From contig JBEWZL010000244.1 of the NCBI GenBank assembly GCA_045837725.1, positions 124,001 to 188,000 on the forward strand: a stretch of DNA of 64,000 bases. The letters are read 5' to 3'. Positions within the stretch are counted from its first letter, which is position 1. Each line of letters opens with the position of its first letter. The notes beneath the pieces are model-generated. The model was not told where the DNA came from. It made no database searches and worked only from the letters and a program-made list of their open reading frames with translations. The position numbers were made by a program, and so were the translations under genes. Source of the stretch: Vermamoeba vermiformis (Eukaryota). Positions 1-64,000 of the stretch are shown here, piece after piece.

Positions 1-21
1 TTAACGGTTTTGTATTCGTAG

Positions 22-1212
22 TCTAAACCATTCATTACCGATCACGACGCGAAGACTAAACAGACACAAGAGTTGTTGAAAAAGTCTGAAAAAGTCGAAA
101 ATGAAATCACAAACTTGCATCAAGCCATCACAACGATTCAAACGCACTTGGGCAAGTACGAACAGGCCGTGACTAAGTTACAACAAGAAGTACAAGAGAA
201 GGAAGAGATGAAGGCTAATTTAGAGGCCGAGCTAGAGGACACTTCGGCCAAGGCTGAACGAATCTGTGACCGCGTTGAAGTCACCAAGAGTCACGCGCAG
301 TTAGACAAGGAGATTGGTGCTCTTGAACGAAACTTGGAAAAAGAGTCGCGAAGGTACGTGCAACCGATATATAGCGCGCCCACGTTATTAATTATGGTGT
401 ATGTTTAGGCGCCGTACGTTCCAAGAAGTCTCTGAGAACTTCGTCAATGCCAAGAAAGTGTTCAAAACAACGAAGAAAACTATCGACAGAATGTCTCAGT
501 TCTGCGATGTAAGTGCCATCCACAATACTAAGAATATTAAATTAATACTAATCTGGTTATATAGCACCTCGAGAAAGCATTCAAAGTGCGTGGTAAAATG
601 TGGGTCCAATTCCGCGCGTCAATCGAACGAAGGTGCAAAATGTTGTTCAACAATTTTTTGTCGCAACGAGGTTACGCTGGCCACGTGGACTTTGATCACG
701 AGCAAAAAAAGCTTGAGATTAAAGTACAGCTGGAAAGAACACGCGACGAGGCTGTGGCGCAAGACACGCGCTCGTTGTCCGGTGGTGAACGATCATTCTC
801 GACCGTGTCACTGTTGTTAGCCCTGTGGGAGGCCATGGAGAGTCCGTTCAGAGCCATGGACGAGTTCGACGTGTACATGGTGCGTAGTATAGTGTTGACA
901 TATATGTCATAGTATTAATATTGTTGCCTATTCTAGGACGCGTTGAACAGAAACTTGAGTGTAAAAATTTTGTTGCAAGCCGCGAAAGAGCACGCGCACC
1001 GTCAGTTCATTTTCATTTCACCTCACGACCTAGGGTACGTATAGCTAATACTAGGCCATAGGGTATATATATACTAATTTTCTTCTTGTAGTGTTGTTAA
1101 GGCCAGCAAACGCGTCAAGATTATTAAGATGCGACCGCCAGAACGTGGATTTGGTCAGCGAACCATTGACGAAACTATTGGTGGAGGACGTGCTAATAGC
1201 GGTGATGATTAA
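22..1212 (+). CDS. SMC6: SMC6 (structural maintenance of chromosomes 6), 3' part; gene begins before the window
   Basis: Spliced exons ~22-353, 409-508, 565-879, 937-1034, 1092-1212. Coiled coil, then the signature [36 protein letters not shown] (ABC signature + Walker B typical of SMC6) and QFIFISPH. Confidence 0.92.
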
Positions 1213-1604
1213 CCCAATCGATGTATTATTTATAAAATATCGCAATTTTGAAGACTTTGTTGGTTGTAACAGATGCACGTGTCCCCACAAAACAAAACCT
1301 GTATCATTTTTTTGTGGACATTATTCGCACTTTTTTGACCTTCATGAGCAGTTGTTACTTGGTCAGTGGAAGTGCATCACACGATATTATTTCTAAAGGG
1401 GTGAGTAGGCGGAGCAGCTTCGTGTTGTGTTTTGAGTTGCATTAATTTATTTACAATTCAAATTATTATTTTAATAATTTAATAGAGTTGTTGTGACATG
1501 AGGAAATTTAAATTGAGTTCTATTACTTGCCAAACTCGGATCTGACGAATTTCTTAATTTTTTTAAATATTCCAAAATCACCCAACTAACAATTATTCTC
1601 ATAG

Positions 1605-2182
1605 ACATACACACCACAGTTAAAATACGAATTAATACCCTATTCATTCATCGATGTCACGCCTGTCGAGATTATAACCCACCTCCTGACGAATTATTTG
1701 GATTCAGAGTCGTTCAGCGCTTGTCGCTATGTCTGCCATACCTTCAACGCCATACTTACAACTAAGCCCGAGTTGTATTGGGAGATCCGATACAACCAGT
1801 ATTTTGGCGGCCCAAAGTCAAATCTGCTTAGCTGGAAAGAGGCTTATATGAAAGCTAAGCGAGATCTGCTGCATTTTATGGCCACGACGAAGAAGCGCGA
1901 CTCTTTTTATACTCCACTCCCTTCATTAGACCAAATCTCAATCGCGAGCCTGGATGGGATCGAATCTAACCCTTCCATCTTACACTGGATCATGGTGCAA
2001 GGCCACCGTGCTTTGATGCGTATTATAAGCAACAAGGCTACGATGAAAGACTGGCTGGCACCTTATTTGCCCTGCAGCCTCTCCAAATCAAGGGACGACT
2101 TTAAGCGGGACGCGTGGTACGTTTAATCCGTTCACCTTTCTAAAATTCTCGTATTAATTATGCCCTGAGTAGGAATGATTAA
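1605..2182 (+). CDS. F-box protein, short paralog of the 3647-4696 gene; 5' exon/start not identified (possibly truncated)
   Basis: The frame after the AG at 1603-1604 reads PVEIITHLLTNYLDSESFSACRYVCHTFNAIL...YWEIRYNQYFGGPK...EAYMKA (F-box-like plus the FGGPK/EAY.KA motif shared with the neighbour). Intron ~2117-2172, then stop. Confidence 0.55.
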
Positions 2183-2453
2183 ATACTGTGCATGTAGATG
2201 CTTAGCGAGAAGCAGGATCCAAACACGGACACAATTAGAATAAACTTTAGTTTGGATCGTATTTTTACGGCTTTCGCGATTTGGAAAAGGAGCCTTTAAT
2301 TCTTAATGAAGTTTCTCGCATAGCAATGCGGAACAAGAGCGTACTAAGCTGGTGGTAATTGTCTCTGGAATTTTCTCCGACAAGCAATGACAAAAACAAA
2401 AATATCTGTACGTTTTTATTTGTAGATAACCTTGTTGCCTAGTATACCACAAG

Positions 2454-3514
2454 ATGAAATCTATTGTTTTCGCCGTCGCGATCGCTGCTTTGATTGCTGT
2501 TGTTGCATCTGATGTTTGCTGCACGTAAGTCCATTTACAAAATCCGGCAAAATTATCTGATACTAATAACTTTCAATAACAGTCCTAAGAAGTGGGAAGG
2601 AGAGAGTAAGCGGCACTTTAGAAAAAATTTAAAAAATCGAATCTGTATTATTTTTTTGTACCAGGTACTTAATTTTTCTTTATCAGCCTTCGGTTACTTT
2701 GCCAGAAGCAACGTTTCCTTCTACGAGTACATTATGTACGACTTCCCTAACAGAAGAATGCGCATTGATATTGGTGCAGAGCTCTGGTCGCAGGACAAGA
2801 GATTTGCTGAAACCATCATCCAAAAGATGAGCCCGGTAAGTAACATGCAGACGTAAGCTTTTTTTTGTAATGATGAAATAACATCCGATCGTTAGTTGAA
2901 GCATCGCTTATTATTTTCCATGCTGTAAATCTGTTCGTCGCCATTCATGAACTCATTCGACTATCGTTTAGGACAATTCAGTCTTCCGTACTTACAAAAT
3001 CAACCTTCAAACTGGTGCTTGCACTTTCGAGGAAGGCGGTTATATGAGAGAGTTTTGCTTGCCTGGTACGTTTTTTTGACGGTCGAATCCGCTGATCCAC
3101 TATAAAATCTGCATATCTTACTAACGCACGTGCGTTAATGATAGATTCTCCTTCGTTCGATATTGCTTACACTATTGGTGGCTCGTTGAAGGCTCACTCT
3201 TATTTCTACGACCTTACTGACCACAAGGGCGAGAGCTTTACCCACGAAATTTCCGTCTCTGAAGACAAGTGCTTCCCTATTAAGTAAGTATTATATCGAC
3301 TTCGTTTTAAAAATGTTTGTTGCGCGTATCATAAACAAGATCTCGTAGCTCACCGGATCTCTAATTTTATTTATTATTTAGGGGTCTTTTCTTGGATCAT
3401 CATGGCAAGAAATACGGCTTTGAAGGCGAGATCACTTACGTCAACTTGATTGAAGGTATTCGTGACCCCTTCTCATTCCAAACTCCAGATGACTGCAAGA
3501 AGGTCAACAATTAA
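2454..3514 (+). CDS. Ependymin-related protein (EPDR), secreted/lysosomal
   Basis: Signal peptide MKSIVFAVAIAALIAVVAS, then CCTPKKWEG, YDFPNRRMR, KCFPI and C-terminal GIRDPFSFQTPDDC. These match ependymin-family hallmarks (C.P..WEG, YD..N.R.R, GI.DP..F.PP..C). Six exons. Confidence 0.8.
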
Positions 3515-3646
3515 CTGATCTAACGAGCTTTTTCTTGGAAATTATTAGCGTACTAGTGTCACGCATTAATCGCGCCGCTTGCTTTACCAGCGACGTGATT
3601 GAATAATAAATTTCAAGTTAGATCAGAATTTTCGGAGGAAATTTGT

Positions 3647-4696
3647 TTACTTCAAATCAGGATAATGATGCTTAATCATCGTTACTAAATCATCTCTATG
3701 GTTTTTCTTAGCCATATTAAGTACTTTCTTCAAATTATCTTCCATTGAAACTGGATTCGCTAGTATCATCTCGACCATGTCCATTCGATTGTTTTCAATA
3801 GCTACCATGAGCTTAGTCTTTTGGTGCGTCGTAACTCGACTCTTAGTGCCATCATTATTATATAATTGTTGTCGATAGGGGAACATTTGATCGCGGATGC
3901 CAAAGTCGATCAGCACTTTTAACATGGGCAGGGATTTCGCTTTATGAAGAGCTTCTGTGCACCATTCACTATCTTCACACGATCCTAATAATAGCTTCAC
4001 CATTTCTACATCATCCTTTTCGATCAGCTCCATAATAAGCAGCTCTTCTTTGCCTTCGATCTCCGCATCCGCGCCAAAATACTTCAATAAGAATTTAATA
4101 GCTTCCATATGCCTTAGTTCGACTGCAATATTGAGTATAACAGCAAATTTCTCGTATTTTTCGCTATCTCCGAGGTGCATAAAGTGTTGAGCGAATCCAA
4201 CGTGCTTCGTTTTAATGATCCATTTGAAAACTTCTTTAAAATTCGGTTTAACCTCTTCGAAGCTATCATCTGACTCGTAACTATCATACTTTCTTCGTTT
4301 TTTAGGCTGTTTGGGAATATTTTTGATTATCTCTCGAACTTCTTTCGCGGCTTTTTCGTACGCCTCTTGAAAAGTCAGATCTGGCTTCGGCCCGCCAAAA
4401 TCTCGGTGATACCTGGCTCGCCAAAAATCATGGCTACTATTTAGTATATTGTACCAGTATTTTGAGACTGTTCTGATTCGTTCTTGTGAAGACAGATCGA
4501 GATGCGAAATTATGTGAAGCTGGATCTCGAGTGGAAAATTAACAAATGGGAAATTTTGCCATAACTTATCATCAACTGAATTTTTCTGAGCGGAATCTGA
4601 ATTATTCTGATTTTTTTGATCTTTTTCTGGTTTTTCTGTAATTTTTTGACGCTTCTTTGCTCTTGTGCTACTTGATATCAGCTCTTTGCGCTTCAT
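3647..4696 (-). CDS. Intronless F-box + ankyrin-repeat protein
   Basis: Likely ATG at 4696. FPLEIQLHIISHLDLSSQERIRTVSKYW is an F-box. Ankyrin-like repeats follow: LNIAVELRHMEAIKFLLKYFGAD, LMVAIENNRMDMVEMIL. Confidence 0.8.
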   Translation of the reverse strand: MKRKELISSSTRAKKRQKITEKPEKDQKNQNNSDSAQKNSVDDKLWQNFPFVNFPLEIQLHIISHLDLSSQERIRTVSKYWYNILNSSHDFWRARYHRDFGGPKPDLTFQEAYEKAAKEVREIIKNIPKQPKKRRKYDSYESDDSFEEVKPNFKEVFKWIIKTKHVGFAQHFMHLGDSEKYEKFAVILNIAVELRHMEAIKFLLKYFGADAEIEGKEELLIMELIEKDDVEMVKLLLGSCEDSEWCTEALHKAKSLPMLKVLIDFGIRDQMFPYRQQLYNNDGTKSRVTTHQKTKLMVAIENNRMDMVEMILANPVSMEDNLKKVLNMAKKNHRDDLVTMIKHHYPDLK

Positions 4697-5346
4697 TTCG
4701 ATATGTTTATCATGCGTTAAATTACTGGCGAGACGAAGAAGTGTGTTGACGTGTTTGCGTGTAATCAATAATTATAATGCCCATTTTATCGATCGAGTAC
4801 CACAAAACGCACAAAGACTCCATCACGTTTCGCAATGAATAGACAAAGTACGGTATAAATATAAAATCGTCGAAAGAATAAGAATGCCAGTAGACTGGTT
4901 GGTGCTGCGGTTATGGATCCATCTGGCAATATTCAAAGGTACTATTATTAACATTAAATCTCGTTAGTTGACGGCACATTGCACTTTTAATCGATAACGT
5001 CTGAATTTAAATACCTTCTGCGACCTTAATCAGAAGATACCTTGGTTCGACAGCAATATTTTATTTTATCAATATTCAAAATTTATTTTTTCCGTTCTCC
5101 TGCCATTCCAGGCACGCTAATACACGTTGCATGTATGTCTAATATTCTTATCTGAATTTAAATTACTCCGTAAAACAGAATAATCTCACAATTTAGGATC
5201 CTGATAATTTTCCCACCGACGCAACAATTAATTCATATGCAACTATTTATAGGGCTCAAGTATAAAAACGAATTGCAATGGTTGGTACAATAAACCTCAA
5301 ATAACAACAACAACTTAAAACCACGTGCTGCCGGCAGATCAACAAC

Positions 5347-8300
5347 ATGGCAGCAAGAGCGTCAGTAGCGATATTACTGCTACTGCTAGGCTATATTAAT
5401 GCTCAATGTATACCTGGCAATCCATTATCGGCAAGCCTTTCTTACTCTGAAGACTTTTTCATGCTGCCCATCCTGATCGAAAGCTTCGAATCCAGTGTTT
5501 TTACAGGCTGGAGCAATTCACCTATTAGTCATGTTATAAGCACCTCCTTCCTAGGCACCAGCTCTTCAGTTAACATCACGATGCAAAGCATTTCTGGAAG
5601 TGCCGAAGCGATGACTAATTCAGTTGTCGAGTTTAGTGCAAGTAGCTCTTGGGGTGAAGGATTGGGCGATGGATCTACTTTTATTAGCGGCTATTCTACA
5701 GAATTTCCTGGAATTGTCAAAATTGACTTCGATCCACCCATCGGAGCATTTTTATTGGTGGCCAACGCGATGCCTGGCGATTACTCCCCGATACAAATAT
5801 ACAACAAACAAGGCGTGGAGATGGGTTGTGAAATGATTGAAAACTCTGACTACTTTAATACAGTGGGATATTATGGCTTCACCACCCGCTCGGACAAGAT
5901 CGCAACAATCAAAATTACTGGTATGTTATTTGCCTTCGACAATATCATGTTCGCCACTTGTCCTATGGGAACTTATATCGCTGGCTACGCTGGCAACGAG
6001 GCGATTTGCGAAGGTAAGCGGAAAAATACTTCTCGGAATTATTTTCTCATTTCCTTTTTTAGACGTCAACGAGTGTTTGGGGGGTTATTGTGATGTTAAT
6101 GCTAACTGTAATAATACACTGTACTCTTATTCGTGTCAGTGTAAACCTGGCTGGGAAGGAACAGGAGCGAGAACCTGGCGGTTGTTTTGGTAAGATCTCA
6201 AAAAAAAAATATGAATTCGCAGGCCTCATAATATATTGCAGATGTTAACGAATGCTTTTTCGGCAATCCCTGTGTACCATGGGCAACATGCAACAATCTC
6301 GAAGGTAGCTTTGAATGCAAGTGTCCCGACGGCTACGCAGGCGATGGATTAATCGGTGGATCTGGCTGCGTCGGTAATAATAGCTGTTCATTGAGTGTTT
6401 AATAGCGAATAATAACGAGTGTTATTGCAGATATCAACGAGTGCAACGGCAGACCATCCCCGTGTCATCCTGACGCTGACTGCTTTAACTCTGAAGGCAG
6501 TTTTTCCTGTCAATGTCCCCAGGGCTACACTGGTGACGGTGTAGGTTTTTATGGCTGCGCTGGTAAGTCATGTCTATCAATACGACCTTGACCAAGCCCT
6601 TGCTAACACTGTGATCAGACGTCAATGAGTGTGCCGCTGGTGCTTGCTCGCCCCATGCTACGTGCGACAATACACCAGGCTCGTTCGCTTGCTCGTGTTC
6701 TAGCGGATACACTGGCAATGGAGTTGGCTCGAATGGATGCACTGGTACGTGTACTGCTATGGACCGATGTTATAATGTAAACAACTAACACACGTGAAGA
6801 TGTCGACGAATGTCTGACTAGTCCCTGCTCGTCACTGGCGCAGTGCTCGAACAGCGATGGTGGATTCACATGCACTTGTTCGCAGGGCTACATCGGTAAT
6901 GGCCTCGGTGCTAATGGCTGTCAAGGTACGATCTGATGACACATAATAACAGTCGACTTTGGCACGTGACTTATCATTTTGTGGTTAGACATTGACGAGT
7001 GCTCGGTGAACAATCCGTGCTCTATGAATGCCAAGTGCGCTAACACAGATGGCTCGTACACTTGCACGTGTAACAACGGCTTCGAAGGCAATGGTGTTGA
7101 CTGCATTGGTGAGTTTGTGATCGGGCCACTAGTGCTTTACCAGCGTTACTAACATATGTCCATCACTTAGACATCAACGAATGTGATCTCGCGTACTGTA
7201 GTTCATACTCCTCGTGCTCCAACACACCAGGCTCGTACAGCTGCACGTGCAACACTGGATATGAAGGCGATGGTGTCACGTGCACAGGTATCATATTGCT
7301 GGAAACATTTGTGTACTCTCGACAACGATATTAATATCCCTATCAAGACATCAACGAGTGTGACAATGACCCCTGCAGCTCACTCGCAACATGCTCCAAC
7401 ACAGACGGCTCTTTTGTGTGCACATGCAACACTGGATATCAAGGCGATGGCATCACCTGTGGAGATGTTGACGAGTGCTTGAACAATCCTTGTCCGTTGG
7501 ATCAAACATGTACCAACACTGTCGGCTCGTACACGTGTGCTTGTGAACCAGGCTATTCATTTGACAATATCAAAGGCTGTCAAGGTAAGTCATTGTACGA
7601 ACACTACAAGCGGGCCTAACTCACAATGCTGTCGCTCAGACATCAACGAGTGCTTGACCAGTCCATGTGCTGACAATGCAGACTGCTTCAATCTCGCGGG
7701 ATCGTTCGACTGTGAGTGCAACGATGGATACAGCGGTGATGGCATCAACTCCTGCAATGACATCGACGAGTGCTCCACTGACAATCCTTGCTCTGAGTAC
7801 GCAGATTGTAGAAATACGCAAGGTTCGTACGAATGCACGTGCAATGCAGGATATGACGGCGATGGTGTCACGTGCACGGACATCAATGAGTGTGACTCCG
7901 ATCCTTGCTCGTCACTTGCAGTGTGTGCCAATACGAATGGCTCATTCACATGCAATTGTGGTGATGGCTACAGCGGCGGTGGTATGGGGGCTGATGGATG
8001 TGTTGGTAAGTTTGTGTCACAAGTTACTAGCATGTCAATTCGGTCTAACGCTCGAACACAGATGTCAACGAGTGCTCGTCCAATCCTTGTGCGACCAATG
8101 CAGTGTGCGAGAACACTGAAGGTGCATTCAAGTGCACATGCAACACAGGATTCAGTGGTGATGGTCTCAACTCGTGTGTTGACGTGAACGAGTGCGACAC
8201 TGATCCGTGCTCACCAGTCGCTCTGTGCAAGAACACTGATGGATCATTCACGTGCACTTGTCCTGATGGATTCACTGGCAATGGCTTCGGTGATCTCGGC

Positions 8301-8684
8301 TGTGCAGATATCAATGAGTGCTTGGACCAACCGTGTCACTCTGATGCCACATGCAACAACACGATTGGCTCGTTCTTGTGCTCGTGCAATCAAGGCTATG
8401 CAGGTGATGGCTTCGAGTGCTCTCCTCGAGTCGACACTGGCAACACACCCTTGATGAGTGCGCCTGTCACAGCCCCTATCACTGCGGCCTCAGGCTCCCC
8501 TAAAGTGCCATCAACCACCGAAGCGAATTCGTCCAATCAATTGACTGCTGACAGTCCGCTCATCGCTGCCATTGTCGTACCCGTGCTGGCAGCTCTCGGT
8601 GTTGGCGCTGCAATCTTCGTGATCATTTGGAGTCGCAGAAGACAGCAACAAACTGACCCGCACAAATTAAATGACAGCACATAG
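5347..8684 (+). CDS. Type I membrane protein with about 15 calcium-binding EGF repeats (apparent frameshift in exon 2)
   Basis: Signal peptide; ~200-aa N-terminal beta-rich domain; repeated D[IV][ND]EC...C.N..GS[FY].C.C..G[YF].GDG units, mostly in phase-1 exons; Ser/Thr/Pro stalk; [26 protein letters not shown]; short tail starting SRRR. Confidence 0.88.
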
Positions 8685-8740
8685 TGACCAAGTGTACTAA
8701 GAACTGTATTTTTAGTCTTGTAGTTGTATTATTTACATAG

Positions 8741-11700
8741 TTAAAGCGTAGTTTCTTTTTCGTTCTCTTTTTGCTCAGTTTGACTTTCATGCGCTGATTT
8801 TTCCTCGCGTTCTTCGGCGCTAATAGGATACATTTCATTACTTTCTTCGCCTTTATCTTCTTCGCTCGGAGAACTTTCTGCACTTTCAATAATCATGTCG
8901 GCAACCGGTGACATTTGTGTACGAATGGATCCGGGTTGTTTGAGCTTTGCAGGTTCGCCCGCGCTATCCGTGCTTTTTAAAGCTACTTCTGCGCGTGACA
9001 AACTGCTTGAGAATCGTGATCGCGACTTGTCGGTGCTGTTCGATTTGGATCGTGAGTTAGCGTCGGTGGATGAGTTCTTGGCTGTTGTGAAGGGATGTTG
9101 CCAGTTGTACGGACGAAGATAATAAAGCAGCGACAACGATGGAAGAACTTCAAAGAGAACAAAAATGATGATGGTCACTGGATTGCCCGTCACTGCTGCG
9201 TACAAGAACACAATCGTGCGACCGATGAACAGTGCTGTGCATGTCACCGCAATGAAGGTGATCTGAAACAGATCGATTAGAAACAACTCAACTGACCTCT
9301 AACAATGTAATGCTTACCAAATTTCTTCGTTTGTCTTTTCTTCCCGAAGTGTTCACCATCTTTGCTTTTCTGAAGATCTGTGAGAGTGTCAGTTTGGATT
9401 GACATTTAACGGAGTGAGTGTCACTTACAATGATGAACTGAATGCCTTGAATCATGAATGCCAAGCTCACGCCAAAGCACACTGCTGCAATGAAGATCTG
9501 ATACGACAAGATGATGTAGAACCGTGTCGAGTTGGCATTCGTCGTGGATCCGATGCGACAGTCAGTTTGACTCTGAGGCAAGAACTGATTGAGCAGCACC
9601 AACAGCACGAACACTGCGTACATGACTGCATTCACGACAATGTACACTGTTCTTATTCGTCGAACCCGAACTTGTGATTTGTGTTTAGATAAGACAGACT
9701 GTTTGATCAACACTCCACTCCTGCATATCAAGTCACGTCAGAAAGGACAAGAAGATGACCGATAATAGTATACAATGGTACACACCATAAGTACAGAATG
9801 ATTGTGTAGATGGTGAAGAACAAGAATGTTGGGAGTTCAAAGAGAAGATACTGAACAATGTAGAAGTCTTTGAACGAGTTCACTGGCAGTGCAAAGTACA
9901 CGCCTCGCACTAGAAAACATTAGTTTCACTATCATATCAATCTAAATGCATGAGGCTTACGTGTGTTGAAGCCCAAGACGATGGCGACAAAGATGACTTT
10001 TTGCTTGCCTCGGATAAGTGAGCGATAGTTGAGACCAACAAACACCACTTGAAACACGCCAAACAGCACCACAACAAAATACAGTGCCAGTCCGACCCAT
10101 TTGAGTGTTGCTTGAAGCTCATCGTATGGCTGAACATTCTCCCAGTCATCGAGTCTTGCAATCACAAAGTACGTGCCGTTGTAAACACGCGCACACACCG
10201 TGTTTGCATCACTTTTTGTGACCTCAGTATCCAACACAACGACTGTTTGATCGCTAGTCAGTTGACCAAAGCCGAGTACTGTGTATTCATTGGCTTGTGA
10301 AATGTCTTCATTAATGTCAATGCACAATTGGAAGGGTGCATCGAGCGAGGTTCCGTCACTCAGATCTATCGACACCATAATGCCGTCAGAGACCAACTGA
10401 CCAACCGTGCCTCCAAGGCCGTTGCGTACTACTGAATAGTCGTTCGGAATGCTAAAGCAAGCACGTGAGTGACACGTGTCAAGATGTCAAAGTGTCACTT
10501 ACCGCTTGTTGTAGATCTCAGAAGACAACGCGACACCAGAGTCCGATGTGTAGAACACTGCAGAGCTCGAGAAGATTTGAACTGGCTTGCAGAATGAGTC
10601 CGTGGAGATTGTGTTTGGGAACACCGTCAGCGAGGCGATGGATGCCTTTATGAGTGTTAGAACGGTACAAGGTATGCGTTTGAATAACTTACGGTGATTG
10701 ACGAGCCAATGTAAGGACATGCTCGCAGCACACCAATCAGCGTTGAGGTGTCAAGATCAGCATAACAGTTGCCAGTGTTGAGTGCTGAGTTGCAGTCGCA
10801 CACAAGTGACTCGAGTGCTGTCACACTGCCTCCATAGCGACACACTGCTTCTGTCGTGTACGCTGTCGACAATTTGCTCACAATGGCTGTGCTCACATCG
10901 TTTCTGAATGCAATGATGTCGAATGACTCGCCGTACTTGTTGACTGACACGTATTGACGGTTCATCCACACCAATGGACGGATGGAACCAAGTCGCCATT
11001 CACCCCTTGTCCAAGTGAATGCGGCTTTGAAAGTTCCGCCGCAGCTATCGCACTCTGCTTTAGACTTCCAAGTCACAAAGGCGTTCGTGTAGATGGACTC
11101 AGAACACGTTTGAAATGACGAGCACGAGCTTTGATTGGTCGCCCAAGTCCACCACGTGTAACCGTCTGTAGCACACGCGCTTTGGTTGAGGTAACTTGTC
11201 ATTGCACAACCAACAGCTGTGTCCAATTCATTTGCACCGCACGAGGCGATGAAGTTAGGACGGAATGGCTTAGGTCTCAAACAGACTCCAGTGGCGTTGG
11301 GGAACTGCGCAAGATAATTCGAGAACACTTGCTCGTCGGAGCACTATCACAAATGTCAGAAAGTCCTAGTACTCGTGTCATGTACTTACAACGCCAGTCT
11401 GGTTACATTCGGTCTCGTTGGCGCAAGCAACAGCCCCACACTGAGCTGTGCAGACACCTGTGGAAGAACAGGCGTCCAATGACACGCCGTCAATGTCACA
11501 AATGCCCTGACTGCACATTGTCTCGTTCAAACCAGCTACTTCAGTGCACGGAAGAGTTCCAGAGCTACAATCACCACAGAACTGAGGATCAACAAATGTC
11601 GTGCAGTTTGTTTGACACTCAGCTGATGATAAGCCATTGCAACTGAGCCAGTTGCATGTCTTGTCGTTCAAACATTGAGAATTATCTCCTTGGATCAGGC

Positions 11701-14700
11701 GCTGAACAATCATTAGGCTTGGTTATATCAGGACGTCGAGTACTTACGTATGATCTGTAGCAAGTTGCACTTTGCATGAAGTCACATTCATCTGGGATCG
11801 TGCAAGACGTGTCCAAACAACGAGGTTCCATTGCAGCAGGACACGAGTCCGAGCACGAGTACTCTTCAATGCCGTAAAGGTAGTGCTCGCTGTTGAGACC
11901 TGTTAGGACAGGTAACGCCATATAGGTGTCAAGCTTACCGATAGTCAATGCCCGTTGGACCAACACATGCATTGCTCATAGTGTAGCGTGTCACGAGTTG
12001 TTGTGTGAACACTGACTTTGTCACATTCTCTTTCAGTCCCCAGTTGTTGAACATGAACCGTGCAATGCCATCATCCATTCGAGACACCAAGCACTGTTGA
12101 CTGATGTTATTTTCGAGGAATAAAAATGCGCGTGTTTTGTCGCACTTACATCGATGAGTTCAGCATTGCCTTGTGCACATTGACCTGTTGTTCTGTTGCA
12201 CACTCCACTGAAGCACTCTGAGTCACTTGTGCACGTGATGCCTGCAAGTGTCTCGCCGAGAATACTGTACTGACACTCGTTGATGAATGACAAGAAGTTG
12301 TTGTACCTCTCAGTGTTTGCTTCTCTTCTGAATGTCGCTGTGCATCCTGTGTCCGGATCAACGATGCCGCGCTGAATTCTAATCAAATTATCGAACTGCT
12401 TTGTCGAGCACAAGGGTGTAGCACACGTGGATTTGATTGCACTTGCATCGGCGGTGTCAAGTAACAGAGTTGCAAAGCTCAATGAAGTTGATGAGCAGCA
12501 CTGATTAAGCAATAAACTAGAGGTCGTTAGTTAGTGTGTGCTCGTCAGATCTGCGATTTGTTACGTACTCTGGGTTGCAGCACGGATCTTTGGCATACTC
12601 TTCGGAGTTCTAATAGCGAGGTTAGATATAGCGATAAATCAACTATGAACTTACAGGATAGTGCAAACAGACTTGAATGTCATCGCGTGTCGTTGTGAAA
12701 TCAGTTGTTGTGCCGAGCCTTGCAATGTAATTGTTGCAGCCTTGCCAGTCCTCCACAAAAAAATTGAAATTCAACTGCATAAGCGTTAGCTTCGATAATA
12801 ATAATATCGTATAGTTCCGTATGGGAAATTTGATTCACTCAGTATGTCCCATATTGACACTTTCCAAATCTCCAAGTGAGATTGCAAATCGTAAATACAA
12901 CCGAATTGACATGACATTACCTCGTAATGCGCCTTCGTTAGTTCCAAATAATTGACGGACTGGGACATTGCGTTAATAATTTGCGCGCTTGATTCAACCA
13001 ATTCACTAAACGAGGAGGTGCAATCCAGATCCGCTTCCGTAAATGATAATTCATCCAGTATTGCCTAAGAAAGCGTGTTAATCACAGTAACACTATATGT
13101 CACTTATAGAGTACCTCGCCTTGACTGTTGGTGATTTGACCTGTCCAGATCACTTTACAGTTGTTCAGTTCTGATGTTTGAACGAACAAATCAAAGTTGT
13201 TTCCGTCTTTTTGCGACATCATTAGCGCAATGCTTAATTGATTGGCTTTATGAGTCTTATTATAATCTTGATCGTCCCTATTGAATTGAAATTAAATCGA
13301 TTAAATTTTCAACAAGCTCGGATCCCGTACCATAAAACATTTGCAAAGGCATTCAAGGCTGTATCAGCAGGATTCCAAGGCCACAAAGGATTTGGCGTTG
13401 TGATCGCCGATGTTGGATAGAACGGGAAACAGCAATAGAATTCTAAGTCCCTGTAGCATTCGAGGTACGAGGGAAACTCGCAGAAGAACTGTTCGACACC
13501 TGCGCCATCAGACGAGGTACACTCCAAGCGATACGAGTCTTGGAAGATCATTAGACATGTATATACGTCTAGCGTGATCGAGTTAATACTTACGTGCCAA
13601 GTGCGTGCCTGGTGAGTTCAATGCGAGTCCGCTCACGGGCCACAACACAAAGTCGTTTTCTGCGCGTCAAAATTGAGGGTTAGGGTTTGACTAATTAAAC
13701 GGACTGTGTAACACTTACGCGTCGTTGCAACAATGTCATATCCAACTGACACGTCATATGCAGTGACAGCCATGAAGAAGGTGAATGGTGGTGAGGAGGA
13801 GTGACAGTACTGGATCGATATCACATCGTCACCATCGTTGTTTGATACCCAGTCACGACGTGGATCCAACGGGTGTCCGTAGCCCAGAGGCTTGTTATCG
13901 ACTGACATGTACAGATCTGCATCGCCCTGCAGCGTGGAGTTCTTTTGAATGGACACTGCGAACTTGGTGCATTGAGTCTCGATTCTGAAGCCGTAATACT
14001 GGTACACTCCTGGCTCTGCATATCCATGCGTCGCTTGGCTGTCTTGCAGCCATTGAAAGCCCGCCGGATAATCTGCAAATAAAGTTAGGTTACCGCGATA
14101 CTTTTTCCAAATATAGTAATGTTTATACCTGCGGGGATATCAGGGGTTGGTGTTGCAGCAGGGCAGTCAGGATTTGCTGAAGTGATATAGCGAATGCGAT
14201 ATCGATTGTATTTGTTGTTAATATTGACTATGACGCCCATATAAAATCGACCAGATCCAAACTGCGGATTCGAATTGCACAATTTGAATATTCTTCTGCC
14301 AGTAATAGGTCTGTACCAGTCATAATCGGCTAGCGATGGTATTCTATAATAAAATTAGTCCAATTAATGCAATGCAACGAATGATTTAGCCGAATCAAAA
14401 ATACACTCGGAATTGCGTGTGAATCAGTGACATGTGTACTTAGACAATTTGGTATGAGACAATTTACACGACCTAAATATACATAGGCCATAATATTTTA
14501 AGCATATTTGAGTGCAAATATGAGGACGAAATGAATTAAAAATGGAATCAAAATTGTGTGAGTGGATCTTACCTCCCCGTAGCAACGACGATAGCGATAT
14601 GCCCATGTAATACCTCTAATTCAATAGTAACATGGCTGCATAACTGAGTTGAGTCGATATCGAAGTAATAATACTGGATCGCGTATTCCCCGATAAGTAC

Positions 14701-15168
14701 TCCCTGCAACATCGAGTTACAATAATTTCAAATAATTGCGAGCATATTATTAAATACCTCGCTCCATTGATCTCGACTCAATGCAGTGAAATTAAATGCA
14801 CTTTCATTGGGTGCATTGATTAATGTGTTTGTCGAACAAATACCGCATTGACAAGGGAAGTTATCCAGCACGAATAGGTCTTGGTCGAACTCTGCATTAA
14901 ATACTGCTGCTTTATATTCTACTCCTGTGATGGTTGCGGTCTTGATCTACAAAGCAGTTACTTTTTTGAATTTCAAAAATATTTTCGCAACGGATGCGGA
15001 TCTTACCTGGTAAGTAGCACTAGTAGCCTTAGGCGAATCTATATTACAAGAAATTAGTCGATGTTTTGTGAACAAAACGATTCGGATTTGATTACCTGAG
15101 CGTGCCACATCCCAAAGTGTTGCAATGATTAATAAAACAACAATGGCACTGCCATAGTATCGAACCAT
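8741..15168 (-). CDS. Giant Cys-rich ectodomain + TOM1/GPR137-like (THH1/DUF1084-like) 7TM receptor, copy 1
   Basis: Signal peptide MVRYYGSAIVVLLIIATLW; beta-sandwich repeats (YQYYGF...GDADLYMS); long Cys-rich region. The 7 TM segments include RGVYF and LFELPTFLFFTIYTIILYLW, resembling TOM1 LLDLPGLLFFSTYTLLVLFW. Ser/acidic tail. About 20 short introns. Confidence 0.75.
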
Positions 15169-16014
15169 TGTATGCTTATGTTGTGTTCATCACAGGATTT
15201 ATCGGCAATGAAAGCGGAATACCCGTCCAGTTCCGGAAATAACAAAACAAGTACCTGCCAAAATCGTCATCACAGATTTAAATAAAGATTTTTGAGCCTT
15301 TATCGGCCGATAAATTGTACCGCTGCATGCGTAAGGTACCCAATATGAAGTACTGCATCTTTTGAACACGACGTGATGTTCTAACGTTACAGTAGTTCCA
15401 GATCTGATCTCTTACCAGACACCCTCGAGAGTATCGTCCATATTGATACGGTCGTCGTAGCTAATGCTAGGAACCTTTCGAGTTAATACTAGAATGACTG
15501 ATTTCTAATTTTAGGAACGTGAAAATCGAAATTAAAGGCAAACCACAACGGTAAATTTCTCGGCTTTAATAATCGGAAATATAATTATTCAAGTTCTAGA
15601 ACGGGTGTCGTATTCATAAATTGCAAACTATTGATTGAAGAAGCAATTTAATTAATTATAACAATTTTTATTTTAGAAGCTCCGGAAAATGTAGCTAGAC
15701 TGTCAATAAGGATTGCTAACTTCATAATGATATTTTAAATTTAATTAAATTTGAATAATAGCTGACCTTTTCTCTTGATCAAACGCTATCATCCGATCCT
15801 CTTAGATCCACAAGGGCTAAGCTTGATTAAAATCCACTGCGCGTGTTAACGCGGACTTGCTCGTTAATATTCGGATATTGTAATCACAGAGTGTTTCCTA
15901 AATAACAGAATTTCGTAGCAGTCGAACCTTCTCCCCACGGAGAAACGCATAAATAGCCAAAAAAATCAGCGTCAGTATTATCAATCAACACTACTCTAAC
16001 ACAACTTATTAAAC

Positions 16015-17400
16015 ATGTCTGGAATTACCGTTGCTGTCACAGGTAAATAGCGAGCAAAAACAATGTGGACCACATCCACACTTCAATATTAATTTTTGTT
16101 TTTTCTAAATTGTTACTTTAACCATGCTTCGTTCATTAAATTGTTTCATTACTGGCGAGCAAAATTAACGAGATACTAATTTAATTTTTTAAGGTGGCAC
16201 TGGCTACATTGGATCTCGCATTGTCGCTGATTTGGTGAGCCGAGGCTACACTGTCAATGCTCTCGTGCGAAATAAAAATAAAGTTGAAGGTCTCAAGAAC
16301 CTTGGCGCTCATGTGCACATCTTCGAAGTTCCTGATCTTATCAACGTACGTCCAATTCAATAGCAATCCCTCTCCTTATTAAAAATACTAACTTTACTAT
16401 GCACCAGGGTGATTTGTCGTCTGCTTTCAATGGTGCTAAATACGTCATCCACGCTGCAGCTCCTGTGATTTTCAGTTCTACAGACCCAGAGAACGAAATT
16501 ATCAAGCCTGCCATTGGCTTGACTCAAAATGTATTGCAACATGCACTTAAGGCTGGTATTAAGGTAAGCTAGACTCGCGCGACAGATCGCATCTCTAAGT
16601 TACATAGATTGCTAATGCCTGTTATGCAGCGAGTTGTCATTACATCTACTATGGCCACTATGTGCGGCGATCAAAGAACTGCTAATCCCGATCACGTGTG
16701 GACTGACGATGATTGGAACGACAACCCTGGATCCGGCTATTCGAAGGCTAAAACTCTATCTGAACGAGGTAAGTTTGCTCATCTATGATATACTCGTACT
16801 ATAGATGAGACCTTGTGACTAATCCTTCAATACCAAGGTGCTTGGGATTTTGTCAAAGCACATCCAGAGCTCGAGATTGTGACCCTTCACCCTGCACTCG
16901 TGCTCGGTCCAGTGACGCTCGGTCAATCTCTCAGCACTGTCAGCGCAGTTGCCGACATTCTCAAGGGCACTTACAAAGAGAACGGCTATCCTCCTCGCTT
17001 GTCAGGCATTGTTGACGTGCGCGATGTGTCATTGGCTCACATTTTGGCCTTGGACCACCCTGCTGCCGCCAACCAACGATACATCTTAGCTTTACCCGTA
17101 AGTACCAGCCTTTTATCTTATCTCCTGAGACTTTCAAAGTCTTATTATGGAAGCGCAGCAAAACTGACCAATGTTTTTCAATAGGACCAATACTCGTACC
17201 TCGAGATCGCTCAGTCAATTAAAAATCAATTCCCTGAAGCAGATGTCGTGCTGAAAGAACAACAAACAACTAATCCGAGAAAGAATGGCACGAACAATCA
17301 GAAAATTCAAAAACAACTCGGTCTCAAATTCACTACATTTGAGGACACTATTCGAGACACTGTGTTGAGCCTCAAACAACACGGATTGGCTCACCTCTAA
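16015..17400 (+). CDS. NAD(P)-dependent extended SDR (dihydroflavonol reductase/aldehyde reductase-like)
   Basis: TVAVTGGTGYIG Rossmann motif, YVIHAAAP, RVVITST, catalytic YSKAK, VDVRDVSLAHILAL. Six exons. Confidence 0.9.
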
Positions 17401-17431
17401 ATTATTAATAAATAATGTTTTATTTTACAAT

Positions 17432-20400
17432 TTAGTTGTTTTCGCTATTTTCCTCTGGTGCTTGTGCATTGCTATCAGAATCGCTCGAATCGACAGGATA
17501 CATTTCTTCGCTCGGATAATCCGTTTGACCGTGCGAAATCTCACTATCTTCGCTCACATAGTCTTTGGGGTCTGCTCCAGGAGTACGCTGAGTTTGAATA
17601 GTGCCCGGTCTGGACCTCGGCGTGGTTTGCTTGTCAGGCTCAGACCTCGGAGAAATACTGCCCATAGGAAGATGTGTAACTGAGTCGGTGCTGTTCGATT
17701 TGGATCGCGAGTTGGCGTCAGTAGACGAGTTCTTGGCTGTTGTGAAGGGATGTTGCCAGTTGTACGGACGAAGATAGTAAAGCAGCGACAACGATGGAAG
17801 AACTTCAAAGAGAACAAAAATGATGATGGTCACTGGATTGCCTGTCACTGCTGCGTACAAGAACACAATCGTGCGACCAATGAACAGTGCTGTGCATGTC
17901 ACTGCAATGAAGGTGATCTGAAACATTGTTATTAATAACTTAACCTCACGACTCGTTCACTACTACTTACCAAGTTTCTTCGTTTGTCTTTTCTTCCAGA
18001 GGTGTTCACCATCTTCGCTTTTCTGAAGATCTGTGAGAGTGTCAGTTTCGATCGATATTTCTCGAAGCGAGTGTCACTTACAATGATGAACTGAATGCCT
18101 TGAATCATGAAGGCCAAGCTCACGCCAAAGCACACTGCTGCAATGAAGATCTGATACGACAAGATGATGTAGAACCGTGTCGAGTTGGCGTTTTCAGCTG
18201 AGCCGATCTTGCAGTCAGTTTGACTCTGAGGCAAGAACTGATTGAGCAGCACCAACAGCGCGAACACTGCGTACATGACTGCGTTCACGACAATGTACAC
18301 TGTTCTTATTCGTCGAACCCGAACTTGTGATTTGTGCTTAGATAAGACAGACTGTTTGATCAGCACTCCACTCCTGCATATCAAGTCACGTTAGAAAGGA
18401 CAAGAAGATGACTGATAATAGTATACAACGGCACGCACCATAAGTACAGAATGATGGTGTAGATGGTGAAGAACAAGAATGTTGGGAGTTCAAAGAGAAG
18501 ATACTGAACAATGTAGAAGTCTTTGAACGAGTTCACTGGCAGTGCAAAGTACACGCCTCGCACTGTAATTAAAGGATTAGATCGCGTTCGTCGTTCTCTG
18601 CTACACTATACTCACGAGTATTGAATGCAAGTACGATGCTGACGAAGACTATCTTTTGTTTGCCTCGGATAAGTGAGCGATAGTTGAGACCAACAAACAC
18701 CACTTGAAACACACCAAAGAGTACCACAACAAAGTACAGTGCCAGTCCGACCCATTTGAGAGTTGCTTGAAGTTCATCGTATGGCTGAACATTCTCCCAG
18801 TCATCGAGTCTTGCAATCACAAAGTACGTGCCGTTGTAAACACGTGCACACACCGTGTTTGCCTCAATCGAAACTTCACTATCAACCACGACTATAGTGT
18901 TGTCGGACCTGCCAAAGGTAAGTATACGTTGTATTTAGCGGGTAAGTGCTTACATCAGTTGACCAAATGCTGTTACATCGTAGCTAACGGCGCGTGATAC
19001 TTCGTCCCGAATGTCAATGCACAGCTCCAGCGGTGCCACGAGCAGATCAATGTCAATGGCCACTGTCACACCATCGGATATCAATTGACCGACAATGCCG
19101 CCAAGGTCATTGCGAACAACGGAATAATCATTTGGAACACTAACATGTGCTTAGTAACCGACAACATCCATTGATAGATGCCAAGATGTCAAAGTGTCAC
19201 TTACCGCTTGTTGTAGATCTCAGAAGACAACGCGACACCAGAGTCCGATGTGTAGAAACCAATTGAAGAAGATTCGAGTTGAATTGCATTGCAGAAGGAA
19301 TCAGTTGAAATGCTGTTAGAGAATACTGTCAACTTGGCAGGATGTGCCTTGGAGAACTGTTAATTTTGAACCTTTAAACTGAGGACCAAATAACTTACAG
19401 TGATCGACGAGCCAATATAAGGACACGCTCGCAGCACACCAATCAGTGTTGAGGTGTCAAGATCAGCATAACAGTTGCCAGTGTTGAGTGCTGAGTTGCA
19501 ATCGCACACAAGTGACTCGAGTGCTGTCACACTGCCTCCATAGCGACACACTGCTTCTGTCGTGTACGCTGTTGACAACTTGCTCACAATGGCTGAGCTC
19601 ACATCGTTTCTGAATGCAATGATGTCGAATGACTCGCCGTACTTGTTGACTGACACGTATTGACGGTTCATCCATACCAATGGACGGACGGAACCAAGTC
19701 GCCATTCACCCTTTGACCAAGTGAATGCATTCTTGAAATCTCCTCCGCAAGTGTCGCATTGTTGCTCATTTTTCCATGTGACATATTCATTCGTGTACAC
19801 GGTGTAGATCGATTGTGCACATATTTTGAAAGATGAACACGTTGCCTCATCTGTCGCCCACGTCCACCACTTGTAACCACCTGAAGTGCACGAAGAAGAA
19901 TTCAGATAAGCTGTCAGCACGCATCCAACTGGGCTGTCTAATTCATTGTCTTCACAAGAAGCCACGAAGTTGAGACCCGGAGTTTTAGGCCGCAAGCAAA
20001 CACCAGTAGCATTAGGATAACTTGCTAAATAGGCTGAAAAGACGTGGACATCCGAGCACTACAAGCGTTAAATAATGCTTTGTCAGGTGGCAACTACTTA
20101 CGGTGCCACTAGCCACGCAATCGCCTGACGTAGTGCAATCTGAGCCTCCGCACTTCGCGTTACAGACACCAGTAGAAGTACACTTTAAGAGCGTTATTAC
20201 AAATGTAAATAATAGTGCCATCCTTACCAAGTTGAGAGCAACTCCTTCAATGTCACAAATGCCTTGATTACACTGAGTCTCATCGAGACCAGCTACTTCA
20301 GTGCATGGAAGAGTTCCAGAGCTACAATCACCACAGAACTGAGGATCAACAAATGTCGTGCAGTTTGTTTGACACTCAGCTGAGGATAAGCCATTGCAAC

Positions 20401-23400
20401 TGAGCCAGTTGCATGTCTTGTCGTTCAAGCATTGAGAACTATCGCCCCTGATCAAGCGCTAAAGAAGCATTAGAGAATTGATCGCTAGTTATTCGAGACG
20501 GAGTCAAGCACTTACGTATGATCTGTAACAAGTACCACTTTGCAAGAAGTCACATTCAGCTGGGATTGTGCAAGACGTGTCCAAGCAGCGTGGCTCTAGA
20601 TCAACGGAACACTGGTCCGTGCACGTTAACTCTTCACGACCGTACAAATAGTGATCGCTGAACAACGTCAGAAATGACTCCAAGCAGCATAACAAACGTA
20701 CCGATAGTCAATGCCCGTTGGACCAACGCAAGCATTGCTCATTGTGTAGCGTGTCACGAGTTGTTGTGTGAACACTGACTTTGTCACATTCTCTTTCAGT
20801 CCCCAGTTGTTGAACATGAACCGTGCAATGCCATCATCCATTCGAGACACAAAGCACTGTTGACCGATGTTATTTTCGAGGAATAACAATGCTCGTATAT
20901 TGTGGCACTTACATCGATGAGTTCAGCATTGCCTTGTGCACATTGACCTGTTGTTCTGTTGCACACTCCACTGAAGCACTCTGAGTCACTTGTGCACGTG
21001 ATGCCTGCAAGTGTCTCACCGAGAATACTGTACTGACACTCGTTGATGAACGACAAGAAGTTGTTGTACCTCTCAGTGTTTGCTTCTCTTCTGAATGTCG
21101 CTGTGCATCCTGTGTCCGGATCAACGATGCCACGCTGAATACCGATCAGATTGTCGAACTGTCTAATGGAACAGGCAGGAGTGGCGCACGAGGCTTGAAT
21201 GGCAGACGTGCTTGCTACATCCAGCAACAGCGTTGCAAAGCTCAACGAACTTGTTGTGCAACATTGATCGACCAACAGTCTACGAAATATTAGCATGAGC
21301 ATGGCTCTTACAGAGTTTTGCAAGACTTACTCGGGATTGCAGCAGGGATCATTATTGTACGCGTCAGTGTTCTAAATGAACGACGTTAGTATTAGCTGAA
21401 GAGTTGCCTGATAGACATACCGGGTAATGCAAGCAAACTTGAAAGTTCTCTTGAACTACAGTGTAATCCTTCGTCGTACCCAAACGTGCGATGTAATCGT
21501 TACAGCCGTACCAGTCCTCGAGCAAAAATTTGAAATTAAGCTGTCAAGGGTGATTACTATTTAGCCCGATCGATGTAGGAATAGTTGACACGTACCTCGT
21601 AGTGTGCTTTTGTAAGTTCCAAGTAATCAACCGACTGCGACATTTTACTGACAGTTTCAGCACTCGATTCGACCAAGTCGGTGAACGACGAAGTGCAGTC
21701 CAATGTAGCAGGCTCGAACGTTAATTCTTCCGAAATAGCCTGTCGATGGTTAGTATACACATGTATACTTACAAATCGTTTATCATACCTCGCCTTGACT
21801 GTTGGTGATTTGACCTGTCCAGATCACTTTACAGTTGTTCAGTTCTGATGTCTGAACGAACAAATCAAAGTTGTTTCCGTCTTTTTGCGACATCATTAGC
21901 GCGATGCTTAAGCGATTGGATTGGTGCGTTTGATTAAAGTCTTGGTCGTCCCTATTGAATTGGTTAGATCCAATTTGATATGAGAATTAGACGTACCATA
22001 AAATTTGTTTAAATGCTTTCAACGAAGAGTCACCAGCATTCCACGGCCACAACGGATTCGGCGTTGTGATTGCCGACAATGGATACAATGGGAAGCAGCA
22101 ATAAAAACCAAAATCGCGGAGACAATCAGCGTATGAAGGAAATTCACAAAAGAATGTCTCGACAGCAGAGTTGTCCGACGAAGCGCACTCCAAACGATAC
22201 GAGTCTATGTCCGTTAATTAACTATCATACCACTTTAAGTCAGGAGACTTACGAGACAAATGGGTATTTGGCGAATTCAATGCCAAGCCACTCACGGGCC
22301 ACAACACAAAGTCATTTTCTGCGTGCATAACATTAGAAATGACCTGATAAATGACGAGTACTTACGCGTCGTTGCAACAATGTCGTAACCAACTGCCACA
22401 TCATACGCAGTGACAGCCATGAAGAAGGTGAATGGTGGGGAGGAGGAGTGACAGTACTGGATCGATATCACATCGTCACCATCGTTGTTTGATATCCAGT
22501 CACGACGCGAATCCAGTGGTTGACCATAACCAAGAGGCTTGTTATCGACTGACATAAATAGATCAGCGTCTCCTTGCAGCGTGGAGTTCTTTTGAATGGA
22601 CACTGCGAACTTGGTGCATTGAGTCTCGATTCTGAAGCCGTAATACTGGTACACTCCTGGCTCTGCATATCCATGCGTCGCTTGGCTGTCTTGCAGCCAT
22701 TGAAAACCCGCTGGATAATCTGCGTAAAATACGATTAATGTCGTGCTAACAAATCATGACAAATTCCTTTTACGGAATGTCTGTCATGTTACTGTCTAGT
22801 GGAGCACGTGTTGTGCCCTTACCTGAAGGAATTGCAGGAAGTGTTTGCGCAGGAGGGCAATCAGGATTAACCGAAGTGGTGTAGCGGATCTTGTAACGGT
22901 TGTACAAATTGTCGAAAACATTTACTAGAACTCCCATGTAGAATCTGCCTGCACCATATTGTGGATTTGAATTGCATAGTTTGAATATTCTACGTCCACT
23001 CACGGGCCGGTACCAATCATAATCCGCCAGCGAGGGAACTCTATGTTAAAATAATGGTATTTTTAGCAACATCTCGCAGAATAAACTTGCCGTTATATTA
23101 AGGCAAAAGCCATGCGAAAGAAATTTTTTTCAAATTTTCGCCGCCAGCGCGTTTCCAAATTAGCCTAATTTGAAGTTTACATACCTTCCCGTGGCGACAA
23201 TAATTCCAATGAACCCGTGCATTACCTCCAGCTCGATAGTTACATGACTACATAGCTGAGTTGAGTCAATATCAAAATAGTAATAGCGGATCGACCCTAA
23301 TCCGAGCAATACACCCTGTTGCAAAGAATAAGAAATGAAGATTTCGACATTGATGTCATTAAATTACCTCGCTCCATTGATCTTGACTCAATGCAGTAAA

Positions 23401-23802
23401 ATTAAATGCACTTTCATTGGGTGCATTGATTAACGTGTTTGTCGAACAAATACCGCATTGACAAGGGAAGTTATCCAGCACAAATAGGTCTTGGTCGAAC
23501 TCTGCGTTAAATACTGCTGCTTTATATTCTACTCCTGTGATGGTTGCGGTTTTGATCTGCGGATGTGACGGATGTGTACGTTAGAATAACTTCCTAAAAT
23601 TCAATTTTATGTTTTGCATCGAACGATTTAATACCTGATACGTCGAGGAGGTAGGTTTAGGAGGGTCTATAAAATATTAGCCAATTAATACTTAAGATTT
23701 TTAATTTTCTTTCGTAGGTCGCCGACCAATAGATGTACCTGTTTGTACGGCAGCTATTAAAGCTAATAGCGCAATCAATGTTACGCTACCACAATAATTC
23801 AT
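17432..23802 (-). CDS. Giant Cys-rich ectodomain + TOM1/GPR137-like 7TM receptor, copy 2 (tandem paralog)
   Basis: Collinear with 8741-15168. Many ORF fragments are near-identical (e.g. 18381-18563 vs 9728-9910; 22292-22654 vs 13633-14007). Signal peptide MNYCGSVTLIALLALIAAV. Confidence 0.75.
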
Positions 23803-24087
23803 ATTTTGGCTTTGTGGTATTCATTTACGGTTGGCGCTGATCTAATCAAAAAAAAAATATTAAACTTTTTGGACCGAGTTTTCCCGTGGTCCAAAGATGG
23901 ATAAACTCCTAAAATCGGCGAGATAGATGGCTTGTTCGTATCTTTAAATACTTTCTCTGGTACCCTACTTAAAGAGGTAGATCTGGTATTCCAAATCCCA
24001 CAAGCTCGATATCAGATCTGGATCACAATTTCCCTTTAGAAACCCACTAATCCCTAACCCCGCGTTCATTTTTTTATAATTTAGGAG

Positions 24088-24249
24088 GCGCAGACGTGCG
24101 CGAGCGCAACATCCGCACTAACAAAAATTGTGACAGGGACAACACCATACGGTGAAGCCCAACCGATGTCGCACTCCGAGTGCAAGAGGAGCGCAACGAC
24201 CGACCTAGAGATGCCTTCTTGATCACATCTCTACTGTCCAGGTAAGTAT
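24088..24249 (-). ncRNA. U1: U1 spliceosomal snRNA
   Basis: Minus strand begins ATACTTACCTGG (complement of the 5' splice site). Stem-loop I has loop GATCAAGAAG (U1-70K site) and stem-loop II has TTGCACT (U1A site). Sm site AATTTTTGT, terminal GC-rich hairpin, ~162 nt. Confidence 0.95.
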
Positions 24250-24605
24250 GAACTACTACGGTGTTCGAATTGCTATTTTCTGCAAGATCCGAGCAAAAAA
24301 TTTTGTGGGAGAGGTTGCACGTTGGGAAAATTATCATCAATCTACTTATTCTGAACGCCACACAACAAAAGAACAAGGCAAACACCCTTACAATAAATCC
24401 TATGATTCATAATCCAGCTCAATTATTTTTTTGCTTGGATTGAGTTTGCTTTACAATCGGCTGGAACTGCCCGTAGCCATTTACCGTGATTAAATTTTAT
24501 CCATTTTCTTTTAGATATTCGTCCGTAAATTGGAACAACATAATCGTTCATTTCTCTCGGCTCCGAAGTGATATTAATATATTAATTTAATTTTATCCAA
24601 TTGAA

Positions 24606-27600
24606 ATGGAGAACAACCGCAATTCAGATTATCTTGGAGATGACGTAGAAAGGTGGTACCCTAAATTGAAGGATTACACCTTCAATACATTGATTATGGA
24701 ACTGAATTTGGCGACGGCTAAAGCGATTATAAACCGTTATGAAAAAAGAGAGACAGAAGGCGATAATAAATTGCTGGCAAAGGTAAATTACGAATAAATA
24801 GACCGTGCAATATTGGGATCATTATGAAAACATTGATTATTATTTTGTAATTTAATTACTCGAGCAGTTGGAGGAAGATATCGATGTCCTAATGAGCAAA
24901 TTAGAGTCTAAGAAAGCATTCGTTAGATTATCCACTCGCAGGTAAGGCAGATCCGCCACAAAAGGAAATTAATATAACGTATGTCTTAGTCCCAAAGATT
25001 ACGCTCTAAGAACAGCAAAAACCAAAAAGATATTATCAGAATTATTGCAAAATATTGAAGAAGGTGATGAAGTTAACGAGGTAAGCAAATTAATTTTCAA
25101 CCACGAGATCTGCTCGTTAAAATGGCACGAACTATTTATTTTTCATTTCCACCTGACAACGAGGACAATTACATTTAAATCCGTATTGATCTAGTCGCTT
25201 TTGTCGATCTTCTTGCGGCGCATCTACTTCCACGTACGAGCTAAAAACCTCCTCGCCCTTGGCGATGTCCTCTGACAATAACACGTTATTTAAATACTCG
25301 CCCATTATTATATATGAATATATGCACCTACTTATAGCGAATACTTGCAAATAGTACGAATCTCTATTGTTGTCAATGCGCGCGTTCGGAGTGCAACTGT
25401 GATTGAGACAGCTGTGCAATGTGAACAGACCACTGCCGTCTGGACACCACATTGTGAGAACATCGCGACCTTGTGCTAGAATTATGTAATGGTTAGACTA
25501 AGAGCTACGATGTCACTGCACGAAAATGTATCCAAAGGTTGATCCCGAGATCCAGCTCAGATCCGGTTCAACTTCACATACAAACTTCAATATTGCGTAA
25601 ATCAATATCTAGTACTCACCCATGAAGAGCTCGTCAAACTCATTGAGCAGTTTGAAGCCAAGAGTATGAATCTCTTTGTTCGGGTTTGCCTTCAAGTTGT
25701 CCACGTAAATATTCAGTGCATTCGTCGCGTTTATAATAATGTTCTGTTGATTGGTGATAATAATAGAGGCCATTCGTTTAATACACTCTGGCGAAGTATC
25801 TAAGTGGGAAACGGGTCAGATCCGTTCGATTTTCCTTCTCACAGATTTTCACTTACCAACAGAGTCCGCAATGTTTTTGCCAGAGACGAGCTCTATTATC
25901 TGTCCTATAATACGACTGAGCTCTTCAAAGAGTCCTAAATGTCCTTCATCGAAGCCAAGATCCGGTTGAAAAGCGAAATAGCCTAATTTAGTATACACAT
26001 CTTGATCTTGCGGTCCCTGATCGATGACATATCGTGCTTGTTCAAAAATCAATTTGACGATCAATTCCATCGCCATCACGGGAAATTTCTCTCCCCAAAC
26101 ACTGTAACATCAAGTGTCAGTCCATATCATTAGCAAATATATGCACGTACTCTTTGATCATATCAAACTCGTTATATAGTGTCATTAACGTTTGATTATC
26201 TTTGTGAGTTGTTTTGCAAATGAAATTATGATAATTTTTGCGATGCGTGTCATGACATTGTTCGCTGCAATAGTGGTCGTCTTCACATTGCAAATTGGCC
26301 TTGTTATTATTTGTCTTTGTATTGTCAATGCCGAGTAGCTTAGGATCCAATCGATTTAAGTCCGGTAAAGTGAATAGTGGTGATGATTCCTAATATGGAA
26401 AGTGAGTCCGCACATCAATTATTAATCTCCGTTCTACTCACTCTGTGTCGTATGAATTTCATGCAATTGCTACACGATATTACATAGGGCTAATATTAAT
26501 AAGAACAATTAGTAACTGAGAAGTAGGAACAAGATCCAGATCTCGCGTACTTTGTTGATCGGGAAGGGAGAAGATGTCACAGGCTTTTCTTCGAAAACAA
26601 GCTCGTTCTTCTTAATGTTAGTCTTAGCAAATACTCCTTTCCCGCGCTTCTCGTCAATGAACTTGATCTCGATTGGCCACTTCAGAGGCGAAAAATATTT
26701 CTAAAATTACGGAAACGTTATAAAATCGTCCACATATTCATATTATGAACGGTAAAATTATTTATAATTTTATTTAATTTTTCTACCTGGATTTGAAGTG
26801 GATCAGCTTTTGTCTTGATTTTGTGATAGCTTCTTTGGCTTGTTAATCGTTTGTTCCATATCCTCATATAAGATCTCGAATATGAACGAAGGCTATTAGC
26901 TAAAAACATACTTTTGTTGTTGCTCGATTGCTTGTCAACTGTAATTACTAATAATGAAACGTGTAGATAATAGCGATTATTCAAACCATGTCTTATTGCC
27001 TGCAAATGACCTCTGGAAAAGAAGCTGTCGAATTTATGATCAACAGCGAACGAGTTTATCAAGGTAAGCGGAGACGATCTGCATCTAAACTGGCAAAACT
27101 AACCAGCCATCCCTAGATCTGAGCGTTCGAATTTTGGAAACAGAAGAAGATACATTCAATATGAAAGTTATCATCCGCGAGTGGGTTGATATTCGACCTG
27201 AACTTGAATTCAGAGGCTTTTTCAATAACAAACAATTTAACGCCTTGACACAGGTACGTAGCAACTTCATTATTATACTGAACTAACTTATATATCTTTA
27301 GTATTATAAAGCTTGTTATGTTCCTGAAATCGCTCAAAGAAAAGATGAAATTGCTAAGCTGATCCAAGAGCTTCTACGACAAAATCAAAGACTTGATCGA
27401 GATGAACTCATTCGTCGCTGATTTTGCTGTAGTTGGCACTAAGGTCTATTTAGTCGAGTTAAATACTTTCGGACCGACTGCTAGTCCGAGTTTGTTCGAC
27501 TGGAAAGTTGACAGTCAAGTCATGCACAACGGTACAAAATTAAACGGTTAATACTTACTATACTAACTATTTATTATAGGACCATTTGAATTTAGAGTCG

Positions 27601-27761
27601 TTATGCAGCCCTATCAAAACGGCAAGAGTTTGATTGCACGACCACTGCGCCAATTGATGTCTGAATTTAGATCTGACTGGCAAGACAAACCAAAAGAAGA
27701 AGATCATAGTAGCGATAATAAAGAGAAGAAAAAGGATAAGAAAGATTGCATTGTACAGTAG
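24606..27761 (+). CDS. CDC123/D123-like ATP-grasp protein with C-terminal CaaX; 1.9-kb intron and an apparent +1 frameshift
   Basis: Exons ~24606-24782, 24868-24941, 24990-25080, 26967-27063, 27117-27253, 27302-27531, 27580-27761. Motifs FVRLSTRSPKD, SERVYQD, IREWVDIRPELEFRGF, ALTQY, VELNTFG...LFDW. Ends KEKKKDKKDCIVQ*. Confidence 0.82.
25132..26909 (-). CDS. SET and MYND domain (SMYD-like) lysine methyltransferase, nested in the CDC123-like intron
   Basis: SET-N KRGKGVFAKTNIKKNELVFEEKP; MYND-like CSNC...YCSEQC...HNFIC; SET-C GLFTLHSCLNHSCTPNA, DIAKGEEVFSSY; post-SET YGFKCNCPRC. Multi-exon. Confidence 0.88.
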
Positions 27762-27792
27762 TAAAAGGAAGTTGATAAGTAATTTTAATTTC

Positions 27793-29045
27793 CTAATATG
27801 GAAATTCTCGTTCAGGAATCGTGGACATATCTGCAAACTTATTCTCGAGATTATACTTAAAAGAATACTTGGGCGTAAATCCGAGAATTCTTTGCGCCTT
27901 TTCGGAGACGTAGACGCGATCGATCGAGTTGAACATTGTCCACCCCAGCTCTTTGTATACCTGTTCGTATTCAGGATAATACTTTGCCACAACAGCTGCT
28001 GCATTGTTAAGCAATTCTTTTCTGTCTTCAGGCTTGAACGGCGTAGGTCCGCTGATGATAAATACATCGTACGAAATTGACTCGATGACATTCAACGCGT
28101 CAATGTGTGCTTGGACCATATCACGATAATCAGCTCTATAGATAATAATAGTATAAGCACCATAGTGTTGAAGAAGAATGTATAGTATTACCTTCTAAAT
28201 AAGAGCTCATTCCCTTTCAAATTGGCACTGGGAAAAGTGACATCGAAATCGTCTTCCGCAAAGAACCGTGAGACCCGCAACACTGATAAGTAGGTAATTT
28301 ATCAGTACTATGCTTTTGTTTATGCACATAGCATACTTACCAATGACATGCAAACGATGAAGTTCAGCGTAAAGTTTGCACAAATTTTCAGCCGCAATTT
28401 TCGTGACGCCATAAATGTTTTTGGTAATCGGAACTACCTCCTCTGTGATCCAACTAGCGCCTGTATTATCGAAAATAAGCTCCTATCAATAAACGAGCAA
28501 AGTAGCTTGAAATATACCTTCAGAGTTGTCCGTCAATGCGTGGCCGAAAACTGAAGTCGTCGAAGTAAAAATGAACTTTCTAACGTTATTTTTGCGAGCA
28601 TTTTCCAAGAGGTTAAGCGTGCCTAATAAAAGGAGATTAAAATCAAAAGAGATACTCCGATCTAGATTTTATTACCTGTTACATTGACGTCAATAAAGCG
28701 TTGGATAGGTACTAGCTCGATATGAGGTCGATGCAATGCAGCTGTATGTATAACAGCATCGAATTGGTTGTCGCGAAAGCACTCTAAAAGAAAATGTGTC
28801 AACTTTTTTTTCTAATCCAGATCCCAAAACCCCACCCAACTTTTAATTCGAAATAATATCGCAAAATTTGCCATTCTTTGTTGCATACCTTCTACTGCAC
28901 TTGCGTTGGAAATATCAACAACCTGATCAACTGTCGTGTGCGATCTCTGATCTATTCCGATTACATTGTGGCCCAGCTCCTTCAGCTTCATATAAAGGTG
29001 AGTCCCTAGATAACCTGCACTGCCAGTAAGCAAAATCTTCGTCAT
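27793..29045 (-). CDS. NAD-dependent epimerase/dehydratase (SDR)
   Basis: KILLTGSAGYLG, VIHTAALH, FIFTSTTS, catalytic YGVTK, LRVSRFF, KAQRILGFTPKY. Confidence 0.88.
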
Positions 29046-29233
29046 TGTTGTGGTGTTCTATTGGGGTGTGAATCGCAATTGAGGTTTGCAATCTAGGGCG
29101 GAACTTTCTTTACAAGCAAGCCACCAGAACTTCTCAAAAACCCTCTAAAGAATCTTATGAAATTAATCAAAGCATTACTAATGGCTTAAAACCTTTTTAA
29201 TTAAGAGTGGATCTAGACACGCCAGTCGAACAC

Positions 29234-31216
<1,983 letters not shown>

Positions 31217-31681
31217 TATATAATATAAATAAGAATATAATTTGAGGTATGCTTCTCGAGGGACAAGAACAGAACGTGAAAATCTTTTTTTTGAAGTACT
31301 TCGTTTAGCAATGAACACAAAGATTCACCTACAATGTGTTAAATAAGGAACTTGTCTTATTCTATCAGTATTTCGTATGCTTTGTCGAACTACCGGTGCA
31401 ATGCTAAAATAGCAATTATGATAAAATCCAGATGCAGTTCAAAAATGCTACAACGTTAACATGATGCTCCAAAGATTGCACGATAAATCTTTAAACAGAT
31501 TTAGGTTTCTGGAATCCAAAGTGGTGCACATTGTGCTCGTGCTCTTCAAGAAAATTTTTTGTCGAGATCTCAAAACACTTTGCAATTTAGCAAAACGACC
31601 ACTATTAACTTTAAATTATCTAAGTTAGATAATCTGTTTTATATATACTCTTATAAATATCCGATTTAATCACCTTCAACA

Positions 31682-32621
31682 ATGGCTGTATTGGCAAAAG
31701 ACGAAATCATCAAGGCCATAGATGCTGGGTAATGTCACCTTCAATCCTGGGAATAAAAATTAATTCTAATATTAACAGTGATATTCAAATCACGCCTTTT
31801 CACCGCGAAAACATCGGATGCGCCAGGTAATTAGAAAATAATATTTTAATGAAAAATCAATTTCAGCAGTTTCGGATCCAGTTTTATGACACAGAAGCCT
31901 AATAACTTAATATTTTAAGCATTGATTTGTGCTTAAGCAATGAATTTCGCTACTACAAACCCGGATTGCAAGTTCTGGATGTCGTAGAGAATACCAACTA
32001 CAAGGACATCACCGAATACGTCACTTTAGGAGAGGTACGTGAGATAACATTAATAGATATAAACTTTTCCTATTTTAAATCTCATGAAACGTGAAATTTA
32101 TTCAAAAAGTACATCCGAACCTCCGCTCAATTCACGAAACGAAATCTTTATCCTCCATCGCTTTGTAATGATTACTGACGCATTTAAAAGGGCGAGAGTT
32201 TCTTGCTGCTTCCAGGACAAGCTTGCTTGGGCATCACTATCGAACGCATCCACCTGGCTCCGGGCTATTGCGGACTGCTCGGTAAGTTCTCTATAAATAA
32301 CTGTGCGGGCTGTATTGTAACAAGCCTTAATTGCATAAAATCTAATTCTTGCCGCAACGCATTTTCTATTCTCAGTCTCAAGAATTCTAACTTTACTTTT
32401 CAGAGGGTCGCTCACGCTTTGCTCGTCTTGGCTTGTTCGTGCATATTACTGCTGGATTTATGAATCCTGGTATTAACAACCGCCAAGTGCTCGAAATCTA
32501 CAACGCATCCAACCACCCTCTGCGATTATGGCCTGGCACTAAGATCTGCCAGTTCGTTTTCCTTAAGATGATTGGTAACGGAACATACAGTGGTATCTTC
32601 CAAGAGAACTCGCTTAAATAA
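31682..32621 (+). CDS. dcd: dCTP deaminase
   Basis: Spliced protein MAVLAKDEIIKAI...ASIDLCL...TIERIHLAPGYCGLLEGRSRFARLGLFVHITAGFMNPG...VLEIYN...GTKICQFVF carries the trimeric dCTP deaminase motifs. Four introns. Confidence 0.9.
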
Positions 32622-32811
32622 ACATCCTTTCTTGTTTAAATAACTTCTTACTCTTTCCGAATCCGATCGCAAAAACCCACAACGGCAAGCGAAGAGAAAG
32701 AACGCGTAGATAATTTTAAAATATGAGCTCTTTTTGCCTTTTTTAATATGTGATACTATTATACAATTATTTCGCGCTACTATCAGTGTAGCCTCTGAGT
32801 ATTTACAGTAT

Positions 32812-33660
32812 TCACATGACCATGGCAGATTCAATGTTCTTAACCGATAGTTTCTTATCCTCTTTGATGAACTTTCCTTTGTCATCACGTCGTCGTTGAT
32901 TAGCAACTATGGATTTTCGAATTTGCTTCTGTCGTGGTCGAGCAACGAAGCTATCAGACTTCTCGTCGCTCTTCAAAATGACATTGCGAGCTTGGCCCCT
33001 CGCGCGGGGCTTCTTGAAGTTGGACAAGGGCAGGTTAATCGCAGCAGCACCGTTGTTGCCATTGCCAATCACGGTCTTAGCCTCTGAAATCTGTGCAGAA
33101 GTGCTAGAAGTAACAGGGATTGGGATGGCGGGGTGGAGCGTGAAGGTGATAGGTTTGCCAAAGTCCAATTTAGCCAACGGGCCCGAGCACAATTGGTACG
33201 CAGTGTAGCAAGGCACGGGCAACAAGTTGGTAGGGGTCGGCACAACAGCAGCCACAGGGGTGGGGCTAGCAGGTGACGAGATAGCAGACTCGGGAGTCGA
33301 GGGGATCTCAGAGACGCTAGGGCTGAGAGAAGCCTCTTCTATCGAATCAAAATCGAACGGAGACTCGCAACTATAGGCGCTGTCTCCATCGCTGCACTCA
33401 AGAGTGGTAGCTACAGTGTTGTTGCTGTTGCTCTGAGCGACTTGTTTTTCTTCTTCAGATGTGCTGGCAGCACGTGAGATACTGCTCTGTACCTCGTACA
33501 GCTCAGGATAATCGTCCGCAAAGGAGGTGTAGTCGATTAACTCTTCTAAAGGGACAAAGATAGGATCTGAAGAAGGGAGAAGATTTTGAGGGTTTGAAAA
33601 GACGCTTGACGAGCAAAAGATATGGTTCGTGCGGGGTGTTGATACTTCTGCGTGAAACAT
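32812..33660 (-). CDS. Intronless Ser/Pro/acidic protein with C-terminal basic CCT/NF-YA-like motif (putative transcription factor)
   Basis: ATG at 33660. Low-complexity acidic N-half. C-terminal RKSIVANQRRRDDKGKFIK resembles the R.R..G.F motif of CCT/HAP2 domains. Confidence 0.55.
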   Translation of the reverse strand: MFHAEVSTPRTNHIFCSSSVFSNPQNLLPSSDPIFVPLEELIDYTSFADDYPELYEVQSSISRAASTSEEEKQVAQSNSNNTVATTLECSDGDSAYSCESPFDFDSIEEASLSPSVSEIPSTPESAISSPASPTPVAAVVPTPTNLLPVPCYTAYQLCSGPLAKLDFGKPITFTLHPAIPIPVTSSTSAQISEAKTVIGNGNNGAAAINLPLSNFKKPRARGQARNVILKSDEKSDSFVARPRQKQIRKSIVANQRRRDDKGKFIKEDKKLSVKNIESAMVM

Positions 33661-34571
33661 ACTAAAAAGTACGCGTAAATATTTTGAATAATATCGATGA
33701 CATCGAAATGAGGAATTCTGAAGTATTTTGATGAATGAAAAAAGTTGAGATGGATTTGAGAAAGAGAGTGAAATCAATCGAAAGTGAGTTGAATTTGAGG
33801 GGGGATAGTTTAGAGAAGAGCTATTTAGCTTTAGATGCTTACCTCTTGACGACAAGCGAATAATGAAAATTTTTTCGCAGCGTTGTGGGTTTGTTGGTGC
33901 GCTTTTTCTCATTCGAAGAACGTGAAATCTACACTTGTGGATCGAGACCGATCGTTGACCAAAGGCAGGGACATGTCTTTAGCTGCAAAAGACTGCATAT
34001 ATACCACATAAGGCAATCGCGAAAGAGTTTTGTTAAAAACTGAAGAACGAGCAGCGGGGCACTTCGAAGCATTGGATTTCGATTGTCTGACATCACTTAC
34101 GATTCTGAGCACCTCTCGTCGAAGATTTGATGATATTTCGGCCAATTAATGATGGAATCCACGATAATCTGCAACATTTTAGTCACATCGGTAAGCGCGG
34201 GCACTGTTAGTAACGGTAACCTTACCTCGATCTTTAAGGCCTTAAACTAGCACCTTTCGATAAAATCCACTATCGTAGTATTATTGGCTATTTTTTCATA
34301 TTTTTCAGAGGTCGGCACAGCCCGCACCAGTTTGCGGATGTGATCCACCCCACCAATTCAGTGTTTAAAGGCTCAGTTGCTTGTGTAGCGCGAGTATATG
34401 CACCAACCTTGCTGCTACGTGCACATTGTAAGTGCTCAATGAAGCAGTCACAGCGCCTTCACCTCTGCGATCAAACGCAGAAAGGCGTCCCAAAATAATT
34501 TCGTCAAACAAGCTCTCTTGCAGCGTCTCTGAGAACGCCGTTATCACGAACTTTCGTTGAAGTATTCAAAA

Positions 34572-36162
34572 ATGCAACTCTCCAAGATTTATTTAGTAGT
34601 TTCGTGCCTTGTTGTGCTAGTTGCTCTAGTGTCCTGCGCTGATCAGGTTGAAGCTCCGAAGTTCGACTTTGAGAAGTCTGGCGAAGTAAATATGACGAAT
34701 AATGCGTAAAATATTTTTGCTAATATTTAATATTTACTCGTGCCAATAGGAGAAGATTTTCGTTGGTAAGGCAAATTTAAATTACGAAAATTAATTTAGA
34801 ACGTACTAATATGGAATTATAGAGTTTTTCGCTCCCTGGTGGTAAGACATAAGTCCTTTTGTGCTTAAATACATTGTTGAGCATTCGTCGATGAAATAAT
34901 TTTCAAGATCGAGCACAGACTAATCTGTACCCAGTGGTCACTGCAAGAAGCTCGCTCCTACTTGGGAACAGCTGGTTAAGACTTTGGAAGAAGAGAAGAC
35001 TGGAATTAAGACCGTCCAAGTTAACTGCGATGCCAACAAGCCTGTTTGCAAATCGTACGGAGTCACTGGTTACCCAACCCTCAAGCTCTACCAAAACGGC
35101 AAAGGTAAGCCCGCCATCTATTAAAAGTGATAGTTGCCGGTGGCTGTTATACAAATTAAGCAGCTCTGTAGTTATAATCGCAAAATATACCCGAATTTGA
35201 AGCTCGATCTGCCCTGAGTCGCAAGAGGAAATTCTTCAGCTCAGCTATTAATGTTTGATAACAGAGGCTCGATACAACGGCGCTAGAACTCTCGAAGACT
35301 TGAAAAAGTTCGCTATTGAGACTGTTCCTAGCACTCCAGTTGCTCTTGTTGATCCCACCGCTGAGTACGTGCTACATCCGCTTCACCCAGACTACGGATT
35401 GATACTAACGACTCATAATACTAGACCTCAAAAGGCTCAACCAAAAGAAGCTGCAGCTCCTAGAAGCGACTTCAGCAAACTTGTTGGCACTGATGTTATT
35501 CCCTTGATCAACGAGAACTTCGATCAATTGACCAGCAGCGGATCCTGGTTGATCCAATTGTAAGTGTCCACTCGCTATATATAGTAGTTTATTAATGACT
35601 AATTGGTATTGGCAGCCACATTGGTTCTGGCTTTGATCGTGAAGCACTTTCAGAACTCATCACTGCCGCCAAAGAATTGAAGCAAGCTAACGTCAAGGTC
35701 GGTGTTATCAACGTGTACGAGAACAAGAGTACGTAATAGACGAGGCACGCGCAATGTCGAATATGAGCTCTAATTGCTGACAGGAATCACTGATAAGTTT
35801 GGTTTGACTGGCTTCCCCACCATCGCTCTGTAAGTCACGAAGGTTGGTTTAACAACTGGATCTAATATGACGTACAATAGTATTCAAGGAGCCGAGGTTA
35901 AGAAGTTCGAGGGTGCTGACAGAAAGGCGGACAAGTTGGTCAACTTCGCCAAGGAAAACTATAAAGCTACCGGCACGGAAGCTCAATTGCACGAGATTAT
36001 GCACACTCTTCGTGCTCTTCAGGTACGTCATACTAAATGGTCATTAGCTCATCAAGCTAACCGTGCTTGTGCTAGAAATCGGTTGCTGATTTGGAGCAGT
36101 TGGTCAAGGACTTGAGCAAGAACAGCACCGCTCACCACATTGACCATCAAGTTGTCGCTTAA
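34572..36162 (+). CDS. Protein disulfide isomerase/thioredoxin-domain protein
   Basis: Signal peptide; EFFAPWC|GHCKKLAPTW (CGHC split by an intron), YGVTGYPTLKLY. A second Trx-like domain lacks CxxC (FGLTGFPTI). Micro-exons at ~34750-34766 and ~34823-34841. Confidence 0.88.
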
Positions 36163-36229
36163 GAAAGTAAATCACGCGATATTAAGATAAGTCCACAATT
36201 GATAATAATACACGATTATTTCACATTTA

Positions 36230-39218
36230 TTATTCGTTCGTCATGTCCATAGTCGCTTTGGCTTGTTCAAGAAACTCAGTCATTTCTTGTTTCGAGCCTG
36301 GCAGTCCTATCCTGCGGAAATATAATAACGCAGTGCCGTACATCCACACAAATGGTTTGTCGTAGAGGAGTTGCAAGACTTCGAGTTGTTGCGAACTGAT
36401 TGACGAAGGGTTGATCGGCTTGGTATTGTCTTTTTCGACTCTGAATGCAACGTTCACCAATGCTTTGATCGTTGACAGACTTCCAGACAGCGTGCTAATT
36501 ATAGCACAAATGTTAGTGACATTATTATTTTAAGAGTGCGCTGCTTACTCTAACTTGTTGAAGCGTTGAATAATTAGCGGCAAGGCTTCGGATATTTTGA
36601 GCAGCGGTAACATGCCCATGGTGAGTGATGCTGCTTCATCGAAGGCCTAATCAAGGTCAGTTCAACAGATCTATTTGTGCACAACCTTACATAATAGGCT
36701 AGAGGAGCCTCGTCATTTATAGCGTGTGCGAATTGTTCAACGACAAATGCTGGAGGTTTTTGCTGTTGACCAAAGTATAGTCGAGCAATGCACGCAGCAG
36801 TGCAAAATTTGACAGCTGTCAATTGAGTTAAGAGGAGCATTAATAACGATAGCGAGCTGACTGACCTGCTTTGTTAGTGTCCTTTACCGCGTTCCACTTG
36901 TCCGTGAAGTACTTCAGACAGGTCTCGCGGTCCTCAACTTTGGGCAGAATGATGCCGAGTGAGAGCATCATGGCTGCTTCAGCTGGCACATCAGTCTCAA
37001 TATCGAGCTGTTGTTTCATGAGCGGCACTGTTTGAGCAGCCACGCGAGGCAACGTTGCTAACAAATTTGCAGCGCTTGCACGTATTACGCCTGCATCACG
37101 TTAGGAAATGAAATGTGCGCGAAGAGAGCGGATTGGACGTACCTTGCGAGCCATTGGTCAGTTGATTAATGATGATTGGCAGGCCTTTGATAATATTCTC
37201 TTCAATCTTGTGTTTGATCACGTGCTCTTCGTCATCTTTGTTCGGATAATCAACATCAACGTCAAAGCCGTTTTGCGACAAGAACACGCCATTCGCCCAA
37301 GTCACCAACAAGTCGCGACACAGAGTCAAAATGTCTGCCTTGCCTTGCACCAGCGAACACTCTAACATTTCAAGCAGGTAGGGCACGGCATAGGGACTGG
37401 CTGGACGCGTGAACGAGTGTCAGTAACAGGTCTCGGGTCACGTGTCAGTTGGCTCTACTTACCAGGGTAGACTGTGCCTTGGTGATAAATGTTCGAGTAC
37501 AATGCCTCTTGGGCACTGGCACGAGTGTCGCCGTCAAATGAAGCTAACATGCGCAATATGTTAGGCACATCAGTAGCTGGGCCATACGCGTGGTGAAGCT
37601 CGTGCCAAGGAATGTCATCGATGCCGTCAAATGTTGGAAGTCTTTTCGCGCCATCATCGCTCGTGTCGTCGATGAATTTTTGCAAAGATTCTTTCGTGGA
37701 GAGAATTTTTTTGGCCTCTAACATTTCAATGAACGTAGGTAATTTCCACACGTTGTCTAATTGAGCAAGATTTTTCAGCACTTTGACCGCATTGGCTGAC
37801 AAGTCAATAATTTTAACGCCCTCGATTAATTCTTCATTCATTGCGTATTTGAGGATAATATAGGCCCCGGCTAATAGATTCTTCGAGTTAGCTTTGTCCA
37901 GTGTTTCAAGGTTTGTCAATGCGCGTGATAAAAACAGATCACTGGCTGGCGGCAATATGCTAACAGAATTATCTGTGCAAATTGTTATTAAGACCATCGC
38001 ATGCACTTGAACGTACGTATGCTCTTTGAAAAGAGAATGAAGTCAGCCAACGGCGAGTCCCTAATATGACACGGTTAGTTATTGCAGCACTTCTAATGTC
38101 TCAATACACACGAATAATACGCTTCCATTTCAGTGGCGGTGAGCATGTAATCAGCCAAGATATTGATCATGTCAACGGGTGCCTGTGACAGACGTCAAAG
38201 TTGAGGTGTCAGTGTACCGGACAATAGTACAATCACATCAACGTACCTGATTGGCCAAATGTCTGGCTAAGAATATGGCCGAGACCAGTCGTGTGGCTGA
38301 GAGTGGTTCAGACAGTGCCAAGTTCTGTGCGAGCAGGTCACGCATCTGTTGCTTCAGTTCTTTTTCAATGAAACACGCTCGTTCCACAATGTGCGCAATA
38401 CCTAGTGCAAAGCAAGCCCTATCATGGACCACATGAGTCATAGTAATACTTGGCCATAGAGTGCTAGTATTACTTCGTAATGTCATCGGTGGACGCTTTC
38501 ATGGCTTCAGCGAGTGGTGGCAAGAAGAGCTTGTCTTGCGAACTCACCACGTGATAACGTACTGGCATCAGTCCGCAACAGCGCAGCATGTCCAAGTCAT
38601 CTATTGATGGAGTAAGTAATAATTGTTGATGGCTAAATGGATCTGAGTACCTTGAGCACTAGCAATGAGTTCGCCAATGAACTCAGTGCCTTTGTATAAG
38701 TTCTTTTCAGCCGTGGGGTGCCACTCAAATTTATTGGGATCTGATCGGATTTTGACGGCTTGGGCTGCTTTAATCAGCGCTATTGGAGAGTGGTAAGCGT
38801 AATCCTAAATAACTAAATTAATTAGAATTACCTTGAAACAATCGACCTTTCTTTGGCGACTCCCTCTTCTTGAGTATCGGCCAACAAAAATCAACGACTA
38901 ATCAAAGGGTTAGTTCGGATCCAGAGTTTGTCAACGGTCTGTACGAACTTGTAATTAAGAGATTAACGAGTAAAATCTCTTTCTCTCGATCGTTGTTCTT
39001 AACGAACTCTTCTTTGAGGGCGAAGAAAGGCTTCAAGAGGGCAACTCTCGCGTTGTCAAGTTCCTCGGCATTTACACTTGTCCACAGAATTTTCAAATAT
39101 TGTGGGACTAAATACCATTCGATGTCAGGTACTTGTTAGAGAATCGACTCATTTTTTGAATTTCTCTGATTATTTTTGATATTTTTAAATTTACCGCCAA
39201 ATTACTTTAACGAGACAT
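36230..39218 (-). CDS. Large alpha-helical (HEAT/ARM-like) protein; start approximate
   Basis: Chain of minus-strand exons with GT-AG introns; includes IPWHELHHAYGPATDVPNILRMLAS...LYSNIYHQGTVYP. Confidence 0.55.
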
Positions 39219-39665
39219 GATTCAAAGTATAAAACAGCAATAAATGCACTTATTATGTACCTTCTTTAACCCATTCTCCGAGCCCAATAAACTGTTGCCA
39301 CAGTTCGTCGTTATTAATACTTTCCAGCGTGATTGGATCTTCCTTAGTGCCGTTGGTGGTACTATTGAAAGTTATTCTCGTAAACTCTGCCATTGTGCTT
39401 TGCAAACTGTTTTACTTACTGATTCAATTTTAATCAAGACTGAGTAAAGACTGGGGAGCGCATAAAAAAGTGAAATTTCGTAGATACAGATATAGTTTAT
39501 TTACAGTAAACCCCTGGGCGTAGAGGTGGTCTTGTACTGCCCAAAAGGGGTGGCCAATTCGACTGAGTTTATGGCCTAAAATTGCAAATTTGCAACTTTT
39601 CAGGGTTGTTTCACAACTTTCTGGCCTGCTTGATTTAAAATAATACAATTACAACTGAGGAACAC

Positions 39666-40323
39666 ATGGAGCAGTCCCCAGCCAAATACGTCCTTATATC
39701 TGCCGATGACATTCATTTTTCTGTTCAGCGTAAGTTCCCGCTTGCCTTACTTTTATTCCCAAATTAATGAAATGCAAATAGTTGCGAAGGGGGTATTGTC
39801 GCAACCAGCTGATTTGTGCATGAACGGATCAGATCGGAAATTTCTGCTTTCGATCATTGACCGCTTGTACAAAACTGCTTTCTTGGCGAAGACCGAAGCT
39901 GTAGCTACGGAAGAACAAGAGCACGAGATTCCGGAGCAGCATGTTTTGTTGACGAATTTGGATCGCTACAAACAAGTGATGGAATCGGATGCTGTCGCAA
40001 GTTTGCCCGAAGTATTTAAAATACGAGCATGGGCGCTGCTGATGGTTCTGAAGAAAGAAGACATTCTACTACCAGTGTTCGTCATGAGTTGTGATGCCCC
40101 TGAAGGCACCGAACCTAAAGTGGAAGACAGATGGTTGCAGGTCAGTTGGCCAAATAAGTTAATTTCAGCCAATTTGAACAGCGAGAGCGAATGGTGTTTG
40201 GCTCATAATACGAGCTTTTGGATGTTTTCTGAAGAAGAGCACGACGAGGCCTTGTCACTGCTTGTAATGCTCTTGAAAATGCCAACCCATAAATCAGAAG
40301 GTTGTGGTAGTCAAAATAAATAA
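39666..40323 (+). CDS. Hypothetical protein (~190 aa)
   Basis: ATG at 39666, probable intron ~39690-39781, then a long open frame to the stop at 40323. No family recognised. Confidence 0.55.
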
Positions 40324-40358
40324 GAAGGGTTTATATTACAAGTCTCATAATAAATAAA

Positions 40359-43300
40359 TTAATCGTCTTCAACTTTTTCGCCGAGTTTCTCGTGTCGTTT
40401 TTGCGTGTCTTCGCGCTGCTGTTGTTTTTCTTCTTCTTTAATATTCTCCAAGTCTACGAGCCTATAATATTGACAAAGACCATCGAGCAGTTCTATTCTC
40501 TTGAATATACTGATTGCTTTCATCTTGGAACTTTGTGCACTCGATCCCTAAAGAAAAAATTTAAGATCCAAAGAACGGTGGTTGTATATATTGTATATGA
40601 CGAGAATACCTTATAATCGATCATTTCAACGAATCTGAAGTGCGTCCTATCATTATCAGGCTCCATAATTATCAGTTGGAAGTACAGATTCAGACGAGTG
40701 CCGGTCAATTTCAGTTCCGTTCTGCATGGAAGTTAGTTAAATTAGGTCTAGTGCTAGTACCTTATTTAATGCTACTTACTTTAAGTACGTAAGACTACGC
40801 GCAATGAATAAGACAGATCCGTTCGGGTATCGCAGTACACGAGTAGCAGCGACAATGTCTCTGTTGCGCTTGAAGTTCCAGTGCTCAGTTCTAAATTCAT
40901 CGAGCTGTTCGATCACCTTGCCCTCCATAAAGTTGTAGTTCCAGTTCGCGCGCCAACTCAGATCCATAATGAACGACAAAACTTTTTCGATTGGCGCTCC
41001 GATTGTAGTTTCAGCACGATAGGCCTATTGTTAAATATGTACCGTTAGTACGATCTATATATGGTAAATGAGTGGTCCTTACAATGACGTTTTTGGGCAA
41101 TTCTTTGAATTTCCTGCGACAAATGACGAGCCCTTGCTTATTTAACATAATCTTCCAATAACTTTCATTCGCGGGGTCAATATAGCCCAGAGTCGTAGTC
41201 AAGAAATGATTGCCTAAGAAGTTGAGGTACTCTGCACGCGTGAATTTGGTGTCTTCAGGTGAGTCAAGTGTTTTCGCTCGTTCACGCGTGGTGCTGGGAA
41301 CGTAATTGTTTTTCAATTCTTTTGCGGACTCTTTGTTCTCTTTGTCTTTCTTCTTGTTCTTGTCTTTGTCTTTGTCTTTGTCTTTGTCTTTGCTCTTCTT
41401 CGACTTTTTGTCATTCTCGGCTGACTCGTTGCTGTCGCTGCCAGTCTGTTCATTGTTCGTGGATTGGCTCGCAGTTTGTGCCTCAGTGACCAATGGTTTG
41501 GAGGGCAGAGATGGTTTGGACGGAACAATGACACGTGGTTCGCTGGCGTCGCCGTCTGTGACATCGGTCAGGGGCTGCTGTGGTGCTGTCATTGCCATCG
41601 TTGGAGGTCGTTTTGGTGGTGCTGTGAGTTGTGCCTTGGGTGCCACAACGCGAGGCTCGCTAATAGCTGTGTTGCCATCAACTGGAGTGGAAACTACGGT
41701 GGTTTGAGGACGTGACGGAGCAGTGGTTGGTTGAGCTTTAGGTGTTACAACACGTGGCTCAGATTCGACAGGCACGGGCTGTTTAGGAGCTTGTTTGGGC
41801 ACGACTGTTCGAGGCTCACTGCCGACAGGTTGTTTTGGCACTTGAGACTTGGGAACTACGACGCGTGGTTGGTTATTTCCAAGTGCTCCTTTGCCAGGTA
41901 CTGGTGCTGGACCTTTGGGTCTCATCATCTTTTTAGCTCCTGGCGATGCAACTTTGGGCTGTTGTGGCTCCGGTGGGGGTTGAGACACCTACCACTTGTT
42001 AGATCTTGACACGTGTCAAATTGCAAGCACTTACATTAGTCTCGGGCAGGGTCACAACTTGTTCAACTGGCTGATGCGAATGTTGGCTGATGTTCTCCGA
42101 GATATTGACCTCTTCATTATGCAACTGTTGATGTTCCATGCTGACTCGTTCCCGCTCAGCAGCCAGTGCGGCGAGTTGTGCCTTCAATTCCTCAGTACGT
42201 CGCATCTCTTCTTGCAGCAGCTTCTCTTCCTCGAGTGCTTGCTGTGCCGCAATTCGCTTTTGTTCAGCCAAGTACTGTTCGAGTTGAATACGTTCAGCTT
42301 CACGCTGTCTTTCTAGCTCGAGCAGTCTGCGCTCTTCTTCTAATCGTGCCAACTCTAATCGCTTGCGTTCCTCTTCCACTCGTTTCATCTCTTCAAACTT
42401 GCGTTGTTCTTCCAGTCGCTGTTGTTGCTCTTGTAATCGACGCAGTTCTTCAACTCTCAGTCGTTCCTCTTCGACTTTTCGTCGTTCTTCTTCGAGTCTT
42501 AAGGCCTCTAATCGTTTGAATTCTTCAAGTTTCTTTTGTTCCTCTTCGAGTCGCTTTATTTCTAACAGTCTCAACTCTTCAGCTTTTCTCATTTCTTCCA
42601 TCTTTGCCGCTTCTTGACGTTTTAATTCTTCACTGCGTCGCAGTTCTTCTTGTTTTCTTTTCTCCTCGTCATCCGACCGCACAGGACTAGTTCTAATGGG
42701 CGTCAGTACGACAATATAGATTGACTATATTTACCTTTGTGGTGATGTTTCCCGTGACCGCTGTTGGGCTTTTGCTTGATTTTTCAATTTGTACAATTCA
42801 CCTAGTGTTAGTGCACGTTTGCCACCAGGTTCTGGTGATGTTTGGGGCTCCTCATCAGGCTCTGTAATTACAATTTGTTGCGGCGGTTGAACAGAGGGCA
42901 GCTGTGCAGATTGATTGGGTGGTGGGCCTTGAGGTTGATTATTTACAAGGGGTTGCTTGGGTTGTGGTGGGTAGTTGGGTTGAACGGGCCCTGATTGATT
43001 GTAAGGAGTTGCATTGACTGGTACTGGTTGTGAATGAGGGCTATTGATAGGCGAGGGGTTGTTGTTGGTAGGTGTTGGATTGTGCTGGTTAGGGCTTAGT
43101 TGTGAGTTGGGTGCGGGTTGTTTTGGTGGTTGTATCTTTTTAGGACCAGCGCCCATTGGATTCTTCGGCGGTTGTTTAGGAAATTGTTTCGGTTGGCTCG
43201 GCAATAGCGGTGCACTTTCAGCGCGTGGATAATTTAAGTTCGAGCTGTCTCCTACGGCGTAATTTTGTTGCTGTGCCTTTGGTGGTAATGAAGGTGGCGC

Positions 43301-44355
43301 TGCAGCGATTGGCTGATATGTTTGCACCGGTTGTTGCACACCGTTGTATTGATTGAACTGCGGGTCATATTGCGGTGGACTAGTGATAATTTTGCTCTGT
43401 CTATTAATAGGCGGTGGTGCGAGGCCATTCGGTGAAGGTGCTACGTATTGTTTGTAGTTGTTGTAATTGATTGATTGGCCGTAATTTGTAGTTTGAGGTC
43501 GTGGTGGAGGAGCACTGTTTTGTTGCGGGTAATTGCTGATCACTGGTGGACCACCGCTCGTGTAATCATCGACTTCGACAACACCGCCTCCTGCGAGACG
43601 AATTATCTTTTTCTTTGGCTGTGCCGGTTGTACTTGAGGTGCATTATACGTATTAGCATATGATATCGGACCGCCTAAATATTGAGTTAATTTGGTTAAC
43701 AAAAGTATGAGGCATTCACGTACCAACAGTATGAGATCTGGATCTGCCATTGTCTACCTGATGAAGGCCTAAACTCGGCACATAATTGTTTGATTGTACA
43801 TTTCTAGTCCAAAGAGTCAATAAAAGGCGTTGTAAGTGATTATTTATGCTTACTTTGGAGGTAAAGGTGGCGGCAACTCGATTGTTTGAGTGAACACTGG
43901 GGTATCAGACTGATGAATATTAGCGATTATTGTAGTTGTTATTTTAAATACCAATCACTTACTTGTCCTCGGGCTGGCAGCGCAGGAGGAGCTAAAATAA
44001 TAAAATTAAAATTTGAATCTGATAGTTCACCAAGAAATCATCAAGAACATTATTTTTATAAACCCTGACTTGGAAATTAATGTATTTTGCAAATTGTCGA
44101 ATTAATGAATTGACGCACAAAAGGAATTTTAAAGCAGATCAAACAGGTTAAAATTTCGGACTGGTGCTCCAAGTAGAATTTCTTATTATAGTTAGCCGTG
44201 TGTATACCTGAATCGTCTAAACCATCATCATAATTTCTCTGAGTCTGTAATGCCCACCAATCATTAGCTGGATCTGCCCCGTTAGCGAAGTACTGCTGTT
44301 GGGCATAGAACTCGGGAGGTTTTGTTGCCCGATTGACCTGTGGTGGTTGACTCAT
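40359..44355 (-). CDS. Pro/Gln-rich, E/R coiled-coil protein with C-terminal START-like lipid-transfer domain
   Basis: ORFs 42731-43750, 41999-42682 and 41011-41988 join by GT-AG introns. C-terminal WKIMLNKQGLVICRR...APIEKVLSFIMDLSWRANWN...KVIEQLD...RDIV is START-like. Confidence 0.72.
41363..41392. repeat. (TCTTTG)5 coding hexamer repeat (KD repeat)
   Basis: Direct reading; encodes KDKDKDKDKD on the minus strand. Confidence 0.9.
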
Positions 44356-44469
44356 AGAAAAGGGTTTAAAATTTGATCTGTTCGCAAAGATTTTGTTCTT
44401 CGAAAGGAACGAGATCTCCGCAAAATATCGCTGTGCATCGTTTGCTTATTAGGTCAACTGGGAAGTTTA

Positions 44470-47158
44470 TTAAGGAGTTGGGTCATCTGTTACTCGAGTT
44501 GCATCTGGAGACTTCCTAGGGGACACATTTTGTGGTGTCGTAATGTCAATCATTTTGATGAATCCTTCAACGTGTGGCGGAATATACAGCGTGTCAATCA
44601 ACGAGAATAACTTATTTTCATCGATGTCCTGACAGAACAGCGCGTTAGGGTCGATACGTACGAGAAATAATGAACAGTACCTGAGGCAGATGGCCCAAAA
44701 GATTAAGACACTCTTCAAAGGATCGCAACAGCAGGGTAGATTCAAAGTACTTCAGTATCGCTGTAAAAAGGACTGTTACTACCATATTAAAACGATGTAT
44801 GGATACCGAGCAAAAAAAAAGAAATTGGATTCGCAGGGTTTCGATCCCCGTACCTCCCGCATGCTAAGCGGACGTGCTACCAAGTGCACCACGAACCCGT
44901 TAGTTGTCCGAGCCGTTGAAAAAACAAGGTGTCACCCAGTTCGCACGCAGATAAGGTGTTTTTTGTTTACGCAGCTTACCTAACGCTGTAAAATGGATGA
45001 AAATCTCTCCTTCTATCAGATAACAGTCCCATACTCTGCTAGCGATTGGTGGCTTGAGTTGCTTGATGAACAGGGTGAGATACCTGTTATCGAGGCCGAA
45101 TTAGTCTGCGCGTTCACAGAGTGTTTGCTGACGTACCAATCCAGTAGATAATGTTCATTGGAGATGCCCAATGATCGAAAATGTCTGTAGAGTTGCGGTA
45201 GTTGTTCTGCAAACAAAATTTCGAAGATTCTGAAGTGTTTGGAAATCTGTGCTAGGTCGACGTGGTACATCGACGACAAGAAGTGCGAGTCGAGTAAGTT
45301 GTACAATACGATAAACGCATCAGCCTCTTGTAAGTACATGAGAAGCAATCCTGCAAGATAGGACATGCCTTGCACCTGTAGTGTTCGTGTGAGCGATTGC
45401 ATTTCGGCGGGTATTATACACTTACATAGCCTATGTCTGGCTTGGCGCGTGCAAGGGCAATGAGAACTGACATGATCTCGTCGTAGGACTTGCTGCTTGG
45501 TTCCTTAAAGACCGTCAGGTCACTGAACGTGCGAGGCAAATCTAAGTCGATAAAGGATTTCAACTCTGCAATTGTACGTTGCTGCTGTTGAATTAGTTGC
45601 TTCAGTTGTTCGTTATCCAATGTCAGGATCTTTTGACGAGGTGATTTCACTGTAATTTCAGGTACGGTTCCTTCGGGAACAGGCTGATGGGCATGATTAA
45701 CTCACATTCGAAGTAAAAATACAATCATTGTACCTGTGGGTTTTCTTCGGCCTTGGGCTCTTCGTCTTGCTTTTGTTTCAGTTCTAAAAGAAGTTTAATA
45801 GGGTTCTTCTCCAAGTGTACGGAGACGATGGCCTCTTGAACATTGTCTTCGGATCGCAGCTGTTTATAGAATTCGGGTGTGACGTTCAATTTGTTGCCAA
45901 CGATTTGACGCCACAAAATAGCTCTGAACTTGGCTGGAATTCCTCTTCGCCACAATGCCTTTGCATTCGGTTGTTCAGTCCATGAAGCATCGAGATTGCT
46001 GAACACTTCGTTGATCCATCGTTCTTCGTACGCTTTTTGCTCATACGAAGCGTTGGGTCTACAAAGAGATAAATAAGCGACTATTCTTACCGCATGACTA
46101 TGCTACGTACCTGTAATACGGAGTTTCGACCCAGTGATTGAATCGAGCGTAATAATCTTTGATTAAATGTGAGGCTGTAATCTCCAATGGGAATTCTAAG
46201 CCTTCTCGTTCTTCAGCGGGCAACACGTCAACTAAATCTTGAGCGATTCTGATCACGTGCTTCAACTTTTCATTGGCCATGTCAATCGACTTTCTCGCAG
46301 CAGTAACTTTGTATGACACGTGTTAATAATAAAACGCGAATAGTCATATTATGGCGTGCTTACTTTCCGTCAATTGAGTCTCGAAGGTTTGCATATTGTT
46401 CATCATTGTATTCACCGCGTTTAACATTTCATTAACAGTGTCTTCGGTGTCAAGAACTCTGTTCGTTAATTTGTCCTAATGACAGTTAGTCGGTGTTATA
46501 TACCCTAGTATCGTAGTAAAAGAAGCATTCTTGCAGCACGTACCTGTTTGCTAGCAACGTCCTGACTGAGTGCCTTCAATTTGTTTTGATAGTACAAAAA
46601 CATGGTCAATAATGGCTTCTCGCTCGGGCAGACTAACAATAGTTAATATTGCGCACGTAATAAATGTAATTATTGACGTACTAATGCCACCCCGATTTGG
46701 CAATGGTCTGCCGTTTGGAAATAGATGTTTTGTTTCTTTATTATAGACTAATGGGAGTGTCTATAAATTAAAGTAATTAATCACGGTATTATTCTATTGT
46801 TACGTACGATTTGAAGTGATTCGATAGCTTTCAATTCAGGTTCTGTTTGTTCAATCATTTTGGGAACATTTACCTATGGATTTAATTAATTAAGCACACT
46901 ACATGTATTAAATAATATTTGAGATAGTTAAATTATACAACACAGACAATATTTGACATTTTCCTTAATATTTGGATAATATCTTCTAATTGCAAGCAAT
47001 AATTACCGAAACAATGCCAGGGTCTTTCATATTTTTTTGTGCAAAATTATCTTTGGAATAAGACGTGTATTGCACGTCGGAAGTTAGCCAATCCTTAATT
47101 TTGGGATCGAGCTCATCTGGGATTCTCTGTTGTGGTTCATTTGTTATAACAGCTCCAT
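44470..47158 (-). CDS. TBC-domain Rab GTPase-activating protein
   Basis: GIPAKFRAILW, IDLDLPRTF (Arg finger), IGYVQGMSYLAGLLL (Gln finger), RVWDCY. Many short introns. Confidence 0.9.
44826..44898 (-). tRNA. tRNA-Ala(AGC), intronic
   Basis: GGGTTCGTGGTGCACTTGGTAGCACGTCCGCTTAGCATGCGGGAGGTACGGGGATCGAAACCCTGCGAATCCA: 73-nt cloverleaf, G3:U70 Ala identity pair, anticodon AGC. Followed by a T9 Pol III terminator (44812-44820). Confidence 0.96.
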
Positions 47159-47421
47159 TATTATTTTTTAATTGACCGTTTGGGTCAGTTGATTGTTGTT
47201 GTCGGCTTGGATCGTTACCCTAGATGAGATCATTAGCACTGCTTAAATTATTATTGAGCCCTAATAATTATTACCATTGCTTCTATTGTCGTAAACAACA
47301 GTAAGCTAATGCAACAATGGCCCAAGCAAAAAAAGCAGATTTTTCTGCTGAGATTTCTGGGACGAACGAAGATCGTAAAAGTCGCGGTCGTTTATTTACA
47401 AAATAATTAAATAAGTAAAAA

Positions 47422-48796
47422 TTACATGACGTTGTACTTTCGTCTAATTTCTTCGCGGTCACTCTCGTACTGCATGACAGAGACGACAGCCATCATATTC
47501 TGCTTGTCGACTATCTTCGGGTACAAATTATTAATGGCTGCTTTTTGATCTTGCGCGTATTTGAACAGCTGCACAATAGCTCTGGCGTCATTAGCGCTCA
47601 ATTGGCCAATTGTGTTCAGACTTGCACCCAACACTTCTAGCTGCTTGGAGGCGAACTGTTCAGCGCGCACTCGATCGATCAACTGGCGCACAGCGGGGTC
47701 TACACGAACATTGTTAATAATGAGATACATTAAGACTATAATAAGCAGTACGTACCTTGTGGCATCTGTTGCATTTGACCACCTTGAGGAGGTTGTTGGA
47801 ACTGACCGCCCTGAGGACCTTGCTGTTGGAACTGTCCTTGTGGAGGTTGGCCAGACATCTGTTGTTGTGGCGGGTATCGCTGTTCGTACCCAGCCTGACC
47901 TTGTTGCGGGAATTGACCGCCTTGTTGTTGTTGGAACTGTCCTTGTTGAGGTGGCATTTGTTGCATTCCTGGACCTTGTTGTTGCATATTGCCTTGAGGG
48001 CCTTGCTGATATTGGCCCTGAGGAGGCATTTGTTGGTTGAATTGACCTTGTGGACCTTGTTGGAACTGGCCACGAGGAGGCTGTTGACCTTGTGGGCCTT
48101 GCTGGAACTGGCCGCCTTGTTGCTGGAACTGACCTTGAGGCATTTGTTGCTGCATGTTACCTTGAGGGCCTTGCTGATATTGGCCTTGTGGAGGCATTTG
48201 TTGCGTGGTGACTTGATATTGGCCAGTCGGGGCATTTTGAAAGCCACCTTGTTGTTGGAACTGTCCTTGCTGAGGCGGCATTTGCTGCATTCCTGGGCCT
48301 TGTTGGAATTGTTGCGGACCAGGGCCCATTGGTCTTGGGCCACTGGTGAAATTAGTCTGCATTCCGATCGGGACATTGGTGACGATTGGTGGTCCCTGCA
48401 TAATAATAACGATTAGAATATTATTAATTTATATACCATAGAGCGAGAGCACGCAAATACGACGCCAATTTCAAGATTCAGAATTTTTCAATAACAAAAT
48501 TTTTTGTAAGGCTTACAAAAATTAATAATACGCACTGGGTATTAATTATGCTACAGAAGACTTGATAGTGATTTTATCATCAGATTATAATTTGTAAAAT
48601 AGTGACATACAGTAATTGTGACGGGAGTCGCTGTTGTGACTACCATTGGAGGTCCTGTCATAATGCCCATGCCTAGGGGCTGAGGTGGAGGTCCATTAAT
48701 AATCATAGGAGGACCTGTCACCACCATGCCCGGGGGCAGCATTCCGGGTGGACCGTACATTGGATCTGGTTGTGGAGGAAATAAAAATGGATTCAT
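47422..48796 (-). CDS. Pro/Met- and Gln/Gly-rich low-complexity protein with C-terminal DUF4476-like domain
   Basis: Exons ~48610-48796, 47756-48396, 47422-~47700. Repeats such as QQMPPQGQ[YF]QQGPQG. C-terminal RAEQFASKQLEVL...LFKYAQDQ...LYPKIVDKQN resembles DUF4476. Confidence 0.65.
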
Positions 48797-48915
48797 GGGA
48801 TGTTGTGTGGTAATATTAAAGAGTAAATGTTCAGTTTGAATTCGAGACACAGTCTTTTCTTTTTTGCGTTTCAACAAAATTTCAGGAATCACGTGCGGTC
48901 TCTTTATTTGGCAAA

Positions 48916-50949
48916 CTAATCTATTACTCGCCGTACAGTTGCATCGTCTAGTAACTTGGCGAAGATGACATCAAATCTAAGTTGTCGGCCAGGGTATTGC
49001 ACAAACGAGAAAACCAACAGCCAAATCTCGATCGGCAATATTGCTTCCAGGTCTTCTCTCGCTCGCACTAGGTTGTATAATATTGTGACCATCTTAGCGA
49101 GCATGTTTTGTTGATATTGCTTGTTCCGAGCCAAATAGTTGGCTACTTGAGACTCGGCAGGAAACAGAGCACTCTGCAGATGCGTCAGCGACCAATTAAC
49201 CTCGAAGAAATCGTCGTCGAAGGACAAGGCTTTGCGCAACGGCGAATTGTTTTCAATGGACACCACGAGATTGGTTATTGTACGATTGTATTTGAAGGCG
49301 TCGCGGAATTGGTTGGCCTCTTCTGCACTGATGTTAGCAATTACCTGGCTGAAAACGAGCCGCAGCGAGTACACTCGAGTGGTGTTCATATTCAAGTACT
49401 TGGCGAGACTAAAGAATGTAGCCAAGTCCTCGAGTAGCAAGGTCAAGTAGTAAATGGTCTTAGAGCGGGCCAATATGTGTCCCAGTGGTGCGCACAGCTC
49501 AGCTGTCAGTGCGCCGTACACTTCAAGGTTCTTCAAACACTTGTGTGAGCCAATGGCGTCGCGTAATTTGTTGACTGCCAGTGCGCGACTAAGCACAATC
49601 AGCTCTGTGAATGACTGATTGTGCTCTAACATGTCGCTGAACATTTCAATCTCGTGTGTTGAAACTGGTGTTGATGTTGTTGGTGATGCGTCACGAAATT
49701 CGATTCTGGGCAACGAACACTCGCTGTCCGTCAGCGCGTCAAAGAGCAGCTGCCAAGTGTCCTCATTAATATTCGATATCATGTATGTTTCGCGTGATGA
49801 GTTGCGGATTTTGAACGGTTTGTAAAATTTTTGAGCCGAGTACATGTCATAGTTACATGAGACAACCGCCTAATGACAGCAATTATTAATAAGCTTCTCG
49901 ATAAACATCAAGCAACGAACCTTGTTGTCGACTGGATCTAAATAAGCGCGCGAACGTATCTTGATCCAATTTTGCAGATGAGAATGGGTCACAGGGGTAG
50001 TAAAGCGAGTTACTAGTGATTGTGAACAATACTTGTCGTGCAGTTGTACCATTATCCTCGTGTAGTTGCTCGTTTTGGTGGGTAGCTCAATTGTGCGGGT
50101 GTTGCGTGTTTCTTCAACTACAGCCTGCGTGGGGACTTGTGTTTTCCAATGTGTGAGTGTCGCGTATTTGTACCTTTGTCGTGGCATTAACACATATAAT
50201 ACAGGTGCGCTAACGTATTCTTTGCTCTTACTGTATCGGAAAGTCCACAAGTGGGACAAGCACATCCAGCTCCCACTTCGGGTACGTGTATTGCATGGTT
50301 ACTCTATACCAGGACATTAACTACACAATATCGAGTATCACAATGCATACCTGTCCAACTGTTTGCTGTTGCCGCAGATGAGAATGGCATCGCGTGGATC
50401 TTTGGTGCCTGCTGCAACTTGAAAACGAACGAGGGCATGATCGCTTAGAAGGCCTAATTGCGCTAATAAGTTAACAATATCGAGCATATAAGTACTCACT
50501 CGTGATCGTTTTCTTTTGCTCTATTGTTCTGCCAAATGTTTTGTCGAAGTTCATTAACCCGTCACTCAACTGATTACACCTATCGTCTATCTGATATAAT
50601 TAATTCGTGCAAATATAATATTTATATAGATATTAAGACGTGCCTGGAAATAATCTTGCGCTTGAAGAAAATTTGAATTTGAAACGTCTAATATTCGATT
50701 ATCTCCGTCCTCCCACTTTAAATCTGCTGGATTATCAGGGCAACTAACGTACTTATATTCTATTCTATTTTGCTCATTTTTAGAAATTGTTATTTCGCTT
50801 TCAAATAAGGTGTCTGTCAACCAACGAGTTCGAAGACCAGCTGCAGGGTCCCATTGTCCAAGAGCGTCAATATTGCCTACTACCTTGACGTTACAGTGTT
50901 TGTCCACATCAACAAGAAATCTAATCGTTATTTGGTCTTCGGTGTTCAT
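48916..50949 (-). CDS. Tandem CBM20 (starch-binding) + RNI-like LRR protein with C-terminal F-box-like motif
   Basis: CBM20-1 VKVVGNIDALGQWDP...IEYKYV...WEDGDNR; degenerate CBM20-2 VRFQV...ILICGNSKQL...IQYKY; RNI-like repeats (MLEHNQSFTEL, FKYNRTITNL); C-terminal LPIEIWLLVFSFV. All exons splice in frame. Confidence 0.7.
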
Positions 50950-51090
50950 CAGAAAAATGTAATTAATTTTGTCAGACAAGAACGAGAGCAGACAAAATTG
51001 CAATTCAAATTCATTCGATCAAATCTGTGCAGGTTCACAACGCGCAGTCTGATTAATTAAATTAAAAGAAAGATTATAGGAGAACTGAGC

Positions 51091-52919
51091 ATGGATGTAA
51101 GCAATTTAAACCTTAAACCGAATTTATGAGCAATCGATGATACATTCGAGGATATATTTACAATTATCTTACCAAAAATTATTAAATATCGACCTCGAGT
51201 TTCCCTTTCATGTCTCTCAAAGACTTAGCTAACTAATTTTTCCTCAGCTCCAAATAAATTTACCGGCTGAGGTATGGCAAGCAATAGTAGAATCTTTCAA
51301 ATTACACCCCAGCGAAAGCACGCATTCGAATTGGGAAATTCGGTGGCGGTTAAGCTTTCTTAGATGTGTTTCCAAAATGTTTTGCGAGCTCTGTGACAAA
51401 TACTTGCAACGCTATCCCAAGGACAAACAAGCGCGCCTTTATTGGCCAGTTACTTATAGCTTGGCGTGCTCTGGTTACGTGGAACTGCTCAAGCACGTTG
51501 TATCGAGTGGATGCAAGTTGGATCAAACAGTTCTTGCGTACGCTGCTCGAAGTGGCAGTCTTGAATGCCTCAAATACGTTGAAAGCTCTGGATGTAAGCC
51601 GGATGAACAAACTCTGTTGAATGCTGCTCAAAGCGGGAGTCTCGAATGCCTCACCTATGTGCACAGCTGTCTTGGAAAGTGGCCGAACTTGACGTGCAGC
51701 TTAATTGGCAGTTTGGAATGCCTCAAGTACGCATTGGATAACGGTGCTAGAAGTGACTTTTACAGCATGAAAGCGGCAGCGCGTCATGGTCAATTTGATA
51801 TCCTCAAATGCCTCCAAGAGAAGGGCGGACAGCTCGACGAAGAGGTTTGTGCCAATGCAGCGTACGCGAACAGACTTGACATTCTCAAATGGGCTCGTGC
51901 GTTGAATTGTCCTTGGAACAGTAGTGTCGTTGCATCAGCAGCAGGGGACAATAATTTAGAAATGTTGCAGTACGCACTCGAAAATGGCTGCGAGTACCCA
52001 CGCACGGTCATGTCAATCGCTGCAAACAACTGTAGCTTCGAGTGCTTGAAATACTTGCACGAGAGAGGACTTGAATGGAGCAATTCCGTGGATTACAACG
52101 AGTGTGATAGTGCAGCGCAGAGTGGCAAATTGAAGTGCTTGATCTACTGTCATGAAAACGGATGTAAGTGCTACCTGTTGAGCACGTGTTTTAACAGTCG
52201 AATTAATCTATCTCGTAGGTCCTTGGACTAATAATACAGCGTTGTTTGCTGCGACAAACGGGCACTTAGAGTGTCTTCGCTACGCGGTGGCAAATGGCTG
52301 TCCTCCGTTGCCCACCAACGCACTCAGAAGTCTGGCTCATGCAGGTCACTACGACACCTTTGTGTTTGCACACGAACAGGGGTGCACATTGACTGAGGAT
52401 ATAATGGATGCCGCCAAAGATCGTCTTGACATCGTGCAATATGCGCATGAGCGTGGTGTGCCATTCAGCCCTTTTTTTTGTGCTAATGCAGCGCTACAGG
52501 GCTCTTTTGTGCTACTTAAATATGCACACGAGCACGGTGCTCCTTGGAGTGAGACTGTAGGTGAAGCTGCTGCACGGGGTGGGTCCCTCAGCTGCTTGAA
52601 ATACGCGCACGAAAAAGGTTGTCCTTGGGGCCCTACAACGGTGTATTATGCTGCTAATGTAGGGGCTCTTGAGTTGGTCAAATATTACCACGAGAACGGC
52701 GGTGAGTGGACTTCACTGGTGTGCACCACAGCTGCGAGCCATGGTCACTTGGCTGTGCTCAAGTATGCGCACGAACACGGCTGTCCCTGGGACTCGTACG
52801 TTTGCAAACTCGCATCAGAAAAAGGGCACAATGCCTGCCTGGAATATGCACACTCAAAGCGATGCCCATGTCAACACACCGGCGTCAAAGAAGCTCCTGC
52901 ATGTCCTGCAAAAAAGTAG
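51091..52919 (+). CDS. F-box + ankyrin-repeat protein of the 'GHLECLKYAHENGCPW' type
   Basis: Two-codon first exon, intron to 51248, F-box LPAEVWQAIV...LRCVSKMF, then more than ten repeats like AA..G.LECLKYAHE.GCPW. Intron ~52163-52218. Confidence 0.85.
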
Positions 52920-53234
52920 ATCAGATCGTGATGTTAAAAAATCACTAGCACAGTGCTCTTTCGTGATGTATTTGTAATTTTTAATATCTGTAATCATATT
53001 GAGAAGTAAAAGAACATTCGCTGAGGTGTCACAGCAGCGGTGTTGAAATAAAATAAATTTTTTTGCCTGATTATTTTTTTGTTCCCAAAACGACGCTGAA
53101 GGCCACACAACGCGCCAAATATTTTTTTGAATAACTGGCCAAACAGCGAAACTGTCTATCTTATTGCGAATTGTATTATTTATGTTGTAGATTATTTATT
53201 AATTTTTTGAATATTTCTTTGGAGTTACAAAAAA

Positions 53235-56200
53235 ATGTCGATCAACACGTTTGTCAACGACCAGCTGCATTCCATTCTCGGATTTGCCGATTCAACGACT
53301 GTAGAATTTATTGTATCGTTGGTGAAGCGAGCTAAATCAGTAGATTCGCTGGTATCCAGTTTGCAAGAATATTTTCCCAAAGACAAAGCAGCTCAACTGT
53401 ACAACTTCGCCGAGCAAGCTTATAGTAAAATTCCACGTGCATCAGCTGGAGTTAGCGCGATGAAAGAACGCGAACGACAGCTGGCGGAATTAGCTAAGAA
53501 AAATCAAAGTTACAATCTCGTTTCTATGGATGTGGAAGACACTCCAGTGGTCAAGAAAGAGTTGTCTGAAGATAAAGATAAGAAGAAGAAATTTAGAAAG
53601 AGAAAAGCAAGTGAAATAGAAGAAGAGGAAGAGACTGCCGAATCCGCTTACGAACGAGATCAGCGAGAGAAGAAAGAATTTGAACAGAGATTATTGAAAA
53701 GAGAAGAAGAGCAAACAAAAAAGTTGGCACAAGCTAAAATTGATGTCAAGGAATACGAGGAGACTCAAAAGCGAAAACAGATCGCCGCGCTCGAGGATGA
53801 GCAGAAAAAGAAAGAGCTGTTGCAAAAATTACGACAGACCTCACGTGAAACATACACCAAAGATCGTGTGGACAGACAAATCGAATTGTACAGGCGAAAT
53901 TTGGCAGATATTGAACAACTGTTCGAAGGTGTCAATTTGACAGAGGCTGAGCAACGTGAACTCGAGCTGATGCGCAAGAAATTGAGAATTGCGATCGAGG
54001 CCAAGGAGGCAATGAGCGATGTCGTATATGACGGCTATATGATTCCTCAGGACGAATATGACGATAAAGGTATGTACTGGCTCGCGTTAATCATAAACTC
54101 GATTTTATTGTATATTTACCTCCTTACATTTAACCAACGAATATACTGACCCAATATCGTGTTTAAGGAAAGCTGGATCGTGAACGAAACTTGAAGAAGT
54201 TGACAGCGCGCTATGACAGGTCAAAGGAAGACGAGGCTCACATGAATGTCGAACAGAAAGAGTGGGAAGAAACTCAAATTAAAACAGCTCTCGCACCTGC
54301 TGCTGGTGCCAGAGAACGACCTGCAGACCCGAAAGAGAAGAAATATGATCTCGTGTTCGATGACCAGATCGCATTCATCCAAGAGGAGATTATGGCCGGT
54401 GAAGATCCCGATGCCATGGAAATGGACGAGTCCGAACAGATGAAGAAGATGTCACTCGACTTGCAAGGCCAGAGAAAGATGTTGCCCATCTTTCCGTACC
54501 GCGATGAGCTGTTGTACGCCATTGATCGATTCCAAGTGCTGATCATCATTGGTGAGACTGGCTCAGGAAAGACAACCCAAATCACGCAGTACTTGCACGA
54601 ACACGGCTACAGCAAGCGCGGCAAGATTGGTTGCACGCAGCCCCGTCGTGTCGCAGCCATGTCTGTGGCCAAGCGTGTCGCTGATGAAATGGGTGTGCGA
54701 TTGGGCCACGAAGTCGGTTACAGCATTCGTTTTGAAGACTGCACGTCAGACAAGACCATCATCAAGTACATGACTGACGGCATGTTGCTCCGTGAATTTT
54801 TGACAGAACCGGATCTCAAGAGCTACTCCGTGCTCATCATCGACGAAGCTCACGAACGTACATTGCATACTGACGTGTTGTTCGGTCTAGTGAAGGACGT
54901 GGCACGATTTAGACCTGACCTCAAGCTCATTATTTCATCTGCCACATTGGATGCCAAGAAGTTTTCAGATTATTTTGACGGCGCACGAAGATTCAAGATT
55001 CCCGGCAGAAGATACCCGGTCGATATTTACTACACTAAGGCCCCTGAAGCTGATTACCTCGAAGCTTCAATTGTAACAGCTCTGCAGATCCACGTCACGC
55101 AGCCTGAAGGAGACGTGTTAATCTTTTTGACTGGTCAAGAGGAAGTCGATACAGCTGCTGAAATTCTCACCATGCGAACACGAGGCTTGGGCACAAAGAT
55201 CAAAGAACTCATCGTGTGCAGAATTTACAGTACCTTGCCGTCAGATCTTCAAGCAAAGATTTTTGAACCAACGCCGCCTGGTGCTCGTAAAGTCATTTTG
55301 TCCACGAACATTGCCGAGACATCGCTGACCATTGACGGCATCAAGTACGTCATTGACACTGGTTTCTGCAAACAAAAGACATACAACCCGCGAACGGGCA
55401 TGGAGTCACTGATTGTCGTGCCAGTCTCCAAGGCCTCTGCTCAACAACGCGCTGGCCGTGCTGGCCGAACTTCGCCTGGCAAGTGCTTCAGATTGTACAC
55501 AGCGTATGCGTATCAGCACGAGTTGGAAGACATGACCGTGCCTGAAATTCAGCGCAGTAACTTGGGCAACGTGGTCTTGTTGCTGAAGAGTTTGGGCATC
55601 AACGATTTGATTCACTTCGAGTTTATGGACCCACCTCCTGCTGAAACACTGATCCGTGCCCTCGAACAGCTCTACGCGCTCGGTGCACTGAACGACAAGG
55701 GAGAACTTACCAAATTAGGAAGAAGAATGGCCGAGTTCCCGCTGGACCCGATGTTGTCCAAGATGTTATTGGCCTCAGAGAAGTACGCGTGCAGCGAAGA
55801 GATTGTCGTCATTTGCTCCATGCTTGGTGTCAACAACACTATTTTCTATCGCCCCAAAGACAAAGCTGTCCACGCAGATCATGCGCGTCAAAACTTCAAC
55901 GACCCCAACGGCGATCATATGACGTTGTTGAAGGTGTTCAAACAGTGGGAAGAAACGCAGTTCTCGACGCAATGGTGTTTTGAGAACTTTATCCAACACA
56001 GATCTATGAAGCGAGCACGTGACATCAAAGAACAGCTCGAAGGCCTGTTAGAGCGAGTAGAAATAGAGAAGAAGTCCTCGTCGGATGTCGATGCCATTAG
56101 AAAGGCCGTGGCAAGTGGATTTTTCTTCCACACCGCCAAGTTGACGAAAGGCGGTCAATACAGAACGATCAAGCACAACGAATCCGTGCAGATCCACCCT

Positions 56201-56410
56201 TCAAGTTCCATGTCGCAGCAGTTACCGCGCTGGGTGATCTATCACGAACTCGTATATACGACCAAAGAGTACATGCGACAAGTGATGGAGATCCGACCAG
56301 ATTGGCTGCTCGAAATTGCCCCGCACTACTACCGCTCGAAGGAATTAGAGGATGATTCGCAGAAGAAGTTGGCTAAGAAGACTGGCAAGTCCGCGCAAAA
56401 GTTCACATAA
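53235..56410 (+). CDS. DHX16: Pre-mRNA splicing DEAH-box helicase DHX16/Prp2
   Basis: N-terminal [50 protein letters not shown]-terminal [10 protein letters not shown]. One intron ~54070-54167. Confidence 0.93.
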
Positions 56411-57318
56411 TTATTGGGAGCTCTAGTCGAGAGTTGCTCTAAAAGTAAGTCGCAATCCCAAAAGATCCTGTGTTTGGGCCAATTTTGAGAACACAATCTA
56501 ATGCAATAATATTACATCAGCATGCCAACACGCACTTTGTACATATAACGATCCTCTGCGAATAAAACACTCTTTGGTTTGTACACTAATAGTGTTTGGA
56601 TCTGATCTGTGTTGACTTCGATTTGTGACGTGAGCCACAGAAAACGTCGTAAATTATCCGAACACGGTGTTATTACATAAGAATGAAGGTAATCTGCATC
56701 GGAGATTGTGTTACAAACGCACACTATGCACAGACGCAGATCCAATCAAATTAGTCACCAGCACCTGAGGTACTTGCAAGGAAAAATTGGTTACAGAAGA
56801 CATCTCGTTAGAGGTAAGAATAATTTTTAACTTCTTTAGCACGGAACGTTAAATTTCCAGATCCGAACTGCGATCTTTTTTAAATTATGGCCTTGCAATC
56901 ATTATTCGTTGCTTTGAATTGCAATTTCTAAAGATTCGGTCAACTAACAATATCTACAGTATTATATTTTATGGAGTCTATGTTTACTGATATTATAACA
57001 TTCGAGAATTCTTAATCTGCTCCGGGTGTGGCTCCGTTTTTCCGCGGCAGGCAAAACTTTGCGAGCTAAATTTACAATTGAACTGCCTTAATAGTCGCAC
57101 GACGTGGGTCGATGGCATACATTAATGGACCCGGTGGATCCAAAATTCCGGACTGCCAATAGAAACTTCCAATAGTTCTCGAAGGTTTGTTGGTTTTTTT
57201 CGGCCAGTTTTGGCAATCCCAACAGAAATAAAAGGCTGTGTCCAAGCCTTATTTGCCAACTCTCAAAGTCTGAAATAACACACGAAGCCGAAGCACCCTT
57301 TCGACAAACAAGATCAAG

Positions 57319-57630
57319 ATGTCGTTGCCTAAACCAATTAAGAGACAGCCTCTGAATATGTCCTTGGACGTGCTCAAAGAGGACTTCGAAGACGTCATTG
57401 GCTACAGATTTGGGGCTTTAGGTGCGTCTCTTGATTCAAGTCAATGTAAATTCATTCATTAATACTTTTAATCAGCAGTAACAGAGGATCTTGCCTACAG
57501 TATTGAATTTAATGTCAAGCCCGAGCCTGACACATTTCAAAGCACCTCGCCTATTTGGGAGGTTGATTTAATTGACTTCAACACGCCTGATTGGCGAGAC
57601 TTCCTTGCTGCAGATCCAATTTGTCAATAA
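57319..57630 (+). CDS. Small acidic hypothetical protein (~85 aa), not in the ORF track
   Basis: ATG 57319; phase-1 intron 57422-57475 (GTGCGT...CAG); in-frame to TAA 57630: MSLPKPIKRQPLNMSLDVLKEDFED...DWRDFLAADPICQ. Confidence 0.5.
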
Positions 57631-58447
57631 CCCGACCAAATTCAATTGAACCAATTGTAAATATGCGAACTCTTGTAAATATAACCTTTTGTATTATACT
57701 ACGCGATTAAAACATTGCGAATTGAAACTAATCATGAATTGCACGTATTTTCGAAATTGAACACATACGAGTATTACGAACCACAATACATTGAACTCAT
57801 AGCATTTATAATATCCAGCTTTAAAATCTTCTTGGCCGAGGGGCAATCAACAAAAAAACCATTGAGATCTCCTTCATTTTTTAAAATTTATTCCTATTTG
57901 ATAACGAGAGCTCTGCGGCTTTATGCGCGATCAAAATGTTCCTCGATTGTGTATAGCCGTTTTTATCTTGGTAGTAATCAATTTAATTTTTAATGTTGTG
58001 ATCAGATGAGGGGAATCTGCTGAATGAGCGATACAGATCCCCGGCTACTAGGGGTGCAGGGGACGAGAACAGGGTGCGTCTCACCTAACATGGATCTGCC
58101 TATTAGAGCAGCCGCGTTGTTGGACGGGCTAAATTTAAAATCGTCTCTCGTACATTGTTTTGAAGTAGCTTGCTCTGAGGAATGATGATTTTTGGGGCGA
58201 TGATGTAGAGCTGCGAACGCTCGAGCCAAGTGGTCATATTAGAATTCGTTTGAAATCTACGCAGAGGCGCGAAGCGATTGGCCAGTGAGGACCTGTCTGT
58301 CAACCCGTAGATCTCGAATGAATCATTTCGAACATTTAAAACATTCCAAAAAACACGGTTTCTTCACACCAACATAAAAACGGCTATAACTGCTCTTGCA
58401 TAGTAATTACCTAAGCTGCAACAAAGCCCACCTTCTAGAAGCCACAG

Positions 58448-59246
58448 ATGTCCTTAATTTGGTCCAAATATACAGCCGCATTGGCATCTCGACCTATATT
58501 AACAAAGGTTTTCACTGCAGGTGCGTAATTGATTGCAGCATAGGCAGTTATCATTAAACAGAAATTGAAATACTAAGATCTCTTATTAAAACAGGAACTT
58601 TAATGTTCATTGGTGATTTTATCGCTCAAAAAATAGATAAAAAGCCATTCGATTTAAAGCGCGATGCTATATTAACAACATACGTCTCTGCAATGACTCC
58701 GGGTAGGATTTGAAATTTTTTTATCTTATAATAATCTAACGAAATAGAAATACTCAATTATGATACTAATGATATTAAATTTGCATTTAGTTGTCCACTA
58801 TTGGTATAATTTTGTTGAGAAAACTTTTCCGGGCGGATCTATGAGGAATGCCATCAAAAAAGTTGCCTGTGATCAGTTATTATTTGCCCCTATTGGCATG
58901 GGACTATTTCTGTCGGTTACTACATTGATGGAAGGTACAATATCGATCAATTGATGAGATTTCCGCTGCTTGTTTGACAAACCTTTTTATGGATGTAGGC
59001 AAATCTTTTGAGGACGCCAAACAAAAGCTGAAAAAAGACTATGTTCGAGGAATGAAAGCCAATTACATGGTCTGGCCTGCCACTAACTTTATCAACTTCA
59101 AATACATCCCGTTAGAGCAACGTATTTTGTTTGCTGCCGGTGCGTACCACGTACCATCATAATTTGACACGTGTCAAAGGCTAACTCGCATCGCAGTCAT
59201 CAGTTTAGGTTGGAATGTTTATGTAGCCACTCTCAAGCACAGCTAA
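58448..59246 (+). CDS. Mpv17/PMP22 family membrane protein
   Basis: RPILTK, GDFIAQ, HYWY, KKVACDQLLFAP, NYMVWPATNFINFKYIP, WNVY. Confidence 0.93.
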
Positions 59247-59327
59247 TATCGATTTTTATTCGTAAAAACAAAAGTACGAATAAAAACGAATCTATTTACG
59301 ACATCCACTCTGTTTTCCGCAGCGAAT

Positions 59328-61825
59328 TTAACTCTTCTTGCCAGTGATTAAAATTCCTCCCAAATTTCCACCAGCAAACAAGTTGTCAATCTCCGTGAAG
59401 AAATATGTAACGCCATTAACAATCTAGTAAATTTCAGGTGAGTCCAATGTCATTCAATACCACCACTAGTTTTACGCCTTACCTTCTCACCATGAACAGC
59501 CACGTGTTTTTCACGGTTATTTTTGTAGTCTACTAATCGTTCATGCACGAATTGTCGCCAGTCCTCAGTCAAATCATGCACTTGAATGTCTGTGAATCCA
59601 CTCGCAGTCAAGTGCTGGATGTATCTGCACGACACGAGATTAATATACAAGCAACTACTATTAATCATAATAAGGCTGACTCTTACTCTTCGCGTGACGG
59701 GACATAGGGACACGCAACTACTATTTCGAGGTCACTGATCTCTTGCGCCGTGAAGGGCTTCAACTTGACAAAGTCCTCGATGACAAATGTAGCGCTAGAA
59801 AGTCAATTAGATCGCACTGCTCGTCCGTCAGCAATCGACGTACCCTTGTTTCATGTGTGCGGCAATGTTGTCAAACAATCGCTTTCTGTGCTTAATGTGC
59901 AGAATGGCCAGCCAGCTCACAAAGTGGTCAAATGGACCCAAGTGTTTGGCGTCAATAGTCGATGCGTCACCGAGCACGTGCGTCACTTGGTGGGCCAGTT
60001 GACACCTGTCAGTCAGTGACTGGGCCAGTTGTTGGCGACCAGTTTCAATCTCCACGGCACAGACTTGCGCGCCGTACTTGGATGCAAGATACCTGCGAGA
60101 TTGATTAGCACTATATTCAGCAAGCTAGTATTGTCCAGTTAGTACCTCGCAGGACCTCCCAGACCTGAACCAATGTCCATAACTTTTTCTCCTTTTTGTA
60201 TATTCAGTACTTTAGCTGCGTGATCAACACGTGCAGCTCCATGATAGTGAAGCTGATCGGAGTCGACCAGATCTGCCTCAGTCAATGGACCAGTTTCTAG
60301 TTCAGCTAGTTAGATAATTGCCTGATTATTAAACCAATTACCTTTCCCTTTCGCTTTTAAAATGTTTCTGAGCCGTGTGTCGTAAGCCAGCTTCATCGTT
60401 TGAATTTCAATCGCATTTACATCAGCCAACTTGACACGATGGTCATAAAACCTAATTAATGTTAACAAAGGGCCAACTAATACGCACTATTAAATGCTTA
60501 CTGAGCAAAGCTAAACGGTTCTTTCATGTCTTCAAACTTGGGCAGAATTTTCGCTTTAATGAGAGCTTCAACTGTTTTGACCAGCACACGGCGTGAAATG
60601 TACGATGAAGTTGCGTATTTGACGCCTTCAAACCACTTTTGTGCATCTTCGTGCGTCAGTCCGTGTCTCTCAGCGACGTACTTGACTGACTCAGTTCCAC
60701 CTTACAGAGAGTTAGATTAGATGTACGTGCTAGTCTCGAGATCAGACTCCACTTACCAGCTTTGAATCTCGCGCATGATTCTTGAATGGCCGCTAACATG
60801 TTCTGAATGCCAGTCCAGTTGTGTTCGAGCAGTTGATGTGACGCAGCAATCATGAAACACGGCCACGGAGTCACAATGTCACCTGCTCGGCCCAACTCGC
60901 CCTTGTCGACGTACGGCTTGGTCATGAATGTCTCCCACAAGAAGGCGTCGGCCTCACCGCTGCGCACACCATTGGAGAGGCCTTTGAAGTCGTTGAGTAT
61001 CGTGAACTTCAAGTCACCTGCGTCCACGGACCAGTCTTTGTCGTCTGCCAGCACCATCGCCATCAAATGCGAACCACTGCCAATACGACTAATACCTTTG
61101 AGGTGTCAGTTATTATGCACTAATGTCATCTATCACACCTTGACGTCATTACTAACCTATATTTTTGCCCTTCAAATCGTCCGCTGACTTGATGTCCGAG
61201 TTCGGTTTGGTGAGAATGGCCCACGTGAGCGGTGAGTGGACATAAGTAGCAACCAATTTCGCTGTTGATCCTTGTACAATATCTGCATATGCTTATATTA
61301 ATATCATGTGCTTAATGGGGCTGCTCATGATTTTACCTCTGATAATTCCTTCAGTCAAAAGCACAGCTACATCGAGAGAACCATCTGAAAACGTTAATTA
61401 TGCAAACTTTGAGTTAGATGCTTGTTACCATACCTCGCAATCCGGCGCACATCTTACCGGTGCCTTCGGGAATTTCTTTGAACTCGACATCCACACCTTT
61501 ATTCACTAATTAGCAATGTAATGACGCAAATTTGGTAAATCATGCATATAATAATATATTCACAGCGTATTTGTGCAGAAGCGCTGTTTTGAACGAAGTT
61601 CTATGGAACGGAATGGAATGTTCTAGATCTGTCAAGGACAAAATTCTAAAAAATCCCAAAAATAGCATACCGTGCTTAGCAAATATGCCGTCTCTTATAC
61701 CAAGATGAAACGGAGCATTGAAGTGCTCCGGAACTCCGCCGATCACAATTTTCTTGTTTTCCTTGATGAAAATGTTAACGCCCAAGCCTGTAACTGATAT
61801 ATTTTTGCATACTAACCTGTGCCAT
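59328..61825 (-). CDS. Fusion: NMT1/THI5-like periplasmic-binding domain + class I SAM methyltransferase
   Basis: N-half GGVPEHFNAP, EGTGKM, LLTEG, SPLTWAI, SRIGSGSHLM, FLWETFMTKPY. In-frame splicing into TMKLAYD...DQLHYHG...VMDIGSGLGGPARYLA...SWLAILHI...GGNLGG. Confidence 0.8.
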
Positions 61826-61966
61826 GTTGTTACTCGCTTGTTAAATTGCGCAATTAGACCGTAGAAAGTTTTTGTGTGAAGTAAAAAATCACGTGACGAC
61901 TTTTTTTTAATGGGAACTTTGTTTTGACAGTTACAGCCTTATATTTAACATGAATAACACAGCTTC

Positions 61967-63429
61967 ATGGTAGAACTCATTATCGCACTCGGTGCGGAAC
62001 TAGGCACCTATTTATTATTTGCATTGTGTTGCTTCCACGCGATATTCTACCACAGAAAAGATTTGACATTTTTGTTCTCCTTAATAGCTGGATCTGTCTA
62101 TGGAGTGGCGCTAGAGTATTTAAGCATGATGCTATTCAATGCATATACCTATCCTCAATTTTTGGTGATGGTGGGACCCGTGCCCTTAATGGTAAATCGC
62201 AAAAAACAACTTGGGATCGCAATTTAAATTCCTTGTTTTATCGTTATAATTTATTCATAATATCTGTTTCTTAATATGCTATAACCTACTACTATGATTA
62301 ATTGATGTTTCTGTTTGGATCCAGATCGGAATAGATTGGTCGTTGATCATTTACACAGCAATGATTACGAGCGACAAGTTATCAAGAGGCGGAAAATTGG
62401 TCCGAAGCTTTATAGATGCATTTTTAGTATTAAATATAGACTTTGGCATTGACGCCATTGCCATCCGATTAGGTAAATGATTTTATACTTTAATTTGCAA
62501 CGATCAAATTAATTTATTGGTACTAATATATAATGTAAAGGATTTTGGACTTGGAATCCACCAGGAGTTTACTATGGAGTGCCACTGTCAAATTTTTTTG
62601 CGTGGTACGTCGTTGGCTGGGGCTTCAGCTGGTGGCTCCGTTTGTTTAGAAGCAAAATACGCCGACATTGGCAATATTCAGACGAAGGATTATTCTGCAA
62701 GCGTATTTTGGAGATTATAGTGCCCTTCGTAGTCGTTATTCTGTCGCTATTCGTATTGTTGATTTCTTTATTTATTTTTGGCCTATCAATGGGCCTCACC
62801 GGCGTATTTGCTGGTATTACAGAAGGCTTTAATGTAGCTGATTCTAGCGTAGTTACTGCTCAGGTACGGTTATTATTTATTTAATTGGATCCGACAGTCA
62901 TTCAATTTAACTGATTATTCTTCCTTCAGATTGTAATTATTTGTATATTTTTATTGCCTAGTGTATTTGTTATACTAGCCAATGTTATTACGCGACGATT
63001 TTACTACAAGCATCCGTTGACAATCGGAGCTGTCATCATCGGCATCGTTCCAGCTTGTTTCCATGGCTTCTTCTTCGTGATGATATTTTGGTTCGGCATT
63101 TATAAAGAAGCGCCTGTATTATTAGTGATATCTATAGTAATGGGAGCTATCGGTAAGACAAAACGAATTAGTTAGTCTAACGAATCCAGTACGCTAACTT
63201 ATGCTCAATTATAGGCGCATTACTACATATTTGGCCGTACTCTAAAGATATTTACTTGCGAATAAAGCGTTGCAAGCCATTTAAGGCACAAGTACGCAAG
63301 CCAGTAACGGTTGACGATCTCGAGACCGAAGACGATGAAACGAGCTTGAAAGGCGATATTAACGGAAGCGTATATGATCATCAGCCATTAATCAACGATA
63401 CCCACAATAAACCTTTTGGCGACTTGTAA
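61967..63429 (+). CDS. DUF422/CruF-like multi-pass membrane protein
   Basis: E....Y.Y...GPVPL.IG..W, DFGIDAIAIRLGFWTW and YGVPLSNFFAWY match the DUF422/CruF pattern. Extra C-terminal TMs and an acidic tail. Confidence 0.7.
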
Positions 63430-63602
63430 ACTCATAACGACCTGGATCGTCGAACTAATTTTCCATTAACTCTCGGATTTTACGTTGGATATTCGTTACT
63501 TCGGTAATTATAATAAGAAAAAACGAAAAATTGTATAAATAAGTCCTTTTTTCTTATTGTTGTTCGTGTCACACACGATCATACAACATCAGATCGGTAT
63601 TC

Positions 63603-64000
63603 ATGGACAAAACACACGACGCCAATGATATATTCAGTAACAACATGACGGAAATGACAGATCATGCGGAGTGGGAAGACTTGCTCCAATTAGGAAACGA
63701 GATTGATACGAGCGACGTTACATCCGCTGATAGCTCAGCAGATAACATTAGTTACGACAATAATTCGCCTTACAATGAGCAATATGAACCTCCTAAGAAG
63801 AAAAGAAAATTAAATGATCGCAAGAGTGAGAGTTCTCAATCAATTGGCTGGCGGATCTTGCCAATGCAATTTTCAAAAATTATTAATCAGCAGGGAATCA
63901 TTATGTAAGCATCTCGTACATTTATATCAATTTTATAATTTATTTTTAAATATTTAATGGCTGATCCAATCCCCGACAGCAACGAGCAATTTCAGTTGAA
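63603..64000 (+). CDS. Hypothetical protein, 5' part (continues beyond window)
   Basis: Acidic N-terminus with the NLS-like PPKKKRK; GTAAG donor at ~63905. Confidence 0.45.

Follow-up and report, generated by a model that had tools for sequence, protein, structure and literature searches.

A SMYD-like SET gene probably nested antisense within intron 3 of a CDC123 gene of Vermamoeba vermiformis

How is a CDC123-like reading frame to be understood that ends at a splice donor and resumes in phase 1886 nt further on, with a gene on the opposite strand lying between the two halves? This question is raised by a stretch of 64,000 nucleotides of Vermamoeba vermiformis DNA (the window; all positions refer to it). 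The reading favoured here, with a probability of roughly 0.8, is that the two genes form a genuine nested pair in a compact genome with short introns: an eight-exon SET gene is located antisense in intron 3 of CDC123. The gene model derived from the sequence gives the CDC123/D123 gene seven exons on the + strand, from 24606 to 27761:

24606..24782, + strand: CDC123-like exon 1; ATG at 24606; N-terminal alignment with full-length CDC123 proteins of amoebozoans; no Pfam match by itself
24868..24941, + strand: CDC123-like exon 2; in frame with GT-AG borders; start of FVRLSTRSPKD, compared with FVKLSTRS(A/P)KD in relatives
24990..25080, + strand: CDC123-like exon 3; ends in phase 0, followed by a GTAAGC donor
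25081..26966, + strand: host intron 3; 1886 nt; donor GTAAGC, branch-like TACTAAT at 26946-26952, acceptor TAG
26967..27063, + strand: CDC123-like exon 4; IIAIIQ...SERVYQ; from the gene model and alignment with relatives
27117..27253, + strand: CDC123-like exon 5; ExR motif LEFRGF; Pfam D123 match; reads in all three RNA runs
27302..27531, + strand: CDC123-like exon 6; FVADF and LVELNTFG; one extra base at ~27370
27580..27761, + strand: CDC123-like exon 7; stop TAG at 27759-27761; C-terminus (...CIVQ) aligns with relatives

Exons 1-3 together measure 342 nt, or 114 codons. Unspliced read-through of exon 3 would add 37 residues before a stop (ORF 24973-25194), and exon 4 has no possible upstream extension, since the acceptor TAG at 26966 is itself an in-frame stop (ORF 26967-27116). 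The frame resumes in exon 4 with IIAIIQTMSYCLQMTSGKEAVEFMINSERVYQ; the following D, and then LEFRGF, are found in exon 5. The branch A of intron 3 lies at 26951, 15 nt before the 3' end, and host introns 3-6 share their type of donor and a branch spacing of 13-15 nt. All introns of CDC123 and of the SET gene are GT-AG, with phases consistent throughout both models. In size, however, intron 3 differs from the other host introns, which measure 85, 48, 53, 48 and 48 nt. A crude window-wide scan for donor, branch and acceptor with open frames on both sides placed 45 of 107 candidate introns at 40-75 nt, and the same scan yielded 1-5 on each of ten mononucleotide shuffles. The size contrast between intron 3 and the short introns exceeds chance. 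The original prediction had the CDC123-like frame stopping at a phase-0 GTAAG donor at 25081, in a 1886-nt intron standing out against short typical ones, and both claims are borne out by the exon 3 border and by the 48-85 nt of the other host introns. A convergent epimerase gene is found next door, with its stop 31 nt beyond that of CDC123.

The identity of the host gene was examined at the protein level. From end to end (residues 9-303 or 13-328), the spliced model could be aligned with complete amoebozoan CDC123 proteins, at identities of 45.8% over 310 aa (P0005), 47.5% over 301 aa (P0006), 42.9% over 354 aa (P0007) and 41.9% over 320 aa (P0004, which carries the name 'Cell division cycle protein 123'). 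The Pfam D123 profile matched exon 5 (E 9e-6, 25.5 bits against a cut-off of 24) and, just below the cut-off, the part of exon 6 that follows a frameshift (6b; E 7.6e-5, 22.4 bits). The other three host exons tested as single-exon queries gave no D123 match, and a protein word search with exon 1 ('longer' mode) gave no match at E <= 0.001. Structures available for comparison are human CDC123 8phd, as well as 4zgn, 4zgo, 4zgp and 4zgq; the relatives P0003 (E 2.5e-13) and P0006 (E 1.1e-8) match 8phd.

Proteins of the R2K clade of ATP-grasp proteins, to which CDC123/D123 belongs, have been described as having a strand-2 Lys with a second K/R, an ExR motif, an Asp and a (D/E)xN motif, among which K104, D233 and D246xN248 in the human protein (PMC4431377). 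In a transitive alignment (window to P0006 to 8phd) all these residues were found in the host: the strand-2 K/R and the second K (FVRLSTRSPKD) in exons 2-3, and EFR, the D of FVADF and ELN in exons 5-6. Unlike human CDC123, the host protein has an Arg at the position of K104, a conservative change that is also seen in 3 of 8 aligned relatives (P0004, P0005, P0011). Assignment of the predicted host protein to CDC123/D123 (PF07065) is supported; full-length collinearity with amoebozoan CDC123s and all R2K features are shared. Because the ATP-grasp residues lie on either side of the nest, splicing of intron 3 would be needed for a working CDC123. CDC123 is essential in yeast. It is an ATP-grasp factor for eIF2 assembly (PMC8844851; PMC12860950) that binds eIF2-gamma and promotes this assembly (PMC8844851; PMC4431377), a role that may apply to the host protein. 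Ligase activity of CDC123 is presented in PMC4431377 as a prediction only. The earlier description of the locus as encoding two predicted protein-modifying enzymes, an ATP-grasp ligase and a lysine methyltransferase, thus holds for the gene identities and overstates the label.

At the 25080/26967 junction, between E114 and I115, the alignment with 8 relatives is free of gaps. Where the window has GDEVNE followed by IIAIIQ, P0003 (54% identity over 178 aa) reads DDEILQIIAIIR. This alignment and the sequence itself agree with the claim of the original prediction that the frame resumes in phase after TACTAAT...GTGTAG (26966) with SERVYQD and EFRGF. A donor a few codons away would be compatible with homology alone, since the region just upstream of the junction is a loop of variable length in the alignment. 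From the sequence we infer that 25080 would be spliced to 26967 as one intron. Three RNA runs with the same species label, from a strain 90-95% alike, contributed 27-34 seemingly unstranded reads each when mapped at 92% likeness. No reads spanned 25080/26967 and none fell on exons 1-4 in the three runs, a blank that is uninformative at this strain distance. The exon 4-5 join appeared in the related-strain RNA as a loose end at 27115 (run X12, 7 reads), the exon 4 part of which carries 4 synonymous differences and unchanged amino acids, and the exon 5-6 join as loose ends at 27237 (10 reads in X11 and 4 in X12). In host exon 5, all 8 listed differences between the RNA strain and the window are at codon position 3.

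The gene between the two halves lies wholly within the host intron (25081-26966). It is read on the - strand from an ATG at 26907-26909 to a stop TAG at 25132-25134, and its eight exons form an ORF of 1269 nt, complete from ATG to stop (422 aa plus stop). The seven introns, all GT-AG, measure 86, 61, 52, 49, 57, 144 and 60 nt. The start must be supplied by exon 1, because exon 2 lacks Met.

26787..26909, - strand: SET exon 1; second ATG at 26867-26865; basic, Ser/Arg-rich N-terminus of 41 residues
26551..26700, - strand: SET exon 2; start of the SET domain; Pfam SET profile 1-24, E 0.012, below cut-off
26442..26489, - strand: SET exon 3; CSNC, first Cys pair of a MYND-like finger, motif read by eye
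26151..26389, - strand: SET exon 4; remainder of the MYND-like finger; zf-MYND below cut-off
25857..26101, - strand: SET exon 5; middle region from the gene model; no Pfam and no Atlas match
25620..25799, - strand: SET exon 6; middle region from the gene model; no Pfam match
25332..25475, - strand: SET exon 7; GLFTLHSCLNHSCTPN; Pfam SET E 1.2e-5 on ORF 25135-25497
25132..25271, - strand: SET exon 8; GEEVFSSY and post-SET CNCPRC; aligned to SMYD2 224-274, E 7.4e-8

NHSxxPN and ELxxxY are the names of two SET motifs. The nested protein contains LNHSCTPN and GEEVFSSY, which align to SMYD2 (NHSC(C/T)PN), and its C-terminal part matched Pfam SET (PF00856) with 26.1 bits against a cut-off of 22.4. 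For the last SET ORF all 27 PDB matches were SMYD1, SMYD2 or SMYD3 and 29 of 30 Atlas matches were SET-domain clusters; a protein word search with this terminal ORF ('longer' mode) gave no match at E <= 0.001, and exon 2 or exon 4 alone gave chance-level PDB matches. The zf-MYND match is confined to profile positions 16-39 (E 0.014; 15.9 bits, with a cut-off of 22.7). The first CxxC of the finger is located one exon earlier, 31 residues before the next Cys, and one Cys pair of the usual MYND pattern is not evident by eye. Of the earlier SET/MYND label, the SET part stands, with Pfam and SMYD2/3/1 matches, and the MYND part is weak.

As in SMYD2 (3s7b), SMYD3 (5xxd) and SMYD1 (3n71), the SET domain of the nested protein is split by a Cys-rich insert. 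SMYD2 residues 195-215 and 224-274 align with its NHSCxPN, GEEVxxSY and post-SET CxCxxC, with KCNCPRC opposite TCECQEC in the post-SET cluster. The nested protein, however, ends 8 residues past this cluster, whereas the SMYD1-3 chains (423-490 residues) run on for ~150 residues that form their C-terminal helical (TPR-like) domain. It also differs from the SMYDs in its 41-residue basic N-terminal extension, in ~140 residues (exons 5-6) with no family match and in its partial, sub-threshold MYND match. The predicted protein is filed as a SMYD-like SET methyltransferase and not as a SMYD, because the C-terminal helical domain is missing. By composition and intron type the gene looks native: GC3 is 0.44 compared with 0.40 in the host, codon counts of the two genes correlate at 0.75, and their introns are of one type.

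The original prediction, of a multi-exon antisense SET gene filling almost the entire intron with its stop ~50 nt from the donor and its ATG ~57 nt from the acceptor, is matched by the model; the ATG-to-stop span takes up 1778 of 1886 nt and leaves two short flanks:

25081..25131, no strand: 51-nt flank from the host donor to the SET stop; the SET 3' end must lie in it or next to it
26910..26966, no strand: 57-nt flank from the SET ATG to the host acceptor; contains the host branch site

A candidate poly(A) signal for the SET gene is a minus-strand AATAAA (25135-25140) immediately ahead of the SET stop. With flanks of only 51 and 57 nt, the geometry implies that the SET promoter and 5' UTR would have to overlap the 57-nt flank and host exon 4 onwards. 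Under the favoured reading of a nested gene pair, host intron 3 would have grown to 1886 nt because it houses a complete, independently transcribed eight-exon gene on the opposite strand. The host pre-mRNA would be transcribed through the antisense SET gene. Splicing would then excise all 1886 nt as a single, ordinary GT-AG intron whose branch site is TACTAAT, so that I115 follows E114. The SET gene would be transcribed from its own promoter, overlapping host exon 4 onwards, and its transcript would end in or near the 51-nt flank.

Both genes are under sequence constraint. All 7 substitutions found in the SET span in contigs of DNA run X1, as well as 1 indel, fall in predicted SET introns 2 and 7, in two clusters. 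A few unstranded RNA reads were found on SET exons 4, 6 and 7, with exon 7 covered in all three runs and exon 4 in X11; of the 3 differences listed for exon 4 (X11), two affect the third codon position and one the second. The nest is also physically contiguous in the read-derived contigs: X1 contig pieces 24849-25275 and 26835-27008 span both of its edges with 0 differences to the window, a comparison that is not fully independent, as X1 may be the sample used for the assembly.

It could be added to the nested-pair reading that the arrangement is functional, CDC123 and the SET gene being reciprocally regulated by transcriptional interference, as put forward in the original prediction, or by sense/antisense pairing. 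The geometry is compatible with this (flanks of 51 and 57 nt, overlap of the SET promoter, a host polymerase that crosses the whole SET gene), and transcriptional interference between host and nested genes has been documented in mammals (PMC3192792). However, the genome is compact anyway, as the convergent epimerase gene shows, so that dense spacing does not set the CDC123/SET pair apart. Such regulation is considered unlikely. A more far-reaching proposal, decidedly unlikely, would make the nest a conserved regulatory unit, in which antisense SET transcription, by way of the 5' overlap with CDC123 exon 4 onwards, and host transcription over all of the SET gene balance an eIF2 assembly factor against a methyltransferase perhaps acting on the translation machinery; in its bolder variant a gene-bearing segment would have created the intron.

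It was also considered whether the SET gene has disrupted CDC123, the halves of which would be expressed separately (gene fission) or decay as a pseudogene. The absence of the 25080/26967 junction and of exon 1-4 reads from the RNA of a strain 90-95% alike would agree with this, as would a frameshift, absent from the original prediction, caused by an extra base in the window at ~27370 in host exon 6. However, an X1 contig omits this base at full depth (733.4/733.4), and the relatives P0001 and P0002 are uninterrupted across the site (KLIQDFYDKIKD and KLIQDFYNNIKD, respectively). Being missing from the X1 contig and from these close relatives, the frameshift probably reflects an indel of the assembly. 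Use of another acceptor, at 27312, was tried as an explanation and rejected; the resulting frame stops within 17 codons. Further points argue against a broken gene: exon 3 ends at a consensus donor and not at a stop, exon 4 does not begin with a start codon and the acceptor TAG blocks its frame upstream, phase and collinearity are exact over the junction, and the ATP-grasp residues are shared out between both halves. The 8 differences of the related strain are all at synonymous positions, and no second CDC123 copy is found within the window. A broken CDC123 is therefore very unlikely.

Highly improbable, too, is the creation of a new intron by a SET-bearing segment that landed in CDC123 coding sequence, in place of an insertion into an older short intron, the origin put forward in the original prediction. 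This idea draws on P0003, an uninterrupted 196-aa product from JGI contigs of up to 150 kb that is 54% identical to the host protein. P0003 is continuous through the sites of introns 3, 4 and 5 and diverges exactly at the start of intron 6, as expected of an intron-unaware gene call on DNA of presumably genomic origin. Since P0003 reads straight through, its source seems to have no intron at the nest site. The same pattern is explained by loss of introns 3-5 in that source, however, and donor, branch and acceptor of intron 3 resemble those of the neighbouring old introns. The SET gene is bordered by neither a target-site duplication nor terminal repeats; all repeats found are short and at chance level. 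Those around the nest form 21 direct and 21 inverted families (12-30 nt, imperfect), all of them away from the two flanks, and a transposon-like insertion is thus not indicated. Two metagenome scans and a viral-contig scan yielded no orthologous DNA of the locus. A locus from the genome-contig scan (L001) was rejected as a chance match; it is bacterial, has 62.5% GC and has only SPSLFDWKV in common.

Misplacement of the SET gene between two CDC123 parts during assembly is scarcely credible: the window and the X1 contigs differ by 1-nt indels (27068, 27370, 27787) and one X1 contig leaves the window sequence after 26775, yet X1 pieces cross both nest edges without differences and splice signals and phase fit exactly. 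The divergent contig departs within SET intron 1 and continues for >250 letters found nowhere in the window; neither of the X1 loose-end consensus strings is present in the window at <=3 mismatches. In view of this divergence, the SET 5' end may be structurally different in a second haplotype.

If confirmed by RNA, the nested pair would be a clear-cut instance of an intron-rich gene within the intron of another. Nests of this kind should seldom occur in a lineage with very short introns and should face strong constraint on splicing, and intron 3 is ~35-fold oversized. For annotation the locus holds two warnings: a limit on intron length would split CDC123 into two false genes, and the gene would be wrongly called a pseudogene owing to the probable assembly indel of 1 nt in exon 6.

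Nested intronic genes are well known, and the CDC123/SET nest is a tidy but ordinary example. Their reported numbers range from 158 intronic nested protein-coding genes in human up to nearly 800 in Drosophila (PMC3325483). Drosophila timeless2, for example, carries 2mit in its intron 11, read in the opposite direction (PMC3786989). Nested genes and interference between host and nested gene are already established in animals, and no new question is opened here; searches of the literature on nested genes of Amoebozoa and protists brought up no title on such cases in Amoebozoa. The geometry of the CDC123/SET pair is compatible with the host/nested interference of mammals (PMC3192792), a likeness of geometry alone. 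As in animal cases such as 2mit, a whole protein-coding gene, presumably with its own promoter, occupies one intron on the opposite strand. In contrast to the animal nested genes, the pair is found in a genome with introns of ~45-70 nt, the nested gene leaves hardly any of the host intron free, and this SET gene itself has seven introns.

The region 23800-28400 was inspected on both strands, and its stop-to-stop reading frames were assembled into two scripted gene models, one for a CDC123/D123 gene (the host) and one for a SMYD-like SET gene:

24606-24782, plus strand, host exon 1
24868-24941, plus strand, host exon 2
24990-25080, plus strand, host exon 3
26967-27063, plus strand, host exon 4
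27117-27253, plus strand, host exon 5
27302-27531, plus strand, host exon 6
27580-27761, plus strand, host exon 7
26909-26787, minus strand, SET exon 1
26700-26551, minus strand, SET exon 2
26489-26442, minus strand, SET exon 3
26389-26151, minus strand, SET exon 4
26101-25857, minus strand, SET exon 5
25799-25620, minus strand, SET exon 6
25475-25332, minus strand, SET exon 7
25271-25132, minus strand, SET exon 8

The original prediction had placed a SET gene antisense within a host intron, and its coordinates and motifs all proved correct against both strands and the gene models. The six host introns measure 85, 48, 1886, 53, 48 and 48 nt in the model. The SET gene lies entirely within the third, its span from ATG to stop taking up 1778 of the 1886 nt, with 51 nt between host donor and SET stop codon and 57 nt between SET ATG and host acceptor. 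Its 422-aa product is read in an unbroken frame over seven introns (86, 61, 52, 49, 57, 144 and 60 nt), all GT-AG.

Host intron 3 is exceptional in length, the other 12 of the 13 introns of both genes being 48-144 nt. A window-wide scan, which asked for donor, branch-like and acceptor signals and for 25 open codons on either side, found 45 of 107 intron candidates at 40-75 nt, against 1-5 in each of ten shuffles; the scan is crude, the shuffles being mononucleotide and candidates above 75 nt mostly background. The signals of intron 3 are of the same kind as those of its neighbours: the donor is GTAAGC, and the branch A of TACTAAT lies 15 nt from the 3' end, compared to 13-15 nt in host introns 4-6.

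Pfam D123 matched single-exon translations of host exon 5 (E 9e-6) and the second part of exon 6 (E 7.6e-5), and three other host exons searched singly gave no Pfam match. A word search with exon 6 retrieved three proteins: P0001 (87%) and P0002 (91%), close relatives from read assemblies, and P0003, a JGI protein of 196 aa. With P0003 as query, an exhaustive phmmer search yielded 2164 proteins at E <= 0.001. The spliced host protein aligned over nearly its entire length with the best full-length relatives, namely P0005 (45.8% over 310 aa), P0006 (47.5% over 301 aa), P0007 (42.9% over 354 aa) and P0004 (41.9% over 320 aa). The three named full-length relatives are all from Amoebozoa (Flabellula baltica, Ceratiomyxa fruticulosa and Planoprotostelium fungivorum), that of P. 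fungivorum carrying the name 'Cell division cycle protein 123'; the source of the window is thus probably an amoebozoan as well. Human CDC123 structure 8phd was matched by P0003 and P0006.

The predicted 25080/26967 junction agrees with homology. E114, which ends exon 3, and I115, which opens exon 4, adjoin without a gap in the multiple alignment, and P0003 has DDEILQIIAIIR opposite the join GDEVNE/IIAIIQ. Since a length-variable loop lies just upstream, homology places the junction only within a few residues. Exon 3 contains no stop, unspliced read-through adding 37 residues before one is met, and the TAG of the acceptor itself closes exon 4 upstream. Furthermore, the nest divides the R2K ATP-grasp features, as given in PMC4431377: in the alignment the K/R pair (FVRLSTRSPKD) falls in exons 2-3 and ExR, D and ExN (EFR, FVADF, ELN) in exons 5-6, on the other side. 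The stop-free exon 3, the closed exon 4 and the divided ATP-grasp features together suggest that the host halves have to be joined.

None of the runs indexed as RNA contains the stretch; three raw RNA-seq runs under the same species label were mapped at 92% likeness. Each gave 27-34 reads, mostly 90-95% alike, indicating that the RNA came from a diverged strain. At this likeness no reads from that strain lay on host exons 1-4 in the three runs, and no joint was seen. Loose read ends at 27115 (run X12, 7 reads) correspond, apart from four synonymous changes, to the exon 4 end, and those at 27237 (run X11, 10 reads; X12, 4 reads) to the start of exon 6, which shows that host introns 4 and 5 are spliced in the RNA strain. 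A few reads fell on SET exons 4, 6 and 7. All 8 listed differences from this strain in host exon 5 are at third codon positions, as are 2 of 3 in SET exon 4.

In the DNA run X1, contig pieces 24849-25275 and 26835-27008 bridge the nest edges with zero differences. The window may itself derive from the X1 sample, and thus an assembler error is better excluded than a sample-specific arrangement. Across the SET span, minor-haplotype differences comprise 7 substitutions and 1 insertion and form two clusters, every one lying in predicted SET introns 2 and 7. One X1 contig leaves the window after 26775, in SET intron 1, with ~255 letters absent from the window, which may be a haplotype indel. Another, at 27776, matches to one side only and carries ~255 further absent letters; both divergences may reflect a second-haplotype indel or rearrangement.

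The original prediction, sound in its motifs and coordinates, overlooked a frameshift in host exon 6, where one surplus window base at ~27370 breaks the frame after KLIQE. A 698-letter X1 contig (26979-27678) omits one base at 27370 at full depth (733.4/733.4), and P0001 (KLIQDFYDKIKD) and P0002 (KLIQDFYNNIKD) are unbroken across the site. Single bases are likewise missing from X1 at 27068 (depth 733.4/733.4) and 27787 (603/614.6). The three extra bases are attributed to insertion errors in the window assembly, or to strain differences, rather than to pseudogenisation; insertion-type assembly errors could yield false pseudogenes elsewhere. Separately, X1 shows a 3-nt in-frame deletion at 27738 in part of its depth (521.6/920.1), so that the Lys-rich C-terminal tail of CDC123 is polymorphic in length. 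An X1 contig over 24424-24685 lacks 9, 3 and 3 bases at 24539, 24550 and 24558, in AT-rich sequence just upstream of the CDC123 ATG, which points to length variation in a putative promoter or 5' UTR.

Pfam SET matched SET exon 2 with the start of the profile (E 0.012) and the ORF of exons 7-8 with its end (E 1.2e-5); zf-MYND matched exon 4 weakly (E 0.014), and exons 5 and 6 had no Pfam match. All 27 PDB matches of the terminal ORF were SMYD2, SMYD3 or SMYD1 (best E 7.4e-8), and the Atlas features listed SET in 29 of 30 matches. NHSC-PN, GEEVF-SY and the post-SET CxCxxC align with SMYD structures. Unlike in SMYD proteins, the ORF stops 8 codons past the post-SET cluster and the C-terminal domain is absent; the gene is therefore termed SMYD-like rather than a SMYD. 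Residues 1-41 (26787-26909, minus strand) are basic and rich in Ser and Arg, the first acidic residue coming no earlier than position 36, and by eye resemble an organelle-targeting presequence. Composition and codon use are similar to those of the host (GC3 0.44 compared to 0.40; r = 0.75), no repeats were found flanking the gene and no second copy within the 64-kb window. It appears to be resident in this genome rather than recently acquired from a foreign source.

Host transcription would cross the antisense SET gene, the 1886 nt then being removed as one intron, and SET would be transcribed from its own promoter. With 57 nt between its ATG and the acceptor, this promoter would have to overlap host exon 4 and beyond. 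AATAAA (25135-25140, minus strand) immediately precedes the SET stop and, if used, would end the transcript within the 51-nt flank. As to origin, insertion into a short intron had been proposed. P0003, which appears to be an intron-unaware call from a long genomic contig, shows no interruption where window introns 3-5 lie and departs exactly at intron 6; given this read-through, its source probably has no intron at the nest site. Such a site would fit either intron loss in that relative or intron creation here.

The genome is compact even apart from the nest. Convergent with CDC123 lies a multi-exon gene for an NAD-dependent epimerase/dehydratase (27793-29057, minus strand), in which 2 of the 4 ORFs searched matched Pfam PF01370. 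Only 31 nt separate the two stop codons (27761, 27793), which leaves room for no more than very short 3' ends unless these overlap. On the other side of the host, ~360 nt before the CDC123 ATG and antisense to it, is a full-length U1 spliceosomal snRNA gene (24089-24249, minus strand; Rfam RF00003, 78.4 bits against a gathering score of 69.5, model positions 1-166). A tRNA-Ala (AGC) gene lies at 44826-44898 (minus strand).

A literature search, judged on paper titles, gave no nested-gene cases in Amoebozoa or protists. Nested intronic genes are well documented, mostly on the opposite strand, 158 being counted in human and nearly 800 in Drosophila; according to a review, they mostly have their own promoters and an expression unlike that of the host (PMC3325483). 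Intronic genes make up about 6% of Drosophila genes (PMC3786989), and interference between host and nested gene has already been studied (PMC3192792). The coupling by transcriptional interference suggested for this locus is possible, judging from geometry. The nest is real and neatly built, and this kind of arrangement is already known.
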